From positions 360,001 through 392,000 of the forward strand of contig JBAZVE010000001.1 in NCBI GenBank assembly GCA_041661045.1: 32,000 nucleotides of DNA, given 5' to 3'. Each line of letters starts with the position of its first letter. The first letter of the stretch is position 1. Origin of the DNA: Candidatus Saccharimonadota bacterium (lineage in GTDB: Bacteria > Patescibacteriota > Gracilibacteria > UBA1369 > 2-02-FULL-48-14). The notes below the pieces were generated by a model. It searched no databases and was not told the DNA's origin. It saw nothing but the letters and a program-made list of their open reading frames with translations. The translations under genes and the position numbers were made by a program. Below, in pieces: positions 1 through 32,000 of the stretch.

Positions 1-656
1 ATTCCGAGTCCAAGCCAACCTCCCGCAATCACGCCAAAGATTCCTCCAAAAATTCCGCCCATCCACCATGCTTTGGTGCTGGAGAACCAACTGAGCAGAG
101 CCCAGCCGAGCGGGAGAATGAGGAAAAGAAAAATATCCAGAAAGTTTGCGATGGGAACATCAGACGCCGCAGACTCTTCAACGGTGAACGGCTCGCCGCG
201 AGCCAAAGCCTCCAACTCCGCAACACTTTCCAATACCCCTTGATCGTAATTTCCTTCTTTAAAATAGGGAGTGGCCACTTTGTCTAAAATCAGGTAGGAC
301 TGGAGGTCTGTGATGGCGCCTTCGAGCCCATAGCCCACTTCGATTCGCATTTCTCTGTCTTCCGGGACGATCAAGAAAACAAGTCCGTTGTCCAAACCCT
401 CCTGCCCCACTCCCCATTCGCGGCCCAACTCCAAAGCGTAACTTTCGATGGGGTAGTCGTTGAGTGTTGGAATGGTGACAACCACCATGCCGGTGCTTGT
501 TTCGTCGGCCAGTGTGCTGAGCTGTACTTGCAGAGTAGCCTCTGTGGTGTCCGAAAGCACGCCGGCTTCATCCAAAATATACCAATCCTCACCCGCGGGC
601 CCAGTTGGGCGCGCGGGGAGATCGATAGCGGCAAAAGCGGTTGAGATGAAATCCAT
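1..656 (-). CDS. TPM (YgcG-like) domain membrane protein, C-terminus cut by window edge
   Basis: My own translation of the minus strand from ATG at 656: MDFISTAFAAIDLPARPTGPAGEDWYILDEAGVLSDTTEATLQVQLSTLADETSTGMVVVTIPTLNDYPIESYALELGREWGVGQEGLDNGLVFLIVPEDREMRIEVGYGLEGAITD..., then a TM segment and a Gly-rich tail. This is the TPM signature. The ATG overlaps the LemA stop (TAATG), the usual LemA-TPM operon arrangement. It is absent from the ORF track because it runs off the edge. Confidence 0.8.
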   Translation of the reverse strand, partial: MDFISTAFAAIDLPARPTGPAGEDWYILDEAGVLSDTTEATLQVQLSTLADETSTGMVVVTIPTLNDYPIESYALELGREWGVGQEGLDNGLVFLIVPEDREMRIEVGYGLEGAITDLQSYLILDKVATPYFKEGNYDQGVLESVAELEALARGEPFTVEESAASDVPIANFLDIFLFLILPLGWALLSWFSSTKAWWMGGIFGGIFGVIAGGWLGLG

Positions 657-1267
657 TATTCTCCGATTTCAAATTCAATGACTGGAGCGTCTTCCGTACC
701 TTCGTCCGATTCAAACAGCGGATAAGCTTCAAATCCAAGCATTCCCGCAAACATGGCGGTGGGGAACACGCGTAATTTTACATTGTAAACGGTGGTGGCG
801 TCGTTGTAATCCTTGCGAGCCACGGCCACACGGTTTTCACTGCCTTCGAGTTCAATTTGAAAGGATTGGAAACTTTCGGTGGCGGTGAGTTCGGGGTATG
901 CCTCAACCGTTACCAGCAGGCGAGAGAGAGCGGAGTCGAAACTTTGAGTCGTGGCCATTTGCTCTTCGATGCTGGCGTTGGGATCTCCTGCCGTTTGCGC
1001 CCATGCACTGCGCGCTTCGGTCACGGCGATGAGGGTTTCTTGTTCAAATTCCGCAGTGGCTTCCACGGTGGGAAGAAGCTGCGCCACAAGATCGCTACGG
1101 CGTTGGTATTGCACCTCCACCTGCGCCCAAGTGTTGTTCACGGTTCCTTCTTGAGTCACGAGCCCGTTGTAAAGTCCCATGAGCCAGAGTGCAAAAATAA
1201 CGAGTAGAGCCAGAACTCCTCCAAGCACCAAGAGCCCGGTGGACGAGCGTTTTACTGCTTTTGCCAT
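656..1267 (-). CDS. lemA: LemA family protein
   Basis: The ORF 656..1312 contains MAKAVKRSSTGLLVLGGVLALLVIFALWLMGLYNGLV...QVEVQYQRRSDLV...ARKDYN, an N-terminal TM helix plus LemA motifs. The start is placed at the internal ATG (1267) just before the TM helix. Confidence 0.85.
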   Translation of the reverse strand: MAKAVKRSSTGLLVLGGVLALLVIFALWLMGLYNGLVTQEGTVNNTWAQVEVQYQRRSDLVAQLLPTVEATAEFEQETLIAVTEARSAWAQTAGDPNASIEEQMATTQSFDSALSRLLVTVEAYPELTATESFQSFQIELEGSENRVAVARKDYNDATTVYNVKLRVFPTAMFAGMLGFEAYPLFESDEGTEDAPVIEFEIGE

Positions 1268-1414
1268 AGTGTGATTATTAAGGATTATGTGTGCATCATA
1301 ACAAAATTCCATTGAAATCCAAAGCCAGTCTCTGTACCTTGAGGCGGCTATGGTTGTCGCTTACGCGACCTCATGGCTTAGCACTAACAGGAGCCAATTG
1401 GGCTCCGCCCAATA

Positions 1415-1504
1415 GGAGAGATGGCCGAGTGGTTGAAGGCGGCAGTCTTGAAAACTGTTAAGGGCGCAAGCTCTTCGGGGGTTCGAATCCCTCTCTCTCC
1501 GCCA
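1415..1504 (+). tRNA. tRNA-Ser (anticodon UGA), class II with long variable arm, CCA encoded
   Basis: GGAGAGATGGCCGAGTGGTTGAAGGC...CTTGAAA anticodon loop, GGGGGTTCGAATCCCTC T-arm, and acceptor GGAGAGA/TCTCTCC followed by G-CCA. Confidence 0.9.
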
Positions 1505-1510
1505 GGAGCT

Positions 1511-1548
1511 AAAAAAGTAGCTGGCCCAAAGGGTCAGATAGTTTTTTG
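1511..1548. terminator. Bidirectional rho-independent terminator between tRNA-Ser and the convergent 353-aa gene
   Basis: The stem CTGGCCC-AAA-GGGTCAG (1521..1537; 7 bp, one G-U) is followed by ATAGTTTTTTGG on the plus strand. On the minus strand the same stem is followed by CTACTTTTTT. Confidence 0.55.
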
Positions 1549-1592
1549 GTGTCTGCGCAGCAGACTGAAGAGGGGGATGAAGCGAAGCGTCT

Positions 1593-1610
1593 ATCCCTCT
1601 CTCTCCGCCA
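1593..1610 (+). repeat. Exact 18-bp direct copy of the tRNA-Ser(UGA) 3' end (att-like scar / tRNA 3' pseudo-fragment)
   Basis: ATCCCTCTCTCTCCGCCA at 1593..1610 is identical to 1487..1504 (distal T-loop, T-stem, acceptor and CCA). Upstream GAGGGGGAT (1570..1578) can pair with it like a T-stem whose loop has been replaced. Confidence 0.7.
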
Positions 1611-1662
1611 CCGTAGACGAATTGATTCTAAAGCAGAACATGGAGAACGGTTGTCGTCAGTA

Positions 1663-2724
1663 CTACCTGTCTTCCGTCAATTTGAAGACCGAAACATGGT
1701 ATATGTCTTCCCATCCCCCTGCATACCTACCTTTAGCATAGACCGGGGTGTACCAAGTCTGAGGGCCTTGACGATTTCCCCATACATCTCTACGACCTAT
1801 AATAGTGTTAGACCTATTCTCGATGAAATTTCCTCGCTCCCAGTTTGTTTCAGGATTCCAAGTTGCCAACGCAAAATGAAAACCACCTTCTTGTCTGGGT
1901 AAGCGGTGAAGATTAGTCTCTTCCAATGGGTATTCTATAACATATGGCGATGTACCTATCACCACTTGGCGTGTTCGAACTACCTCGGCTCCTTCATCCC
2001 TTTCATTTAAGCCGGTAACAAAAAAAGCTGTCATCATTCCTCTACCGGGGATAACCAAAAGACCACTATCGTTTTTTTTAAGAGGGCCTGTCCATGGTTG
2101 GAATTTGAATGGGTGAGCTTGATTAGTTAGTACTGCCTGAAGTGAGGGGGGAAGCTTGGCTAGTTCATTTTCATCCAGACACTCTTCAAAATCTAACACT
2201 TGTGGTGGTAAATCCGAGCGCAAAGGACCAAGAGGACTATGAACAGCTAACCGATTTTCTACAAGATGTTCAGCTACTGTTACGAGAGCTCCGTCTGGAT
2301 TCGACACGAAGAGAGTTCCTACACCAGTGGGTAGCGTGATTGTGACCTCTCCATCCTCCACCCTCGTTTGCGCGAAGTGCCCTACTAAAGTATCTAACTG
2401 TCCAGAAGGCACGATGGGTGGCTCCTGTAAATGGCCTTCAACTTTGGGCGCTTCCGCCCCATTTACTCGTATAAAGATTTTTTTTGTAATATCACATTGC
2501 CGTTCATGGCTGAGCCATGATAATCGAGCTCTAAGCAGTTGAGCCTCCATTTCATTTTGTGCCATGTAGAAGAGCTGTTCAGTTCCAGTCAGTTGAGAGC
2601 CACTGAGTCCTCCTATCCACTGTTCGAAATCAGACAATAGTGTTTCCCTAATGGTAAGTTCCATCAAGGGCTGTGGTCCATTAGGTGCGGCGATAACTTC
2701 TCTGATTTGTGACACTGGTTTCAC
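1663..2724 (-). CDS. Hypothetical protein (353 aa), no family recognised
   Basis: Long ORF with GTG start (MKPVSQIREV...). A TTGACA-16 nt-TAGCAT promoter-like pair lies upstream on the minus strand near 2770..2797. There are no recognisable motifs. Confidence 0.55.
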   Translation of the reverse strand: MKPVSQIREVIAAPNGPQPLMELTIRETLLSDFEQWIGGLSGSQLTGTEQLFYMAQNEMEAQLLRARLSWLSHERQCDITKKIFIRVNGAEAPKVEGHLQEPPIVPSGQLDTLVGHFAQTRVEDGEVTITLPTGVGTLFVSNPDGALVTVAEHLVENRLAVHSPLGPLRSDLPPQVLDFEECLDENELAKLPPSLQAVLTNQAHPFKFQPWTGPLKKNDSGLLVIPGRGMMTAFFVTGLNERDEGAEVVRTRQVVIGTSPYVIEYPLEETNLHRLPRQEGGFHFALATWNPETNWERGNFIENRSNTIIGRRDVWGNRQGPQTWYTPVYAKGRYAGGWEDIYHVSVFKLTEDR

Positions 2725-2847
2725 GGTTAAATCTTTAAGAGGCTATAGACAAGTAGTATATGCTACCTGCTTATTCGAGTTTGTCAAAACTTTTTTGCGA
2801 GACATTGAACTCTGTATGATTAGCCTCGATAGCGGTTCTAAGCTTGC

Positions 2848-4848
2848 CTAGTCACATAACGACATAGGTGATTTTATAGCATGAAGCTGCTCCATTTGAG
2901 CCATGCACTCGCGCCATTCCTCTGTTGTCATTGCAAGGAATGAAGGGTGCCCCACACGATTAACCAGATCTAGATTCCTCTCTATTGTACGAGTATCTAC
3001 GCCTCCTCCAGCCAACAAACGGAGTTTTTCCTCGGTAATATGAAACAAGTAAACACGAGGGATTCGATCAGAATATGTAGAATCTCTATACCTAGGATCC
3101 TGTCGACAAAGTGGAGCAAGTGCTTCAAACCAAGTCGCCGGCTTCTTTTCTAATTCAGGGATTTCGTCGTGATATTTACTATAAAACTGAGCTGTTTCTA
3201 ATGGGAGTTTTGCCGCAGCCGCACGAGCTGCTTCATCTAGAAAAGGTGTATCTTGAAGCAAAACAGCATTGTAATCTTGGACAGCACTGTTCACGAGCTG
3301 ATCACTTAGCGAGTGTCCCTGATTATGCCGATCCACTAAAAATTGGAATATTCCCTCGGGGAAAACAAGAACCCTTTCCAAACAGTCAGCAGAAAGGACT
3401 TCTATAGTTTGCTTCCCCAATTTTTCTACCCTAGACATGACATCTTCCTGCTTGCTTAAACGCCAAAGTAGATTTAGTTTTGGCAATCCCAAACAAGAAA
3501 TTTCAGTTGGGGTCCAGAGCAAAAGGATTGCAGGGGAAATCTGACTGACTGCAGTCCGCATAGCTTGAAATGGCTCGTGAATCTCGTCTACATAGGCCTT
3601 GCGCTGATGTGCTTCTCGCTCAGTGATTATTTCAGAAAGTTCGCCGCAAGTCATCCGAGGCAGGCTGCCCTCAGACACCAAAGACTTGGCTTCTTCATCG
3701 GTTAAGAGGCTCAGTTGCTTAAAAAAGGCTCCCGGGGCAATCAGACTCAAATCCACCGTGCTAGCTTTATAGTGGTGATCCTGTCCAGACTCCTCATCAG
3801 TAAAAGTCGTCGTCCTAGTTATTTTTTTCTTGAGAACCTCATCTTCTAATAATGATTCTCGAGTGCAGAGGCTAACTAACAGATCACAGGGAAGTATAGC
3901 AATGAGAGAGGGTCTCAAAGGACGCATGTAGAATAACAATGTGGGTCGAAGAATCGGAAGTGGCTGAAGAAAGAAATCCACATTCAGTTCCTTGAGTTGA
4001 TCTACTGAAAATTCTCCCAATTGCTGGATCACGAATGGGTCCATTTGCTTTATTCGTTCTTTTCCTAAAAAATCCAAAGACTGGGGCGACATCCTCCTCA
4101 GGTAAAGTACCTGCTCTGCGGTTAAGCTATTTATCCACTCCAGCCCTGCTTCCTTTAAAAAAGATGCTCTTTCGCGTGCTGACCATGCACTGAGCACTTT
4201 TACATGATCACTAGCCAATCGAGGCTCACCCACTCGAAGTCGACTGGTCGTTGACCGCAGTTCATCCCAAATAGAATCATCGTTTGGAGCAACCATTCGT
4301 GCAACGGCTCCTGGAGTTTGGCTGACAGCATCAAGAGAAATATTATGAAGCTCTCTGAGTTTTTCCCGAGATAGCCTGGATAAGATTGGCCAGCTTATAT
4401 CATCAGTCAACTTTACTCTTTCTTCCTTCTCCAGGAGAAATCCAAGGCTCGAAAGCCATTCAGACTCCACTGGCAAAAGGGCATGTGGACCTCCTATATG
4501 ATCGATGTAGCTTGGAGGTATGCTTGAGAAAGAGGAAAGCCACTTCACTCCTTTATGTATCCACTCCTCTACGGGAAGAGAAGCCAGTCGCTGCATGTGA
4601 CCTAAACTGAGTCTTCCTAAGGAAATGATTTCTTCAGGAGTGAGTTGAGCGAATTGATTTTTTCCTAATTGCTGAAGAACGAGTTCTAGTTGGTCAGCTT
4701 GTAAACCCCGGCAGGCCATCAGTTGCGCCTCTGAAAGCTCATTAAGCAAATCCCCCAATGTGTTTTTATGAGTAGCTGAAAGGCACAAGAGTTCAGCTTC
4801 ACGAGCTTCATGTGATTCGATACTTGGTCTAGGAGAGAGTGGATCCAT
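2848..4848 (-). CDS. Hypothetical large protein (666 aa), helical, with recurring L-[ST]-x-E-Q-[LIV] type motifs
   Basis: Uninterrupted 2-kb ORF with ATG start and a strong promoter immediately upstream. Recurring motifs include LSEAQLMAC, LQADQLELV, LTPEEIISL and LTAEQVLYL. Confidence 0.6.
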   Translation of the reverse strand: MDPLSPRPSIESHEAREAELLCLSATHKNTLGDLLNELSEAQLMACRGLQADQLELVLQQLGKNQFAQLTPEEIISLGRLSLGHMQRLASLPVEEWIHKGVKWLSSFSSIPPSYIDHIGGPHALLPVESEWLSSLGFLLEKEERVKLTDDISWPILSRLSREKLRELHNISLDAVSQTPGAVARMVAPNDDSIWDELRSTTSRLRVGEPRLASDHVKVLSAWSARERASFLKEAGLEWINSLTAEQVLYLRRMSPQSLDFLGKERIKQMDPFVIQQLGEFSVDQLKELNVDFFLQPLPILRPTLLFYMRPLRPSLIAILPCDLLVSLCTRESLLEDEVLKKKITRTTTFTDEESGQDHHYKASTVDLSLIAPGAFFKQLSLLTDEEAKSLVSEGSLPRMTCGELSEIITEREAHQRKAYVDEIHEPFQAMRTAVSQISPAILLLWTPTEISCLGLPKLNLLWRLSKQEDVMSRVEKLGKQTIEVLSADCLERVLVFPEGIFQFLVDRHNQGHSLSDQLVNSAVQDYNAVLLQDTPFLDEAARAAAAKLPLETAQFYSKYHDEIPELEKKPATWFEALAPLCRQDPRYRDSTYSDRIPRVYLFHITEEKLRLLAGGGVDTRTIERNLDLVNRVGHPSFLAMTTEEWRECMAQMEQLHAIKSPMSLCD

Positions 4849-4873
4849 GTCAAAAAATTAGAATAGCTATAAT

Positions 4874-4901
4874 ATTATAATACTTTCATACAACAAGTCA
4901 A
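4874..4901 (-). promoter_or_regulatory. Sigma70-type promoter for the 666-aa gene
   Basis: The minus strand reads TTGACT (4901..4896), a 16-nt spacer, then TATAAT (4879..4874). This lies 25 nt upstream of the ATG at 4848. Confidence 0.55.
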
Positions 4902-4973
4902 ACTCTACGAAACGAAATCTTGAAGAAAGATGAGCGTGCCGCTGCAGACATGGAGACGGTGGTCTTTTGAAGA

Positions 4974-5744
4974 TTAGACCCTTAGCGAGCAACGGAACGC
5001 GCCATCATCATCGTAAGATTCAGCATCCTGCGGTTCCACGCGAGCCCCCCCATAGTAGTGATCACCAAAGAGCGCACTGCCAAAGACTAGTCCGCCGTAT
5101 TTTGGATTTGGGTTTTCTGAATCAAGCCATACCCAATCATTTTCAGTGTCCATCTCAATTCCCATATCGATCCCAAGAACCTCATAGCGCTCAGGACGAG
5201 TCAATTTTACACCACCACCCATCGCTTCTGCTCTTGCAACTGCTTGAGCATAAGTAACTCTTCTACGAGAGTCTGGCAGTTTTGCTGCTAACTCATCAAA
5301 AATGAAATCTTCTCCTTCGACTCCAGTCACATCAGGAGCACCTCCTGAATCGTCCATTCGTTTCAAGGCATCAAGTTTTACTGGGTTTGCGCTTAATTTC
5401 GCTTCAACTTTTGACCACGCTACCGCATCGTGACAGGCAAGATGGTGTTCATTCTCTTCGTAACGCGCTCTAAGAGTTCCCATAAAAGCAACTTGCTCGG
5501 GAGAAAGGTCAGAGGAACCTTCTACTTCTCTTGGTAGACCATCAGAGTCTACTTCAATAAGATCAGCTACAGCTTGACGATCTCTCATTTCAGCAATTAC
5601 TCGCTTTAGAAGAGCCGTGCCTTCCACACCTAACTTCGCTTGTACCTCTGGATCATCAAGACCAGCATCCGTGGCATCAAGTACAGTTGGCGCAATAGGT
5701 ACTGCGGTGACATCATCGTTATCGGGACCTTTGGTGATTGCCAT
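4974..5744 (-). CDS. DUF4256-like protein with acidic N-terminal extension
   Basis: The C-terminal ~180 aa (LSPEQVAFMGTLRARYEEN...WSKVEAKLSANPVKLDALKRMDDSGGAPDVTGVEGEDFIF...GGLVFGSALFGDHYY...GAFRCSLRV) matches my recollection of the DUF4256 layout (...ERTGGEPDVVG...FRGSLRV). The assignment is from memory and was not searched. Confidence 0.5.
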   Translation of the reverse strand: MAITKGPDNDDVTAVPIAPTVLDATDAGLDDPEVQAKLGVEGTALLKRVIAEMRDRQAVADLIEVDSDGLPREVEGSSDLSPEQVAFMGTLRARYEENEHHLACHDAVAWSKVEAKLSANPVKLDALKRMDDSGGAPDVTGVEGEDFIFDELAAKLPDSRRRVTYAQAVARAEAMGGGVKLTRPERYEVLGIDMGIEMDTENDWVWLDSENPNPKYGGLVFGSALFGDHYYGGARVEPQDAESYDDDGAFRCSLRV

Positions 5745-5765
5745 GTTTTTAAGTTAAATCTAGTG

Positions 5766-5774
5766 ATTATAGCA
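5766..5774 (-). promoter_or_regulatory. Extended -10 element (TGCTATAAT) upstream of the DUF4256-like gene
   Basis: The minus strand reads TGCTATAAT, ending 21 nt before the ATG at 5744. The -35 is weak (TTGTTG). Confidence 0.4.
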
Positions 5775-5928
5775 CATATCCTATATCGCAACAAGCCCCA
5801 CCCCCTTCCCGTTATACTAGGAAACTAAAATCCGTGAGCCAAACCCGTTTTTGCAAACACATTGAATTGTCTGGATTGTCAGTCCACTATCGACACTTTA
5901 CTGAAACTTTTTTGGTGAAGACCTCGGG

Positions 5929-6930
5929 TTGGCTACGATATTACATCTGTTTGACAGGGTCCGCCCTGAGGGGTACGGTCTCTTCTTAGTCTTTTTTCTG
6001 TGTTTTATGGCTGATGGTGGACCTTATCATAGGCGTATGGCTCCCAGTGAACACTGTGTTGGATTTTTTCAGCCGGCGCAGCATATAGGTTGGGGAGATG
6101 GGGTGGGCCATATGCAGGCCGGGGGAAACTGGGATGAAGTCGTTTTTTTAAACGGAGTGTCGGGGACTCCCTTGGTCCAATTGGATGCAAGCATGCATGC
6201 AAAAGAACTGGATGGCTTGAAGGGACTGGATGAGGCCATTCATCCAGATCTTATGAGTGCGCTCAATGCTGTGCAGGGTGCTCTCAGCCTTCCGTTGACT
6301 GAAAGGACTGAAGCGGGAGCCGTGGCTTCGCCCAGCGTCGTCGATTTTCGACATTCCCATTTTGTTTTTTGTGCTCCGCCTGAATTGTGGAATGGTCTGA
6401 ATTCAAATACAGTTATTGGGCATTTACGAGATTTTAGGAAACTGTCCCTGATGGAACTCAAACTCCAAAGAGGAAATGGAGGTGAACAACGCTTTCAAGT
6501 GATTCGATCTGCAAACAGTGCTATCCCGAAAGAAAGAGGCTATCCCCTTGACCAAGTCTTTGATTCTATTGAGGAGGCTCTGAGCGCCATGCGTGTCTTT
6601 ATGGATGCTTATTCTACGGTCCCCGCGGAGGCGCTTCCCCCCTTGACTGACAACTTGAATGCCCGGGTTTTTCACTTCTTCCCTACGCAGCTCTGGGGTC
6701 AATGTCACCCGAGGGAGTTGAGTCGGAAGTATGTTGCTGGCGTTGGCCCCTCTCGTGAACAGCTCTCACATAGAATAGCCCTTCATCCAAGCCATGAGCC
6801 GGCCGCCCCCTTTGTTGTGAGCGACTGGCCTAAGCGGCGCGGTGAGCCTGGAAGTGCGCTGGATAAAACTTGCTATCCAAACCTTGCCGAGGCCGTTGCG
6901 GCGATTCGTGGACAGACACCGCAGATTTAA
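5929..6930 (+). CDS. Hypothetical protein with an internal tandem duplication of a ~90-aa domain; start uncertain
   Basis: The ORF opens with TTG at 5929, but the first ~60 aa look non-native, and internal ATGs at 6007, 6037 and 6112 are candidates. The two halves align: HFVFCAPPELWNGL...FQVIRSANSAIPKERGYPLDQVFDSIEEALSAMR versus VFHFFPTQLWGQC...FVVSDWPKRRGEPGSALDKTCYPNLAEAVAAIR. Confidence 0.5.
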   Translation: MATILHLFDRVRPEGYGLFLVFFLCFMADGGPYHRRMAPSEHCVGFFQPAQHIGWGDGVGHMQAGGNWDEVVFLNGVSGTPLVQLDASMHAKELDGLKGLDEAIHPDLMSALNAVQGALSLPLTERTEAGAVASPSVVDFRHSHFVFCAPPELWNGLNSNTVIGHLRDFRKLSLMELKLQRGNGGEQRFQVIRSANSAIPKERGYPLDQVFDSIEEALSAMRVFMDAYSTVPAEALPPLTDNLNARVFHFFPTQLWGQCHPRELSRKYVAGVGPSREQLSHRIALHPSHEPAAPFVVSDWPKRRGEPGSALDKTCYPNLAEAVAAIRGQTPQI

Positions 6931-6936
6931 GTTAGA

Positions 6937-7395
6937 ATGGCTCGGATGAAGCATCCTGCACCAGATATTGCCGCTCTTCCCGCTGAGGATTCGAAGCGTT
7001 TTGTGGCGGTTTTGAATAAGAAAGTGGAAATTCCGCAGCTCATGAATGCGCTGGGGCATATGGCGGCGGGCACGGCAAGCCTTGTGGGGGCGGAGGATTT
7101 GTGTTTTTTGAACTACCCTGATAAGGAGGCCGGCGAGCACTTTGGTGCCTCACACTTCCCTTTTATTGTGCTGAAGGCTGAAAACTCCAATCAGATTCGA
7201 ACGGTGCGCGCGGAGGCGATGCGAAGAGGAATTCCGTTCAATGAATTCACCCGTGGGATGGTGCTGGGGACCGAGGGCGCGCTGGACGCGATGCGCGAAA
7301 GCAGCGAAGCGGATCTGGACTATTTTGGCATTTGCCTCTTTGGCGGTACCGAAGAACTCCGGGAGTTTACCGGGAAGTTTTCTTTGTTCCGCTAA
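6937..7395 (+). CDS. DUF2000 family protein
   Basis: 152 aa. The pattern KRFVAVLNKKVEIPQLMNALGHMAAG...HFPFIVLKAENSNQIRTVRAEAMRRGIPFNEFT...YFGICLFGGTEELREFTGKFSLFR follows the DUF2000 layout as I recall it. It starts 6 nt after the preceding stop, so it is probably co-transcribed. Confidence 0.55.
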   Translation: MARMKHPAPDIAALPAEDSKRFVAVLNKKVEIPQLMNALGHMAAGTASLVGAEDLCFLNYPDKEAGEHFGASHFPFIVLKAENSNQIRTVRAEAMRRGIPFNEFTRGMVLGTEGALDAMRESSEADLDYFGICLFGGTEELREFTGKFSLFR

Positions 7396-8140
7396 TATCG
7401 TAGGCATCAAATATTTCGGGCCTGACGGCGAGCCAGATGGCTGCGTTTCCAAAAACATGCATAAGCACTTTGCCCTGCTTGACCCATTTTTCCAAGGTCT
7501 CCACTGAGGCATTTTGATATCTTGGATCTTCGATTGGCACGGCTTGGATCTTTGAATACATCAGCTTTCCGCTTCTTTTGGAGTGTTCAAGTCTCACTAT
7601 ATAGTAATCGGCACTAGGGAGAGCTTTGACCTTTTCTCTCAGGATCGCGAGGGCTTTGGTTTTTGGGTCTTCAAGTGCTTCGCATGCAAGCCCTGTAGCT
7701 TGCATTATTTGGCTTTGATGGGCTGCTTGGTAAGCCCTGAGTGTTTGTGACCCTTGATTCTCTGCTATTCGTTCAAGGACGGGATATGCCTGGGAAGGCA
7801 GAAAGTTCTTCAAATGAGTGAGCAAAATTACGAAGTAGGACTGCGCACTCATCGGTTGGCAGAGATCTGGAAGAAGGGCTTCAAAGTCTGCCCGACTCGT
7901 GTTTGCAACGAGGAACTTTTTATTTTCCTGAATCGCAATATCTGCTGTGGATACGCTGTCCGGGTTTTTCCTCTCTATTTCTATGTGCCCCTGCAAGCGG
8001 GCAACCAATTTTAGGATTAAAACCCTTAACGGCTTCCTTATTTCTTCTTTTCTAAGCTCCTCTGGGCTTTCATCGGGGTCCAGCTTTCGTGCTAATGGGA
8101 CATCTTTCATTTGGACGCTTCTATCGTTTAAAGTGGTCAT
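7367..8140 (-). CDS. Hypothetical protein (~257 aa)
   Basis: The ORF is 7367..8182. The first ATG would abut the tRNA at 8185, so the start is placed at MTTLNDRS (8140). The 3' end overlaps the DUF2000 gene by 29 nt (convergent). No family recognised. Confidence 0.5.
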   Translation of the reverse strand: MTTLNDRSVQMKDVPLARKLDPDESPEELRKEEIRKPLRVLILKLVARLQGHIEIERKNPDSVSTADIAIQENKKFLVANTSRADFEALLPDLCQPMSAQSYFVILLTHLKNFLPSQAYPVLERIAENQGSQTLRAYQAAHQSQIMQATGLACEALEDPKTKALAILREKVKALPSADYYIVRLEHSKRSGKLMYSKIQAVPIEDPRYQNASVETLEKWVKQGKVLMHVFGNAAIWLAVRPEIFDAYDISGTKKTSR

Positions 8141-8184
8141 TTTACAAGAGACCTGCTTTACTGTCCATTGGACTTCGCCCAAGA

Positions 8185-8272
8185 GGAGAGATGACCGAGT
8201 GGTTGATGGTACCGCTCTCGAAAAGCGGCATGCCTTCGGGCATCGGGGGTTCGAATCCCCCTCTCTCCGCCA
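8185..8272 (+). tRNA. tRNA-Ser (anticodon CGA), class II, CCA encoded
   Basis: GGAGAGATGACCGAGTGGTTGATGG...CCGCT-CTCGAAA-AGCGG anticodon arm, GGGGGTTCGAATCCCCC T-arm, and TCTCTCC-G-CCA. Confidence 0.9.
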
Positions 8273-8334
8273 GTTTATTTCTTTTTTAGGAATAGTATCT
8301 TATAATGGTTCCGCATTAATTTAATCATTTATAT

Positions 8335-8784
8335 ATGACAAACATTATTTTAGTAGGCTTTTTGGGAGCGGTGATCAGTGCGCTTGTGGGCACCTTTTGG
8401 TATTCGGGTGCAACACCTATGGGAAGATGGCACATGCAATACCTCGGTTTCGACAAGTTATCAAAAGAACAAAAAGAAAAATTAATAAAGGAGGCAAAAC
8501 CCAAAATGTGGAAAACTTATTTGGCACAAATGGTGCTTTCTTTTGTGACCTCGTTTTTCATCGCTTTTGTGACAAGCTACACTGTTCAAAACGGTGGGCC
8601 CGTTAATGCTGTCTACTCTTATGTTATTTTCATTTGGATCGCTTTCACGGTTCCAATGATTGGTCAAAACATCCTCTGGGGAACTTCTGAGGGCGGTCTT
8701 GCATGGAAGAGATTCTTTTCAGATAGCTTTTCCAACTTGATCAGCTACCTCATTATCGCGTTTGTGGCCACTTTGATCGTATAA
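8335..8784 (+). CDS. DUF1761 family membrane protein
   Basis: 149 aa with four hydrophobic segments. An N-terminal LVGTFWYS motif and the overall layout are typical of DUF1761. Confidence 0.6.
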   Translation: MTNIILVGFLGAVISALVGTFWYSGATPMGRWHMQYLGFDKLSKEQKEKLIKEAKPKMWKTYLAQMVLSFVTSFFIAFVTSYTVQNGGPVNAVYSYVIFIWIAFTVPMIGQNILWGTSEGGLAWKRFFSDSFSNLISYLIIAFVATLIV

Positions 8785-8809
8785 AAGGCGGTTCTAATGT
8801 CGTGCACGA

Positions 8810-8819
8810 CTCTCCGCCA
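8810..8819 (+). repeat. 10-bp match to the tRNA-Ser 3' end (CTCTCCGCCA), a possible att remnant
   Basis: CTCTCCGCCA at 8810..8819 equals the last 10 nt of tRNA-Ser(CGA) (8263..8272). It sits 26 nt after the DUF1761 stop. Confidence 0.3.
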
Positions 8820-8829
8820 ATCTCTTCAT

Positions 8830-9462
8830 TCAGCGCCTCCCGCAACCACTGTTATAATTTAGGCTTAGGGATACTACTCCTGAAGGAAGATGAGTAATAA
8901 TTGGAGCACAAACCTCTGCCTTCAGAAGATCCGTTAAGCGATGCCGAAAAGGGACAGTGACTCCTCCATCAAGGGCTTCAGCATTTATATAATAGACGCG
9001 GCCATCAGTAGCTCTTACAGGGATGAAACGGCCGTCAAATGCAGGCCTGTGATCCGGCGATCGGACTTCCACTTGTAAAGGGCCATGTATTGCATCGGGT
9101 GCTCTACCATGAAGCAGAGTTAGGGCGGTGAGCACTCCTTGGTCAGAGTAATCAGTAGCAAACGATGATTTCAATGCGACCAATCTTGTGGTTAAACTTG
9201 GAAAATTCCCCCATTTAAGTTGGTCAATTTGTAATCCTCCGTCTGGCAATCGGGAACGAGGGTGGCCGCCGTCAAAGCCGTGGTATGTTAGCTGCCGCTT
9301 AAAGTCGCCTGTGTGCTCACTGAGATGATGAGCCATGCCCAAATCACCCTCGTCTACTCTTGGCCGAAATGAAGTTCCTTCTATCTCAGTGATACTAGGC
9401 TTTATGTTTTTATCCCAATACGCATCCCCTTCTTCTGAGAAATTTGTGGGCTGTTTTGTCAT
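8830..9462 (-). CDS. Hypothetical protein (210 aa)
   Basis: Clean ORF with ATG start. No recognisable family or signal peptide. Confidence 0.5.
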   Translation of the reverse strand: MTKQPTNFSEEGDAYWDKNIKPSITEIEGTSFRPRVDEGDLGMAHHLSEHTGDFKRQLTYHGFDGGHPRSRLPDGGLQIDQLKWGNFPSLTTRLVALKSSFATDYSDQGVLTALTLLHGRAPDAIHGPLQVEVRSPDHRPAFDGRFIPVRATDGRVYYINAEALDGGVTVPFRHRLTDLLKAEVCAPIITHLPSGVVSLSLNYNSGCGRR

Positions 9463-9635
9463 ATGGTCAATAAAAATTGATTAAGCTTGTATTCTGAATA
9501 AAATTTTAAAAAAGTCAAGAACCGGTGCGCACGCACAGATTTTACTTCGATTTTTGGCTTAAGAAAGCCATTTATATTTTGGAAGTGGCTCGTCGAGCGC
9601 TGTTTACGACTACCCACCAGTAAAGACTAATAGTT

Positions 9636-10622
9636 TTAACCCCTTAGCCAGAGTACCGCACCACAATGATCTAACCGACGGAAAGCACTGCTCTTGAGGA
9701 CGACCGTCCCACGATTCTCAGGATGGAACGCCACGGTGTACACCATGGACTCATCATCTATATCCTCATCACATTCAAATATCGCACTGCGCCTCCCATC
9801 TCCATCTGGACTCATAACATAGTGACCACCCGTGACTACTTCTGAAGCGGCAACAAGACCTTTCTTCTCGAGCTCGCCGGGGTAGACGGGTGCATGATAG
9901 CCCGCTGCCTTTACTGCTTGAATAATTTCGGCGGGTTTTGCCCATCGTCCATCAGGAAGTGCCTTTGCTTCTGCATAAGGCAAGAGACGAAGTTCGCCTT
10001 TATCGGACGATCCATCTATCCACATTTTAGTCCATCTTGCACTCATAATGTCTTGGCTGCGTTGTCTGATTGCTAACTCGCCATTTTCATACACACCCAC
10101 TAAACATGCACCTCCCGGCATAGCTGCTGCTTTTTTAAGAAGTTCAGCACCCTTAGCAAGTAATCTTACTTTAAGAGTCTCCCATTTTTGGCCAGCTGTT
10201 TTGTCTAGTCTAAGTGCACGGGTATAATCTGTGGGTCCTGCGTTTTCATCGATAAGAACAATCCCTCGGTCAAAATCCCGTCTTAGTTCTTCAAGACAAG
10301 CGGCCAACCGTTCATCAAGTCGTTCTTCACTCCCTTCGACATCTCCACTCGCCTCTGCACTTACTCCCTCGTCAGTATCGGCATCTTGGGATTCTCCCCC
10401 ATCAGGACCATCCATATCTACTCCTGAAGTAGTGTGTCCCACATGTTGAGATTGCAGCTGAATGGACTCTATAAATGCTCTTACCGCTGGGTCAGTTACC
10501 TCTATACCATTCAGGGCCTCTTGCAACCTTTGCATGTCCGCACCTAGTTTTTCAGGGTCGGTACTGGCCGGCAAGCCGCCAACTAAGTCTGCGTCTGTGC
10601 CTGGTTTTATTCTGTTAGTCAT
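9636..10622 (-). CDS. Hypothetical protein (328 aa): acidic N-terminal half, C-terminal half distantly DUF4256-like
   Basis: The N-terminus is rich in D/E/G (GVDMDGPDGGESQDADTDEGVSAEASGDVEGSEE). The C-terminal segments AAAMPGGACLVGVYENGELAI ... AVKAAGYHAPVYPGELEKKGLV ... GAVLWLRG parallel the 4974..5744 protein. A TTGCAT-17 nt-TACTAT promoter lies upstream on the minus strand. Confidence 0.5.
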   Translation of the reverse strand: MTNRIKPGTDADLVGGLPASTDPEKLGADMQRLQEALNGIEVTDPAVRAFIESIQLQSQHVGHTTSGVDMDGPDGGESQDADTDEGVSAEASGDVEGSEERLDERLAACLEELRRDFDRGIVLIDENAGPTDYTRALRLDKTAGQKWETLKVRLLAKGAELLKKAAAMPGGACLVGVYENGELAIRQRSQDIMSARWTKMWIDGSSDKGELRLLPYAEAKALPDGRWAKPAEIIQAVKAAGYHAPVYPGELEKKGLVAASEVVTGGHYVMSPDGDGRRSAIFECDEDIDDESMVYTVAFHPENRGTVVLKSSAFRRLDHCGAVLWLRG

Positions 10623-10766
10623 GGTTTTAAATTAAATTCTAGTAATAGTACCATATATATAGAGGTTATGCAATGGCCTGCGACTCCATTTGGCATATTT
10701 CAGGAACTTTGATAGGGTGTATTTATGAACATTAAGAGATTTTGTGGTCTCCACACAAAGTGAAAG

Positions 10767-10795
10767 TTGACTTGTGGATATTTTTGTTTTAAACT
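10767..10795 (+). promoter_or_regulatory. Sigma70-type promoter of the DEAD-box helicase gene, implying a (near) leaderless mRNA
   Basis: TTGACT (10767..10772), 17-nt spacer, TAAACT (10790..10795). The ATG at 10804 is only 8 nt after the -10, and no SD is present. Confidence 0.45.
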
Positions 10796-10803
10796 TAACG
10801 CAA

Positions 10804-11994
10804 ATGTTTAGAAACCGCAGACCGAATTCAAGACCCGCACCAGGTAGGAGACCCAGACCTTCCCGCGCCAGTAAAGGATCCTCACTTGATCCCGCTCTTT
10901 TTATACGAAAGGCGGTTGAGCCGACTCCCGAGGAAGTTTTTGTCCCTTCTTTTGAGTTTAAAGACCTCCCCGTGGACACTCAGTTGCGCGGAAATATCCT
11001 CAATAAGGGCTACAAGTTCCCCACTCCCATTCAAGATGCGAGCATTTTGCCGATTTCGGAGGGCCGTGATGTGCTTGGAATTGCGAACACCGGAACTGGG
11101 AAAACGGCGGCGTTCTTGATTCCCCTTTTGCACCGAGCGATTCAGCCCGGACCTAAGGAGCGCGTGCTTGTTTTGGTTCCCACTCGAGAAATTGCGACTC
11201 AAATTTTTCAAGAATTTTTGGCCTTTAGCCGCGGACTTCGTTTGCGAGCTGTGGTTTGTGTGGGCGGATTGCCGATTTATCGTCAAATTCGCGACCTTAA
11301 GACCGATCCCAACTTTGTGATTGCCACACCGGGACGAATTAAAGATTTGATTGAACGAAGAGCCGTGGATCTTTCTAAATTCACTCGTGTGATTTTGGAT
11401 GAAGCGGACCGCATGGTGGATATGGGATTCATCAATGATGTACGCCATATTTTGGCTCAAGTGCCTGAAAAGCGACAGTCTCTCTTCTTCTCGGCCACTT
11501 TGCCCAAAGAGGTAAAGGATTTGATTCATTCCTTCTTGCATGACCCCGTGACCATTTCCGTAAAGAAACAAGAAACGGCCATGAATGTGGAACAGGATGT
11601 GATTTGGGTGAGCCGAACCGACAATAAGATTGGGATGTTGGTGGATCTTTTGCGCAAAGAACACTTCGATAAAGTTTTGATTTTTGCACGCACCAAACGA
11701 GGCGTGGATAAGTTGACGCACTTTTTGGAAGATGTGGGATTTGCGGTGGCCTGTATTCATGGAGACAAACAACAATCTCAGCGCCAACGGGCATTGGATG
11801 CGTTCAAAGCCCATCGCATTAAGATTTTGGTGGCGACGGATGTGGCGGCTCGAGGACTCGACATTCCGAATGTAAGCCATGTGATCAATTACGAAGCTCC
11901 GGAGGCCTACGAAGACTATGTTCACCGCATTGGACGAACGGGCCGCGCGGGCAAAAAGGGACATGCCTTGACCTTTGTGGATAGACGGTTCTAA
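10804..11994 (+). CDS. DEAD-box ATP-dependent RNA helicase
   Basis: Q-motif region (FKDLPVDTQLRGNILNKGYKFPTPIQ), motif I (ANTGTGKTAAF), PTRELA-like (PTREIA), DEAD (VILDEADRM), SAT, and HRIGRTGRAG. There is a basic N-terminal tail. The start is placed at the first ATG. Confidence 0.93.
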   Translation: MFRNRRPNSRPAPGRRPRPSRASKGSSLDPALFIRKAVEPTPEEVFVPSFEFKDLPVDTQLRGNILNKGYKFPTPIQDASILPISEGRDVLGIANTGTGKTAAFLIPLLHRAIQPGPKERVLVLVPTREIATQIFQEFLAFSRGLRLRAVVCVGGLPIYRQIRDLKTDPNFVIATPGRIKDLIERRAVDLSKFTRVILDEADRMVDMGFINDVRHILAQVPEKRQSLFFSATLPKEVKDLIHSFLHDPVTISVKKQETAMNVEQDVIWVSRTDNKIGMLVDLLRKEHFDKVLIFARTKRGVDKLTHFLEDVGFAVACIHGDKQQSQRQRALDAFKAHRIKILVATDVAARGLDIPNVSHVINYEAPEAYEDYVHRIGRTGRAGKKGHALTFVDRRF

Positions 11995-12022
11995 ACTGGG
12001 GTATCTTTTACCCTTCCCTCCC

Positions 12023-12397
12023 ATGCCAAGTTCTCTTCATTACGCCGGATTCTGGATCCGTTTTTTAGCTTATCTCATTGATGCCATTATTCTTGCTTTG
12101 CTTGGTGGGTTGCTTTTTGGTGGCGGCAATGAAGGGTGGCAAGGCTTGATTTCTCTCGCTTACATTATTGGTTTTTGGACATGGAAAGGAGCTACTCCCG
12201 GCAAAATGATTTGCAAATTGCGCATTGTGGATACCGAAGGAAAACCCATCAAAATTCAAACCGTACTTTTGCGTGTGCTGGGTTACCTTGTGAGTGGAAT
12301 TGTGCTTTGTATTGGATTTTTCTGGATTGGTTTCGACGCAAAAAAACAAGGGTGGCATGACAAAATTGCTAAAACCTTTGTGGTTAAAGTTGACTGA
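12023..12397 (+). CDS. RDD family membrane protein
   Basis: [18 protein letters not shown]...[14 protein letters not shown]...[13 protein letters not shown] are classic RDD features. The start is at the internal ATG 12023. Confidence 0.8.
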
Positions 12398-12770
12398 ATT
12401 TAAGGGAGACGGAGTTCACGCAGTGGCGAACATTCTTTTCAGTGAGCTGTTCGCCCTCAAAAACATGTCCCAAGTGGGCCCCGCAGTTCTTGCAAGTGAT
12501 TTCGGTGCGGCGCCCATCGGCGTCCGGTGTACGCAGGACGGCACCCGGGAGCTCTTCATCAAAACTGGGCCAACCACAGCCGGAATGGAACTTGTCTTTT
12601 GAGGCGTAGAGCGGTGTCTCACAACGACGACAAAGATAGACTCCGTTTTCAAAAAAACTATCGTATTTGCCTGTGAAAGGAGCTTCCGTTCCTTTGTGAA
12701 CGATGATGTTTTCTTCTTCCGGTGAAAGGGGTTCTGACATGATTTTGGGGTGAGGGGATGTCGCTTTCAT
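12384..12770 (-). CDS. msrB: Peptide-methionine (R)-S-oxide reductase MsrB
   Basis: CxxC...CxxC zinc motifs plus GCGWPSF and the catalytic RHCVNS motif. The 3' end overlaps the RDD gene by 14 nt (convergent). Confidence 0.92.
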
Positions 12771-12835
12771 TATAAAGCTGACTGGGCTGGACGGGAAGTT
12801 CTAGTCGAGCGTATTGTGGATGAGCGCCAAACATT

Positions 12836-12979
12836 ATGAAAATTTTGTTTTTCACCTCTATCTTGGTTTTTGTCCTTTCGGGCTGCAGTTCTGATGATGC
12901 GGCCAGGCGAGGTATTTTGGAGCAAAGTGCGGAGCCTAACCCCGATTCGAGTTCTCTTTTACAAGATACTTATGAATAA
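12836..12979 (+). CDS. Small putative lipoprotein (47 aa), below the ORF-track size cutoff
   Basis: Hand translation gives MKILFFTSILVFVLSGCSSDDAARRGILEQSAEPNPDSSSLLQDTYE*. It has a signal peptide and an LSGC lipobox. Its last codons overlap the next gene's ATG (TATGAATAA). Confidence 0.45.
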   Translation: MKILFFTSILVFVLSGCSSDDAARRGILEQSAEPNPDSSSLLQDTYE

Positions 12980-13457
12980 AGTTTTTTTGAGTTTGGCGAT
13001 GCTGGGGGCTTTGGTTTTTGGCGGATGTGGAGGCCAGCAGAGCGGTTTGGAATTGGAGTTGAATTTGACCGTGGAAGAAAATTTTGAGGGTGGAGGCAGG
13101 CAGCGGGAAGTTTTGCGGATGCAGGGGAACTCTGGATATTACTCTTATGAATTTACGGACAGTGAGCGAGACGAATCGTTTGAACTCAGCGCGGAAGAGA
13201 CCGAATCCTTAAAACTTTTTGTGCAGGCTTTGGGCTTGAATCAGGATTTGGTGGAGGAGCAAGACAATCAGCAGGAAGGAACGCGAGTGCAAATGAATCT
13301 CCTGGTTTGGATCGATGGAAAAGAGACGCAAATGACTATTGTGGGGATGAGCGCGTTGGGAGCGGATGGTGAGGCCGGCGGGAATATTGAAAACTTTGCG
13401 AGTGTGGAAGCCGCGCAGGAATTGATTTCTGCCGTGAAGGAATTGAAGGGACTGTAA
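12972..13457 (+). CDS. Putative lipoprotein (161 aa), acidic
   Basis: MNKVFLSLAMLGALVFGGCGG shows a signal peptide plus lipobox. The start is at the internal ATG of ORF 12870..13457. Confidence 0.65.
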   Translation: MNKVFLSLAMLGALVFGGCGGQQSGLELELNLTVEENFEGGGRQREVLRMQGNSGYYSYEFTDSERDESFELSAEETESLKLFVQALGLNQDLVEEQDNQQEGTRVQMNLLVWIDGKETQMTIVGMSALGADGEAGGNIENFASVEAAQELISAVKELKGL

Positions 13458-13465
13458 GCCACGGC

Positions 13466-14971
13466 TTACACGAGACTGTTTCCGGTCATTTCTGGGGGGA
13501 CTTTGAGGTCGAGGAGAGAGAGCACGGTGGGGGCGATGTCCTTAAGGCCACCGGTGGCTTTTTGGTGAGAAGATTTTTTGAGGGAGAGTGGGGAATTGGA
13601 GACGAGGATGAGGGGCACCGGATTGCGGGTGTGAGAGGGGCATGGGCCGCCCGTGTCTTCGTAGATCATGTATTCGGCGTTGCCGTGGTCTCCGGTGATT
13701 AAAATGGTGTGACCGGTGGCGAGGGCGGCCGGGATGATTTGGGCGAGGCAGTGGTCGATGACTTCTACCGCTTTCACTGTGGCTTTAAAATCTCCGGAGT
13801 GCCCCACAAGGTCCAGGTTCGCAAAATTGAGTGCGGTGAAGGCATAATCTTTGGGGAGTTCTTTGAGTAGCTTTTTGGTGATACCTTCGGCGCTCATCTC
13901 CGGCTTTTCGGCATAAGAGGGACATTTGGGGGAATCCACCAAAATGCGGGTTTCAGTCTTGAAGGGTTCCTTGGCTTGGCTATTGAAAAAGAATGAGACA
14001 TGCGCGTATTTTTCGGTTTCCGCGATGCGGAGCTGTTTGAGTTTTTTTTGGTCCAGCACGGAGCCAAGATTGTTCTTTATTTTGGTCTCCGGGAAAACCA
14101 CGGGCGCGGCGCTGGTGTAGGGGCCGAAAGCCACGAAGTGGGGCTTGAGTTTTTTTGTGAAAAGCTCGGTGAGCTGCGCCGCGCGATCCGTGCGAAAGTT
14201 GAAGAACACTACGGCATCTTTTTTTTGGATGATTCCCGCGGGATTGAGCAGAACCGGCTTTAAATAATAATCACTTTCCAATCCTCCTTTGTAGGCGGCT
14301 TCCACCGCGTTGGTGGCGGCATTCGCGGATGGTGGAATTGCGGCAACTGGCGTTGCCGTGGTGTACAGATCATAAGCCACCTGCGTGCGATCCCAGTTTT
14401 TATCTCGGTCCATGGCGTAGTAGCGACCAACCAAGGAGGCCAAGTCCCCTACCCCACTTTTTTTCATGTGTTTTTGTAGGGTCCTAATAAATGTGATTGC
14501 ACTTTGTGGTTGGACATCACGACCATCGGTGATTCCGTGCACAAAAACTTTTTTAAGTCCTTGTTTTTTTGCAAAATCCAAAAGGGCTAAGGCGTGATCC
14601 AAGTCCGCGTGCACGCCCTGATCGGAAATCATTCCCAAAATGTGAAAGGCGCTTTTGTGTTTTTTGGCGTGAGCGGCTGCGGCAAGGAGCGCTTTCTTTT
14701 TAAAGAAGCTGCCATCCTCAATAGCTTTATCTATTTGCAGTAAAGGTTGAAGCACGATGCGGCCAGCACCCATGGTCAGGTGTCCCACTTCGGACCCCCC
14801 TTGAGTTCCTTTTGGAATTCCAACGGCTTCTCCGGAGGCATTTAAAAGTGTCCATGGATATTTTTTGTACAGCTCGTCAAAGAAAGGTGTTTTGGCGCGA
14901 GTGAGCGCATTGCCTTTGTAATCCTTTCCGTGGCCAAAGCCGTCTAGAATACAGAGGAGAACTTTGTGCAT
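13466..14971 (-). CDS. gpmI: 2,3-bisphosphoglycerate-independent phosphoglycerate mutase
   Basis: 501 aa. LCILDGFG...GGSEVGHLTMGAGR...ITDGRD...LVGHSG...TGDHGNAE are iPGM signature blocks. Confidence 0.93.
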   Translation of the reverse strand: MHKVLLCILDGFGHGKDYKGNALTRAKTPFFDELYKKYPWTLLNASGEAVGIPKGTQGGSEVGHLTMGAGRIVLQPLLQIDKAIEDGSFFKKKALLAAAAHAKKHKSAFHILGMISDQGVHADLDHALALLDFAKKQGLKKVFVHGITDGRDVQPQSAITFIRTLQKHMKKSGVGDLASLVGRYYAMDRDKNWDRTQVAYDLYTTATPVAAIPPSANAATNAVEAAYKGGLESDYYLKPVLLNPAGIIQKKDAVVFFNFRTDRAAQLTELFTKKLKPHFVAFGPYTSAAPVVFPETKIKNNLGSVLDQKKLKQLRIAETEKYAHVSFFFNSQAKEPFKTETRILVDSPKCPSYAEKPEMSAEGITKKLLKELPKDYAFTALNFANLDLVGHSGDFKATVKAVEVIDHCLAQIIPAALATGHTILITGDHGNAEYMIYEDTGGPCPSHTRNPVPLILVSNSPLSLKKSSHQKATGGLKDIAPTVLSLLDLKVPPEMTGNSLV

Positions 14972-14980
14972 AGGGGGCGC

Positions 14981-16210
14981 TTATAAGCCAGTCAAATAAT
15001 CGAGGGCTGCATCCAGTTGAGTGTCGTTCTCTGTGTCGATTTCGGTGGCCTCCATGCTCACGGTGATGTCCGGCGTGATGCCTTCCCCACTGATGCTTCT
15101 TTCCTTTGGTGTGTACCATTTTGCAATGGTGAGCCGCAGGCTGGAGCCGTCTCCAAGACTACTCAATTCTTGTACACTTCCCTTCCCAAAACTTTGTTCA
15201 CCCATCAAAATGGCCCGTCCATAATCCTGTAAAGCTCCCGCCAAAATTTCGGAGGCCGAGGCGCTTCCTTCATCAATCAAAACCACCAAAGGCAGATCTT
15301 TGAGCTGTCCGCTTCCTGTGGTTTGAATGATTTGATCCTCTGCATTTCTGCGCTTCACAATGACTCCCGTTTCAATATCATCAAGGAACTCGCTTAAAAC
15401 TTCCACAGAAACATCCAAGTACCCTCCCCCGTTTAAACGAAGGTCCAAAACCATTCCGTCCACATCTCCCAAAACCACCTCTCTTACCGCTTCTTCAAAT
15501 TCGGTGAATGTGTCGTCTCCAAATTGATAAATGGACAAATGCGCCAAGTTCAAACCCTGTGTCTCGTGGAAAGCAAGCGCCACGCTGGGAACATCGATTT
15601 GCTGTCTTGTGATGGTGAACTCCAAGGGCTCTTCAGCGGATTCCCTCAAAACCATGAGGCTCACACTTGTTTCGGGTTCTCCACGAATTTTCATGATCGC
15701 TTCCCACAGGGTCATTTCGCTGGTGGGTAACCATTCCTCCGTTTCCGGGTCCAAGACCATGTACACATTGTCGCCCGGTAAAAGACCCGCCTCTTCCGCA
15801 GGAGAGTTCTTTAAGGGAGAGACGATGATGAGACGGCCTTCTTCCACGGTTAACTCTGCTCCGATCCCCTCCAATTCCCCGTCCAAACTGCTTTGAAACT
15901 GCTCGGTTTCTTCCGGGTTCATGAACACGGAATAGGGGTCACCCAGCGCTTCCACCATGCCGGAAATGGCTCCGTAGACTTGTTCTTGCTGTGAAGTACT
16001 TTCGATGTCCACAAAGTTGTCTTCTACTGTGCCCCAAACGCTCCAAAACAAATCCATGTTCACTTCTTCGTCGCGCTGCGCCCCGTTGGCCGGGCTCCCG
16101 ATGAGTGGAGATTGCAATGAACTGTTGGCTTGCCACCCTATCAGGCCTCCAATGAGGATGAAGAGCAAGGCTTTGGCAATAGATCCCGATGGTTTTTGGT
16201 TGATTTGCAT
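14981..16210 (-). CDS. S41 family C-terminal processing peptidase
   Basis: N-terminal TM anchor, PDZ region (GIGAELTVEEGRLIIVSPLKNSPAEEAGLLPGD), catalytic region (LVVLIDEGSASASEILAGALQD...GEQSFGKG), and WYTP near the C-terminus. It lies 9 nt upstream of gpmI on the same strand. Confidence 0.9.
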   Translation of the reverse strand: MQINQKPSGSIAKALLFILIGGLIGWQANSSLQSPLIGSPANGAQRDEEVNMDLFWSVWGTVEDNFVDIESTSQQEQVYGAISGMVEALGDPYSVFMNPEETEQFQSSLDGELEGIGAELTVEEGRLIIVSPLKNSPAEEAGLLPGDNVYMVLDPETEEWLPTSEMTLWEAIMKIRGEPETSVSLMVLRESAEEPLEFTITRQQIDVPSVALAFHETQGLNLAHLSIYQFGDDTFTEFEEAVREVVLGDVDGMVLDLRLNGGGYLDVSVEVLSEFLDDIETGVIVKRRNAEDQIIQTTGSGQLKDLPLVVLIDEGSASASEILAGALQDYGRAILMGEQSFGKGSVQELSSLGDGSSLRLTIAKWYTPKERSISGEGITPDITVSMEATEIDTENDTQLDAALDYLTGL

Positions 16211-16301
16211 TTTTAAAATTAGATCGGGACCATTCTAGCGGAGTTCTTTTGATTTTGCACAAGTTTTGGGCAAGTTTTTGGCACGGTGGATTTTTGGGCC
16301 C

Positions 16302-16359
16302 GGAAAATTTCAGGATTTTTTTAAAAAAACTTCAGGAAAATTTCAGGATTTTTTCAGAA
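16302..16359 (+). promoter_or_regulatory. Phased direct repeats (TTCAGGA/TTCAGAA heptamers; 20-bp unit GGAAAATTTCAGGATTTTTT x2) in the divergent intergenic region
   Basis: Heptamers start at 16309, 16331, 16342 and 16353, giving spacings of 22, 11 and 11 bp. The 20-bp unit is exact at 16302..16321 and 16335..16354. Confidence 0.45.
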
Positions 16360-16483
16360 CCGAGGCGTAGCGTTTGGAGAGCAAGAAAGTGTTCTTTGAA
16401 ATTTGGCCTTAGACTTTGATTTTTACGCCAAACTGAGTGGAGAGACGAGAGAGCGGCAAGAACCTACAACAAGGAGGTGTTCG

Positions 16484-17752
16484 ATGCTGCGCAAGAACAA
16501 GTGGGTCGTCCTCATGGCGACCATGGCGAGTGTGGCCCTGCAGTCCTGCAAGCGCTGGGAAGACTATGGACAAGGAGGGAGCGAATCCTTCCTCACCCTG
16601 CCCTTCCCTTCCGGTCAGTACTGGATCCTGACCCAGACCTACAACCAGGGGTCCCATGTGGACTACGGGTTCGAGTACGGCGACGACCGCTACGCGCTCG
16701 ACTTCACCCAGAGCGGGTGCGACGCGTACGGCGAGGCCGTGACCCCCCTGGCGGAAGGCATCGTGATGGAGACGGCGACCGAAGGCAACGGAGACCACGG
16801 CTACGGCAACACCGTGCTCATCGAGCACGGGGATGGCTATATCAGCCGCTACGGTCACCTGTCCGAGATCTGGGTGTCCGAAGGAGACTACCTGGACAAC
16901 ACCGATCCGCTGGGCGCGGCGGGCAATACCGGCTACTCGCTGGGAACCGCCTGTCCGCAGTACCCCGGCACGCACCTGCATGTCGCCTTCTACAAAGACG
17001 GCGTGGCGGTGAAGCCTGAGCCGATCTCCGGCAACGAGAACCTGGAAGAGTACTGCTGGTACAACCGCGAGGGCGCTGTCAACTGTGACCACAACCCCGG
17101 AAACTACACCCCCGTGGACGAGAGCGCCGAGAACAGCGAGGATCTGGACATCGACCTGATGAGCCTCTCCCCGGAGTACGGCACCGCGGGTGAGACTCCC
17201 TTCGTGTGGGTGGCCGTGGTGGACAGCCCGGATGAGAAGCCGGACGCCACCCTGGTGATCCACAACCCCAACGACGGTGAGGACTACGAGTTCGAGATGG
17301 AGACCGAGAGCCGCGAGAGCCCCTTCGTGTTCACCCACCGCAAGACCCTGCGGGATGCCAACACCCGCTACGAGTACTGGGTGGAAGTGAGCAACGACAG
17401 TGGCAAGACGAGCAGTCCTCATGAAGACATCGAGGTGGACGAGAGCGAGGGCTCCGTGCCGGAACTGGACGATGAAGACATCAGCCCGAGCAGCGGCGAG
17501 GCGAGCGAGACCGAGTTCGAGTGGGAATGCCGCGTGGAGAGCGACGATGAGCCCGAGGTGACGCTGCACATCGTCTCGGCACAGGATGCCGAGATCTACC
17601 GCTTCACCATGGACCTCGACGAGGACGGCAACGACTGGGAAGCGGCGTACGAGAAGTCCTTGCGGGATGAGGCGGTCTACACCTGGTGGATCACCGCCGA
17701 GAACCGCGACGGCATCACCACGAGCAGCGTGGAGAGTGTGGAAGTCGAGTAG
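16484..17752 (+). CDS. M23 family metallopeptidase lipoprotein with two C-terminal ~100-aa acidic tandem repeats; high-GC foreign gene
   Basis: MLRKNKWVVLMATMASVALQSC is a signal peptide plus lipobox. M23 blocks are YALDF, GYGNTVLIEHGDGYISRYGHL, GAAGNTGYS and THLHVAF. The SD AAGGAGGTG lies 4 nt before the ATG at 16484. 19 of the first 20 codons end in G/C. Confidence 0.85.
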   Translation: MLRKNKWVVLMATMASVALQSCKRWEDYGQGGSESFLTLPFPSGQYWILTQTYNQGSHVDYGFEYGDDRYALDFTQSGCDAYGEAVTPLAEGIVMETATEGNGDHGYGNTVLIEHGDGYISRYGHLSEIWVSEGDYLDNTDPLGAAGNTGYSLGTACPQYPGTHLHVAFYKDGVAVKPEPISGNENLEEYCWYNREGAVNCDHNPGNYTPVDESAENSEDLDIDLMSLSPEYGTAGETPFVWVAVVDSPDEKPDATLVIHNPNDGEDYEFEMETESRESPFVFTHRKTLRDANTRYEYWVEVSNDSGKTSSPHEDIEVDESEGSVPELDDEDISPSSGEASETEFEWECRVESDDEPEVTLHIVSAQDAEIYRFTMDLDEDGNDWEAAYEKSLRDEAVYTWWITAENRDGITTSSVESVEVE

Positions 17753-17871
17753 AAGGCCAAGCTGTCGAGAGCGCCGATGCCGGCGCGCCCGCGCAAGCTG
17801 AGAGTTCATCTCCCAGATCCGTCGGTGAGCTGAACAGAAGACCGCGCCCCTGTGCCCGGTGTACTGATTCC

Positions 17872-17915
17872 GGTGTCCGCTTCTGACTTTGTCGGAGGCG
17901 GACACCTTTCTTACC
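17872..17915 (+). terminator. Rho-independent terminator after the M23 gene
   Basis: GGTGTCCGC (17872..17880) pairs with GCGGACACC (17898..17906). Adjacent CTTC/GGAG extends the stem, and TTTCTTACCTTT follows. Confidence 0.55.
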
Positions 17916-17931
17916 TTTAAACCCCTTTTCT

Positions 17932-18465
17932 ATGAAAACTATTTTTATCCTGACCCTGCTTGTTTTGTCCGGTCTTATGGTCGGCTGTCAACAGCGGGAA
18001 ACTGCTTCTAAGCAAGAACCCCTTTCTGAAGCCGAGCTTCTTTTGTGTCTTGAACGGTTGGAAGATCCCAACCTGGAAGTGGACAGTATAGACGCTTTTT
18101 CGATGGGCGGTTTTGTCCGCAGCACGGCGGAGGTGGCCCCTTTTTCGGGAGAACCCATTACAGTGATTTATCTGGCGGTGGATGAGAGTGATCCTCTTTT
18201 TTACAACTATTTTTATGAACTGGCCGCATCACAAAAAATCGATGCCATTTATGACGGTCAGCTTTATTTGAAACTTGGAATTCTAAAAGAAAGCCCCGAT
18301 GGAGAGTTGAGTTTGGACAGTTCGGCCGTACTTTCCGCCGTTCGGGCTCAAGATATTTTGGATGCCCTTTCTTCCGGTGAGTGGATATCACTGAATATGC
18401 TCATGGCTCCAACTCTGGGCCTGGGAGCAAGTGCGAACAGCGTGCATCCGTGTCTCATTGATTGA
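17932..18465 (+). CDS. Putative lipoprotein (177 aa)
   Basis: MKTIFILTLLVLSGLMVGCQQ shows a signal peptide plus lipobox. No other family recognised. Confidence 0.65.
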   Translation: MKTIFILTLLVLSGLMVGCQQRETASKQEPLSEAELLLCLERLEDPNLEVDSIDAFSMGGFVRSTAEVAPFSGEPITVIYLAVDESDPLFYNYFYELAASQKIDAIYDGQLYLKLGILKESPDGELSLDSSAVLSAVRAQDILDALSSGEWISLNMLMAPTLGLGASANSVHPCLID

Positions 18466-18468
18466 GTC

Positions 18469-19050
18469 CTACTTGGTCACCCATGTGAGGCCGGCATCGT
18501 TCACAATAATGGTTTGGAGGGCGGTATTGTTGGTTTCGTCGGACTCGGCAATGGTGCTGGTGAGTGCGTAATCCACCTGGTGCTCCACCGTTAAGGATGC
18601 GGTTCCTTTGTCGCGAAGTTCTTGGTAGAAATCTTTATAATGTCCGTAAGCGGCGTCGAGCTCCACGGTTTCTGTGAATGCGGCGGTTTCCCCTCCACCC
18701 AAGTCGAGCTCACCGGCTAAACGGAGTGTACCAAAGCCTCCGGATCCATAAGTGAAGTTGCAGTAGTTGTAATTGGTGCCGGCAGCGGTTACGGAATTGG
18801 CGTTGCTGATTCCGCACACTTCATTAATAACGACGGCAGCGGCGAAAACCTCACCCGTGGCATCCAACCACACTTCACCGGTCATGGTGAAAGCCGTTTC
18901 CTCAAGAGCGGGGACAAGGTCGGGGAGGGTGGGCACTGTTTTCGTTTTGAATGCCCCCTGAAACAGTTCACCTTGAATACCGGCGGAAATTCCGGCCGCG
19001 AGCACAAGGCCCACGAGTCCACCGGCTAAAATTTTAAGCTCGAGTTTCAT
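18469..19050 (-). CDS. Secreted/anchored protein, possibly CARDB-like
   Basis: N-terminal hydrophobic signal (ILAGGLVGLVLAAGISAG). The C-terminal ...AESDETNNTA... resembles the E-x-N-E-x-NN end of CARDB domains. This is weak evidence. Confidence 0.5.
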   Translation of the reverse strand: MKLELKILAGGLVGLVLAAGISAGIQGELFQGAFKTKTVPTLPDLVPALEETAFTMTGEVWLDATGEVFAAAVVINEVCGISNANSVTAAGTNYNYCNFTYGSGGFGTLRLAGELDLGGGETAAFTETVELDAAYGHYKDFYQELRDKGTASLTVEHQVDYALTSTIAESDETNNTALQTIIVNDAGLTWVTK

Positions 19051-19127
19051 TTGTTTTGGTTTAAGATTTTTTATGTATCTCTGTACTTTAACATGTTTTT
19101 ATGTTTTTTGCAAGGCCTAGGAGGTAA

Positions 19128-21329
19128 CTAAAGCTTCTCGAGGGGTGCGATACTTATGGAGAGTTTTTTGAGACCGGCGGAAGCATCTTTGAAAGCCACC
19201 GTGACAATCCCTCCCTGAATTTTCATCACCACGCCTTCGCCAAAACTGCGGTGACGAACGCGGTCTCCCTCAAAAAGTTCGACGGGGTCGAGATTGCCAT
19301 AATCTTCCTCCACGGGGATTGGGCGACCCGAAAAACTTCCGTTGAATTGGGGGCGAGCGGCGGGGGGCTCGGGGAGGTCCAAAAGTTCTTCGGGAATGTC
19401 GAGTAAGAATTGGGATGGAGCATTTTGCTTGAACTCCCCAAAAAGCATGCGTTGCTGGGCGTGTAAAAGATAGAGATGATCCATGGCACGAGTGATGCCC
19501 ACATACATGAGCCGTCGTTCCTCTTCGAGTTCTTGGGGTTCAAAAAGCGAGCGGCTGTGAGGGAAAATTCCTTCTTCAAGCCCGGTCATAAAGACCACGG
19601 GGAATTCGAGACCTTTGGCGCTGTGCAGGGTCATGAGCGTCACGGAATTTTGACTTTCGTCCACACTGTCCAAGTCCGTCATGAGTGTGATTTCTTCGAG
19701 AAAAGTGGACAATGCGGCGCGGGGTTCCAAGCCTTCATACTTATCGGCAACGGTGATCAATTCTTGAATATTTTGGAAGCGGGCTTCGCCTTCGGGAGAC
19801 TTGTCCTCTAGTAAATATTCTTTGTAACCGGATTCGGCAATCACATGTTTGAGCACACCCGCAACGCTGAATTCTTCGCTGAGTTTTTGAAAATGACGAA
19901 TGAGCCCTGTGAAGGCTTCGATTTGTTTGACCTTGCCGGCGAGATCCGGAATTTCGTGTATGTGTTCCATGGCGCGGAAAACGGAAAGGTCCCTTTGAAT
20001 GGCAAAGGCCTGAAGAACTTCAAGCGTTTTGGGGCCGATTTTACGGGCGGGAACATTGATGATGCGCAGCACGGACACGCTGTCTTCCGGATTCAAAATC
20101 ACTCGGAGGTAGGCGATGAGATCTTTGATTTCTTTGCGGAGATAGAACTTTACGCCGCCCACGATTTTGTAAGGAATTCCAAAGCGCATGAAGGCTTCTT
20201 CGATGGCGCGGGACTGTGCGTTGGTGCGGTAAAGGGCGGCGAATTCGGAATAGGTCGGTGTTTCATGCTGACGGATGTGAGTCATGATGATTTGCGCGAC
20301 TCGCATGGCTTCGTCGCGCTCATCTCGCGCAACCATAATTTTAATTTTTTCTCCGCCATCGCGCTCGGTCCACAATTTTTTTTCTTTACGGTGAAGGTTT
20401 CGGGAGATAACGCCGTGCGCCGCTTCCAAAATCACACTCGTGCTGCGGTAGTTTTGTTCGAGCTTGATCACCAACGCCTCGGGATAATCTTTTTCAAAAT
20501 CCAGAATGTTTTGCATGTTGGCGCCGCGCCAGGAATAAATGCTTTGGTCGGGGTCGCCGATCACACAAATGTTGCGGTATTTTTCCGCGAGCATTTTTAC
20601 CAAAATATATTGGGCGTGGTTGGTGTCTTGATACTCATCCACGGAAATATAGCGATAGCGCTCCTGGTATTCATCCAAAATCCGAGGAAAATTTTTAAAG
20701 AGCAGCACGGTTTTCATGAGCAGATCATCGAAATCGAGGCATTGATTTTTGGCGAGACGAACCTGGTATGCCTTGTAACACTGAGCCACTTTTTCGGTGA
20801 AAGCATTGTGGGCGAGGTTTTGATACTCTTCCCAGTCCATCAAAATATTTTTGGCTTGGGAAATATGCCCGAGCACGGCCTTGGGGTTCACCTGTTTTTC
20901 ATCAATGTGATGGTCGCGCATGATTTCTTTCATCAGCACCACTTGATCGTTGGCATCGTAAATGGTGAAGCGATTTTCGTAACCGAGCAAATGAATGTGA
21001 CGGCGGAGGATTTGTGCACAAATGGCGTGAAAAGTTCCCACCGTGGGGAGTTCTTCCGGAGTGGCCTGCGAAGAGGATTGTGAAGAGGCGCTCAGTAATT
21101 TTATGATGCGATTTTTCATTTCTCCCGCCGCCTTGTTCGTAAAAGTCACCGCTAAAATATTCCACGGCCGCACTCCTTTTTCTTGAATGAGGTGGGCGAT
21201 GCGGTGGGTGAGGGCGCGTGTTTTCCCGCTGCCGGCGCCGGCAATAATCAGCACGGGGCCTTCCGTGGCGCGCACAGCGTCCTGTTGAGCAGGGTTCAGG
21301 TTGTCTAAAATAGTGTTTGGCATTGGCAA
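19128..21329 (-). CDS. pcrA: ATP-dependent DNA helicase, PcrA/UvrD family
   Basis: 733 aa. LNPAQQDAV, AGAGSGKTRALTHRIA (Walker A), VDEYQDTN, YRS, the TLMTLHSAKGLEFPVVF block and VGITRA are SF1 UvrD/PcrA motifs. Confidence 0.92.
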   Translation of the reverse strand: MPMPNTILDNLNPAQQDAVRATEGPVLIIAGAGSGKTRALTHRIAHLIQEKGVRPWNILAVTFTNKAAGEMKNRIIKLLSASSQSSSQATPEELPTVGTFHAICAQILRRHIHLLGYENRFTIYDANDQVVLMKEIMRDHHIDEKQVNPKAVLGHISQAKNILMDWEEYQNLAHNAFTEKVAQCYKAYQVRLAKNQCLDFDDLLMKTVLLFKNFPRILDEYQERYRYISVDEYQDTNHAQYILVKMLAEKYRNICVIGDPDQSIYSWRGANMQNILDFEKDYPEALVIKLEQNYRSTSVILEAAHGVISRNLHRKEKKLWTERDGGEKIKIMVARDERDEAMRVAQIIMTHIRQHETPTYSEFAALYRTNAQSRAIEEAFMRFGIPYKIVGGVKFYLRKEIKDLIAYLRVILNPEDSVSVLRIINVPARKIGPKTLEVLQAFAIQRDLSVFRAMEHIHEIPDLAGKVKQIEAFTGLIRHFQKLSEEFSVAGVLKHVIAESGYKEYLLEDKSPEGEARFQNIQELITVADKYEGLEPRAALSTFLEEITLMTDLDSVDESQNSVTLMTLHSAKGLEFPVVFMTGLEEGIFPHSRSLFEPQELEEERRLMYVGITRAMDHLYLLHAQQRMLFGEFKQNAPSQFLLDIPEELLDLPEPPAARPQFNGSFSGRPIPVEEDYGNLDPVELFEGDRVRHRSFGEGVVMKIQGGIVTVAFKDASAGLKKLSISIAPLEKL

Positions 21330-21409
21330 GCGGACCCAAGGGGTCTGCTAAGAAATAAGTGGCGTGAGCCACAACCATATTATATGATAATTGTACTTCA
21401 CGCCAAGCC

Positions 21410-22060
21410 ATGCGCCGTTCCTTCTTTTGGGTCAGTTCGGCCGTTTGCCTTTCTTTGTTCATTGCTTTAATTGCAAACCTGATCTCCCCCAGTCCTGCAC
21501 TCAAAAATGCCGGCACAAACCTCTTGGCTTTTGATGCACTCCCCGTCGTCAATTGGGATGCGGACAGTGCTGTGGAAGTGGGGCTGAGCGTCCGCTCCTC
21601 CGAGCAAGCTGAAACGCTTTCTTATAGTTCGCAAGCGGAAGTTTTCCGTTTTGTGCTGGATTCCGAAGGGCCTTACACTCTGCGCTACCTCACCCTAACC
21701 GTGGAGTCTCAAGGCCTTAAGCCCATGGATAAGTGGACGGTGTACCGAGTGGTGGATGGGGAAGTGGATTTTACGAAACCTGTGGCCATGAGTGAACGGC
21801 GTGATGGCCAGCTGCTCCGCCTTCGGTTTGCTTCATCCGCTTCTGCCGGATTCTTCGCCGACCCCGGTAAAAATACATTCGTTTTGGTGACCAGTGTTCT
21901 CAAAGATTCTTCCTCAGAGGGTGGCGCGAGTCTTACCCTAGGATTCCCGAATGCTCCTCTCGATAAAGAGTGGGATTGGGCTTGGCTACCCGGCCACCAT
22001 TCCGGGGCTTGGCTGGAAGTGGGGGAGAGCCTGGGACTTGAGGAGGTGACCGCCGGTTGA
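21410..22060 (+). CDS. Hypothetical secreted protein (216 aa)
   Basis: N-terminal hydrophobic segment (FFWVSSAVCLSLFIALIANLI). No family recognised. Confidence 0.5.
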   Translation: MRRSFFWVSSAVCLSLFIALIANLISPSPALKNAGTNLLAFDALPVVNWDADSAVEVGLSVRSSEQAETLSYSSQAEVFRFVLDSEGPYTLRYLTLTVESQGLKPMDKWTVYRVVDGEVDFTKPVAMSERRDGQLLRLRFASSASAGFFADPGKNTFVLVTSVLKDSSSEGGASLTLGFPNAPLDKEWDWAWLPGHHSGAWLEVGESLGLEEVTAG

Positions 22061-22085
22061 TCTTTGTGCGAAAGTTTGCTATAAT
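22057..22085 (+). promoter_or_regulatory. Sigma70-type promoter for the FN3/Ig surface protein gene
   Basis: TTGATC (22057..22062), 17-nt spacer ending in TGC, TATAAT (22080..22085). It lies 35 nt upstream of the ATG at 22121. Confidence 0.55.
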
Positions 22086-22120
22086 GAGGAGATTTAAAAA
22101 CAAAAGTAACCAAAATTCGT

Positions 22121-23581
22121 ATGGCAAAAACCTCACAATTACTGCGACTCAGCAGCCTCGCCGTCCTCTTCTCTCTTGTAGGAGGGGTGTTTGCGTTTGC
22201 TGAGATCGTGGATCCCGCTACGCTCCCTTCCACTGTGGAAGGTCTTGAAGCGGTTCCCGGTGATGCCGAGGTGACTCTAAGCTGGGATGCCGCCACCGAT
22301 GACAATGGGGTGGAAGGTTATCTTGTTTACACCGGTCTTCAATCGGTTGCTGAAAATGGTGGGGCTTATACCTTTCCTTCCAGTGATGCGGGAAATGCCA
22401 CCTCCTATACTGTGGACAACTTGAGCAATTCGGTGACTTATTATTTTGCGGTAACGGCTTACGATGAAGATGGAAATGAGTCGGAATTCTACTCCAAAGA
22501 AGTGGAGGCGACTCCAGAGTCTACGGAAATTGCGGATTACACCGCTCCTACTGTAAAAGAAGCGAGCGCGATCACGGCTTCCCTCGTGGAAGTTCAGTTT
22601 TCCGAACCCGTTGAACTCCCTACGGATGCCAGCTCTGCCTTTGCACTCGTTTCCACCGTTGGAAACGGCTTGCAAGTGATTGATGCGTATCTTTCTGATG
22701 ATCCCAGCACTGTGTTTTTGGTCACTGAAATCCAAGAAGCGGGCATGGAATATGAACTTACTGCCGGAATTGGCATTTCAGACGAGTCCGGGAATCCCAT
22801 TGAAAGTGGGACTTCCGACACGGCTTACTTTACGGGAAGCGGCCTTGTAAAAGAGGAGACTACCCCTGTGGATACCGAGAAGAGCAGCACTTCGTTCGTT
22901 CTTGAAGAAGTCACCGCCACTGAAACCAATGAATTGGTCTTGGTGTTTTCGGAAGAAGTGGTTGCGGCTGCCGTGGATTCTTTCAGCATTCAATTGGAGG
23001 ATGATGCCACTGAAACAGTGGAAGTTCTTGCCGTGAGCATTGATGATGAAGACCCCACTGAAGTGACTTTGATCACCGAAGAAATGGAAGCGGGTATGGA
23101 TTATGTTTTGAGCCTGGACGACTCCGTCTTCAATACGGATGGAGATTCTGTTTCCGAAGCGGATCGCAGCATGGACTTTACTGCTAAAACTTTGGAGATT
23201 GCTGATCTTATTGCGCCGGAGGACATCACCAATTTCCTTTCGGAGGCTACGGATGAAAGCACCGTGCTCCTCACCTGGACCGCGAGTGCGGACACTGCCG
23301 GAGACCTTGCGGAATACCTGCTTTACCAAAGCATGGACAATGGAATGAGCTTTGGAGATGCGCTTGAACTCGCCTCCAGTGCCGTGGAGTATGAGGTAGA
23401 CGATTTGACTCCCGGTAAAACCTACACCTTTAAAGTCACCGCCGTGGATGAAAACGGCAACGAATCCGAAGGAATGCTCACCACAGTGACGCTTCCCGAA
23501 TCCGGACCCGGTCTTTTGGTCCTTGGAGCCTTGTCTCTTCTTGGAGCCGGAGCTTTGAGCCGAAGGAAGAATAAACAATAA
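22121..23581 (+). CDS. Surface protein: signal peptide, FN3 domain, two Ig-like (SbsA_Ig-type) repeats, FN3 domain, C-terminal LPESG-hydrophobic-basic sorting signal
   Basis: FN3 hallmarks occur twice (AEVTLSWDAATDDNGVEGYLVY...TYYFAVTAYDEDGNES; VLLTWTASAD...EYLLYQS...TYTFKVTAVDENGNES). The central repeats begin TAPTV...VEVQFSEPV and LVLVFSEEV. The tail is LPESGPGLLVLGALSLLGAGALSRRKNKQ. Confidence 0.8.
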   Translation: MAKTSQLLRLSSLAVLFSLVGGVFAFAEIVDPATLPSTVEGLEAVPGDAEVTLSWDAATDDNGVEGYLVYTGLQSVAENGGAYTFPSSDAGNATSYTVDNLSNSVTYYFAVTAYDEDGNESEFYSKEVEATPESTEIADYTAPTVKEASAITASLVEVQFSEPVELPTDASSAFALVSTVGNGLQVIDAYLSDDPSTVFLVTEIQEAGMEYELTAGIGISDESGNPIESGTSDTAYFTGSGLVKEETTPVDTEKSSTSFVLEEVTATETNELVLVFSEEVVAAAVDSFSIQLEDDATETVEVLAVSIDDEDPTEVTLITEEMEAGMDYVLSLDDSVFNTDGDSVSEADRSMDFTAKTLEIADLIAPEDITNFLSEATDESTVLLTWTASADTAGDLAEYLLYQSMDNGMSFGDALELASSAVEYEVDDLTPGKTYTFKVTAVDENGNESEGMLTTVTLPESGPGLLVLGALSLLGAGALSRRKNKQ

Positions 23582-23583
23582 AC

Positions 23584-23601
23584 TGTCAGGTTTTTGTCAG
23601 G
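23584..23601 (+). promoter_or_regulatory. Direct repeat TGTCAGG x2 with 11-bp register upstream of the MBL gene
   Basis: TGTCAGG occurs at 23584..23590 and 23595..23601, each followed by a T-run. It shares the TCAGG core and 11-bp phasing with the 16302..16359 repeats. Confidence 0.3.
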
Positions 23602-23634
23602 ACTTTTGTGGGGGAGTTTTGTTAGAGTGGGGGA

Positions 23635-24519
23635 ATGAAGATTCGACTTTTGGTTTTGAGCATCTTGGCGGCGCTGCTGCTGGGTCTGGGCGGTGCGTGG
23701 GTTCGCTTGCCCGGAGCATTTGAGCTGCATGTGCTGGACATTGGGCAGGGGGATGCACTCTTGCTGCGAACGCCGGATGGGGTGAATATTTTGGTGGATG
23801 GCGGGCCGGGGCAGGCTGTTTTGGAGGAACTCGGTGCTGTGCTTTCGCCCTTCGACAAGCGGCTGAACCTTGTGGTTTTAACTCACCCGCATGAGGATCA
23901 TGTGGCCGGGCTGGTGCCTGTTTTGGAGCGCTTTGAGGTGGACCGCGTGCTGCTGAGCGCGCCGGAATACAATAATGAGGCGTACCGAGCTTTGATGGCA
24001 TTTATTGCGGAAGAAAAGATTGAGTATTCTTTTGCGCGGGCGGATGAGGATTTTGAATTTGGCGAACTGAATTTGGATGTTTTGTATCCTTTTGAGCCGT
24101 CGACCGGGGAGGAGATGGCGAATGTCAACAATGCCTCACCGGTGATTAAAGTGACTTGGCGAGACACAAAAATTTTGCTGATGGGAGATGCGGAAATGGA
24201 GGTGGAGGAGGAGCTGCTGGAAGCCGGCGTGGACCTGCGCGCGGATATTTTAAAAGCTGGGCATCACGGAAGTCGGAACAGCAGCACGCTGGAGTTTTTG
24301 GAGGTTGTGGAGGCGGAGCTGATGCTTATTTCTTGTGGCCTCGGGAACGACTATGGACACCCCCACGCAGAGTCTTTGCAAAAAGCCGAAGACCTTGAAA
24401 TGGAGGTGCTGCGAACGGATTTGGATGGACGGATTTCGCTGGAGTTTGGGGGAAATTACTCTTGGCTGCGGGTGATTTTTGCGCCGAGGCTGCGGAGTTT
24501 TTCGTCGAGTCGTTCGTAG
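23635..24519 (+). CDS. MBL-fold metallo-hydrolase, ComEC C-terminal-domain-like
   Basis: Signal/TM segment, then LHVLDIGQGDALLL...ILVDGG...LVVLTHPHEDHVAGL...MGDAE...LKAGHHGSRNSS...ISCGLGNDYGHPH...LRTDLDG. This is the ComEC/Rec2-type beta-lactamase-fold domain. The 3' end overlaps murA by 64 nt (convergent). Confidence 0.8.
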   Translation: MKIRLLVLSILAALLLGLGGAWVRLPGAFELHVLDIGQGDALLLRTPDGVNILVDGGPGQAVLEELGAVLSPFDKRLNLVVLTHPHEDHVAGLVPVLERFEVDRVLLSAPEYNNEAYRALMAFIAEEKIEYSFARADEDFEFGELNLDVLYPFEPSTGEEMANVNNASPVIKVTWRDTKILLMGDAEMEVEEELLEAGVDLRADILKAGHHGSRNSSTLEFLEVVEAELMLISCGLGNDYGHPHAESLQKAEDLEMEVLRTDLDGRISLEFGGNYSWLRVIFAPRLRSFSSSRS

Positions 24520-25715
24520 CCGCGGTCGATGTAGTTGATGTCGCTGATTTCCGTTTGCCCCTCCGCAATGAGCGCGGCGAGTACCATGGCGGCACCGGCA
24601 CGGATGTCTTGGCTGGCGATGGGCGCCGCCTTGAGTCGCATGGGACCGGTTATGACGGCTTGATGAGGGTTGAGCAGCTGAGTTTTTGCGCCGAGACGAT
24701 CGAGTTCAGGCAGATAATTGAGGCGCCCTTCGAACAGGGTTTCGTGGACTTTGCTTTGGCCCGCGCACTGAGTGAGCAGCACCGCGAAGGGCGCCTGAAG
24801 ATCCGTGGCGAAGCCGGGATAAACGGAGGTTTGGAGTTTTTCTATGCCGTGAAGTTCACCGTGTGGGAGCATCCGCGCTTCATCCTTGTCGAGTTCAATA
24901 TGTGCGCCCACTTCTTCAAGCTTTTGCCAAAAACTATCGAGATGGGAGACAGGACAGTTTTTTAGGGTCACGGTGCCATTGGTCAGCACCGCGGCGAGCG
25001 CCAAAGTTCCGGCTTCCAAATAATCGGAGGTCACGGTGTACTCCGTTCCATGCAAAGGTTTGCCGCCGTGCACTCGCAGGGTGGGGGTCCCAATCCCTTC
25101 AATCTCCGCACCCATGCTCATCAAAAAATGGCAGAGGTCTTGGACATGAGGCTCCATGGCCGCCCAGCGGATTTCCGTTTCTCCTGGAATAAGGGTGGCG
25201 GCCATCAAAGCATTTTCGGTGGCAGTGACACTGGCTTCCGCCATGATGATTTGCGCGGATCGCAATTTTTCCGCCTTCAGATGAATGGAATCTTCACTCG
25301 CAATCACGCTTGCCCCCAATTTTGTGAGTGCGTGCAGGTGCGCGTGCACGGATCGTTTTCCCAATACACATCCTCCAGGGAAGGCCAAATCCACTTCACC
25401 CCAACGCGCCAAGAGCGGGCCGAGCAGCAAGATGGAGGCGCGCATGTGTTTCACCAAATTTGGCTCAATGTTTCCTTTTTGCACACGATCCGGATTCACT
25501 TTTACCGTTCCCGCCTCAAACGAAACCTCTGCGCCCAGTCCCGAAAGAATCTTTAAAAATGCGTGCACATCCGAAATATCCGGCACATTGTGAAGCGTGG
25601 TGCTTTCATTCGTCAGCAGCGTGGCCGCCAAAATAGGCAAAACGGCATTTTTGGACCCCCCAATAGTGACTTCTCCTTTGAGAGGGATCCCTCCTTGTAT
25701 GATGAATTTAGACAT
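24456..25715 (-). CDS. murA: UDP-N-acetylglucosamine 1-carboxyvinyltransferase
   Basis: MSKFIIQGGIPLKGEVTIGGSKNAVLPILAATLL..., the active-site region FPGGCVLGKRSVHAHL, and full-length collinearity with MurA. The start is placed at the internal ATG 25715. Confidence 0.93.
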   Translation of the reverse strand: MSKFIIQGGIPLKGEVTIGGSKNAVLPILAATLLTNESTTLHNVPDISDVHAFLKILSGLGAEVSFEAGTVKVNPDRVQKGNIEPNLVKHMRASILLLGPLLARWGEVDLAFPGGCVLGKRSVHAHLHALTKLGASVIASEDSIHLKAEKLRSAQIIMAEASVTATENALMAATLIPGETEIRWAAMEPHVQDLCHFLMSMGAEIEGIGTPTLRVHGGKPLHGTEYTVTSDYLEAGTLALAAVLTNGTVTLKNCPVSHLDSFWQKLEEVGAHIELDKDEARMLPHGELHGIEKLQTSVYPGFATDLQAPFAVLLTQCAGQSKVHETLFEGRLNYLPELDRLGAKTQLLNPHQAVITGPMRLKAAPIASQDIRAGAAMVLAALIAEGQTEISDINYIDRGYERLDEKLRSLGAKITRSQE

Positions 25716-25950
25716 CGGGGTTGATTTGGAGCGTTGGGGGTGTTTGTGGGAGACTTTCCAAGACATCGGCCAGTGCATCCGTGATCTCTATTTCCTCCAA
25801 TGTGAGATGTGGTAGGAGAGGTGTGTCTCCAGACAGAGATACACCTTTTATTGGAACTAGATCTAGGTGAATCCCGTCTTGTCCGCTTAAAACTTTTCTT
25901 TCAGCCTCGGTGAGGTCGGGGAGTTCGGTGGGTCCGTTTTCTAAGCTCAT
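25708..25950 (-). CDS. Small acidic hypothetical protein (80 aa) overlapping the murA start by 8 nt
   Basis: ATG-started ORF. Its stop overlaps the murA start, suggesting translational coupling. There is no homology signal I can recognise. Confidence 0.35.
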   Translation of the reverse strand: MSLENGPTELPDLTEAERKVLSGQDGIHLDLVPIKGVSLSGDTPLLPHLTLEEIEITDALADVLESLPQTPPTLQINPDV

Positions 25951-26122
25951 ATTTTTAAATAAGGACCCTGATTTTAGCAGAGCTACGATCGAATGGCCAC
26001 CGAAAACGGTGGGGGTTTGAGTTCCATTGAACGACTTGACAAGTTGACTAAAACCTTTATTGTTCGTACTTGCTTATAATAGAAAAGCGGCTGAGGTTTA
26101 TCAGCAATAAGTAATTTCAAAA

Positions 26123-26761
26123 ATGAAGGATGGTAGTGGTGAAAATTCGGGTGAACGACAAGAAGATGAACAGAAGGTTCAAGCTTTCTGGGCACAAGTT
26201 CCTCAAGGTTATGCTCCTGATGCTAGTCGTACTCCAGCAGGTGAGGTTTTTTCTCACAATTTGATTAGTACTGGCGAGCACACTGAAATCCCCAATGATG
26301 ATGGTTTCCCGACATGGTTCACAAGAATTGCTGGCAAGTATGGTCATGAAAGTCACGTGCGAGATTCTGATGTATTTGGTCAAATCCTCGGGAACAAAGG
26401 AATTGAAAAAGTTGAGTATGATCCGAATGATCCTAGATTGCAGGCAATTCAGTTAAATCTAGAAAGCGGCATGCCTTTGGGTGAGTTTAAATTTGACCCC
26501 GGCATTTTACAGGTGACTGCCTACCAGCATCCTGATTGCATAAAAGGAGATCCCGTTTATTTGCTCGATACCACATCCGAGCACACCATTGATATAACCG
26601 GAGAGCAGGTTTTGGTTGTTGGTTGGGGGAGTTTGCCCTATGGAACATTTTTCCGTTGTTTTGTGCCAAGTCGAAATATGACTCTCGTGTGTGCCGTTCG
26701 TCCTAGTTCTGATGAAGTAGCTCGGGCTGTTATTCCAGCATCTTGGGTGGTTACACGATGA
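26123..26761 (+). CDS. Hypothetical protein (212 aa)
   Basis: Clean ATG ORF with an acidic N-terminus. No family recognised. Confidence 0.5.
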   Translation: MKDGSGENSGERQEDEQKVQAFWAQVPQGYAPDASRTPAGEVFSHNLISTGEHTEIPNDDGFPTWFTRIAGKYGHESHVRDSDVFGQILGNKGIEKVEYDPNDPRLQAIQLNLESGMPLGEFKFDPGILQVTAYQHPDCIKGDPVYLLDTTSEHTIDITGEQVLVVGWGSLPYGTFFRCFVPSRNMTLVCAVRPSSDEVARAVIPASWVVTR

Positions 26762-26823
26762 AACTCACCCTGACCGTAAGCACGCGCCTGGGACATTGAG
26801 AGAGTTTCACAAAAGAATTCCAT

Positions 26824-26852
26824 TTGCCTCTTGCGGCGTTTCAACCTATAAT
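26824..26852 (+). promoter_or_regulatory. Sigma70-type promoter for tRNA-Tyr
   Basis: TTGCCT (26824..26829), 17-nt spacer, TATAAT (26847..26852). It lies 21 nt upstream of the tRNA 5' end. Confidence 0.5.
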
Positions 26853-26873
26853 CCCCCTGCTCTTTTGCATAGT

Positions 26874-26958
26874 GGGCAGGTTCCAGAGTGGCCAAATGGG
26901 GCGGACTGTAAATCCGCTGGCTCTGCCTTCGAAGGTTCGAATCCTTCCCTGCCCACCA
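26874..26958 (+). tRNA. tRNA-Tyr (anticodon GUA), class II, CCA encoded
   Basis: GGGCAGG acceptor, GGCGGACTGTAAATCCGC anticodon arm, long variable arm, GGTTCGAATCC T-loop region, and CCTGCCC-A-CCA. Confidence 0.9.
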
Positions 26959-27001
26959 TACTGTGCTAAAGTTCCCCAGTCTCACCCTTAACTTTTTTGT
27001 C

Positions 27002-27523
27002 ATGAAAACGATGTTTACCCTGTTCCTTGGACTGGTGTTTTTGGCTGGGTGTAGTCTTCAAACGGCTTCGGCGGATCGGGCGGCGATCGAGGAAATGGTG
27101 CGGGATCATGCGTTGGCGTGGGAAACGGGGGATAGGGAGCTCTTGGATTCACTGCTGCATGAAGACAGCGTGTTTGCGTATCCGGGGCGGCGCTTGAATA
27201 AAGCGGAAACTTTGGAGGATCTCGACTATTTTGCGGCGAATTTTGTGGACACCAAGGTCTACATCAACACAATTATTGTGGAGGGAAATCAGGTGGCGGT
27301 GGAATGGCAGTTCGCTACCACCAGCACCGGGAGTGGGGCGCGGCAAGTGGTGAGTGATGCCATTATTGCGGAGGTGAAGGATGGCCAATTCATCGTGTGG
27401 AAAGAATATTTGGACGGGCGCGTGAAGACGCTCCAAGAGAGTGGCGAGCTTTATTTTGAAGAAGGCGAGGAGCCCTTTCCTTGGCCGATGAAAACAGATC
27501 TTTATGGCACGGTGAAGCAGTGA
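27002..27523 (+). CDS. SnoaL-like / NTF2-fold lipoprotein
   Basis: MKTMFTLFLGLVFLAGCS shows a signal peptide plus lipobox. AAIEEMVRDHALAWETGDRELLDSLLHEDSVFAYPG...VEGNQVAVEWQF...IVWKEYLD is typical of SnoaL/DUF4440-like domains. Confidence 0.65.
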   Translation: MKTMFTLFLGLVFLAGCSLQTASADRAAIEEMVRDHALAWETGDRELLDSLLHEDSVFAYPGRRLNKAETLEDLDYFAANFVDTKVYINTIIVEGNQVAVEWQFATTSTGSGARQVVSDAIIAEVKDGQFIVWKEYLDGRVKTLQESGELYFEEGEEPFPWPMKTDLYGTVKQ

Positions 27524-27543
27524 TATACTCCGCTGGCTTTCGG

Positions 27544-27619
27544 GCCATCTTAGCTCAGTTGGTAGAGCGGCGGTATCGTAAACCGCAGGTCACCGGTTCA
27601 ATTCCGGTAGATGGCTCCA
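27544..27619 (+). tRNA. tRNA-Thr (anticodon CGU), CCA encoded
   Basis: GCCATCT acceptor, TAGCTCAGTTGGTAGAGC D-arm, GCGGT-ATCGTAA-ACCGC anticodon arm, GGTTCAATTCC T-loop region, and AGATGGC-T-CCA. Confidence 0.9.
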
Positions 27620-27644
27620 TTTGAATTGCTCGGCCCGCTTGGGG

Positions 27645-27672
27645 TTGAAAAGATCCTTTTTTACTATATAAT
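27645..27672 (+). promoter_or_regulatory. Sigma70-type promoter between the two tRNA-Thr genes
   Basis: TTGAAA (27645..27650), 16-nt spacer, TATAAT (27667..27672). It lies 13 nt upstream of tRNA-Thr(UGU). Confidence 0.45.
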
Positions 27673-27685
27673 CGCTTGGCCCAGC

Positions 27686-27761
27686 GCCACTTTAGCTCAG
27701 CTGGTAGAGCAACGGTTTTGTAAACCGTGGGTCGTCGGTTCGATTCCGACAAGTGGCTCCA
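27686..27761 (+). tRNA. tRNA-Thr (anticodon UGU), CCA encoded
   Basis: GCCACTT acceptor, TAGCTCAGCTGGTAGAGC D-arm, ACGGT-TTTGTAA-ACCGT anticodon arm, GGTTCGATTCC T-loop region, and AAGTGGC-T-CCA. Confidence 0.9.
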
Positions 27762-27779
27762 TTTTTGGTTTGAACTTAT

Positions 27780-28199
27780 TTAACTCTGGGTTCCCTTAAC
27801 TGCTGCCTGCACACCCTCTGTAACGAGCGCGGTTTCATTGGATACAGGTCCTTTTGGCTTACTATAATCCATAATCTTCACCATAAGGTTGGCTACTAAT
27901 TCAGTTCTCACAGCATCTCCTGTTTCTTTCGGAGCCCTATCTAGGATTAACCTTAACAAGTCTGGTAATTCTTTACCTAAACGTTCTCTATCCATTTCGT
28001 AGAGAGCCATTATTTCCATTGCCAAATCTGATAAGGCCTTTTCTACAGCAACCGTGAGAGGATCATTTTTCTTCAAATCTCCTCCAGTTCTCCTTCTGGT
28101 TTCGTAGTTCCCCTTCTTTTGATTGGCCAGAGCCACCGCTAGACCATCTACCAAAGTACTAACATTCCTGTATCGTTCATTTACATTTAAGGGCTCCAT
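27780..28199 (-). CDS. Hypothetical protein (139 aa), cassette ORF adjacent to tRNA-Thr
   Basis: ATG ORF, predicted helical. The stop codon lies 19 nt from the tRNA-Thr 3' end. No family recognised. Confidence 0.5.
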   Translation of the reverse strand: MEPLNVNERYRNVSTLVDGLAVALANQKKGNYETRRRTGGDLKKNDPLTVAVEKALSDLAMEIMALYEMDRERLGKELPDLLRLILDRAPKETGDAVRTELVANLMVKIMDYSKPKGPVSNETALVTEGVQAAVKGTQS

Positions 28200-28310
28200 G
28201 GTTTAGTTGTTAATTTGTATGTTCATTGTACCACTTATTTGAAATAATGCAAGTATTGGGCGAGTAATTTACCACCTTATCCATCAAAGGAATATCCCTT
28301 ACCACTGCGG

Positions 28311-28395
28311 CAAAACCAGAAAATAAACATAAAATACGTTGGAAACAGTGTGCTTCCATTTTTTGGATGCCCAGGGGAGATGAAAGCAATTTTAT
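28311..28395 (+). repeat. Intergenic cassette repeat, copy A (most divergent, ~85% to the others)
   Basis: CAAAACCAGAAAATAAACATAAAATACGTTGGAAACAGTGTGCTTCCATTTTTTGGATGCCCAGGGGAGATGAAAGCAATTTTAT. Its right end covers the stop codon of the 423-aa gene. Confidence 0.85.
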
Positions 28396-29663
28396 CCTTG
28401 GTATTTTTCTGGTGTCCACCCCACTTGAGCTTGCAGTGCTCTTACTGTGCCTTCCCAGGAAAGGCGTCTACCCATTGGATCCAATAGCAGTGTTCTTCCG
28501 GCTATAGCAGTGAGTGGCAAGAGGGTCCGTGGATTTTGTCCATACTCCCAGTCTGGGCGTACACCAATGACGCGAGTGGATCCTTCTGGGGAGAAACGGG
28601 ATAAAGTCAGAAAACCATTTCCAGCTTGATCCGGGTGGACTAAAACACGACCTCCCTCTCTTTCAAGCTCCCATTCACCCACTTCACCATAGTCTCCTTC
28701 ATTGCTCGCACGGATTTCACTTTGCCGGCGGAGTAAAGCGGCGGTACGCAAATCCACTGCTTCATAAGGCAACATTGAGCTGAAAAAGAGCCGCTGAGCC
28801 GCATCTCCTCTCCATTCAGGAGCCAAGAATGGCCCATTTCTCCAGGCTTCCTGAAGATGGATGTCTGGCATACACTTAAAAAGCTCTCTTGCAATGGAAA
28901 CATGATCTTGTGGGCGTTGGTTGGAAACCAATAGGCCAATCAAAGCCCTGTGTGCACTGAGAACACTTTCACCCATTATGTGACCTCCCCAGTTTTTTGT
29001 TAGTTCCTTCAGCAAAAGCGCGTATTCAGCTAACCCTTGACCTAAATCTGCGTGGGTTTCATCAGAGTCTGTTGAGGGTAAGGTGGAGTCGTCACGCAAT
29101 CGAGACCACGCAAGCTCTCCTGCTGGGCCTACCCACGCATTGCTTACGTCGTGGCCACGGTGTGGGAGGGGCAAAACAGTAATGCGCCAACCCAAAAGCT
29201 GATTTCTTATGGACCTGTCCGCATCATTAAGATCCAATTGATCCATGTCATTCATGTCTCTTGATACAGCTGCATCGAGGTGACCTTTGGCTATAGCACT
29301 GGTGGCAGCTGCGCGTGTCTGGGGAGAGACAGTAGTCGCTTCCGTCTTGGCCCAAAGATTGTCGTCTCCTTCTACTACTAAGGGTCTTGTTAAGCATTTT
29401 TGGAGTCCCTCCATACTTATGACGGGGTCCATTACAATTCGAAAGGTCTCACTAAATTCTGTTCCGAGAACCTCGTCAGCAGTGTGTGAATCAGCCATGG
29501 CCACTGCGACTGCACTCAAATAGGGTGGCCTCACATTCCCCTCATCGAAAACTGCACGGGCCGCCCTATAAGCTCCAGTTCTATCCAAGCGGTCCTTTAC
29601 TTCAGGAATATCCATTAAGTGTATATAAGGCTTTATTCTAACCTTTTGAGTTCCTTGTTGCAA
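28392..29663 (-). CDS. Hypothetical protein (up to 423 aa), cassette ORF
   Basis: Long ORF. The track start is TTG at 29663, and the first ATG (MDIPEVKD) is at 29615. No family recognised. Confidence 0.55.
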   Translation of the reverse strand: MQQGTQKVRIKPYIHLMDIPEVKDRLDRTGAYRAARAVFDEGNVRPPYLSAVAVAMADSHTADEVLGTEFSETFRIVMDPVISMEGLQKCLTRPLVVEGDDNLWAKTEATTVSPQTRAAATSAIAKGHLDAAVSRDMNDMDQLDLNDADRSIRNQLLGWRITVLPLPHRGHDVSNAWVGPAGELAWSRLRDDSTLPSTDSDETHADLGQGLAEYALLLKELTKNWGGHIMGESVLSAHRALIGLLVSNQRPQDHVSIARELFKCMPDIHLQEAWRNGPFLAPEWRGDAAQRLFFSSMLPYEAVDLRTAALLRRQSEIRASNEGDYGEVGEWELEREGGRVLVHPDQAGNGFLTLSRFSPEGSTRVIGVRPDWEYGQNPRTLLPLTAIAGRTLLLDPMGRRLSWEGTVRALQAQVGWTPEKYQG

Positions 29664-29695
29664 CTTTATGAGAATTTACCCTGTAGTCCTACGGA

Positions 29696-29779
29696 AAAAC
29701 CCGAATACAAACATAAAATAAGTTGAAAACATTGTGCTTCCATTTTTGGGTTGTCCAGGGGAGATAAAAGAGATTTTAC
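29696..29779 (+). repeat. Intergenic cassette repeat, copy B
   Basis: AAAAACCCGAATACAAACATAAAATAAGTTGAAAACATTGTGCTTCCATTTTTGGGTTGTCCAGGGGAGATAAAAGAGATTTTA. The 60-nt core differs from copy D at one position. Confidence 0.9.
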
Positions 29780-29846
29780 GTTTCACCCTCGTTCGAGAGC
29801 AGAAAATAGACGCCACAAAGCAGGGCTGATTTTTAAGTCCAACTTC

Positions 29847-30131
29847 CTAAGACTGGCGCTGTCTTTCTAAAAATTGTCTCATGACCACTGCTCTTGTACC
29901 TTTCAGGGTATCGACAAATTCGTGTTCAACATGAATGCCACTTTGTGGGGTATGTGGACTTAGCTCTTGGCGGCTCCCTATGTACAACCATTCACCTCCT
30001 CGGGTTGTATTCAATGTCAGCGCTCCAAATAATTTCAGTCGAACTATATTTCTTACCACGTGACCCTCTAAATTGGGGATTTTAGTTTTCTGGCCCTTTA
30101 TTCGCTTTAAGTACGGCGTAACTTGCCTCAA
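29847..30131 (-). CDS. Hypothetical ORF (94 aa, TTG start only), possibly the 3' half of a frameshifted gene
   Basis: There is no ATG start. The frame opens only after a TAG near 30160. It overlaps the upstream ORF by 50 nt and is reachable from it by a +1 shift at a T5 run (plus-strand A5 at 30130..30134). Confidence 0.35.
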   Translation of the reverse strand: MRQVTPYLKRIKGQKTKIPNLEGHVVRNIVRLKLFGALTLNTTRGGEWLYIGSRQELSPHTPQSGIHVEHEFVDTLKGTRAVVMRQFLERQRQS

Positions 30132-30384
30132 AAATTGCTTCAGCTGGGGCTCTAAGTCTGTCTATTTGATTCAAGAAATCTGGTTCAAGAATTTGGAATC
30201 CATCTGGCGTAAGATTACCGTTCAACAACATTCCTACTGCAGCACGCTTTGCTTGAATAGGAAATGCATTCCAGTTTGCAGGTAGTTGCGCACCTTCTCC
30301 CTTTGCTAGATCAGCTAGTCCTTTTGCGTCTAGATGTTCAACTAGATCGCTTGGCATTAGTGGGCCTGATGGACCTTCATCCAT
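30082..30384 (-). CDS. Hypothetical protein (100 aa), cassette ORF, possibly the 5' half of a split gene
   Basis: ATG ORF (MDEGPSGPLMPSDLVEHLD...). Its 3' end overlaps ORF 29847..30131. Confidence 0.45.
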   Translation of the reverse strand: MDEGPSGPLMPSDLVEHLDAKGLADLAKGEGAQLPANWNAFPIQAKRAAVGMLLNGNLTPDGFQILEPDFLNQIDRLRAPAEAIFEASYAVLKANKGPEN

Positions 30385-30485
30385 AGTATTGTGGGAAGAT
30401 TATTATCTGCTTATTCTACCATCAAACATAGTTTCTTCCAATATCTTTCTTGGTATGCATAAAGGGAAAGCCCCTCTCCTGGCGA

Positions 30486-30539
30486 CAAAACCCGAACACG
30501 AACATAAAATAAGTTGAAAGCATTGTGCTTCCATTTTTG
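30486..30539 (+). repeat. Intergenic cassette repeat, copy C (right part missing)
   Basis: CAAAACCCGAACACGAACATAAAATAAGTTGAAAGCATTGTGCTTCCATTTTTG. It is identical to copy D over the 40 nt GAACATAAAAT...CCATTTTTG and diverges after that. Confidence 0.85.
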
Positions 30540-30731
30540 TTTGAGGCATTTGTTCATTGGCTAGGCGTATTGGTATTCCTTACTACTCTTGGCTTCACCT
30601 ACACCCACCCATACGTACAGCTAGGGGTCGATTTGGGATGCCCTGCCCCTGCGATTATAGGCGCACATAACATAACTTGTAGTATCTTTAATGGTTTGAT
30701 ATAGTGCATCCTTAAACTTAAAAATGTTCTT

Positions 30732-31469
30732 ATGAGACCTGGCGAATCACAAACTTATGTTGACCAACTGACCCAAGGGGAACTTCGTGATTACCCAGGA
30801 ATGTTGCGGCGAGTACTCAGCCTTGTGGAGAAACCTCTGTCAACATTATTGGAAGCAAGTGCAGAAGTTAAAGCTGCAAACACGACAGTACAAAGCGCAC
30901 TTGATTGCTTAAGTTTAGATGACCGTGCAACATTTGATACAAAGATTGTGCCACCTGAGAAGATGGGGAGATTTTCTGTCCAGTATAGAAACCCGATGAA
31001 AATTTCTGCTAGAGCAGGTGATTCATTGGCTCTGCGAGCTGCTGTCCTTGCTTCCATTGATGAGATTGTTGCAGTCTTTCACCAGAGACGAGACGGAGTC
31101 TTGGCGCATGCTAGGTTTCAAGGAGAAGATCAAAAAGATACCCATGGACACACGGTCATCGCGGCACCGTTTCTTTTGTTGGATGTTGGTGGCCAAAATG
31201 GCTCTTTCCCACTTGAACTCGTACAAGCCTCGACACCCTTACATGTACAAACGCTTCCAGCACAATCCCATTTTGATAGAAGGTTTGCTGAAATGTCCTT
31301 CAGTCTTGATCGTTCACGTAATCCTAGCGCTACTGTACCTAAATCCTTCCTTGAGGGGGTCCGGGGGAGTGACAAACATGCGATGCCTCATATGCGTCGT
31401 ACTGATGGAAACGTTTTTGAACTGGCGCGCAATCTACTTTCTCGACTAGGTGGTGAAGTCATTGAATGA
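30732..31469 (+). CDS. Hypothetical protein (245 aa), the only plus-strand ORF in the cassette region
   Basis: ATG ORF bounded by repeat copies C and D. No family recognised. Confidence 0.5.
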   Translation: MRPGESQTYVDQLTQGELRDYPGMLRRVLSLVEKPLSTLLEASAEVKAANTTVQSALDCLSLDDRATFDTKIVPPEKMGRFSVQYRNPMKISARAGDSLALRAAVLASIDEIVAVFHQRRDGVLAHARFQGEDQKDTHGHTVIAAPFLLLDVGGQNGSFPLELVQASTPLHVQTLPAQSHFDRRFAEMSFSLDRSRNPSATVPKSFLEGVRGSDKHAMPHMRRTDGNVFELARNLLSRLGGEVIE

Positions 31470-31497
31470 GGTTTAGTGTAGCTTTAGCTTATTCGTG

Positions 31498-31567
31498 AAC
31501 ATAAAATAAGTTGAAAGCATTGTGCTTCCATTTTTGGGTTGTCCAGGGGAGATAAAATGGGTTTTAT
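31498..31567 (+). repeat. Intergenic cassette repeat, copy D
   Basis: GAACATAAAATAAGTTGAAAGCATTGTGCTTCCATTTTTGGGTTGTCCAGGGGAGATAAAATGGGTTTTAT. Its right end covers the stop codon (31564..31566) of the next minus-strand ORF. Confidence 0.9.
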
Positions 31568-32000
31568 TCCTCTTCTTGCTCAAGTTTTGAGAAGTAATGC
31601 TTCAGTTTTGGTTGAAGGAAGGCATCAATTTGAGCTTCGAATTGGGCGACACACATGGAGAGATGGTTTTTAAGCTTGTTCAGTCGCCATCGCTGGATTG
31701 CGCCTTTCTCTTCAGAGGGAGAGCCGACGAGGCTGCTTATATTTCCCGCTAAACTGAAGCATGTTTTTGCAAGACTTGGGGCATCTTCTCCTGCAAAATA
31801 TGGAGACTGAATTAGTGCTTGCAATGAGGAGTGTGAATGTCGGGCTAGCTCAATATTATTAAATGCTAGTAAACCTTCGATTTCTGACAAAGTAACATTG
31901 CAGATGCTGCTGAGCTCCATCGCCTGTTTGACAGTGGCGTTGAGTTCATCCAAAGATTCGAGCAGAAAACTGCTTTTTATTGCATCCTCTAAGTCCCTCA
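31564..32000 (-). CDS. Hypothetical helical protein, N-terminus probably beyond the window
   Basis: The track ORF starts at TTG 31953. Hand translation shows the frame stays open to position 31998 (…RDLEDAIKSSFLLESLDELNATV…), so the gene likely continues upstream. Confidence 0.5.
   Translation of the reverse strand, partial: RDLEDAIKSSFLLESLDELNATVKQAMELSSICNVTLSEIEGLLAFNNIELARHSHSSLQALIQSPYFAGEDAPSLAKTCFSLAGNISSLVGSPSEEKGAIQRWRLNKLKNHLSMCVAQFEAQIDAFLQPKLKHYFSKLEQEEE

Follow-up and report, generated by a model that had tools for sequence, protein, structure and literature searches.

Integrase-less single-gene cassettes in a probable tandem array at the 3' end of a threonine tRNA gene of a Peregrinibacteria-type bacterium

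Analysis of a 32,000-nucleotide stretch of DNA (the window) from a tiny uncultured Peregrinibacteria-type bacterium revealed a row of cassettes right after a threonine tRNA gene. This region is probably a tandem array of integrase-less single-gene mobile cassettes, added by site-specific recombination at the 3' end of tRNA-Thr(UGU); it is integron-like in its logic, yet it is no integron. The preliminary description of this DNA had taken the repeats between the genes for recombination sites or cassette boundaries at the tRNA, and this proposal is supported by several features of the locus: (i) relatives in which the site is empty, (ii) the presence of one repeat per cassette, (iii) the sequences at the junctions, and (iv) an overlap of 9-14 nt with the tRNA end.

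The putative integration target, tRNA-Thr(UGU), was identified by ARAGORN and Rfam at positions 27686-27761 of the plus strand, directly after tRNA-Thr(CGU) at 27544-27619; it would represent the attB site and, in its present state, attL. Downstream of it, the window contains a single repeat family in four direct copies, all on the plus strand, distributed among unrelated ORFans, which confirms the repeat-separated array described beforehand, with its ORF coordinates. The repeat is composite and larger than the 55-85 bp first assigned to it: a 78-nt left arm (P arm), which contains a 38-nt core and 9 nt shared with the end of the tRNA (the overlap, O), is followed in copies A, B, and D by a 31-nt right arm (P' arm). 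The overlap, TCCATTTTT, is formed at 27758-27766 by T-CCA of tRNA-Thr(UGU) and the next TTTTT, and is identical to the tRNA-Thr discriminator base, the CCA, and the T-run behind it.

Copy A (28286-28394) consists of a P arm at 28286-28363, with O at 28355-28363, and a P' arm at 28364-28394. Copy B (29670-29778) has its P arm at 29670-29747 and its P' arm at 29748-29778. Copy C (30461-30538) is a P arm without the right arm, and copy D (31497-31566) combines a short, core-only P arm at 31497-31535, which lacks the outer 40 nt, with a P' arm at 31536-31566. The P arm reads GGAAnnCTGCTTC...AAAACCC...AACATAAAATAAGTTGAAArCATTGTGCT. Its core, AACATAAAATAAGTTGAAAGCATTGTGCTTCCATTTTT, occurs three times in the window at up to three mismatches, versus no occurrence in 100 shuffles, and the core of copy A differs from it at four positions. 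The near-identity reported earlier was reproduced: copies B and D differ at one of 60 positions, and C and D agree at 40 of 40. Outside O, the P arm resembles tRNA no better than shuffles do, as judged by local alignment score.

The P' arm is conserved only inside the window. The core retains 84-100% identity among four genomes whose murB genes are ~68% identical in DNA and ~60-75% in protein; the G+C content of core-bearing genomes differs (40% versus 48%). The outer arm of the window's copy A (winA) is nearest to that of the related locus L004 (80%) and only 36-65% identical to its window neighbours, a likeness that, at the sequence level, points to an independent origin of the repeat copies.

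The units between the repeats fall within a narrow size range (0.6-1.5 kb overall, 0.6-1.4 kb for the cassettes of this array) and carry one gene each. Cassette 1 (27767-28363) includes a short right arm starting with GG (27767-27779), ORF139 on the minus strand (27780-28199), and P arm A. Cassette 2 (28364-29747) starts with the P' arm at 28364-28394 and contains ORF407/423 on the minus strand (28392-29663), whose TTA stop codon at 28392-28394 lies inside this arm, and P arm B. Cassette 3 (29748-30538) has a P' arm at 29748-29778, two overlapping minus-strand ORFs (29847-30131 and 30082-30384) that are probably one frameshifted gene, i.e. a pseudogene, and P arm C. Cassette 4 (30539-31535) has an unrelated right arm that starts with GTTTGAGG, followed by ORF245 on the plus strand (30732-31469), in the orientation opposite to that of the other cassette genes, and the short P arm D. 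Cassette 5 (31536-32000) is cut by the window end; it has a P' arm at 31536-31566 and ORF129 on the minus strand, which is complete at 31564-31953 rather than running off the window as had been stated, and its own P arm would be expected past position 32000.

The TTA stop codon of ORF129 (31564-31566) is also inside the P' arm, so that in copies A and D the stop codons of unrelated ORFans fall on the identical base of this arm. A stop on the repeat had been claimed for three minus-strand genes; this holds for those at 28392 and 31564, whereas the stop of the gene at 29847-30384 is 68 nt away. Likewise, the inverted unit with a truncated repeat is real (cassette 4 with its short P arm D), but copy C, which lacks the right arm, is incomplete as well.

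The earlier impression that these ORFs are unrelated and belong to no family agrees with our searches, in which they had no family matches and appeared as ORFans on the scale of billions of proteins. ORF139 has itself as the sole match among 5.8 billion proteins, and nothing in Pfam, NCBIfam, PADLOC, or PHROG. The ORFs of cassette 3 have no match in the same four collections, ORF407 is an ORFan, a search of 1.84 billion representatives gave no real relative of ORF245, and the product of ORF129 has no record in the contig index. The AF2 models of ORF407 (pLDDT 34, unusable) and ORF245 (pLDDT 36) are poor.

Comparison with related loci shows that the locus varies among relatives, rather than being invariant. 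L019 has the MurB most similar to that of the window genome (about 79%), and its murB begins 30 nt past tRNA-Thr(UGU). L009 and L010, which have UvrD, fn3, Lactamase_B, and murA in common with the window, show after tRNA-Thr(UGU) a terminator hairpin, one gene of 168 aa, and murB, and the repeat is absent. Since such relatives have an empty spot, the array has the look of a gene-capture site driven by recombination. Other genera likewise have a single P arm for each cassette: L013 has the tRNA, one ORF, and one P-O followed by native genes; L004 has the tRNA, two ORFs, and one P-O; and L007 has one cassette, ORF422, between two P-O copies. The L013 copy ends with GTGGCTCCATTTTT, identical to the tRNA end at 14 of 14 positions, although at 9-14 nt the shared stretch is short and to that extent speaks against the cassette reading. 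At the junctions, GG comes next after the occupied tRNAs (window and L013) and after every internal copy, and AA after the last copies of arrays; the flank of L007b, AATGGAG, equals the sequence natively next to the tRNA at the empty site in L009. As far as sequence can tell, this pattern follows an attL/attP/attR logic; against it, the tRNA junction of L004, CCATTTGACT, is without the expected GG arm.

Intact sites were found in four lineages only, and no cassette gene is common to more than one genome; thus, no cassette was caught in two places. No gain or loss of cassettes was seen between near-identical strains; for L015, whose island is invariant among samples, the same context recurs in 18 other places. 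The repeat is not dispersed in the way that a generic element would be: among 185,579 species representatives, two whole MAGs match it exactly, once each, in ~200 kb of related loci all copies are confined to the tRNA-Thr to murB interval, and viral, phage, and plasmid collections contain none. Insertions without the repeat occur at other tRNA flanks of the interval, namely a SnoaL gene after tRNA-Tyr and, in L004, a gene lodged inside the tRNA-Thr pair.

In the proposed mechanism, each cassette would bring its own attachment site, composed of the P arm, the overlap TCCATTTTT, and a variable P' arm starting with GG, and cassettes would enter the 3' end of tRNA-Thr(UGU) one by one. Strand exchange inside O would keep the tRNA intact, and the newest cassette would land beside it, pushing older ones and the native downstream flank outwards. 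The resulting order would be tRNA-O-P'[gene]P-O-P'[gene]P-O-...-P-O-native flank. We infer the cassette as the moving unit, the crossover position, the enzyme type, and any present-day activity.

The recombinase would act in trans and be encoded elsewhere; in agreement with the preliminary description, a Pfam search of the 36 window ORFs and tblastn with an Xer-type recombinase found none in the window, and none is present in any cassette or related island. It would most likely be of the tyrosine type, and the chromosomal Xer family is the only candidate type seen, the sole recombinase encountered being an Xer-family gene of L007, at a distance of 5 kb from the site.

Several known systems resemble this array. 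Xer-exploiting IMEXs and the pdif modules found on Acinetobacter plasmids lack their own recombinase and use the housekeeping tyrosine recombinase of the host at short conserved sites, which are 28-nt dif mimics located at dif or on plasmids, and they may be tandem. The window array shares with them the missing recombinase, the short conserved bounding sites, and the possible tandem arrangement; however, its target is a tRNA end, and its site has no convincing 11-6-11 dif-like motif, AACATAA alone resembling a XerD half-site. The analogy with tRNA-targeting islands with reiterated att sites, suggested at the outset, fits the data. Streptococcal CIMEs are integrase-less and stand in tandem with ICEs or IMEs at tRNA 3' ends (PMC5704250). 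The intact tRNA 3' end, the tandem units, the reiterated att sites, and a recombinase in trans are common to both; in contrast, CIMEs are several kb long, derive by decay from identifiable ICEs or IMEs, and lie beside a functional, integrase-encoding partner, whereas each unit here is one ORFan gene of 0.6-1.5 kb, and the shared arm is conserved across genera of Patescibacteria (CPR). Tycheposon islands of Prochlorococcus and other tDNA islands form tRNA-proximal hypervariable regions of a streamlined genome (bioRxiv 10.1101/2020.12.28.424599; Islander, PMC4383910), where successive integrations likewise push older material out and leave partial tRNA repeats. Tycheposons differ in bringing a tyrosine recombinase and replication genes with them, in spanning several kb or more, and in repeats that are tRNA fragments, whereas only 9-14 nt of the window site are tRNA-derived and its conserved part is the non-tRNA 78-nt arm.

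A similar locus could also arise by decay, an appreciably less probable course, in which the units are remnants of larger integrase-bearing elements (prophage, IME, or ICE-like) that integrated at the tRNA in succession and were shrunk by deletion in a streamlined genome with both att ends kept. The term CIME, as used for Streptococcus, would then apply to them; they would at no time have travelled as single-gene cassettes, and they could now be immobile. Integrase-less att-flanked units are documented to arise at tRNA 3' ends when elements accrete in tandem and then decay (PMC5704250; tycheposon preprint); L015, with its decayed P arms, displaced tRNA 3' fragment, and island constant among samples, the pseudogene-like cassette 3, and a 16-nt tRNA-Ser 3' duplicate at 1595-1610 are all consistent with it. 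However, eight units in four genomes contain no trace of an integrase or other backbone gene, the intergenic gaps are too short for hidden integrase remnants, and none of the ten loci has a parent element or integrase. Most units retain an intact ORF together with the start region that belongs to it, and unit sizes stay within a narrow range. Three unrelated genes adjoin the same 31-nt P' arm with sharp divergence at the stop codon, and random deletions would not yield that junction three times, which counts against decay.

The P arm has properties that may be related to transcription. A small hairpin on the minus strand lies inside every P arm: that of copy A (28339-28359) reads UGGAAGCA-CAA-UGyUUyCA, then ACUUAUUUUAU, and the others are at ~29723-29743, 30514-30534, and 31511-31531. 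On the minus strand 98.4% of cells pair, with one-sided G-U/G-C changes only and no compensatory change among the copies; on the plus strand, two positions are A.C mismatches. For the minus strand, three of the four copies were classed as terminator-like. TAAAAT is invariant in the P arms and forms in some copies GCGACA-17-TAAAAT upstream of plus-strand genes, as in P arm C, 190 nt upstream of ORF245. ORF139 has a TTGCAT-17-TACAAT-like promoter ~40 nt upstream (read by eye), and promoters seem to be part of the cassettes. The P arm may thus double as a transcriptional insulator that joins a minus-strand terminator-like hairpin with a plus-strand TAAAAT promoter-like element.

It is unlikely, though, that this role explains the whole locus, with the repeat as an insulator moving together with accessory genes, and genes of the plastic murA-murB interval exchanged through uptake of DNA and homologous recombination between the tRNA and the repeat as anchors, with no dedicated site-specific recombinase. 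The U-rich tract behind a hairpin that pairs well on the minus strand only, the TAAAAT elements ahead of plus-strand genes, the repeat-free insertions at tRNA-Tyr and at the tRNA-Thr pair of L004, and the lack of a recombinase in view agree with such a module. But no minus-strand gene enters copy C or the L004 copy, so they cannot be terminators there. A terminator needs neither 78 conserved nt nor a core 84-100% identical across genera, and homologous recombination leaves unexplained the exact fusion to the tRNA CCA-TTTTT and the GG/AA junction rule. The repeat is missing from the empty sites and therefore is no ancestral anchor.

It is very improbable that a dispersed REP- or MITE-like repeat, or a small gene (an sRNA, or a minus-strand ORF MEAQCFQLILC... 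from the ATG in the overlap), accumulated here. Every copy has the small hairpin and a short ATG-initiated ORF with its first 11-16 codons conserved; however, Rfam gave nothing up to an E-value of 10, the ATG lacks a Shine-Dalgarno-like sequence ahead of it, most of the differences between copies are non-synonymous, and the flank needed for a minus-strand promoter is not conserved. The single copy per genome in two MAGs and the confinement to the tRNA-Thr to murB interval do not suit a dispersed repeat.

The attC/CALIN analogy drawn initially is scarcely credible as identity: single unrelated ORFs, mostly on one strand, a conserved site at or on the stop codon, and no integrase nearby recall a cassette array without integrase, but the R''(RYYYAAC)...R'(GTTRRRY) inverted ends at attC spacing and the R''/L''-L'/R' palindrome are absent, single-stranded DNA of either strand folds no more stably than shuffles (z from -1.3 to +2.0), and Pfam and tblastn (Xer-type query) searches found no IntI. 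The cassette array preferred here nevertheless shares with integron arrays a fixed chromosomal entry, unrelated single-gene cassettes with one conserved site at the gene 3' end over the stop, and the newest cassette presumably nearest to the entry point. It differs from them in a site that is conserved in sequence and not as a folded palindrome, in entry at a tRNA end, which the site overlaps, and not at attI by intI, and in mixed gene orientation with apparent own promoters. Elsewhere in the window, the tRNA-Ser 3' duplicate at 1595-1610 points to other tRNA-targeted events in this genome.

Modular sequence begins straight after tRNA-Thr(UGU) (27686-27761, + strand; 72.5 bits), which, like tRNA-Thr(CGU) (27544-27619, + strand), was found by both ARAGORN and Rfam. 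The tRNA-Thr(UGU) gene is intact, and foreign DNA begins directly past CCA-TTTTT, which places the insertion at the 3' end of the tRNA gene, as in tDNA islands. The other 27 kb consist of ordinary chromosomal DNA with genes for iPGM, MsrB, a DEAD-box helicase, UvrD, MurA, an S41 protease and other proteins, and positions 1-28285 contain no copy of the repeat. The repeat finder returned a single family (D1) of four copies, A (28286-28394), B (29670-29778), C (30461-30538) and D (31497-31566), all on the + strand, which confirms the array reported after this tRNA in the preliminary description. The mismatch counts reported there were reproduced as well (1 of 60 positions between B and D; 40 of 40 identical between C and D); the repeat length of 55-85 bp proved too short, as alignment of both arms gives a longer unit. 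The 38-nt core AACATAAAATAAGTTGAAAGCATTGTGCTTCCATTTTT has three occurrences at up to 3 mismatches, against none in 100 shuffled sequences, and the fourth copy has 4 mismatches.

Aligned with four copies taken from other genomes, the four copies of the window revealed the following anatomy of the repeat: (i) a left part of 78 nt, the P arm, (ii) the last 9 nt of this arm, TCCATTTTT, that overlap the tRNA end (the overlap O), and (iii) a right part, the P' arm. The inner 38 nt of the P arm are 84-100% identical over all eight copies, the outer 40 nt are 50-85% identical, and copy D lacks the outer part. In the genomes concerned, murB is about 68% identical at the DNA level and G+C content differs by 8 points, yet the core keeps this identity, which means either a recent spread or a strong constraint on the site. 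The outer arm of copy A is nearest to that of L004, a locus of another genome (80%, vs 36-65% to its window neighbors); local duplication is therefore not the source of the copies.

The overlap O corresponds to the discriminator base, CCA and T-run of tRNA-Thr(UGU) (27758-27766) and is present in all window copies; in the related locus L013, the copy and the tRNA end share GTGGCTCCATTTTT (14/14 identical). Between the units and at the far boundary, the tRNA 3' end thus recurs as a direct repeat, again as in tDNA islands. This overlap is short beside typical displaced tRNA fragments, and a 21-nt tRNA-Thr fragment is also present in two related loci, L007 and L015. Copies A, B, and D have a common P' arm of the same 31 nt, GGrTGyCCAGGGGAGATrAAA-N4-TTTTA; in A and D, its final TTA serves as the stop codon of the neighboring minus-strand gene. 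Past this TTA the sequences of A, B, and D are unrelated to each other, and the right-hand sequences differ in copy C and in the copies from other genomes.

The six cassette ORFs in the window have no matches in Pfam, NCBIfam, PADLOC or PHROGs, in agreement with the earlier statement that no relationship among them or to a known family could be seen. In a set of 5.8 billion proteins, ORF407 and ORF139 had no match but themselves, and none of 1.84 billion cluster representatives is a real relative of ORF245. Single-sequence AlphaFold (AF2) models of ORF407 and ORF245 were unusable (pLDDT 34 and 36, respectively). The ORF coordinates in the preliminary description held, and two gene assignments were revised. 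First, the presumed single gene at 29847-30384 (- strand) consists of two overlapping ORFs of 94 and 100 aa, with the stop 68 nt from the repeat. A further 18-codon frame of this third cassette ends on the P'-arm TAA (29776-29778), and the cassette probably carries a gene broken by two frameshifts, be it as a pseudogene or through an assembly error. Second, the ORF starting at 31564 and thought to run beyond position 32000 is complete within the window (31564-31953).

When 185,579 species, each represented by one genome, were scanned for the exact pattern, only two matches appeared, one per genome (L003 and L004), both in Peregrinibacteria/Peribacteria MAGs and both just upstream of murB. Using MurB homologs as anchors, we fetched the tRNA-Thr(UGU)-to-murB intervals of relatives and compared them as the preliminary description had proposed; cassette presence and absence were both observed. 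Of the MurB proteins compared, that of L019 comes nearest to the window genome's (about 79%); in this locus, murB begins 30 nt past the tRNA, and the site is empty. The L009/L010 locus has UvrD, an fn3 protein, Lactamase_B, and MurA in common with the window and contains the tRNA, its own terminator hairpin (CCATTTTTAATGGAGACGCCCAAGCGGGCTCCATTTTGAC), one 168-aa gene, and murB, without the repeat; L020 and L022 have different genes in the interval and also lack the repeat. An unoccupied site with the same flanks is therefore present in relatives (L019, L009/L010, and L020, with synteny of UvrD, fn3, Lactamase_B, and murA).

Among the occupied loci, L013 (a 1.3-Mb contig) contains the tRNA, one ORF with a weak SLOG-like match, one P arm, genes in common with L020, and murB, whereas L004 contains the tRNA, two ORFs, one P arm, one gene, and murB. 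In L003/L007/L008, a P arm, ORF422, a second P arm, a 170-nt segment, a 21-nt tRNA-Thr 3' fragment, and a gene precede murB, and there is no tRNA within 8.7 kb upstream. The candidate tRNA-Thr(CGU) fragment in L003/L007 was reassigned, since it matches the L015-type tRNA-Thr(UGU) 3' end over 21 nt. From this comparison of intervals, loci without an insert also lack the repeat, and the count of P arms goes with that of inserts. The locus L015 carries a 4-kb island (5866-10000) with three degenerate P arms (nhmmer E 2e-4 to 0.02), a displaced tRNA 3' fragment, a YoeB/Phd toxin-antitoxin pair, and a glyoxalase/Ble (bleomycin-resistance)-like gene; its context is identical in 18 other assemblies, and it is apparently an older, fixed island at the same tRNA. 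Toxin-antitoxin and glyoxalase/bleomycin-resistance-like genes are typical cargo of integron cassettes.

The 170-nt segment of L007 (8742-8909, equal to L003 510-677) is G+C-rich in a genome of about 40% G+C. It lies between the last P arm and the 21-nt tRNA-Thr 3' fragment (ACTCTGGTAGATGGCTCCATT), opens with the left half of the native terminator (AATGGAGCC), and matches no Rfam family; it may represent a structured RNA or an insert of a different type.

All junctions were aligned on CCATTTTT. The dinucleotide GG follows the tRNA in occupied genomes (the window and L013) and the internal copies (A, B, and D of the window and L007a), and AA follows the last copy of the array (L007b, L013, and L004); the L007b flank, AATGGAG, is the native tRNA flank at the empty L009 site. 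This pattern is predicted if circles carrying P-O-P' repeatedly integrate into tRNA-O-flank, which would produce attL (tRNA-O-P'), internal sites (P-O-P'), and attR (P-O-flank). The dinucleotide that separates the tRNA (GTGGC) from most P arms (GTGCT) keeps to its own side, and the exchange would therefore take place inside TCCATTTTT. A dyad symmetry, CCA...TGG, surrounds the short overlap; it reads CTCCATT-TTT-AATGGAG in the unoccupied site and GTGCTTCCA-TTTTT-TGGATGCCC in copy A. The mechanism would most likely be site-specific recombination of the conservative type, catalyzed in trans by a tyrosine recombinase. The cassette model predicts copies of AACATAAAATANGTTGNAANCANTGTGSYTCCATT only between tRNA-Thr(UGU) and murB, and a last array copy followed by AATGGAG...GCTCCATTTT and then murB. 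Two junctions do not fit: in L004, CCATTTGACT comes next after the tRNA, as if the sequence separating the tRNA end from GGCTCCA of the terminator had been lost, and copy C of the window has GTTTGAGG. On the basis of these junctions and empty sites, we consider it fairly probable that integrase-less single-gene cassettes accreted in tandem at the 3' end of tRNA-Thr(UGU). Among the loci compared, no cassette occurred in more than one genome, and neither excised forms nor polymorphism between strains were seen.

The main alternative is that integrase-bearing elements accreted at the tRNA and then decayed, leaving CIME-type remnants between att sites. Accretion and later decay are known to leave integrase-less units bounded by att sites at tRNA genes (PMC5704250), and islands can likewise grow by successive integrations (tycheposon preprint, bioRxiv 10.1101/2020.12.28.424599). 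However, eight units in four genomes retain no trace of a recombinase or of backbone genes, they are just 0.6-1.5 kb in size and mostly contain a single intact ORF, the cassette proteins are unrelated both within and between genomes, and the P' arm is joined at an identical base to three unrelated genes. Decay is the less likely explanation, although one to be taken seriously.

No cognate integrase was found in any visible unit. Domain searches of the ORFs and a recombinase similarity search detected no recombinase in the window, as the preliminary description had claimed, and neither the 32-kb window nor the islands of the related loci contain a tyrosine recombinase or IntI, an enzyme that a CALIN lacks by definition. 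The sole recombinase near any copy at any locus is a 289-aa Xer-family tyrosine recombinase 5 kb from the P arms in L007, and nothing ties this protein to the site. It is grouped with a LexA-like repressor and a ThsB-type TIR protein (L007 1-2038), and this group could be a separate defence island.

The earlier reading of the repeats as recombination sites was supported in its tRNA-att form, given the empty sites and junctions, and not in its integron form. The integron attC site is an imperfect palindrome of 57-141 bp with R''(RYYYAAC)-L''...L'-R'(GTTRRRY) ends. In the aligned copies, there is a lone AAC...GTT pair 9 nt apart, GTTGAAA ends in A and not in Y, and a second inverted pair at the site ends is absent. 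Folded as single-stranded DNA, three sites of 115 nt were no more stable than shuffled sequences on either strand (z from -1.29 to +2.05). In the repeat the sequence is conserved rather than the structure, which is the opposite of attC. An attC array or CALIN is very unlikely in view of these observations. Similarity to the 28-nt dif layout (11-nt arm, 6-nt centre, 11-nt arm), judged by eye, is partial: AACATAA/TTATGTT matches the inner XerD half-site, and the partner arm and the spacing misfit; GC skew tracks gene orientation and is uninformative about a terminus.

The P arm has additional features. On the minus strand it encodes a small hairpin, UGGAAGCA-CAA-UGyUUyCA, that pairs in 98% of cells of the alignment via G-U/G-C changes; the covariation consists of one-sided changes only, with no compensatory pairs, and neither proves nor excludes a role at the RNA level. 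The hairpin is followed by a U-rich tract, and three copies are flagged as terminator-like on this strand. The repeat is not just a plain intrinsic terminator, since no gene reads into copy C or the L004 copy and the 78 conserved nucleotides far exceed the need of a terminator. The hexamer TAAAAT is invariant in the P arm, and in several copies it forms a promoter-like site, GCGACA-17-TAAAAT (window 30482-30510, + strand; L007 about 7160-7190), that points away from the tRNA and lies 170-190 nt upstream of two plus-strand cassette genes, ORF245 and L007 ORF422. The hairpin and the promoter-like site may give the P arm a second role as an insulator. In a circular cassette, the gene's own P arm, with its promoter-like site, would lie upstream of the gene.

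Every P arm also contains a short minus-strand ORF (MEAQCFQLILC...; 28210-28359, 30403-30534, and 31490-31531, and also in L004, L007, and L013). Its start ATG lies inside the overlap, its tail is variable, and it shows up as a "protein" similarity between loci. It has no ribosome-binding sequence, differs between copies mostly at non-synonymous positions, and shows no clear purifying selection; we do not think that it is a gene.

A dispersed REP/MITE repeat is contradicted by the single exact match per genome in the two MAGs, with none scattered, and by the lack of copies outside the tRNA-Thr-to-murB interval in about 200 kb of related loci; the scattering that would have spoken against a dedicated site, according to the preliminary description, was thus not observed in the loci searched. 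Three scans of viral collections and BLAST against phages and plasmids gave no repeat matches, and two matches from a metagenome scan were dismissed as chance occurrences inside unrelated AT-rich coding DNA. A known RNA family was ruled out, since the repeats had no Rfam match even at E up to 10; a marine picocyanobacterial sRNA (Yfr), guessed from composition, was dropped for the same reason and because DNA matches occur only in Peregrinibacteria MAGs. A decayed tRNA half was ruled out as the origin of the P arm, as local alignment scores equal those of shuffled sequences.

In the sample SRR18595301, the Logan contigs break inside the repeats, as with any repeat. Two Logan unitigs correspond to window positions 27710-29733 (L002) and 30510-31526 (L001). 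The unitigs break inside the P arms of B, C, and D; the core of B has a private base, and the break inside B hints at further B-like copies in SRR18595301, for example beyond position 32000.

The array thus probably represents tandem site-specific accretion at a tRNA gene, a known kind of process, with several unusual features: (i) a single ORFan gene per unit, (ii) a long, sequence-conserved, non-tRNA arm across CPR genera, (iii) a stop codon embedded in the site, and (iv) no recombinase in cis in any unit or island examined. Our literature search found no description of such an array. CPR/Patescibacteria have tiny genomes in which few mobile elements are recognized, and their ways of gaining and exchanging accessory genes are poorly known. 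It is possible, though doubtful at present, that the array belongs to a functioning integron-like capture platform of CPR, with the 3' end of tRNA-Thr(UGU) as the fixed entry, a linear 38-78-nt site tagging the cassettes, and a chromosomal recombinase encoded elsewhere, possibly a housekeeping Xer-family protein, inserting and excising them in trans. Such a platform would work like an integron but be made from different parts, a linear sequence-conserved site in place of a folded attC. It would constitute a second, independently evolved answer to the problem that integrons solve, and would give Peregrinibacteria-type organisms with 1.3-Mb genomes an ORFan accessory-gene pool shared across genera. 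A compact tRNA-anchored cassette system serviced in trans would then be a concrete and testable route of gene flow in a CPR lineage. That the site meets unrelated ORFans exactly at the stop codon is relevant to a long-standing question, namely how genes without common origin become joined to one recombination site, and the 38-nt core can be used as a probe to mine cassettes from metagenomes.

The murA-murB interval (window 26123-27543) is plastic throughout. A SnoaL-like gene (26963-27523) lies between tRNA-Tyr and tRNA-Thr(CGU), which are just 30 nt apart in L009/L010; L013 has two different genes at this position, L004 has a gene between its two tRNA-Thr genes, and the ORF at 26123-26761 has a counterpart in none of the related loci. 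The P-arm repeat is absent from all these inserts. At the other end of the window, the last 16 nt of tRNA-Ser(UGA), CCCTCTCTCTCCGCCA (1489-1504), have an exact second copy at 1595-1610, 91 nt downstream of the tRNA. This duplicated end, unrelated in sequence to the tRNA-Thr repeat, looks like an att scar of a separate tRNA-targeted integration or excision.

Follow-up and report, generated by a model that had tools for sequence, protein, structure and literature searches.

A tRNA-Thr-linked array of small, integrase-free cassettes with putative att-type borders in a Peribacteria-like genome

Behind a pair of tRNA-Thr genes, the window (the whole 32-kb stretch of DNA analysed here) holds what its sequence indicates is a series of small cassettes, at least five in number, that lack an integrase, carry ORFan cargo and have att-type borders. 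We consider it probable, at roughly 70%, that the repeats between the cassettes are att-type junctions produced by serial site-specific integration at the 3′ end of tRNA-Thr(UGU). An intact target tRNA stands at one end of the array, as it does in tRNA-3′-end elements and arrays of cis-mobilizable elements (CIMEs), and the gene is identical in the related loci L002, L004, L005, L009/L014, L017, L020 and L024.

Repeats and cassettes in the window

A repeat finder reported four direct repeats of ~90 nt, R1 (28305-28394), R2 (29689-29778), R3 (30480-30569) and R4 (31477-31566), which a profile search places at 28282-28363, 29654-29747, 30445-30538 and 31440-31535. Each begins with a left arm, L, of ~75 nt (consensus ...CAAAACCCGAACACAAACATAAAATAAGTTGAAAACATT), followed by a core, GTGCTTCCATTTTT; a right part, Rt, which reads GGGTTGTCCAGGGGAGATAAAA-N4-TTTTAT, is present in R1, R2 and R4 only. 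L ends as GTG(GC/CT)TCCATTTTT, a copy of the last bases of the tRNA together with a T-run. R3 retains only L and the core and departs from the other repeats directly after CCATTTTTG, a feature missed by the earlier note, which places a breakpoint at the core. The features of the array are as follows.

27544..27619, plus strand: tRNA-Thr(CGU), first of the tRNA-Thr pair (ARAGORN; Rfam tRNA, 68.4 bits)
27686..27761, plus strand: tRNA-Thr(UGU), the intact target, which anchors the array at its proximal end (ARAGORN; Rfam, 72.5 bits)
27753..27768, plus strand: attL-like core GTGGCTCCATTTTTGG, the tRNA 3′ end with the T-run
27766..27781, minus strand: left end of cassette 1, where TGGTTTGAACTTATTT, the reverse complement of AAATAAGTTCAAACCA, copies the repeat arm in inverted orientation
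27780..28199, minus strand: cargo of cassette 1, a 139-aa ORF with no family match
28282..28363, plus strand: R1, L element and core GTGCTTCCATTTTT, of the CCAGAA subtype and nearest to the L002 copy; its right part Rt, GGATGCCCAGGGGAGATGAAAGCAATTTTA, extends to 28394
28392..29615, minus strand: cargo of cassette 2, a 407-aa ORFan (423 aa from a TTG start at 29663)
29654..29747, plus strand: R2, L element and core, with Rt after it to 29778
29847..30384, minus strand: cargo of cassette 3, two overlapping ORFs of 94 and 100 aa
30445..30538, plus strand: R3, L element and core only, no Rt
30732..31469, plus strand (opposite to the other cargo): cargo of cassette 4, a 245-aa ORF with no family match
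31440..31535, plus strand: R4, L element (well conserved from ~31497) and core, with Rt after it to 31566
31564..31953, minus strand: cargo of cassette 5, a 129-aa ORF; the array runs past the end of the window

The repeats of the window mark off units of 0.8-1.4 kb; the cassettes as a whole, relatives included, are 0.6-1.4 kb in size with one to three genes each. G+C is 0.43-0.47 in the array versus 0.50-0.54 upstream. Pfam, PHROG and PADLOC matched none of the cassette ORFs, a set of 1.84 billion representatives contained no real homologue of the 407-aa protein, and the cassette proteins map solely to Logan contigs of 1-2 kb. An AlphaFold model of the 245-aa protein, with a pLDDT of 36, was set aside. 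The two ORFs of cassette 3 overlap by ~50 nt in different frames and may be one frameshifted gene. The ORFs of cassettes 2 and 5 end exactly at the repeat boundary, since their stop codons (28392-28394 and 31564-31566) both fall in the conserved TTTTA of Rt. Those ORFs of the 32-kb window that were scanned against Pfam revealed no recombinase domain, and there is no recombinase gene in any L-bounded cassette that we have seen.

Several other identities for the repeat were considered and set aside. A known RNA family or a conserved fold was rejected because Rfam reported tRNAs alone, with no tRNA or other RNA-family match on the repeats, and because the copies yielded no consensus structure; single-strand folds were mostly no better than those of shuffled sequences, with z-scores (−0.07 to −3.4) that were inconsistent between copies. 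A promoter of the cassette genes was rejected because the repeats share one orientation whereas the cargo lies on both strands, and because consensus scans were unconvincing. The sequence of L itself is highly conserved across copies.

The tRNA junction and its inverted motif

Positions 27753-27761 are the final 9 nt of tRNA-Thr(UGU), CCA included. The earlier note had pointed out that the junction GTGGCTCCATTTTTGGTTTG (27753-27772) matches the repeat core GTGCTTCCATTTTTGGGTTG in the same orientation, and our comparison confirms this at 17 of 20 positions, with three mismatches. On both strands of the 32-kb window it is the sole match outside the repeats with at most three mismatches, where 0.00 were expected; the same search recovered the three closest repeats. 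In all four copies the window core is identical to the tRNA at seven of nine bases and has the identical T-run. We assessed significance with dinucleotide shuffles, in which the 49-nt junction or the 40-nt flank was compared with the 90-nt repeat on both strands; the direct match was equalled in 8 of 5,000.

The inverted second motif described in the flank also proved to be real, and slightly longer than claimed. Read in inverted orientation, TGGTTTGAACTTATTT matches AAATAAGTTGAAARCA of R2, R3 and R4 at 14 of 16 positions, a score reached in 24 of 5,000 shuffles, compared with 65 of 5,000 for the 12/13 motif of the earlier note; against R1 there are three mismatches in 17. When the inverted copy of the AAATAAGTTGAAA motif in the flank was tested by a local-alignment shuffle, the window version was reached in 4 of 1,000. 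Direct and inverted matches are, from the window alone, modestly but clearly beyond chance, which upholds the judgement that chance was unlikely. Given T-rich sequences and a match that, in the window by itself, is short (17/20), a chance AT-rich resemblance or a decayed duplicate of the tRNA gene deserves a hearing, but the shuffle tests speak against it, as does the exact tRNA end in the L copies of three other genomes (below). Outside the core, moreover, L has no significant similarity to any tRNA body, for which reason a decayed tRNA copy was rejected as its origin, and the repeats draw no Rfam tRNA match. We regard this explanation as scarcely credible.

The inverted motif recurs in one related genome. 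The tRNA of L005 continues into TTTTTTG-TTTTGAACTTATTTTAT, and the 19-mer TGTTTTGAACTTATTTTAT (5662-5680), which starts from this TG, is an 18/19 inverted copy of the L arm ATAAAATAAGTTGAAAACA; its score was reached in 0 of 1,000 shuffles. The motif of L017 is borderline (41 of 1,000), and the same shuffle test found nothing in cassette-free genomes, which leaves the inverted end significant solely in cassette 1 of the window and cassette 1 of L005. The cargo of these two tRNA-proximal cassettes is unrelated, and because the motif occupies the same position in both, we interpret it as a boundary feature and not as chance. It is absent from three of the five left ends in the window. Apart from cassette 1, three left ends start with Rt (GGGTTGTCCAGGGGAGATAAAA, which is unsymmetric with L) and one with TTTGAGGCATTTG, so that the cassettes have a uniform right arm but varied left ends. 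Genomic islands have been described with a comparably lopsided mosaic of att halves (PMC9580842).

Inverted ends could also point to a MITE-type, target-specific transposon, with terminal inverted repeats 5′-TGTTTTGAAC...GTTGAAAACA-3′, a transposase elsewhere and the tRNA end as a long target-site duplication. Cassette 1 of L005 looks the part, with 19-nt inverted ends (18/19) that read TG...CA and a flanking 14-nt direct repeat, and cassette 1 of the window has weaker inverted ends. However, the inverted end occurs in only two or three cassettes, and in all copies from the window, L001, L002 and L029 the supposed duplication departs from the tRNA at two bases, which are always the same, so that this core variant travels with the element and is not copied from the target. 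L is, in addition, found at this one locus only and in a single orientation. Inverted repeats on every copy, a short exact duplication and occurrence at many loci, by which DDE transposons and MITEs are recognized, are not what we find, and a 14-bp target duplication is atypical for DDE transposons. We therefore hold a transposon origin to be improbable.

The L-core in related genomes

A scan with the L-core pattern yielded two contigs from Peregrinibacteria/Peribacteria metagenome-assembled genomes (L001 and L002), a scan with the tRNA-Thr(UGU) 3′ end yielded further contigs with the identical tRNA (L004, L005 and L009), and homologues of murB led to syntenic loci (L014-L021 and L024-L030). 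A first metagenome scan with the GTGCTTCCA variant of the core found nothing, and viral contigs gave no match to the L-core or to the tRNA end. The common gene order is MurA, tRNA-Tyr, tRNA-Thr(CGU), tRNA-Thr(UGU), a variable segment and murB. The segment between tRNA-Thr(UGU) and murB varies in at least ten Peribacteria-like genomes and is different in every genome. Relatives with cassettes do carry the repeat: besides the window, six loci or groups of loci have the L-core, always in plus orientation with respect to the tRNA and at the right end of unrelated cargo.

L001, 420-509: L-core
L002, 2106-2201: L-core
L005, 6750-6845: L-core
L009/L014/L015, at 8094-8188 of L014: L-core
L017-19, at 5986-6075 of L017: L-core
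L029, 1701-1783: L-core

The cores of L005, L014 and L017 reproduce the tRNA 3′ end exactly, as GTGGCTCCATTTT, over 13-14 nt, which supports the proposal that the repeats are att-type sites tied to the 3′ end of tRNA-Thr. A direct repeat of the tRNA 3′ end thus lies at the distal border of each unit, another property of tRNA-3′-end elements and CIME arrays. The earlier note had also taken the tRNA junction to be the terminal site of the array, and it is the proximal end in every genome seen. Five different cargos begin at one identical position of the tRNA. The cargo of L005 comprises a GNAT acetyltransferase with ParE/Phd, then Phd with a RelE/HigB-like toxin, and a third, bare copy of the core lies at 7489, past the second cassette.

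Across genomes L is better conserved than the MurB protein (66-84% identical), and its subtypes are mixed. The L copies of the window are not one another's nearest relatives, since R1 and R2 are nearest to L002 and R3 is nearest to L001 and L005; duplication in situ is therefore unlikely.

In L029, a palindrome at ~2700-2750, AAAAATGGAGCCA-CACAA-TGGCTCCATTTTT, consists of two cores head to head, with a degenerate 21-nt tRNA-Thr 3′-end fragment, ATTCCGACAAGTGTCCTCATT, ahead of it. An inversion, or a different type of element, may have left this structure behind.

Empty sites and precise insertions

The earlier note had raised the prospect that cassette-free relatives keep the same flank after the tRNA, which would make it native sequence. 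They do not: in L020/L021, L024, L027 and L016 the same tRNA is present, L is absent, and TTTGAACTTATTT is missing after the tRNA. A distance of 19-37 nt separates the tRNA of L027 and L020 from the stop codon of a convergent metallophosphoesterase gene, beyond which lies murB. L014 has a homologous metallophosphoesterase gene (56% identity), and its 167-aa cassette with the L-core sits exactly between the CCATTTT of the tRNA and the stop codon of that gene. L014 is thus the arrangement of L020 and L027 plus a precise insertion of cassette and L-core, and relatives offer unoccupied sites whose borders fall exactly at the repeats, as is seen with tRNA-3′-end elements and CIME arrays. In L017 the L-core abuts murB, 16 nt ahead of its ATG. 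The sequence after the L-core of L001, TTTTTAATGGAGCC, matches the native tRNA flank of the cassette-free L020 and L024, TTTTT(T)AATGG(T/A)G(C/A)C, and so has the composition expected of an attR, that is, element arm plus native flank.

The cassette-free sites have a structure of their own. In L020 (8873-8920) and L024 (9386-9430) the tRNA end, GGCTCCATTTTT, is followed by a near-inverse AATGG(A/T)G, which continues into a G+C-rich stem and then a second GCTCCATTTT. This may be a hairpin that acts as a terminator, or else a core site of palindromic form.

A real rival takes up the first of these options. The L-core may have been a terminator or insulator once located behind the tRNA, with cassettes swapped and stacked by RecA-dependent homologous recombination, for instance following the uptake of DNA; the tRNA and the 75-115-nt repeats would serve as anchors, and no dedicated recombinase would be involved. 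In its favour, the vicinity yielded no recombinase, the length of the repeats suffices for RecA, and the repeat scores as a weak or modest hairpin, followed on the minus strand by a T-rich tail and on the plus strand by TTTTT. Because such a hairpin also follows the tRNA in cassette-free relatives, where its 3′ arm repeats GCTCCATTTT, a terminator-like role combined with homologous spread has to be taken seriously. Yet the tRNA-proximal junction has no L and shares only 9-14 nt with the repeats, and five cargos begin exactly there; all junctions break right after CCATTT(TT) and none elsewhere along L. A terminator, moreover, has no need of 75 nt that are more conserved than MurB, and the hairpin is poor in the copies with the exact tRNA core. 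We consider spread by homology unlikely, although less so than a transposon.

A possible route of integration

According to the integration model that we favour, each cassette would bring, at its right end, L and a core that mimics the tRNA end. Recombination of this L-core with the tRNA end, or with an existing junction, would insert the cassette directly after the CCA of the tRNA, and the product would read tRNA-core-[cassette-L-core]n-native flank. Some cassettes (cassette 1 of the window and cassette 1 of L005) also have an inverted L arm at their left end, so that a circular intermediate would present a dyad-symmetric site of ~54 bp, with two 19-nt arms and a 16-nt spacer containing the tRNA end. 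Because the cassettes encode no recombinase, the enzyme, probably a serine or a tyrosine integrase, would act in trans or have been lost.

When the ends of L005 cassette 1 are joined, they give a 54-bp site with 19-nt inverted arms (18/19) and a 16-nt spacer, TTGTGGCTCCATTTTT. The centre of this reconstructed site, between T and C, corresponds to tRNA positions 73/74, in agreement with the crossover zone mapped below; its inner 8 nt are unsymmetric, and most cassettes lack the second arm. The attP of large serine recombinases is a dyad of ~50 bp around a central non-palindromic dinucleotide, to which the joined 54-bp site, as a candidate dyad, can be compared. The heterogeneous left ends of the window, three of five with Rt, fit a simple attP dyad poorly, and the two differences in nine between the window core and the tRNA count against the integration model, as does the fact that neither circular forms nor excision products came to light.

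Those two differences also bear on where the exchange would take place. Copies in the window, L001, L002 and L029 read GTGCTTCCA where the tRNA reads GTGGCTCCA, and the differing bases correspond to acceptor-stem positions 71-72; if entered into the tRNA, they would be expected to break its pairing with the 5′ end, GCCAC. As the copies differ at these bases while the tRNA is intact, the crossover would lie 3′ of position 72, inside TCCATTT. This stretch, which comprises the discriminator base, CCA and the T-run, is the sole one common to nearly all junctions, which points to the same zone. We infer TCCATTT as the probable crossover zone, and it fits either the 6-8-bp overlap of a tyrosine recombinase or the central dinucleotide of a serine integrase.

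Recombinases do occur near tRNA genes in related genomes. In L005, a large serine recombinase of 609 aa is encoded 1.2 kb ahead of the tRNA pair, on its upstream side; it has one relative only among 5.8 billion proteins. As a general enzyme for the cassettes it was rejected, given this two-member family and no homologue in the window. In L012, which belongs to a different lineage with the same tRNA 3′ end, the reading frame of a 572-aa phage-type serine integrase (1216-2940; phrog_95, E = 1.8e-92) abuts and overlaps the 3′ end of tRNA-Thr(UGU). In L029, a Peribacteria relative that has an L-core as well, an integrase at 8889-10605 overlaps the 3′ end of tRNA-Pro(UGG). The latter is 36% identical to the integrase of L012 and adjoins a GP3_package gene, which suggests a prophage-like element. 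These two placements indicate that serine integrases target tRNA ends in this clade; as a source of the cassette recombinase they are only a lead.

L005 also differs in its tRNA-Tyr (630-714), which is inverted and lies 4.7 kb from tRNA-Thr(CGU) (5457). Between these two tRNA genes lie the serine recombinase, an ORF of 67 aa and a PNP_UDP_1 phosphorylase, and the interval may be an insertion or an inversion linked to the recombinase.

Neighbouring tRNA genes

In the window, an exact 16-nt direct repeat of the 3′ end of tRNA-Ser(UGA) (1415-1504), CCCTCTCTCTCCGCCA, lies at 1595-1610, 90 nt downstream, and looks like another att-type footprint around a short remnant. A SnoaL-like ORF (26963-27523) lies between tRNA-Tyr and tRNA-Thr(CGU), a gap of only 4-29 nt in L004, L020 and L024. 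Other genes occupy this slot and the space between the tRNA-Thr genes in L014, L017, L002 and L020. For the insertions after tRNA-Tyr and tRNA-Thr(CGU), we found no direct repeats except a 3′ fragment of tRNA-Thr(CGU) in L001. This 18-nt 3′-end fragment, CTGGTAGATGGCTCCATTTT, lies at 661-682 of L001, 150 nt past the L-core, and is preceded by AAGTTGAACAAAGTG, which resembles AAGTTGAAAACATTG of L; the similarity hints at a sister att family for tRNA-Thr(CGU).

Comparison with known systems

In the Streptococcus ICESt1 family, CIMEs are known to accrete in tandem at the 3′ ends of tRNA or other genes (reviewed in PMC5704250). Like those CIMEs, the cassettes are integrase-free units with attL- and attR-like borders, arranged in tandem beside an intact target, with gene-3′-end repeats and composite internal junctions (PMC5704250). 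They differ in their size (0.6-1.4 kb), in having no conjugation genes and in their Peribacteria-like CPR host, and no related element with both an integrase and an L site was seen here.

The ssrA islands of Dehalococcoides match the pattern of the array especially well. About half of them have no integration module and are read as CIMEs, and the integrase of the system is a large serine recombinase adjoining attL (PMC3146451), a position that resembles those of the integrases in L012 and L029. They too are arranged in tandem behind a small RNA gene, and their short 3′-end repeat is preceded by a conserved non-target motif, the analogue of L (PMC3146451). By contrast, the ssrA islands are 10-30 kb long, many have DsiB/DsiA and their target is tmRNA; the conserved arm is 15 nt there and ~75 nt here, where an integration module is absent (PMC3146451).

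Prochlorococcus tycheposons share integration at tRNA genes in a streamlined genome, with older elements pushed outward, and their remnants resemble the array in that partial tRNA repeats and degraded, cargo-only units build up the island (bioRxiv 10.1101/2020.12.28.424599). The integrases of tycheposons belong to the tyrosine recombinases, with a minority of large serine recombinases (bioRxiv 10.1101/2020.12.28.424599). The hallmark integrase and replication genes of tycheposons are absent here (bioRxiv 10.1101/2020.12.28.424599); the cassette ORFs, with no match in Pfam, PHROG or PADLOC, offer neither an integrase nor the replication or packaging genes that would define such an element. Tycheposon repeats are partial tRNAs of ~40 nt, whereas those of the array combine a 9-14-nt tRNA end with a long non-tRNA arm.

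Integrons offer a further parallel, in mostly single-gene cassettes whose site lies almost entirely at one end, in a fixed proximal entry point and in cargo that includes toxin-antitoxin pairs and ORFans. Unlike integrons, the array has no intI and no attI/Pc platform, its site is conserved in sequence and not in fold, its cargo has mixed orientation, and its proximal site is a tRNA 3′ end. An integron was rejected as an identification because the Pfam scan of the window ORFs showed no intI and the repeats have no attC-like structure. More tentatively, and with considerable doubt, we suggest an integron-like but non-integron platform of Peribacteria, in which the 3′ end of tRNA-Thr(UGU) is the entry site for cassettes of 0.6-1.4 kb with a tRNA-mimic arm of ~75 nt, and a recombinase encoded elsewhere, perhaps one of the serine integrases of the clade, shuffles ORFan and toxin-antitoxin cassettes between genomes.

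Implications for gene gain in Peribacteria-like bacteria

CPR bacteria have tiny genomes, and how they gain genes is little understood. The array is a known kind of island-building on an exceptionally small scale; no integrase is in view, and a conserved arm of ~75 nt is shared across Peribacteria genomes. No account of the tRNA-Thr locus turned up in open-access text, be it the Peribacteria genome paper or literature on CPR islands. At least seven related genomes have one tRNA end as their common docking point for unrelated, single-gene cargos that have the same 75-nt arm, and the locus supplies a defined pair of DNA sites with which the responsible recombinase can be sought. If the cassettes are mere remnants, the locus would be an ordinary tRNA-linked island on an unusually small scale. 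Active shuffling by a recombinase acting in trans, if true, would raise its interest, and if the cassettes are still mobile, they would constitute a compact and tractable system of gene flow for uncultivated bacteria.
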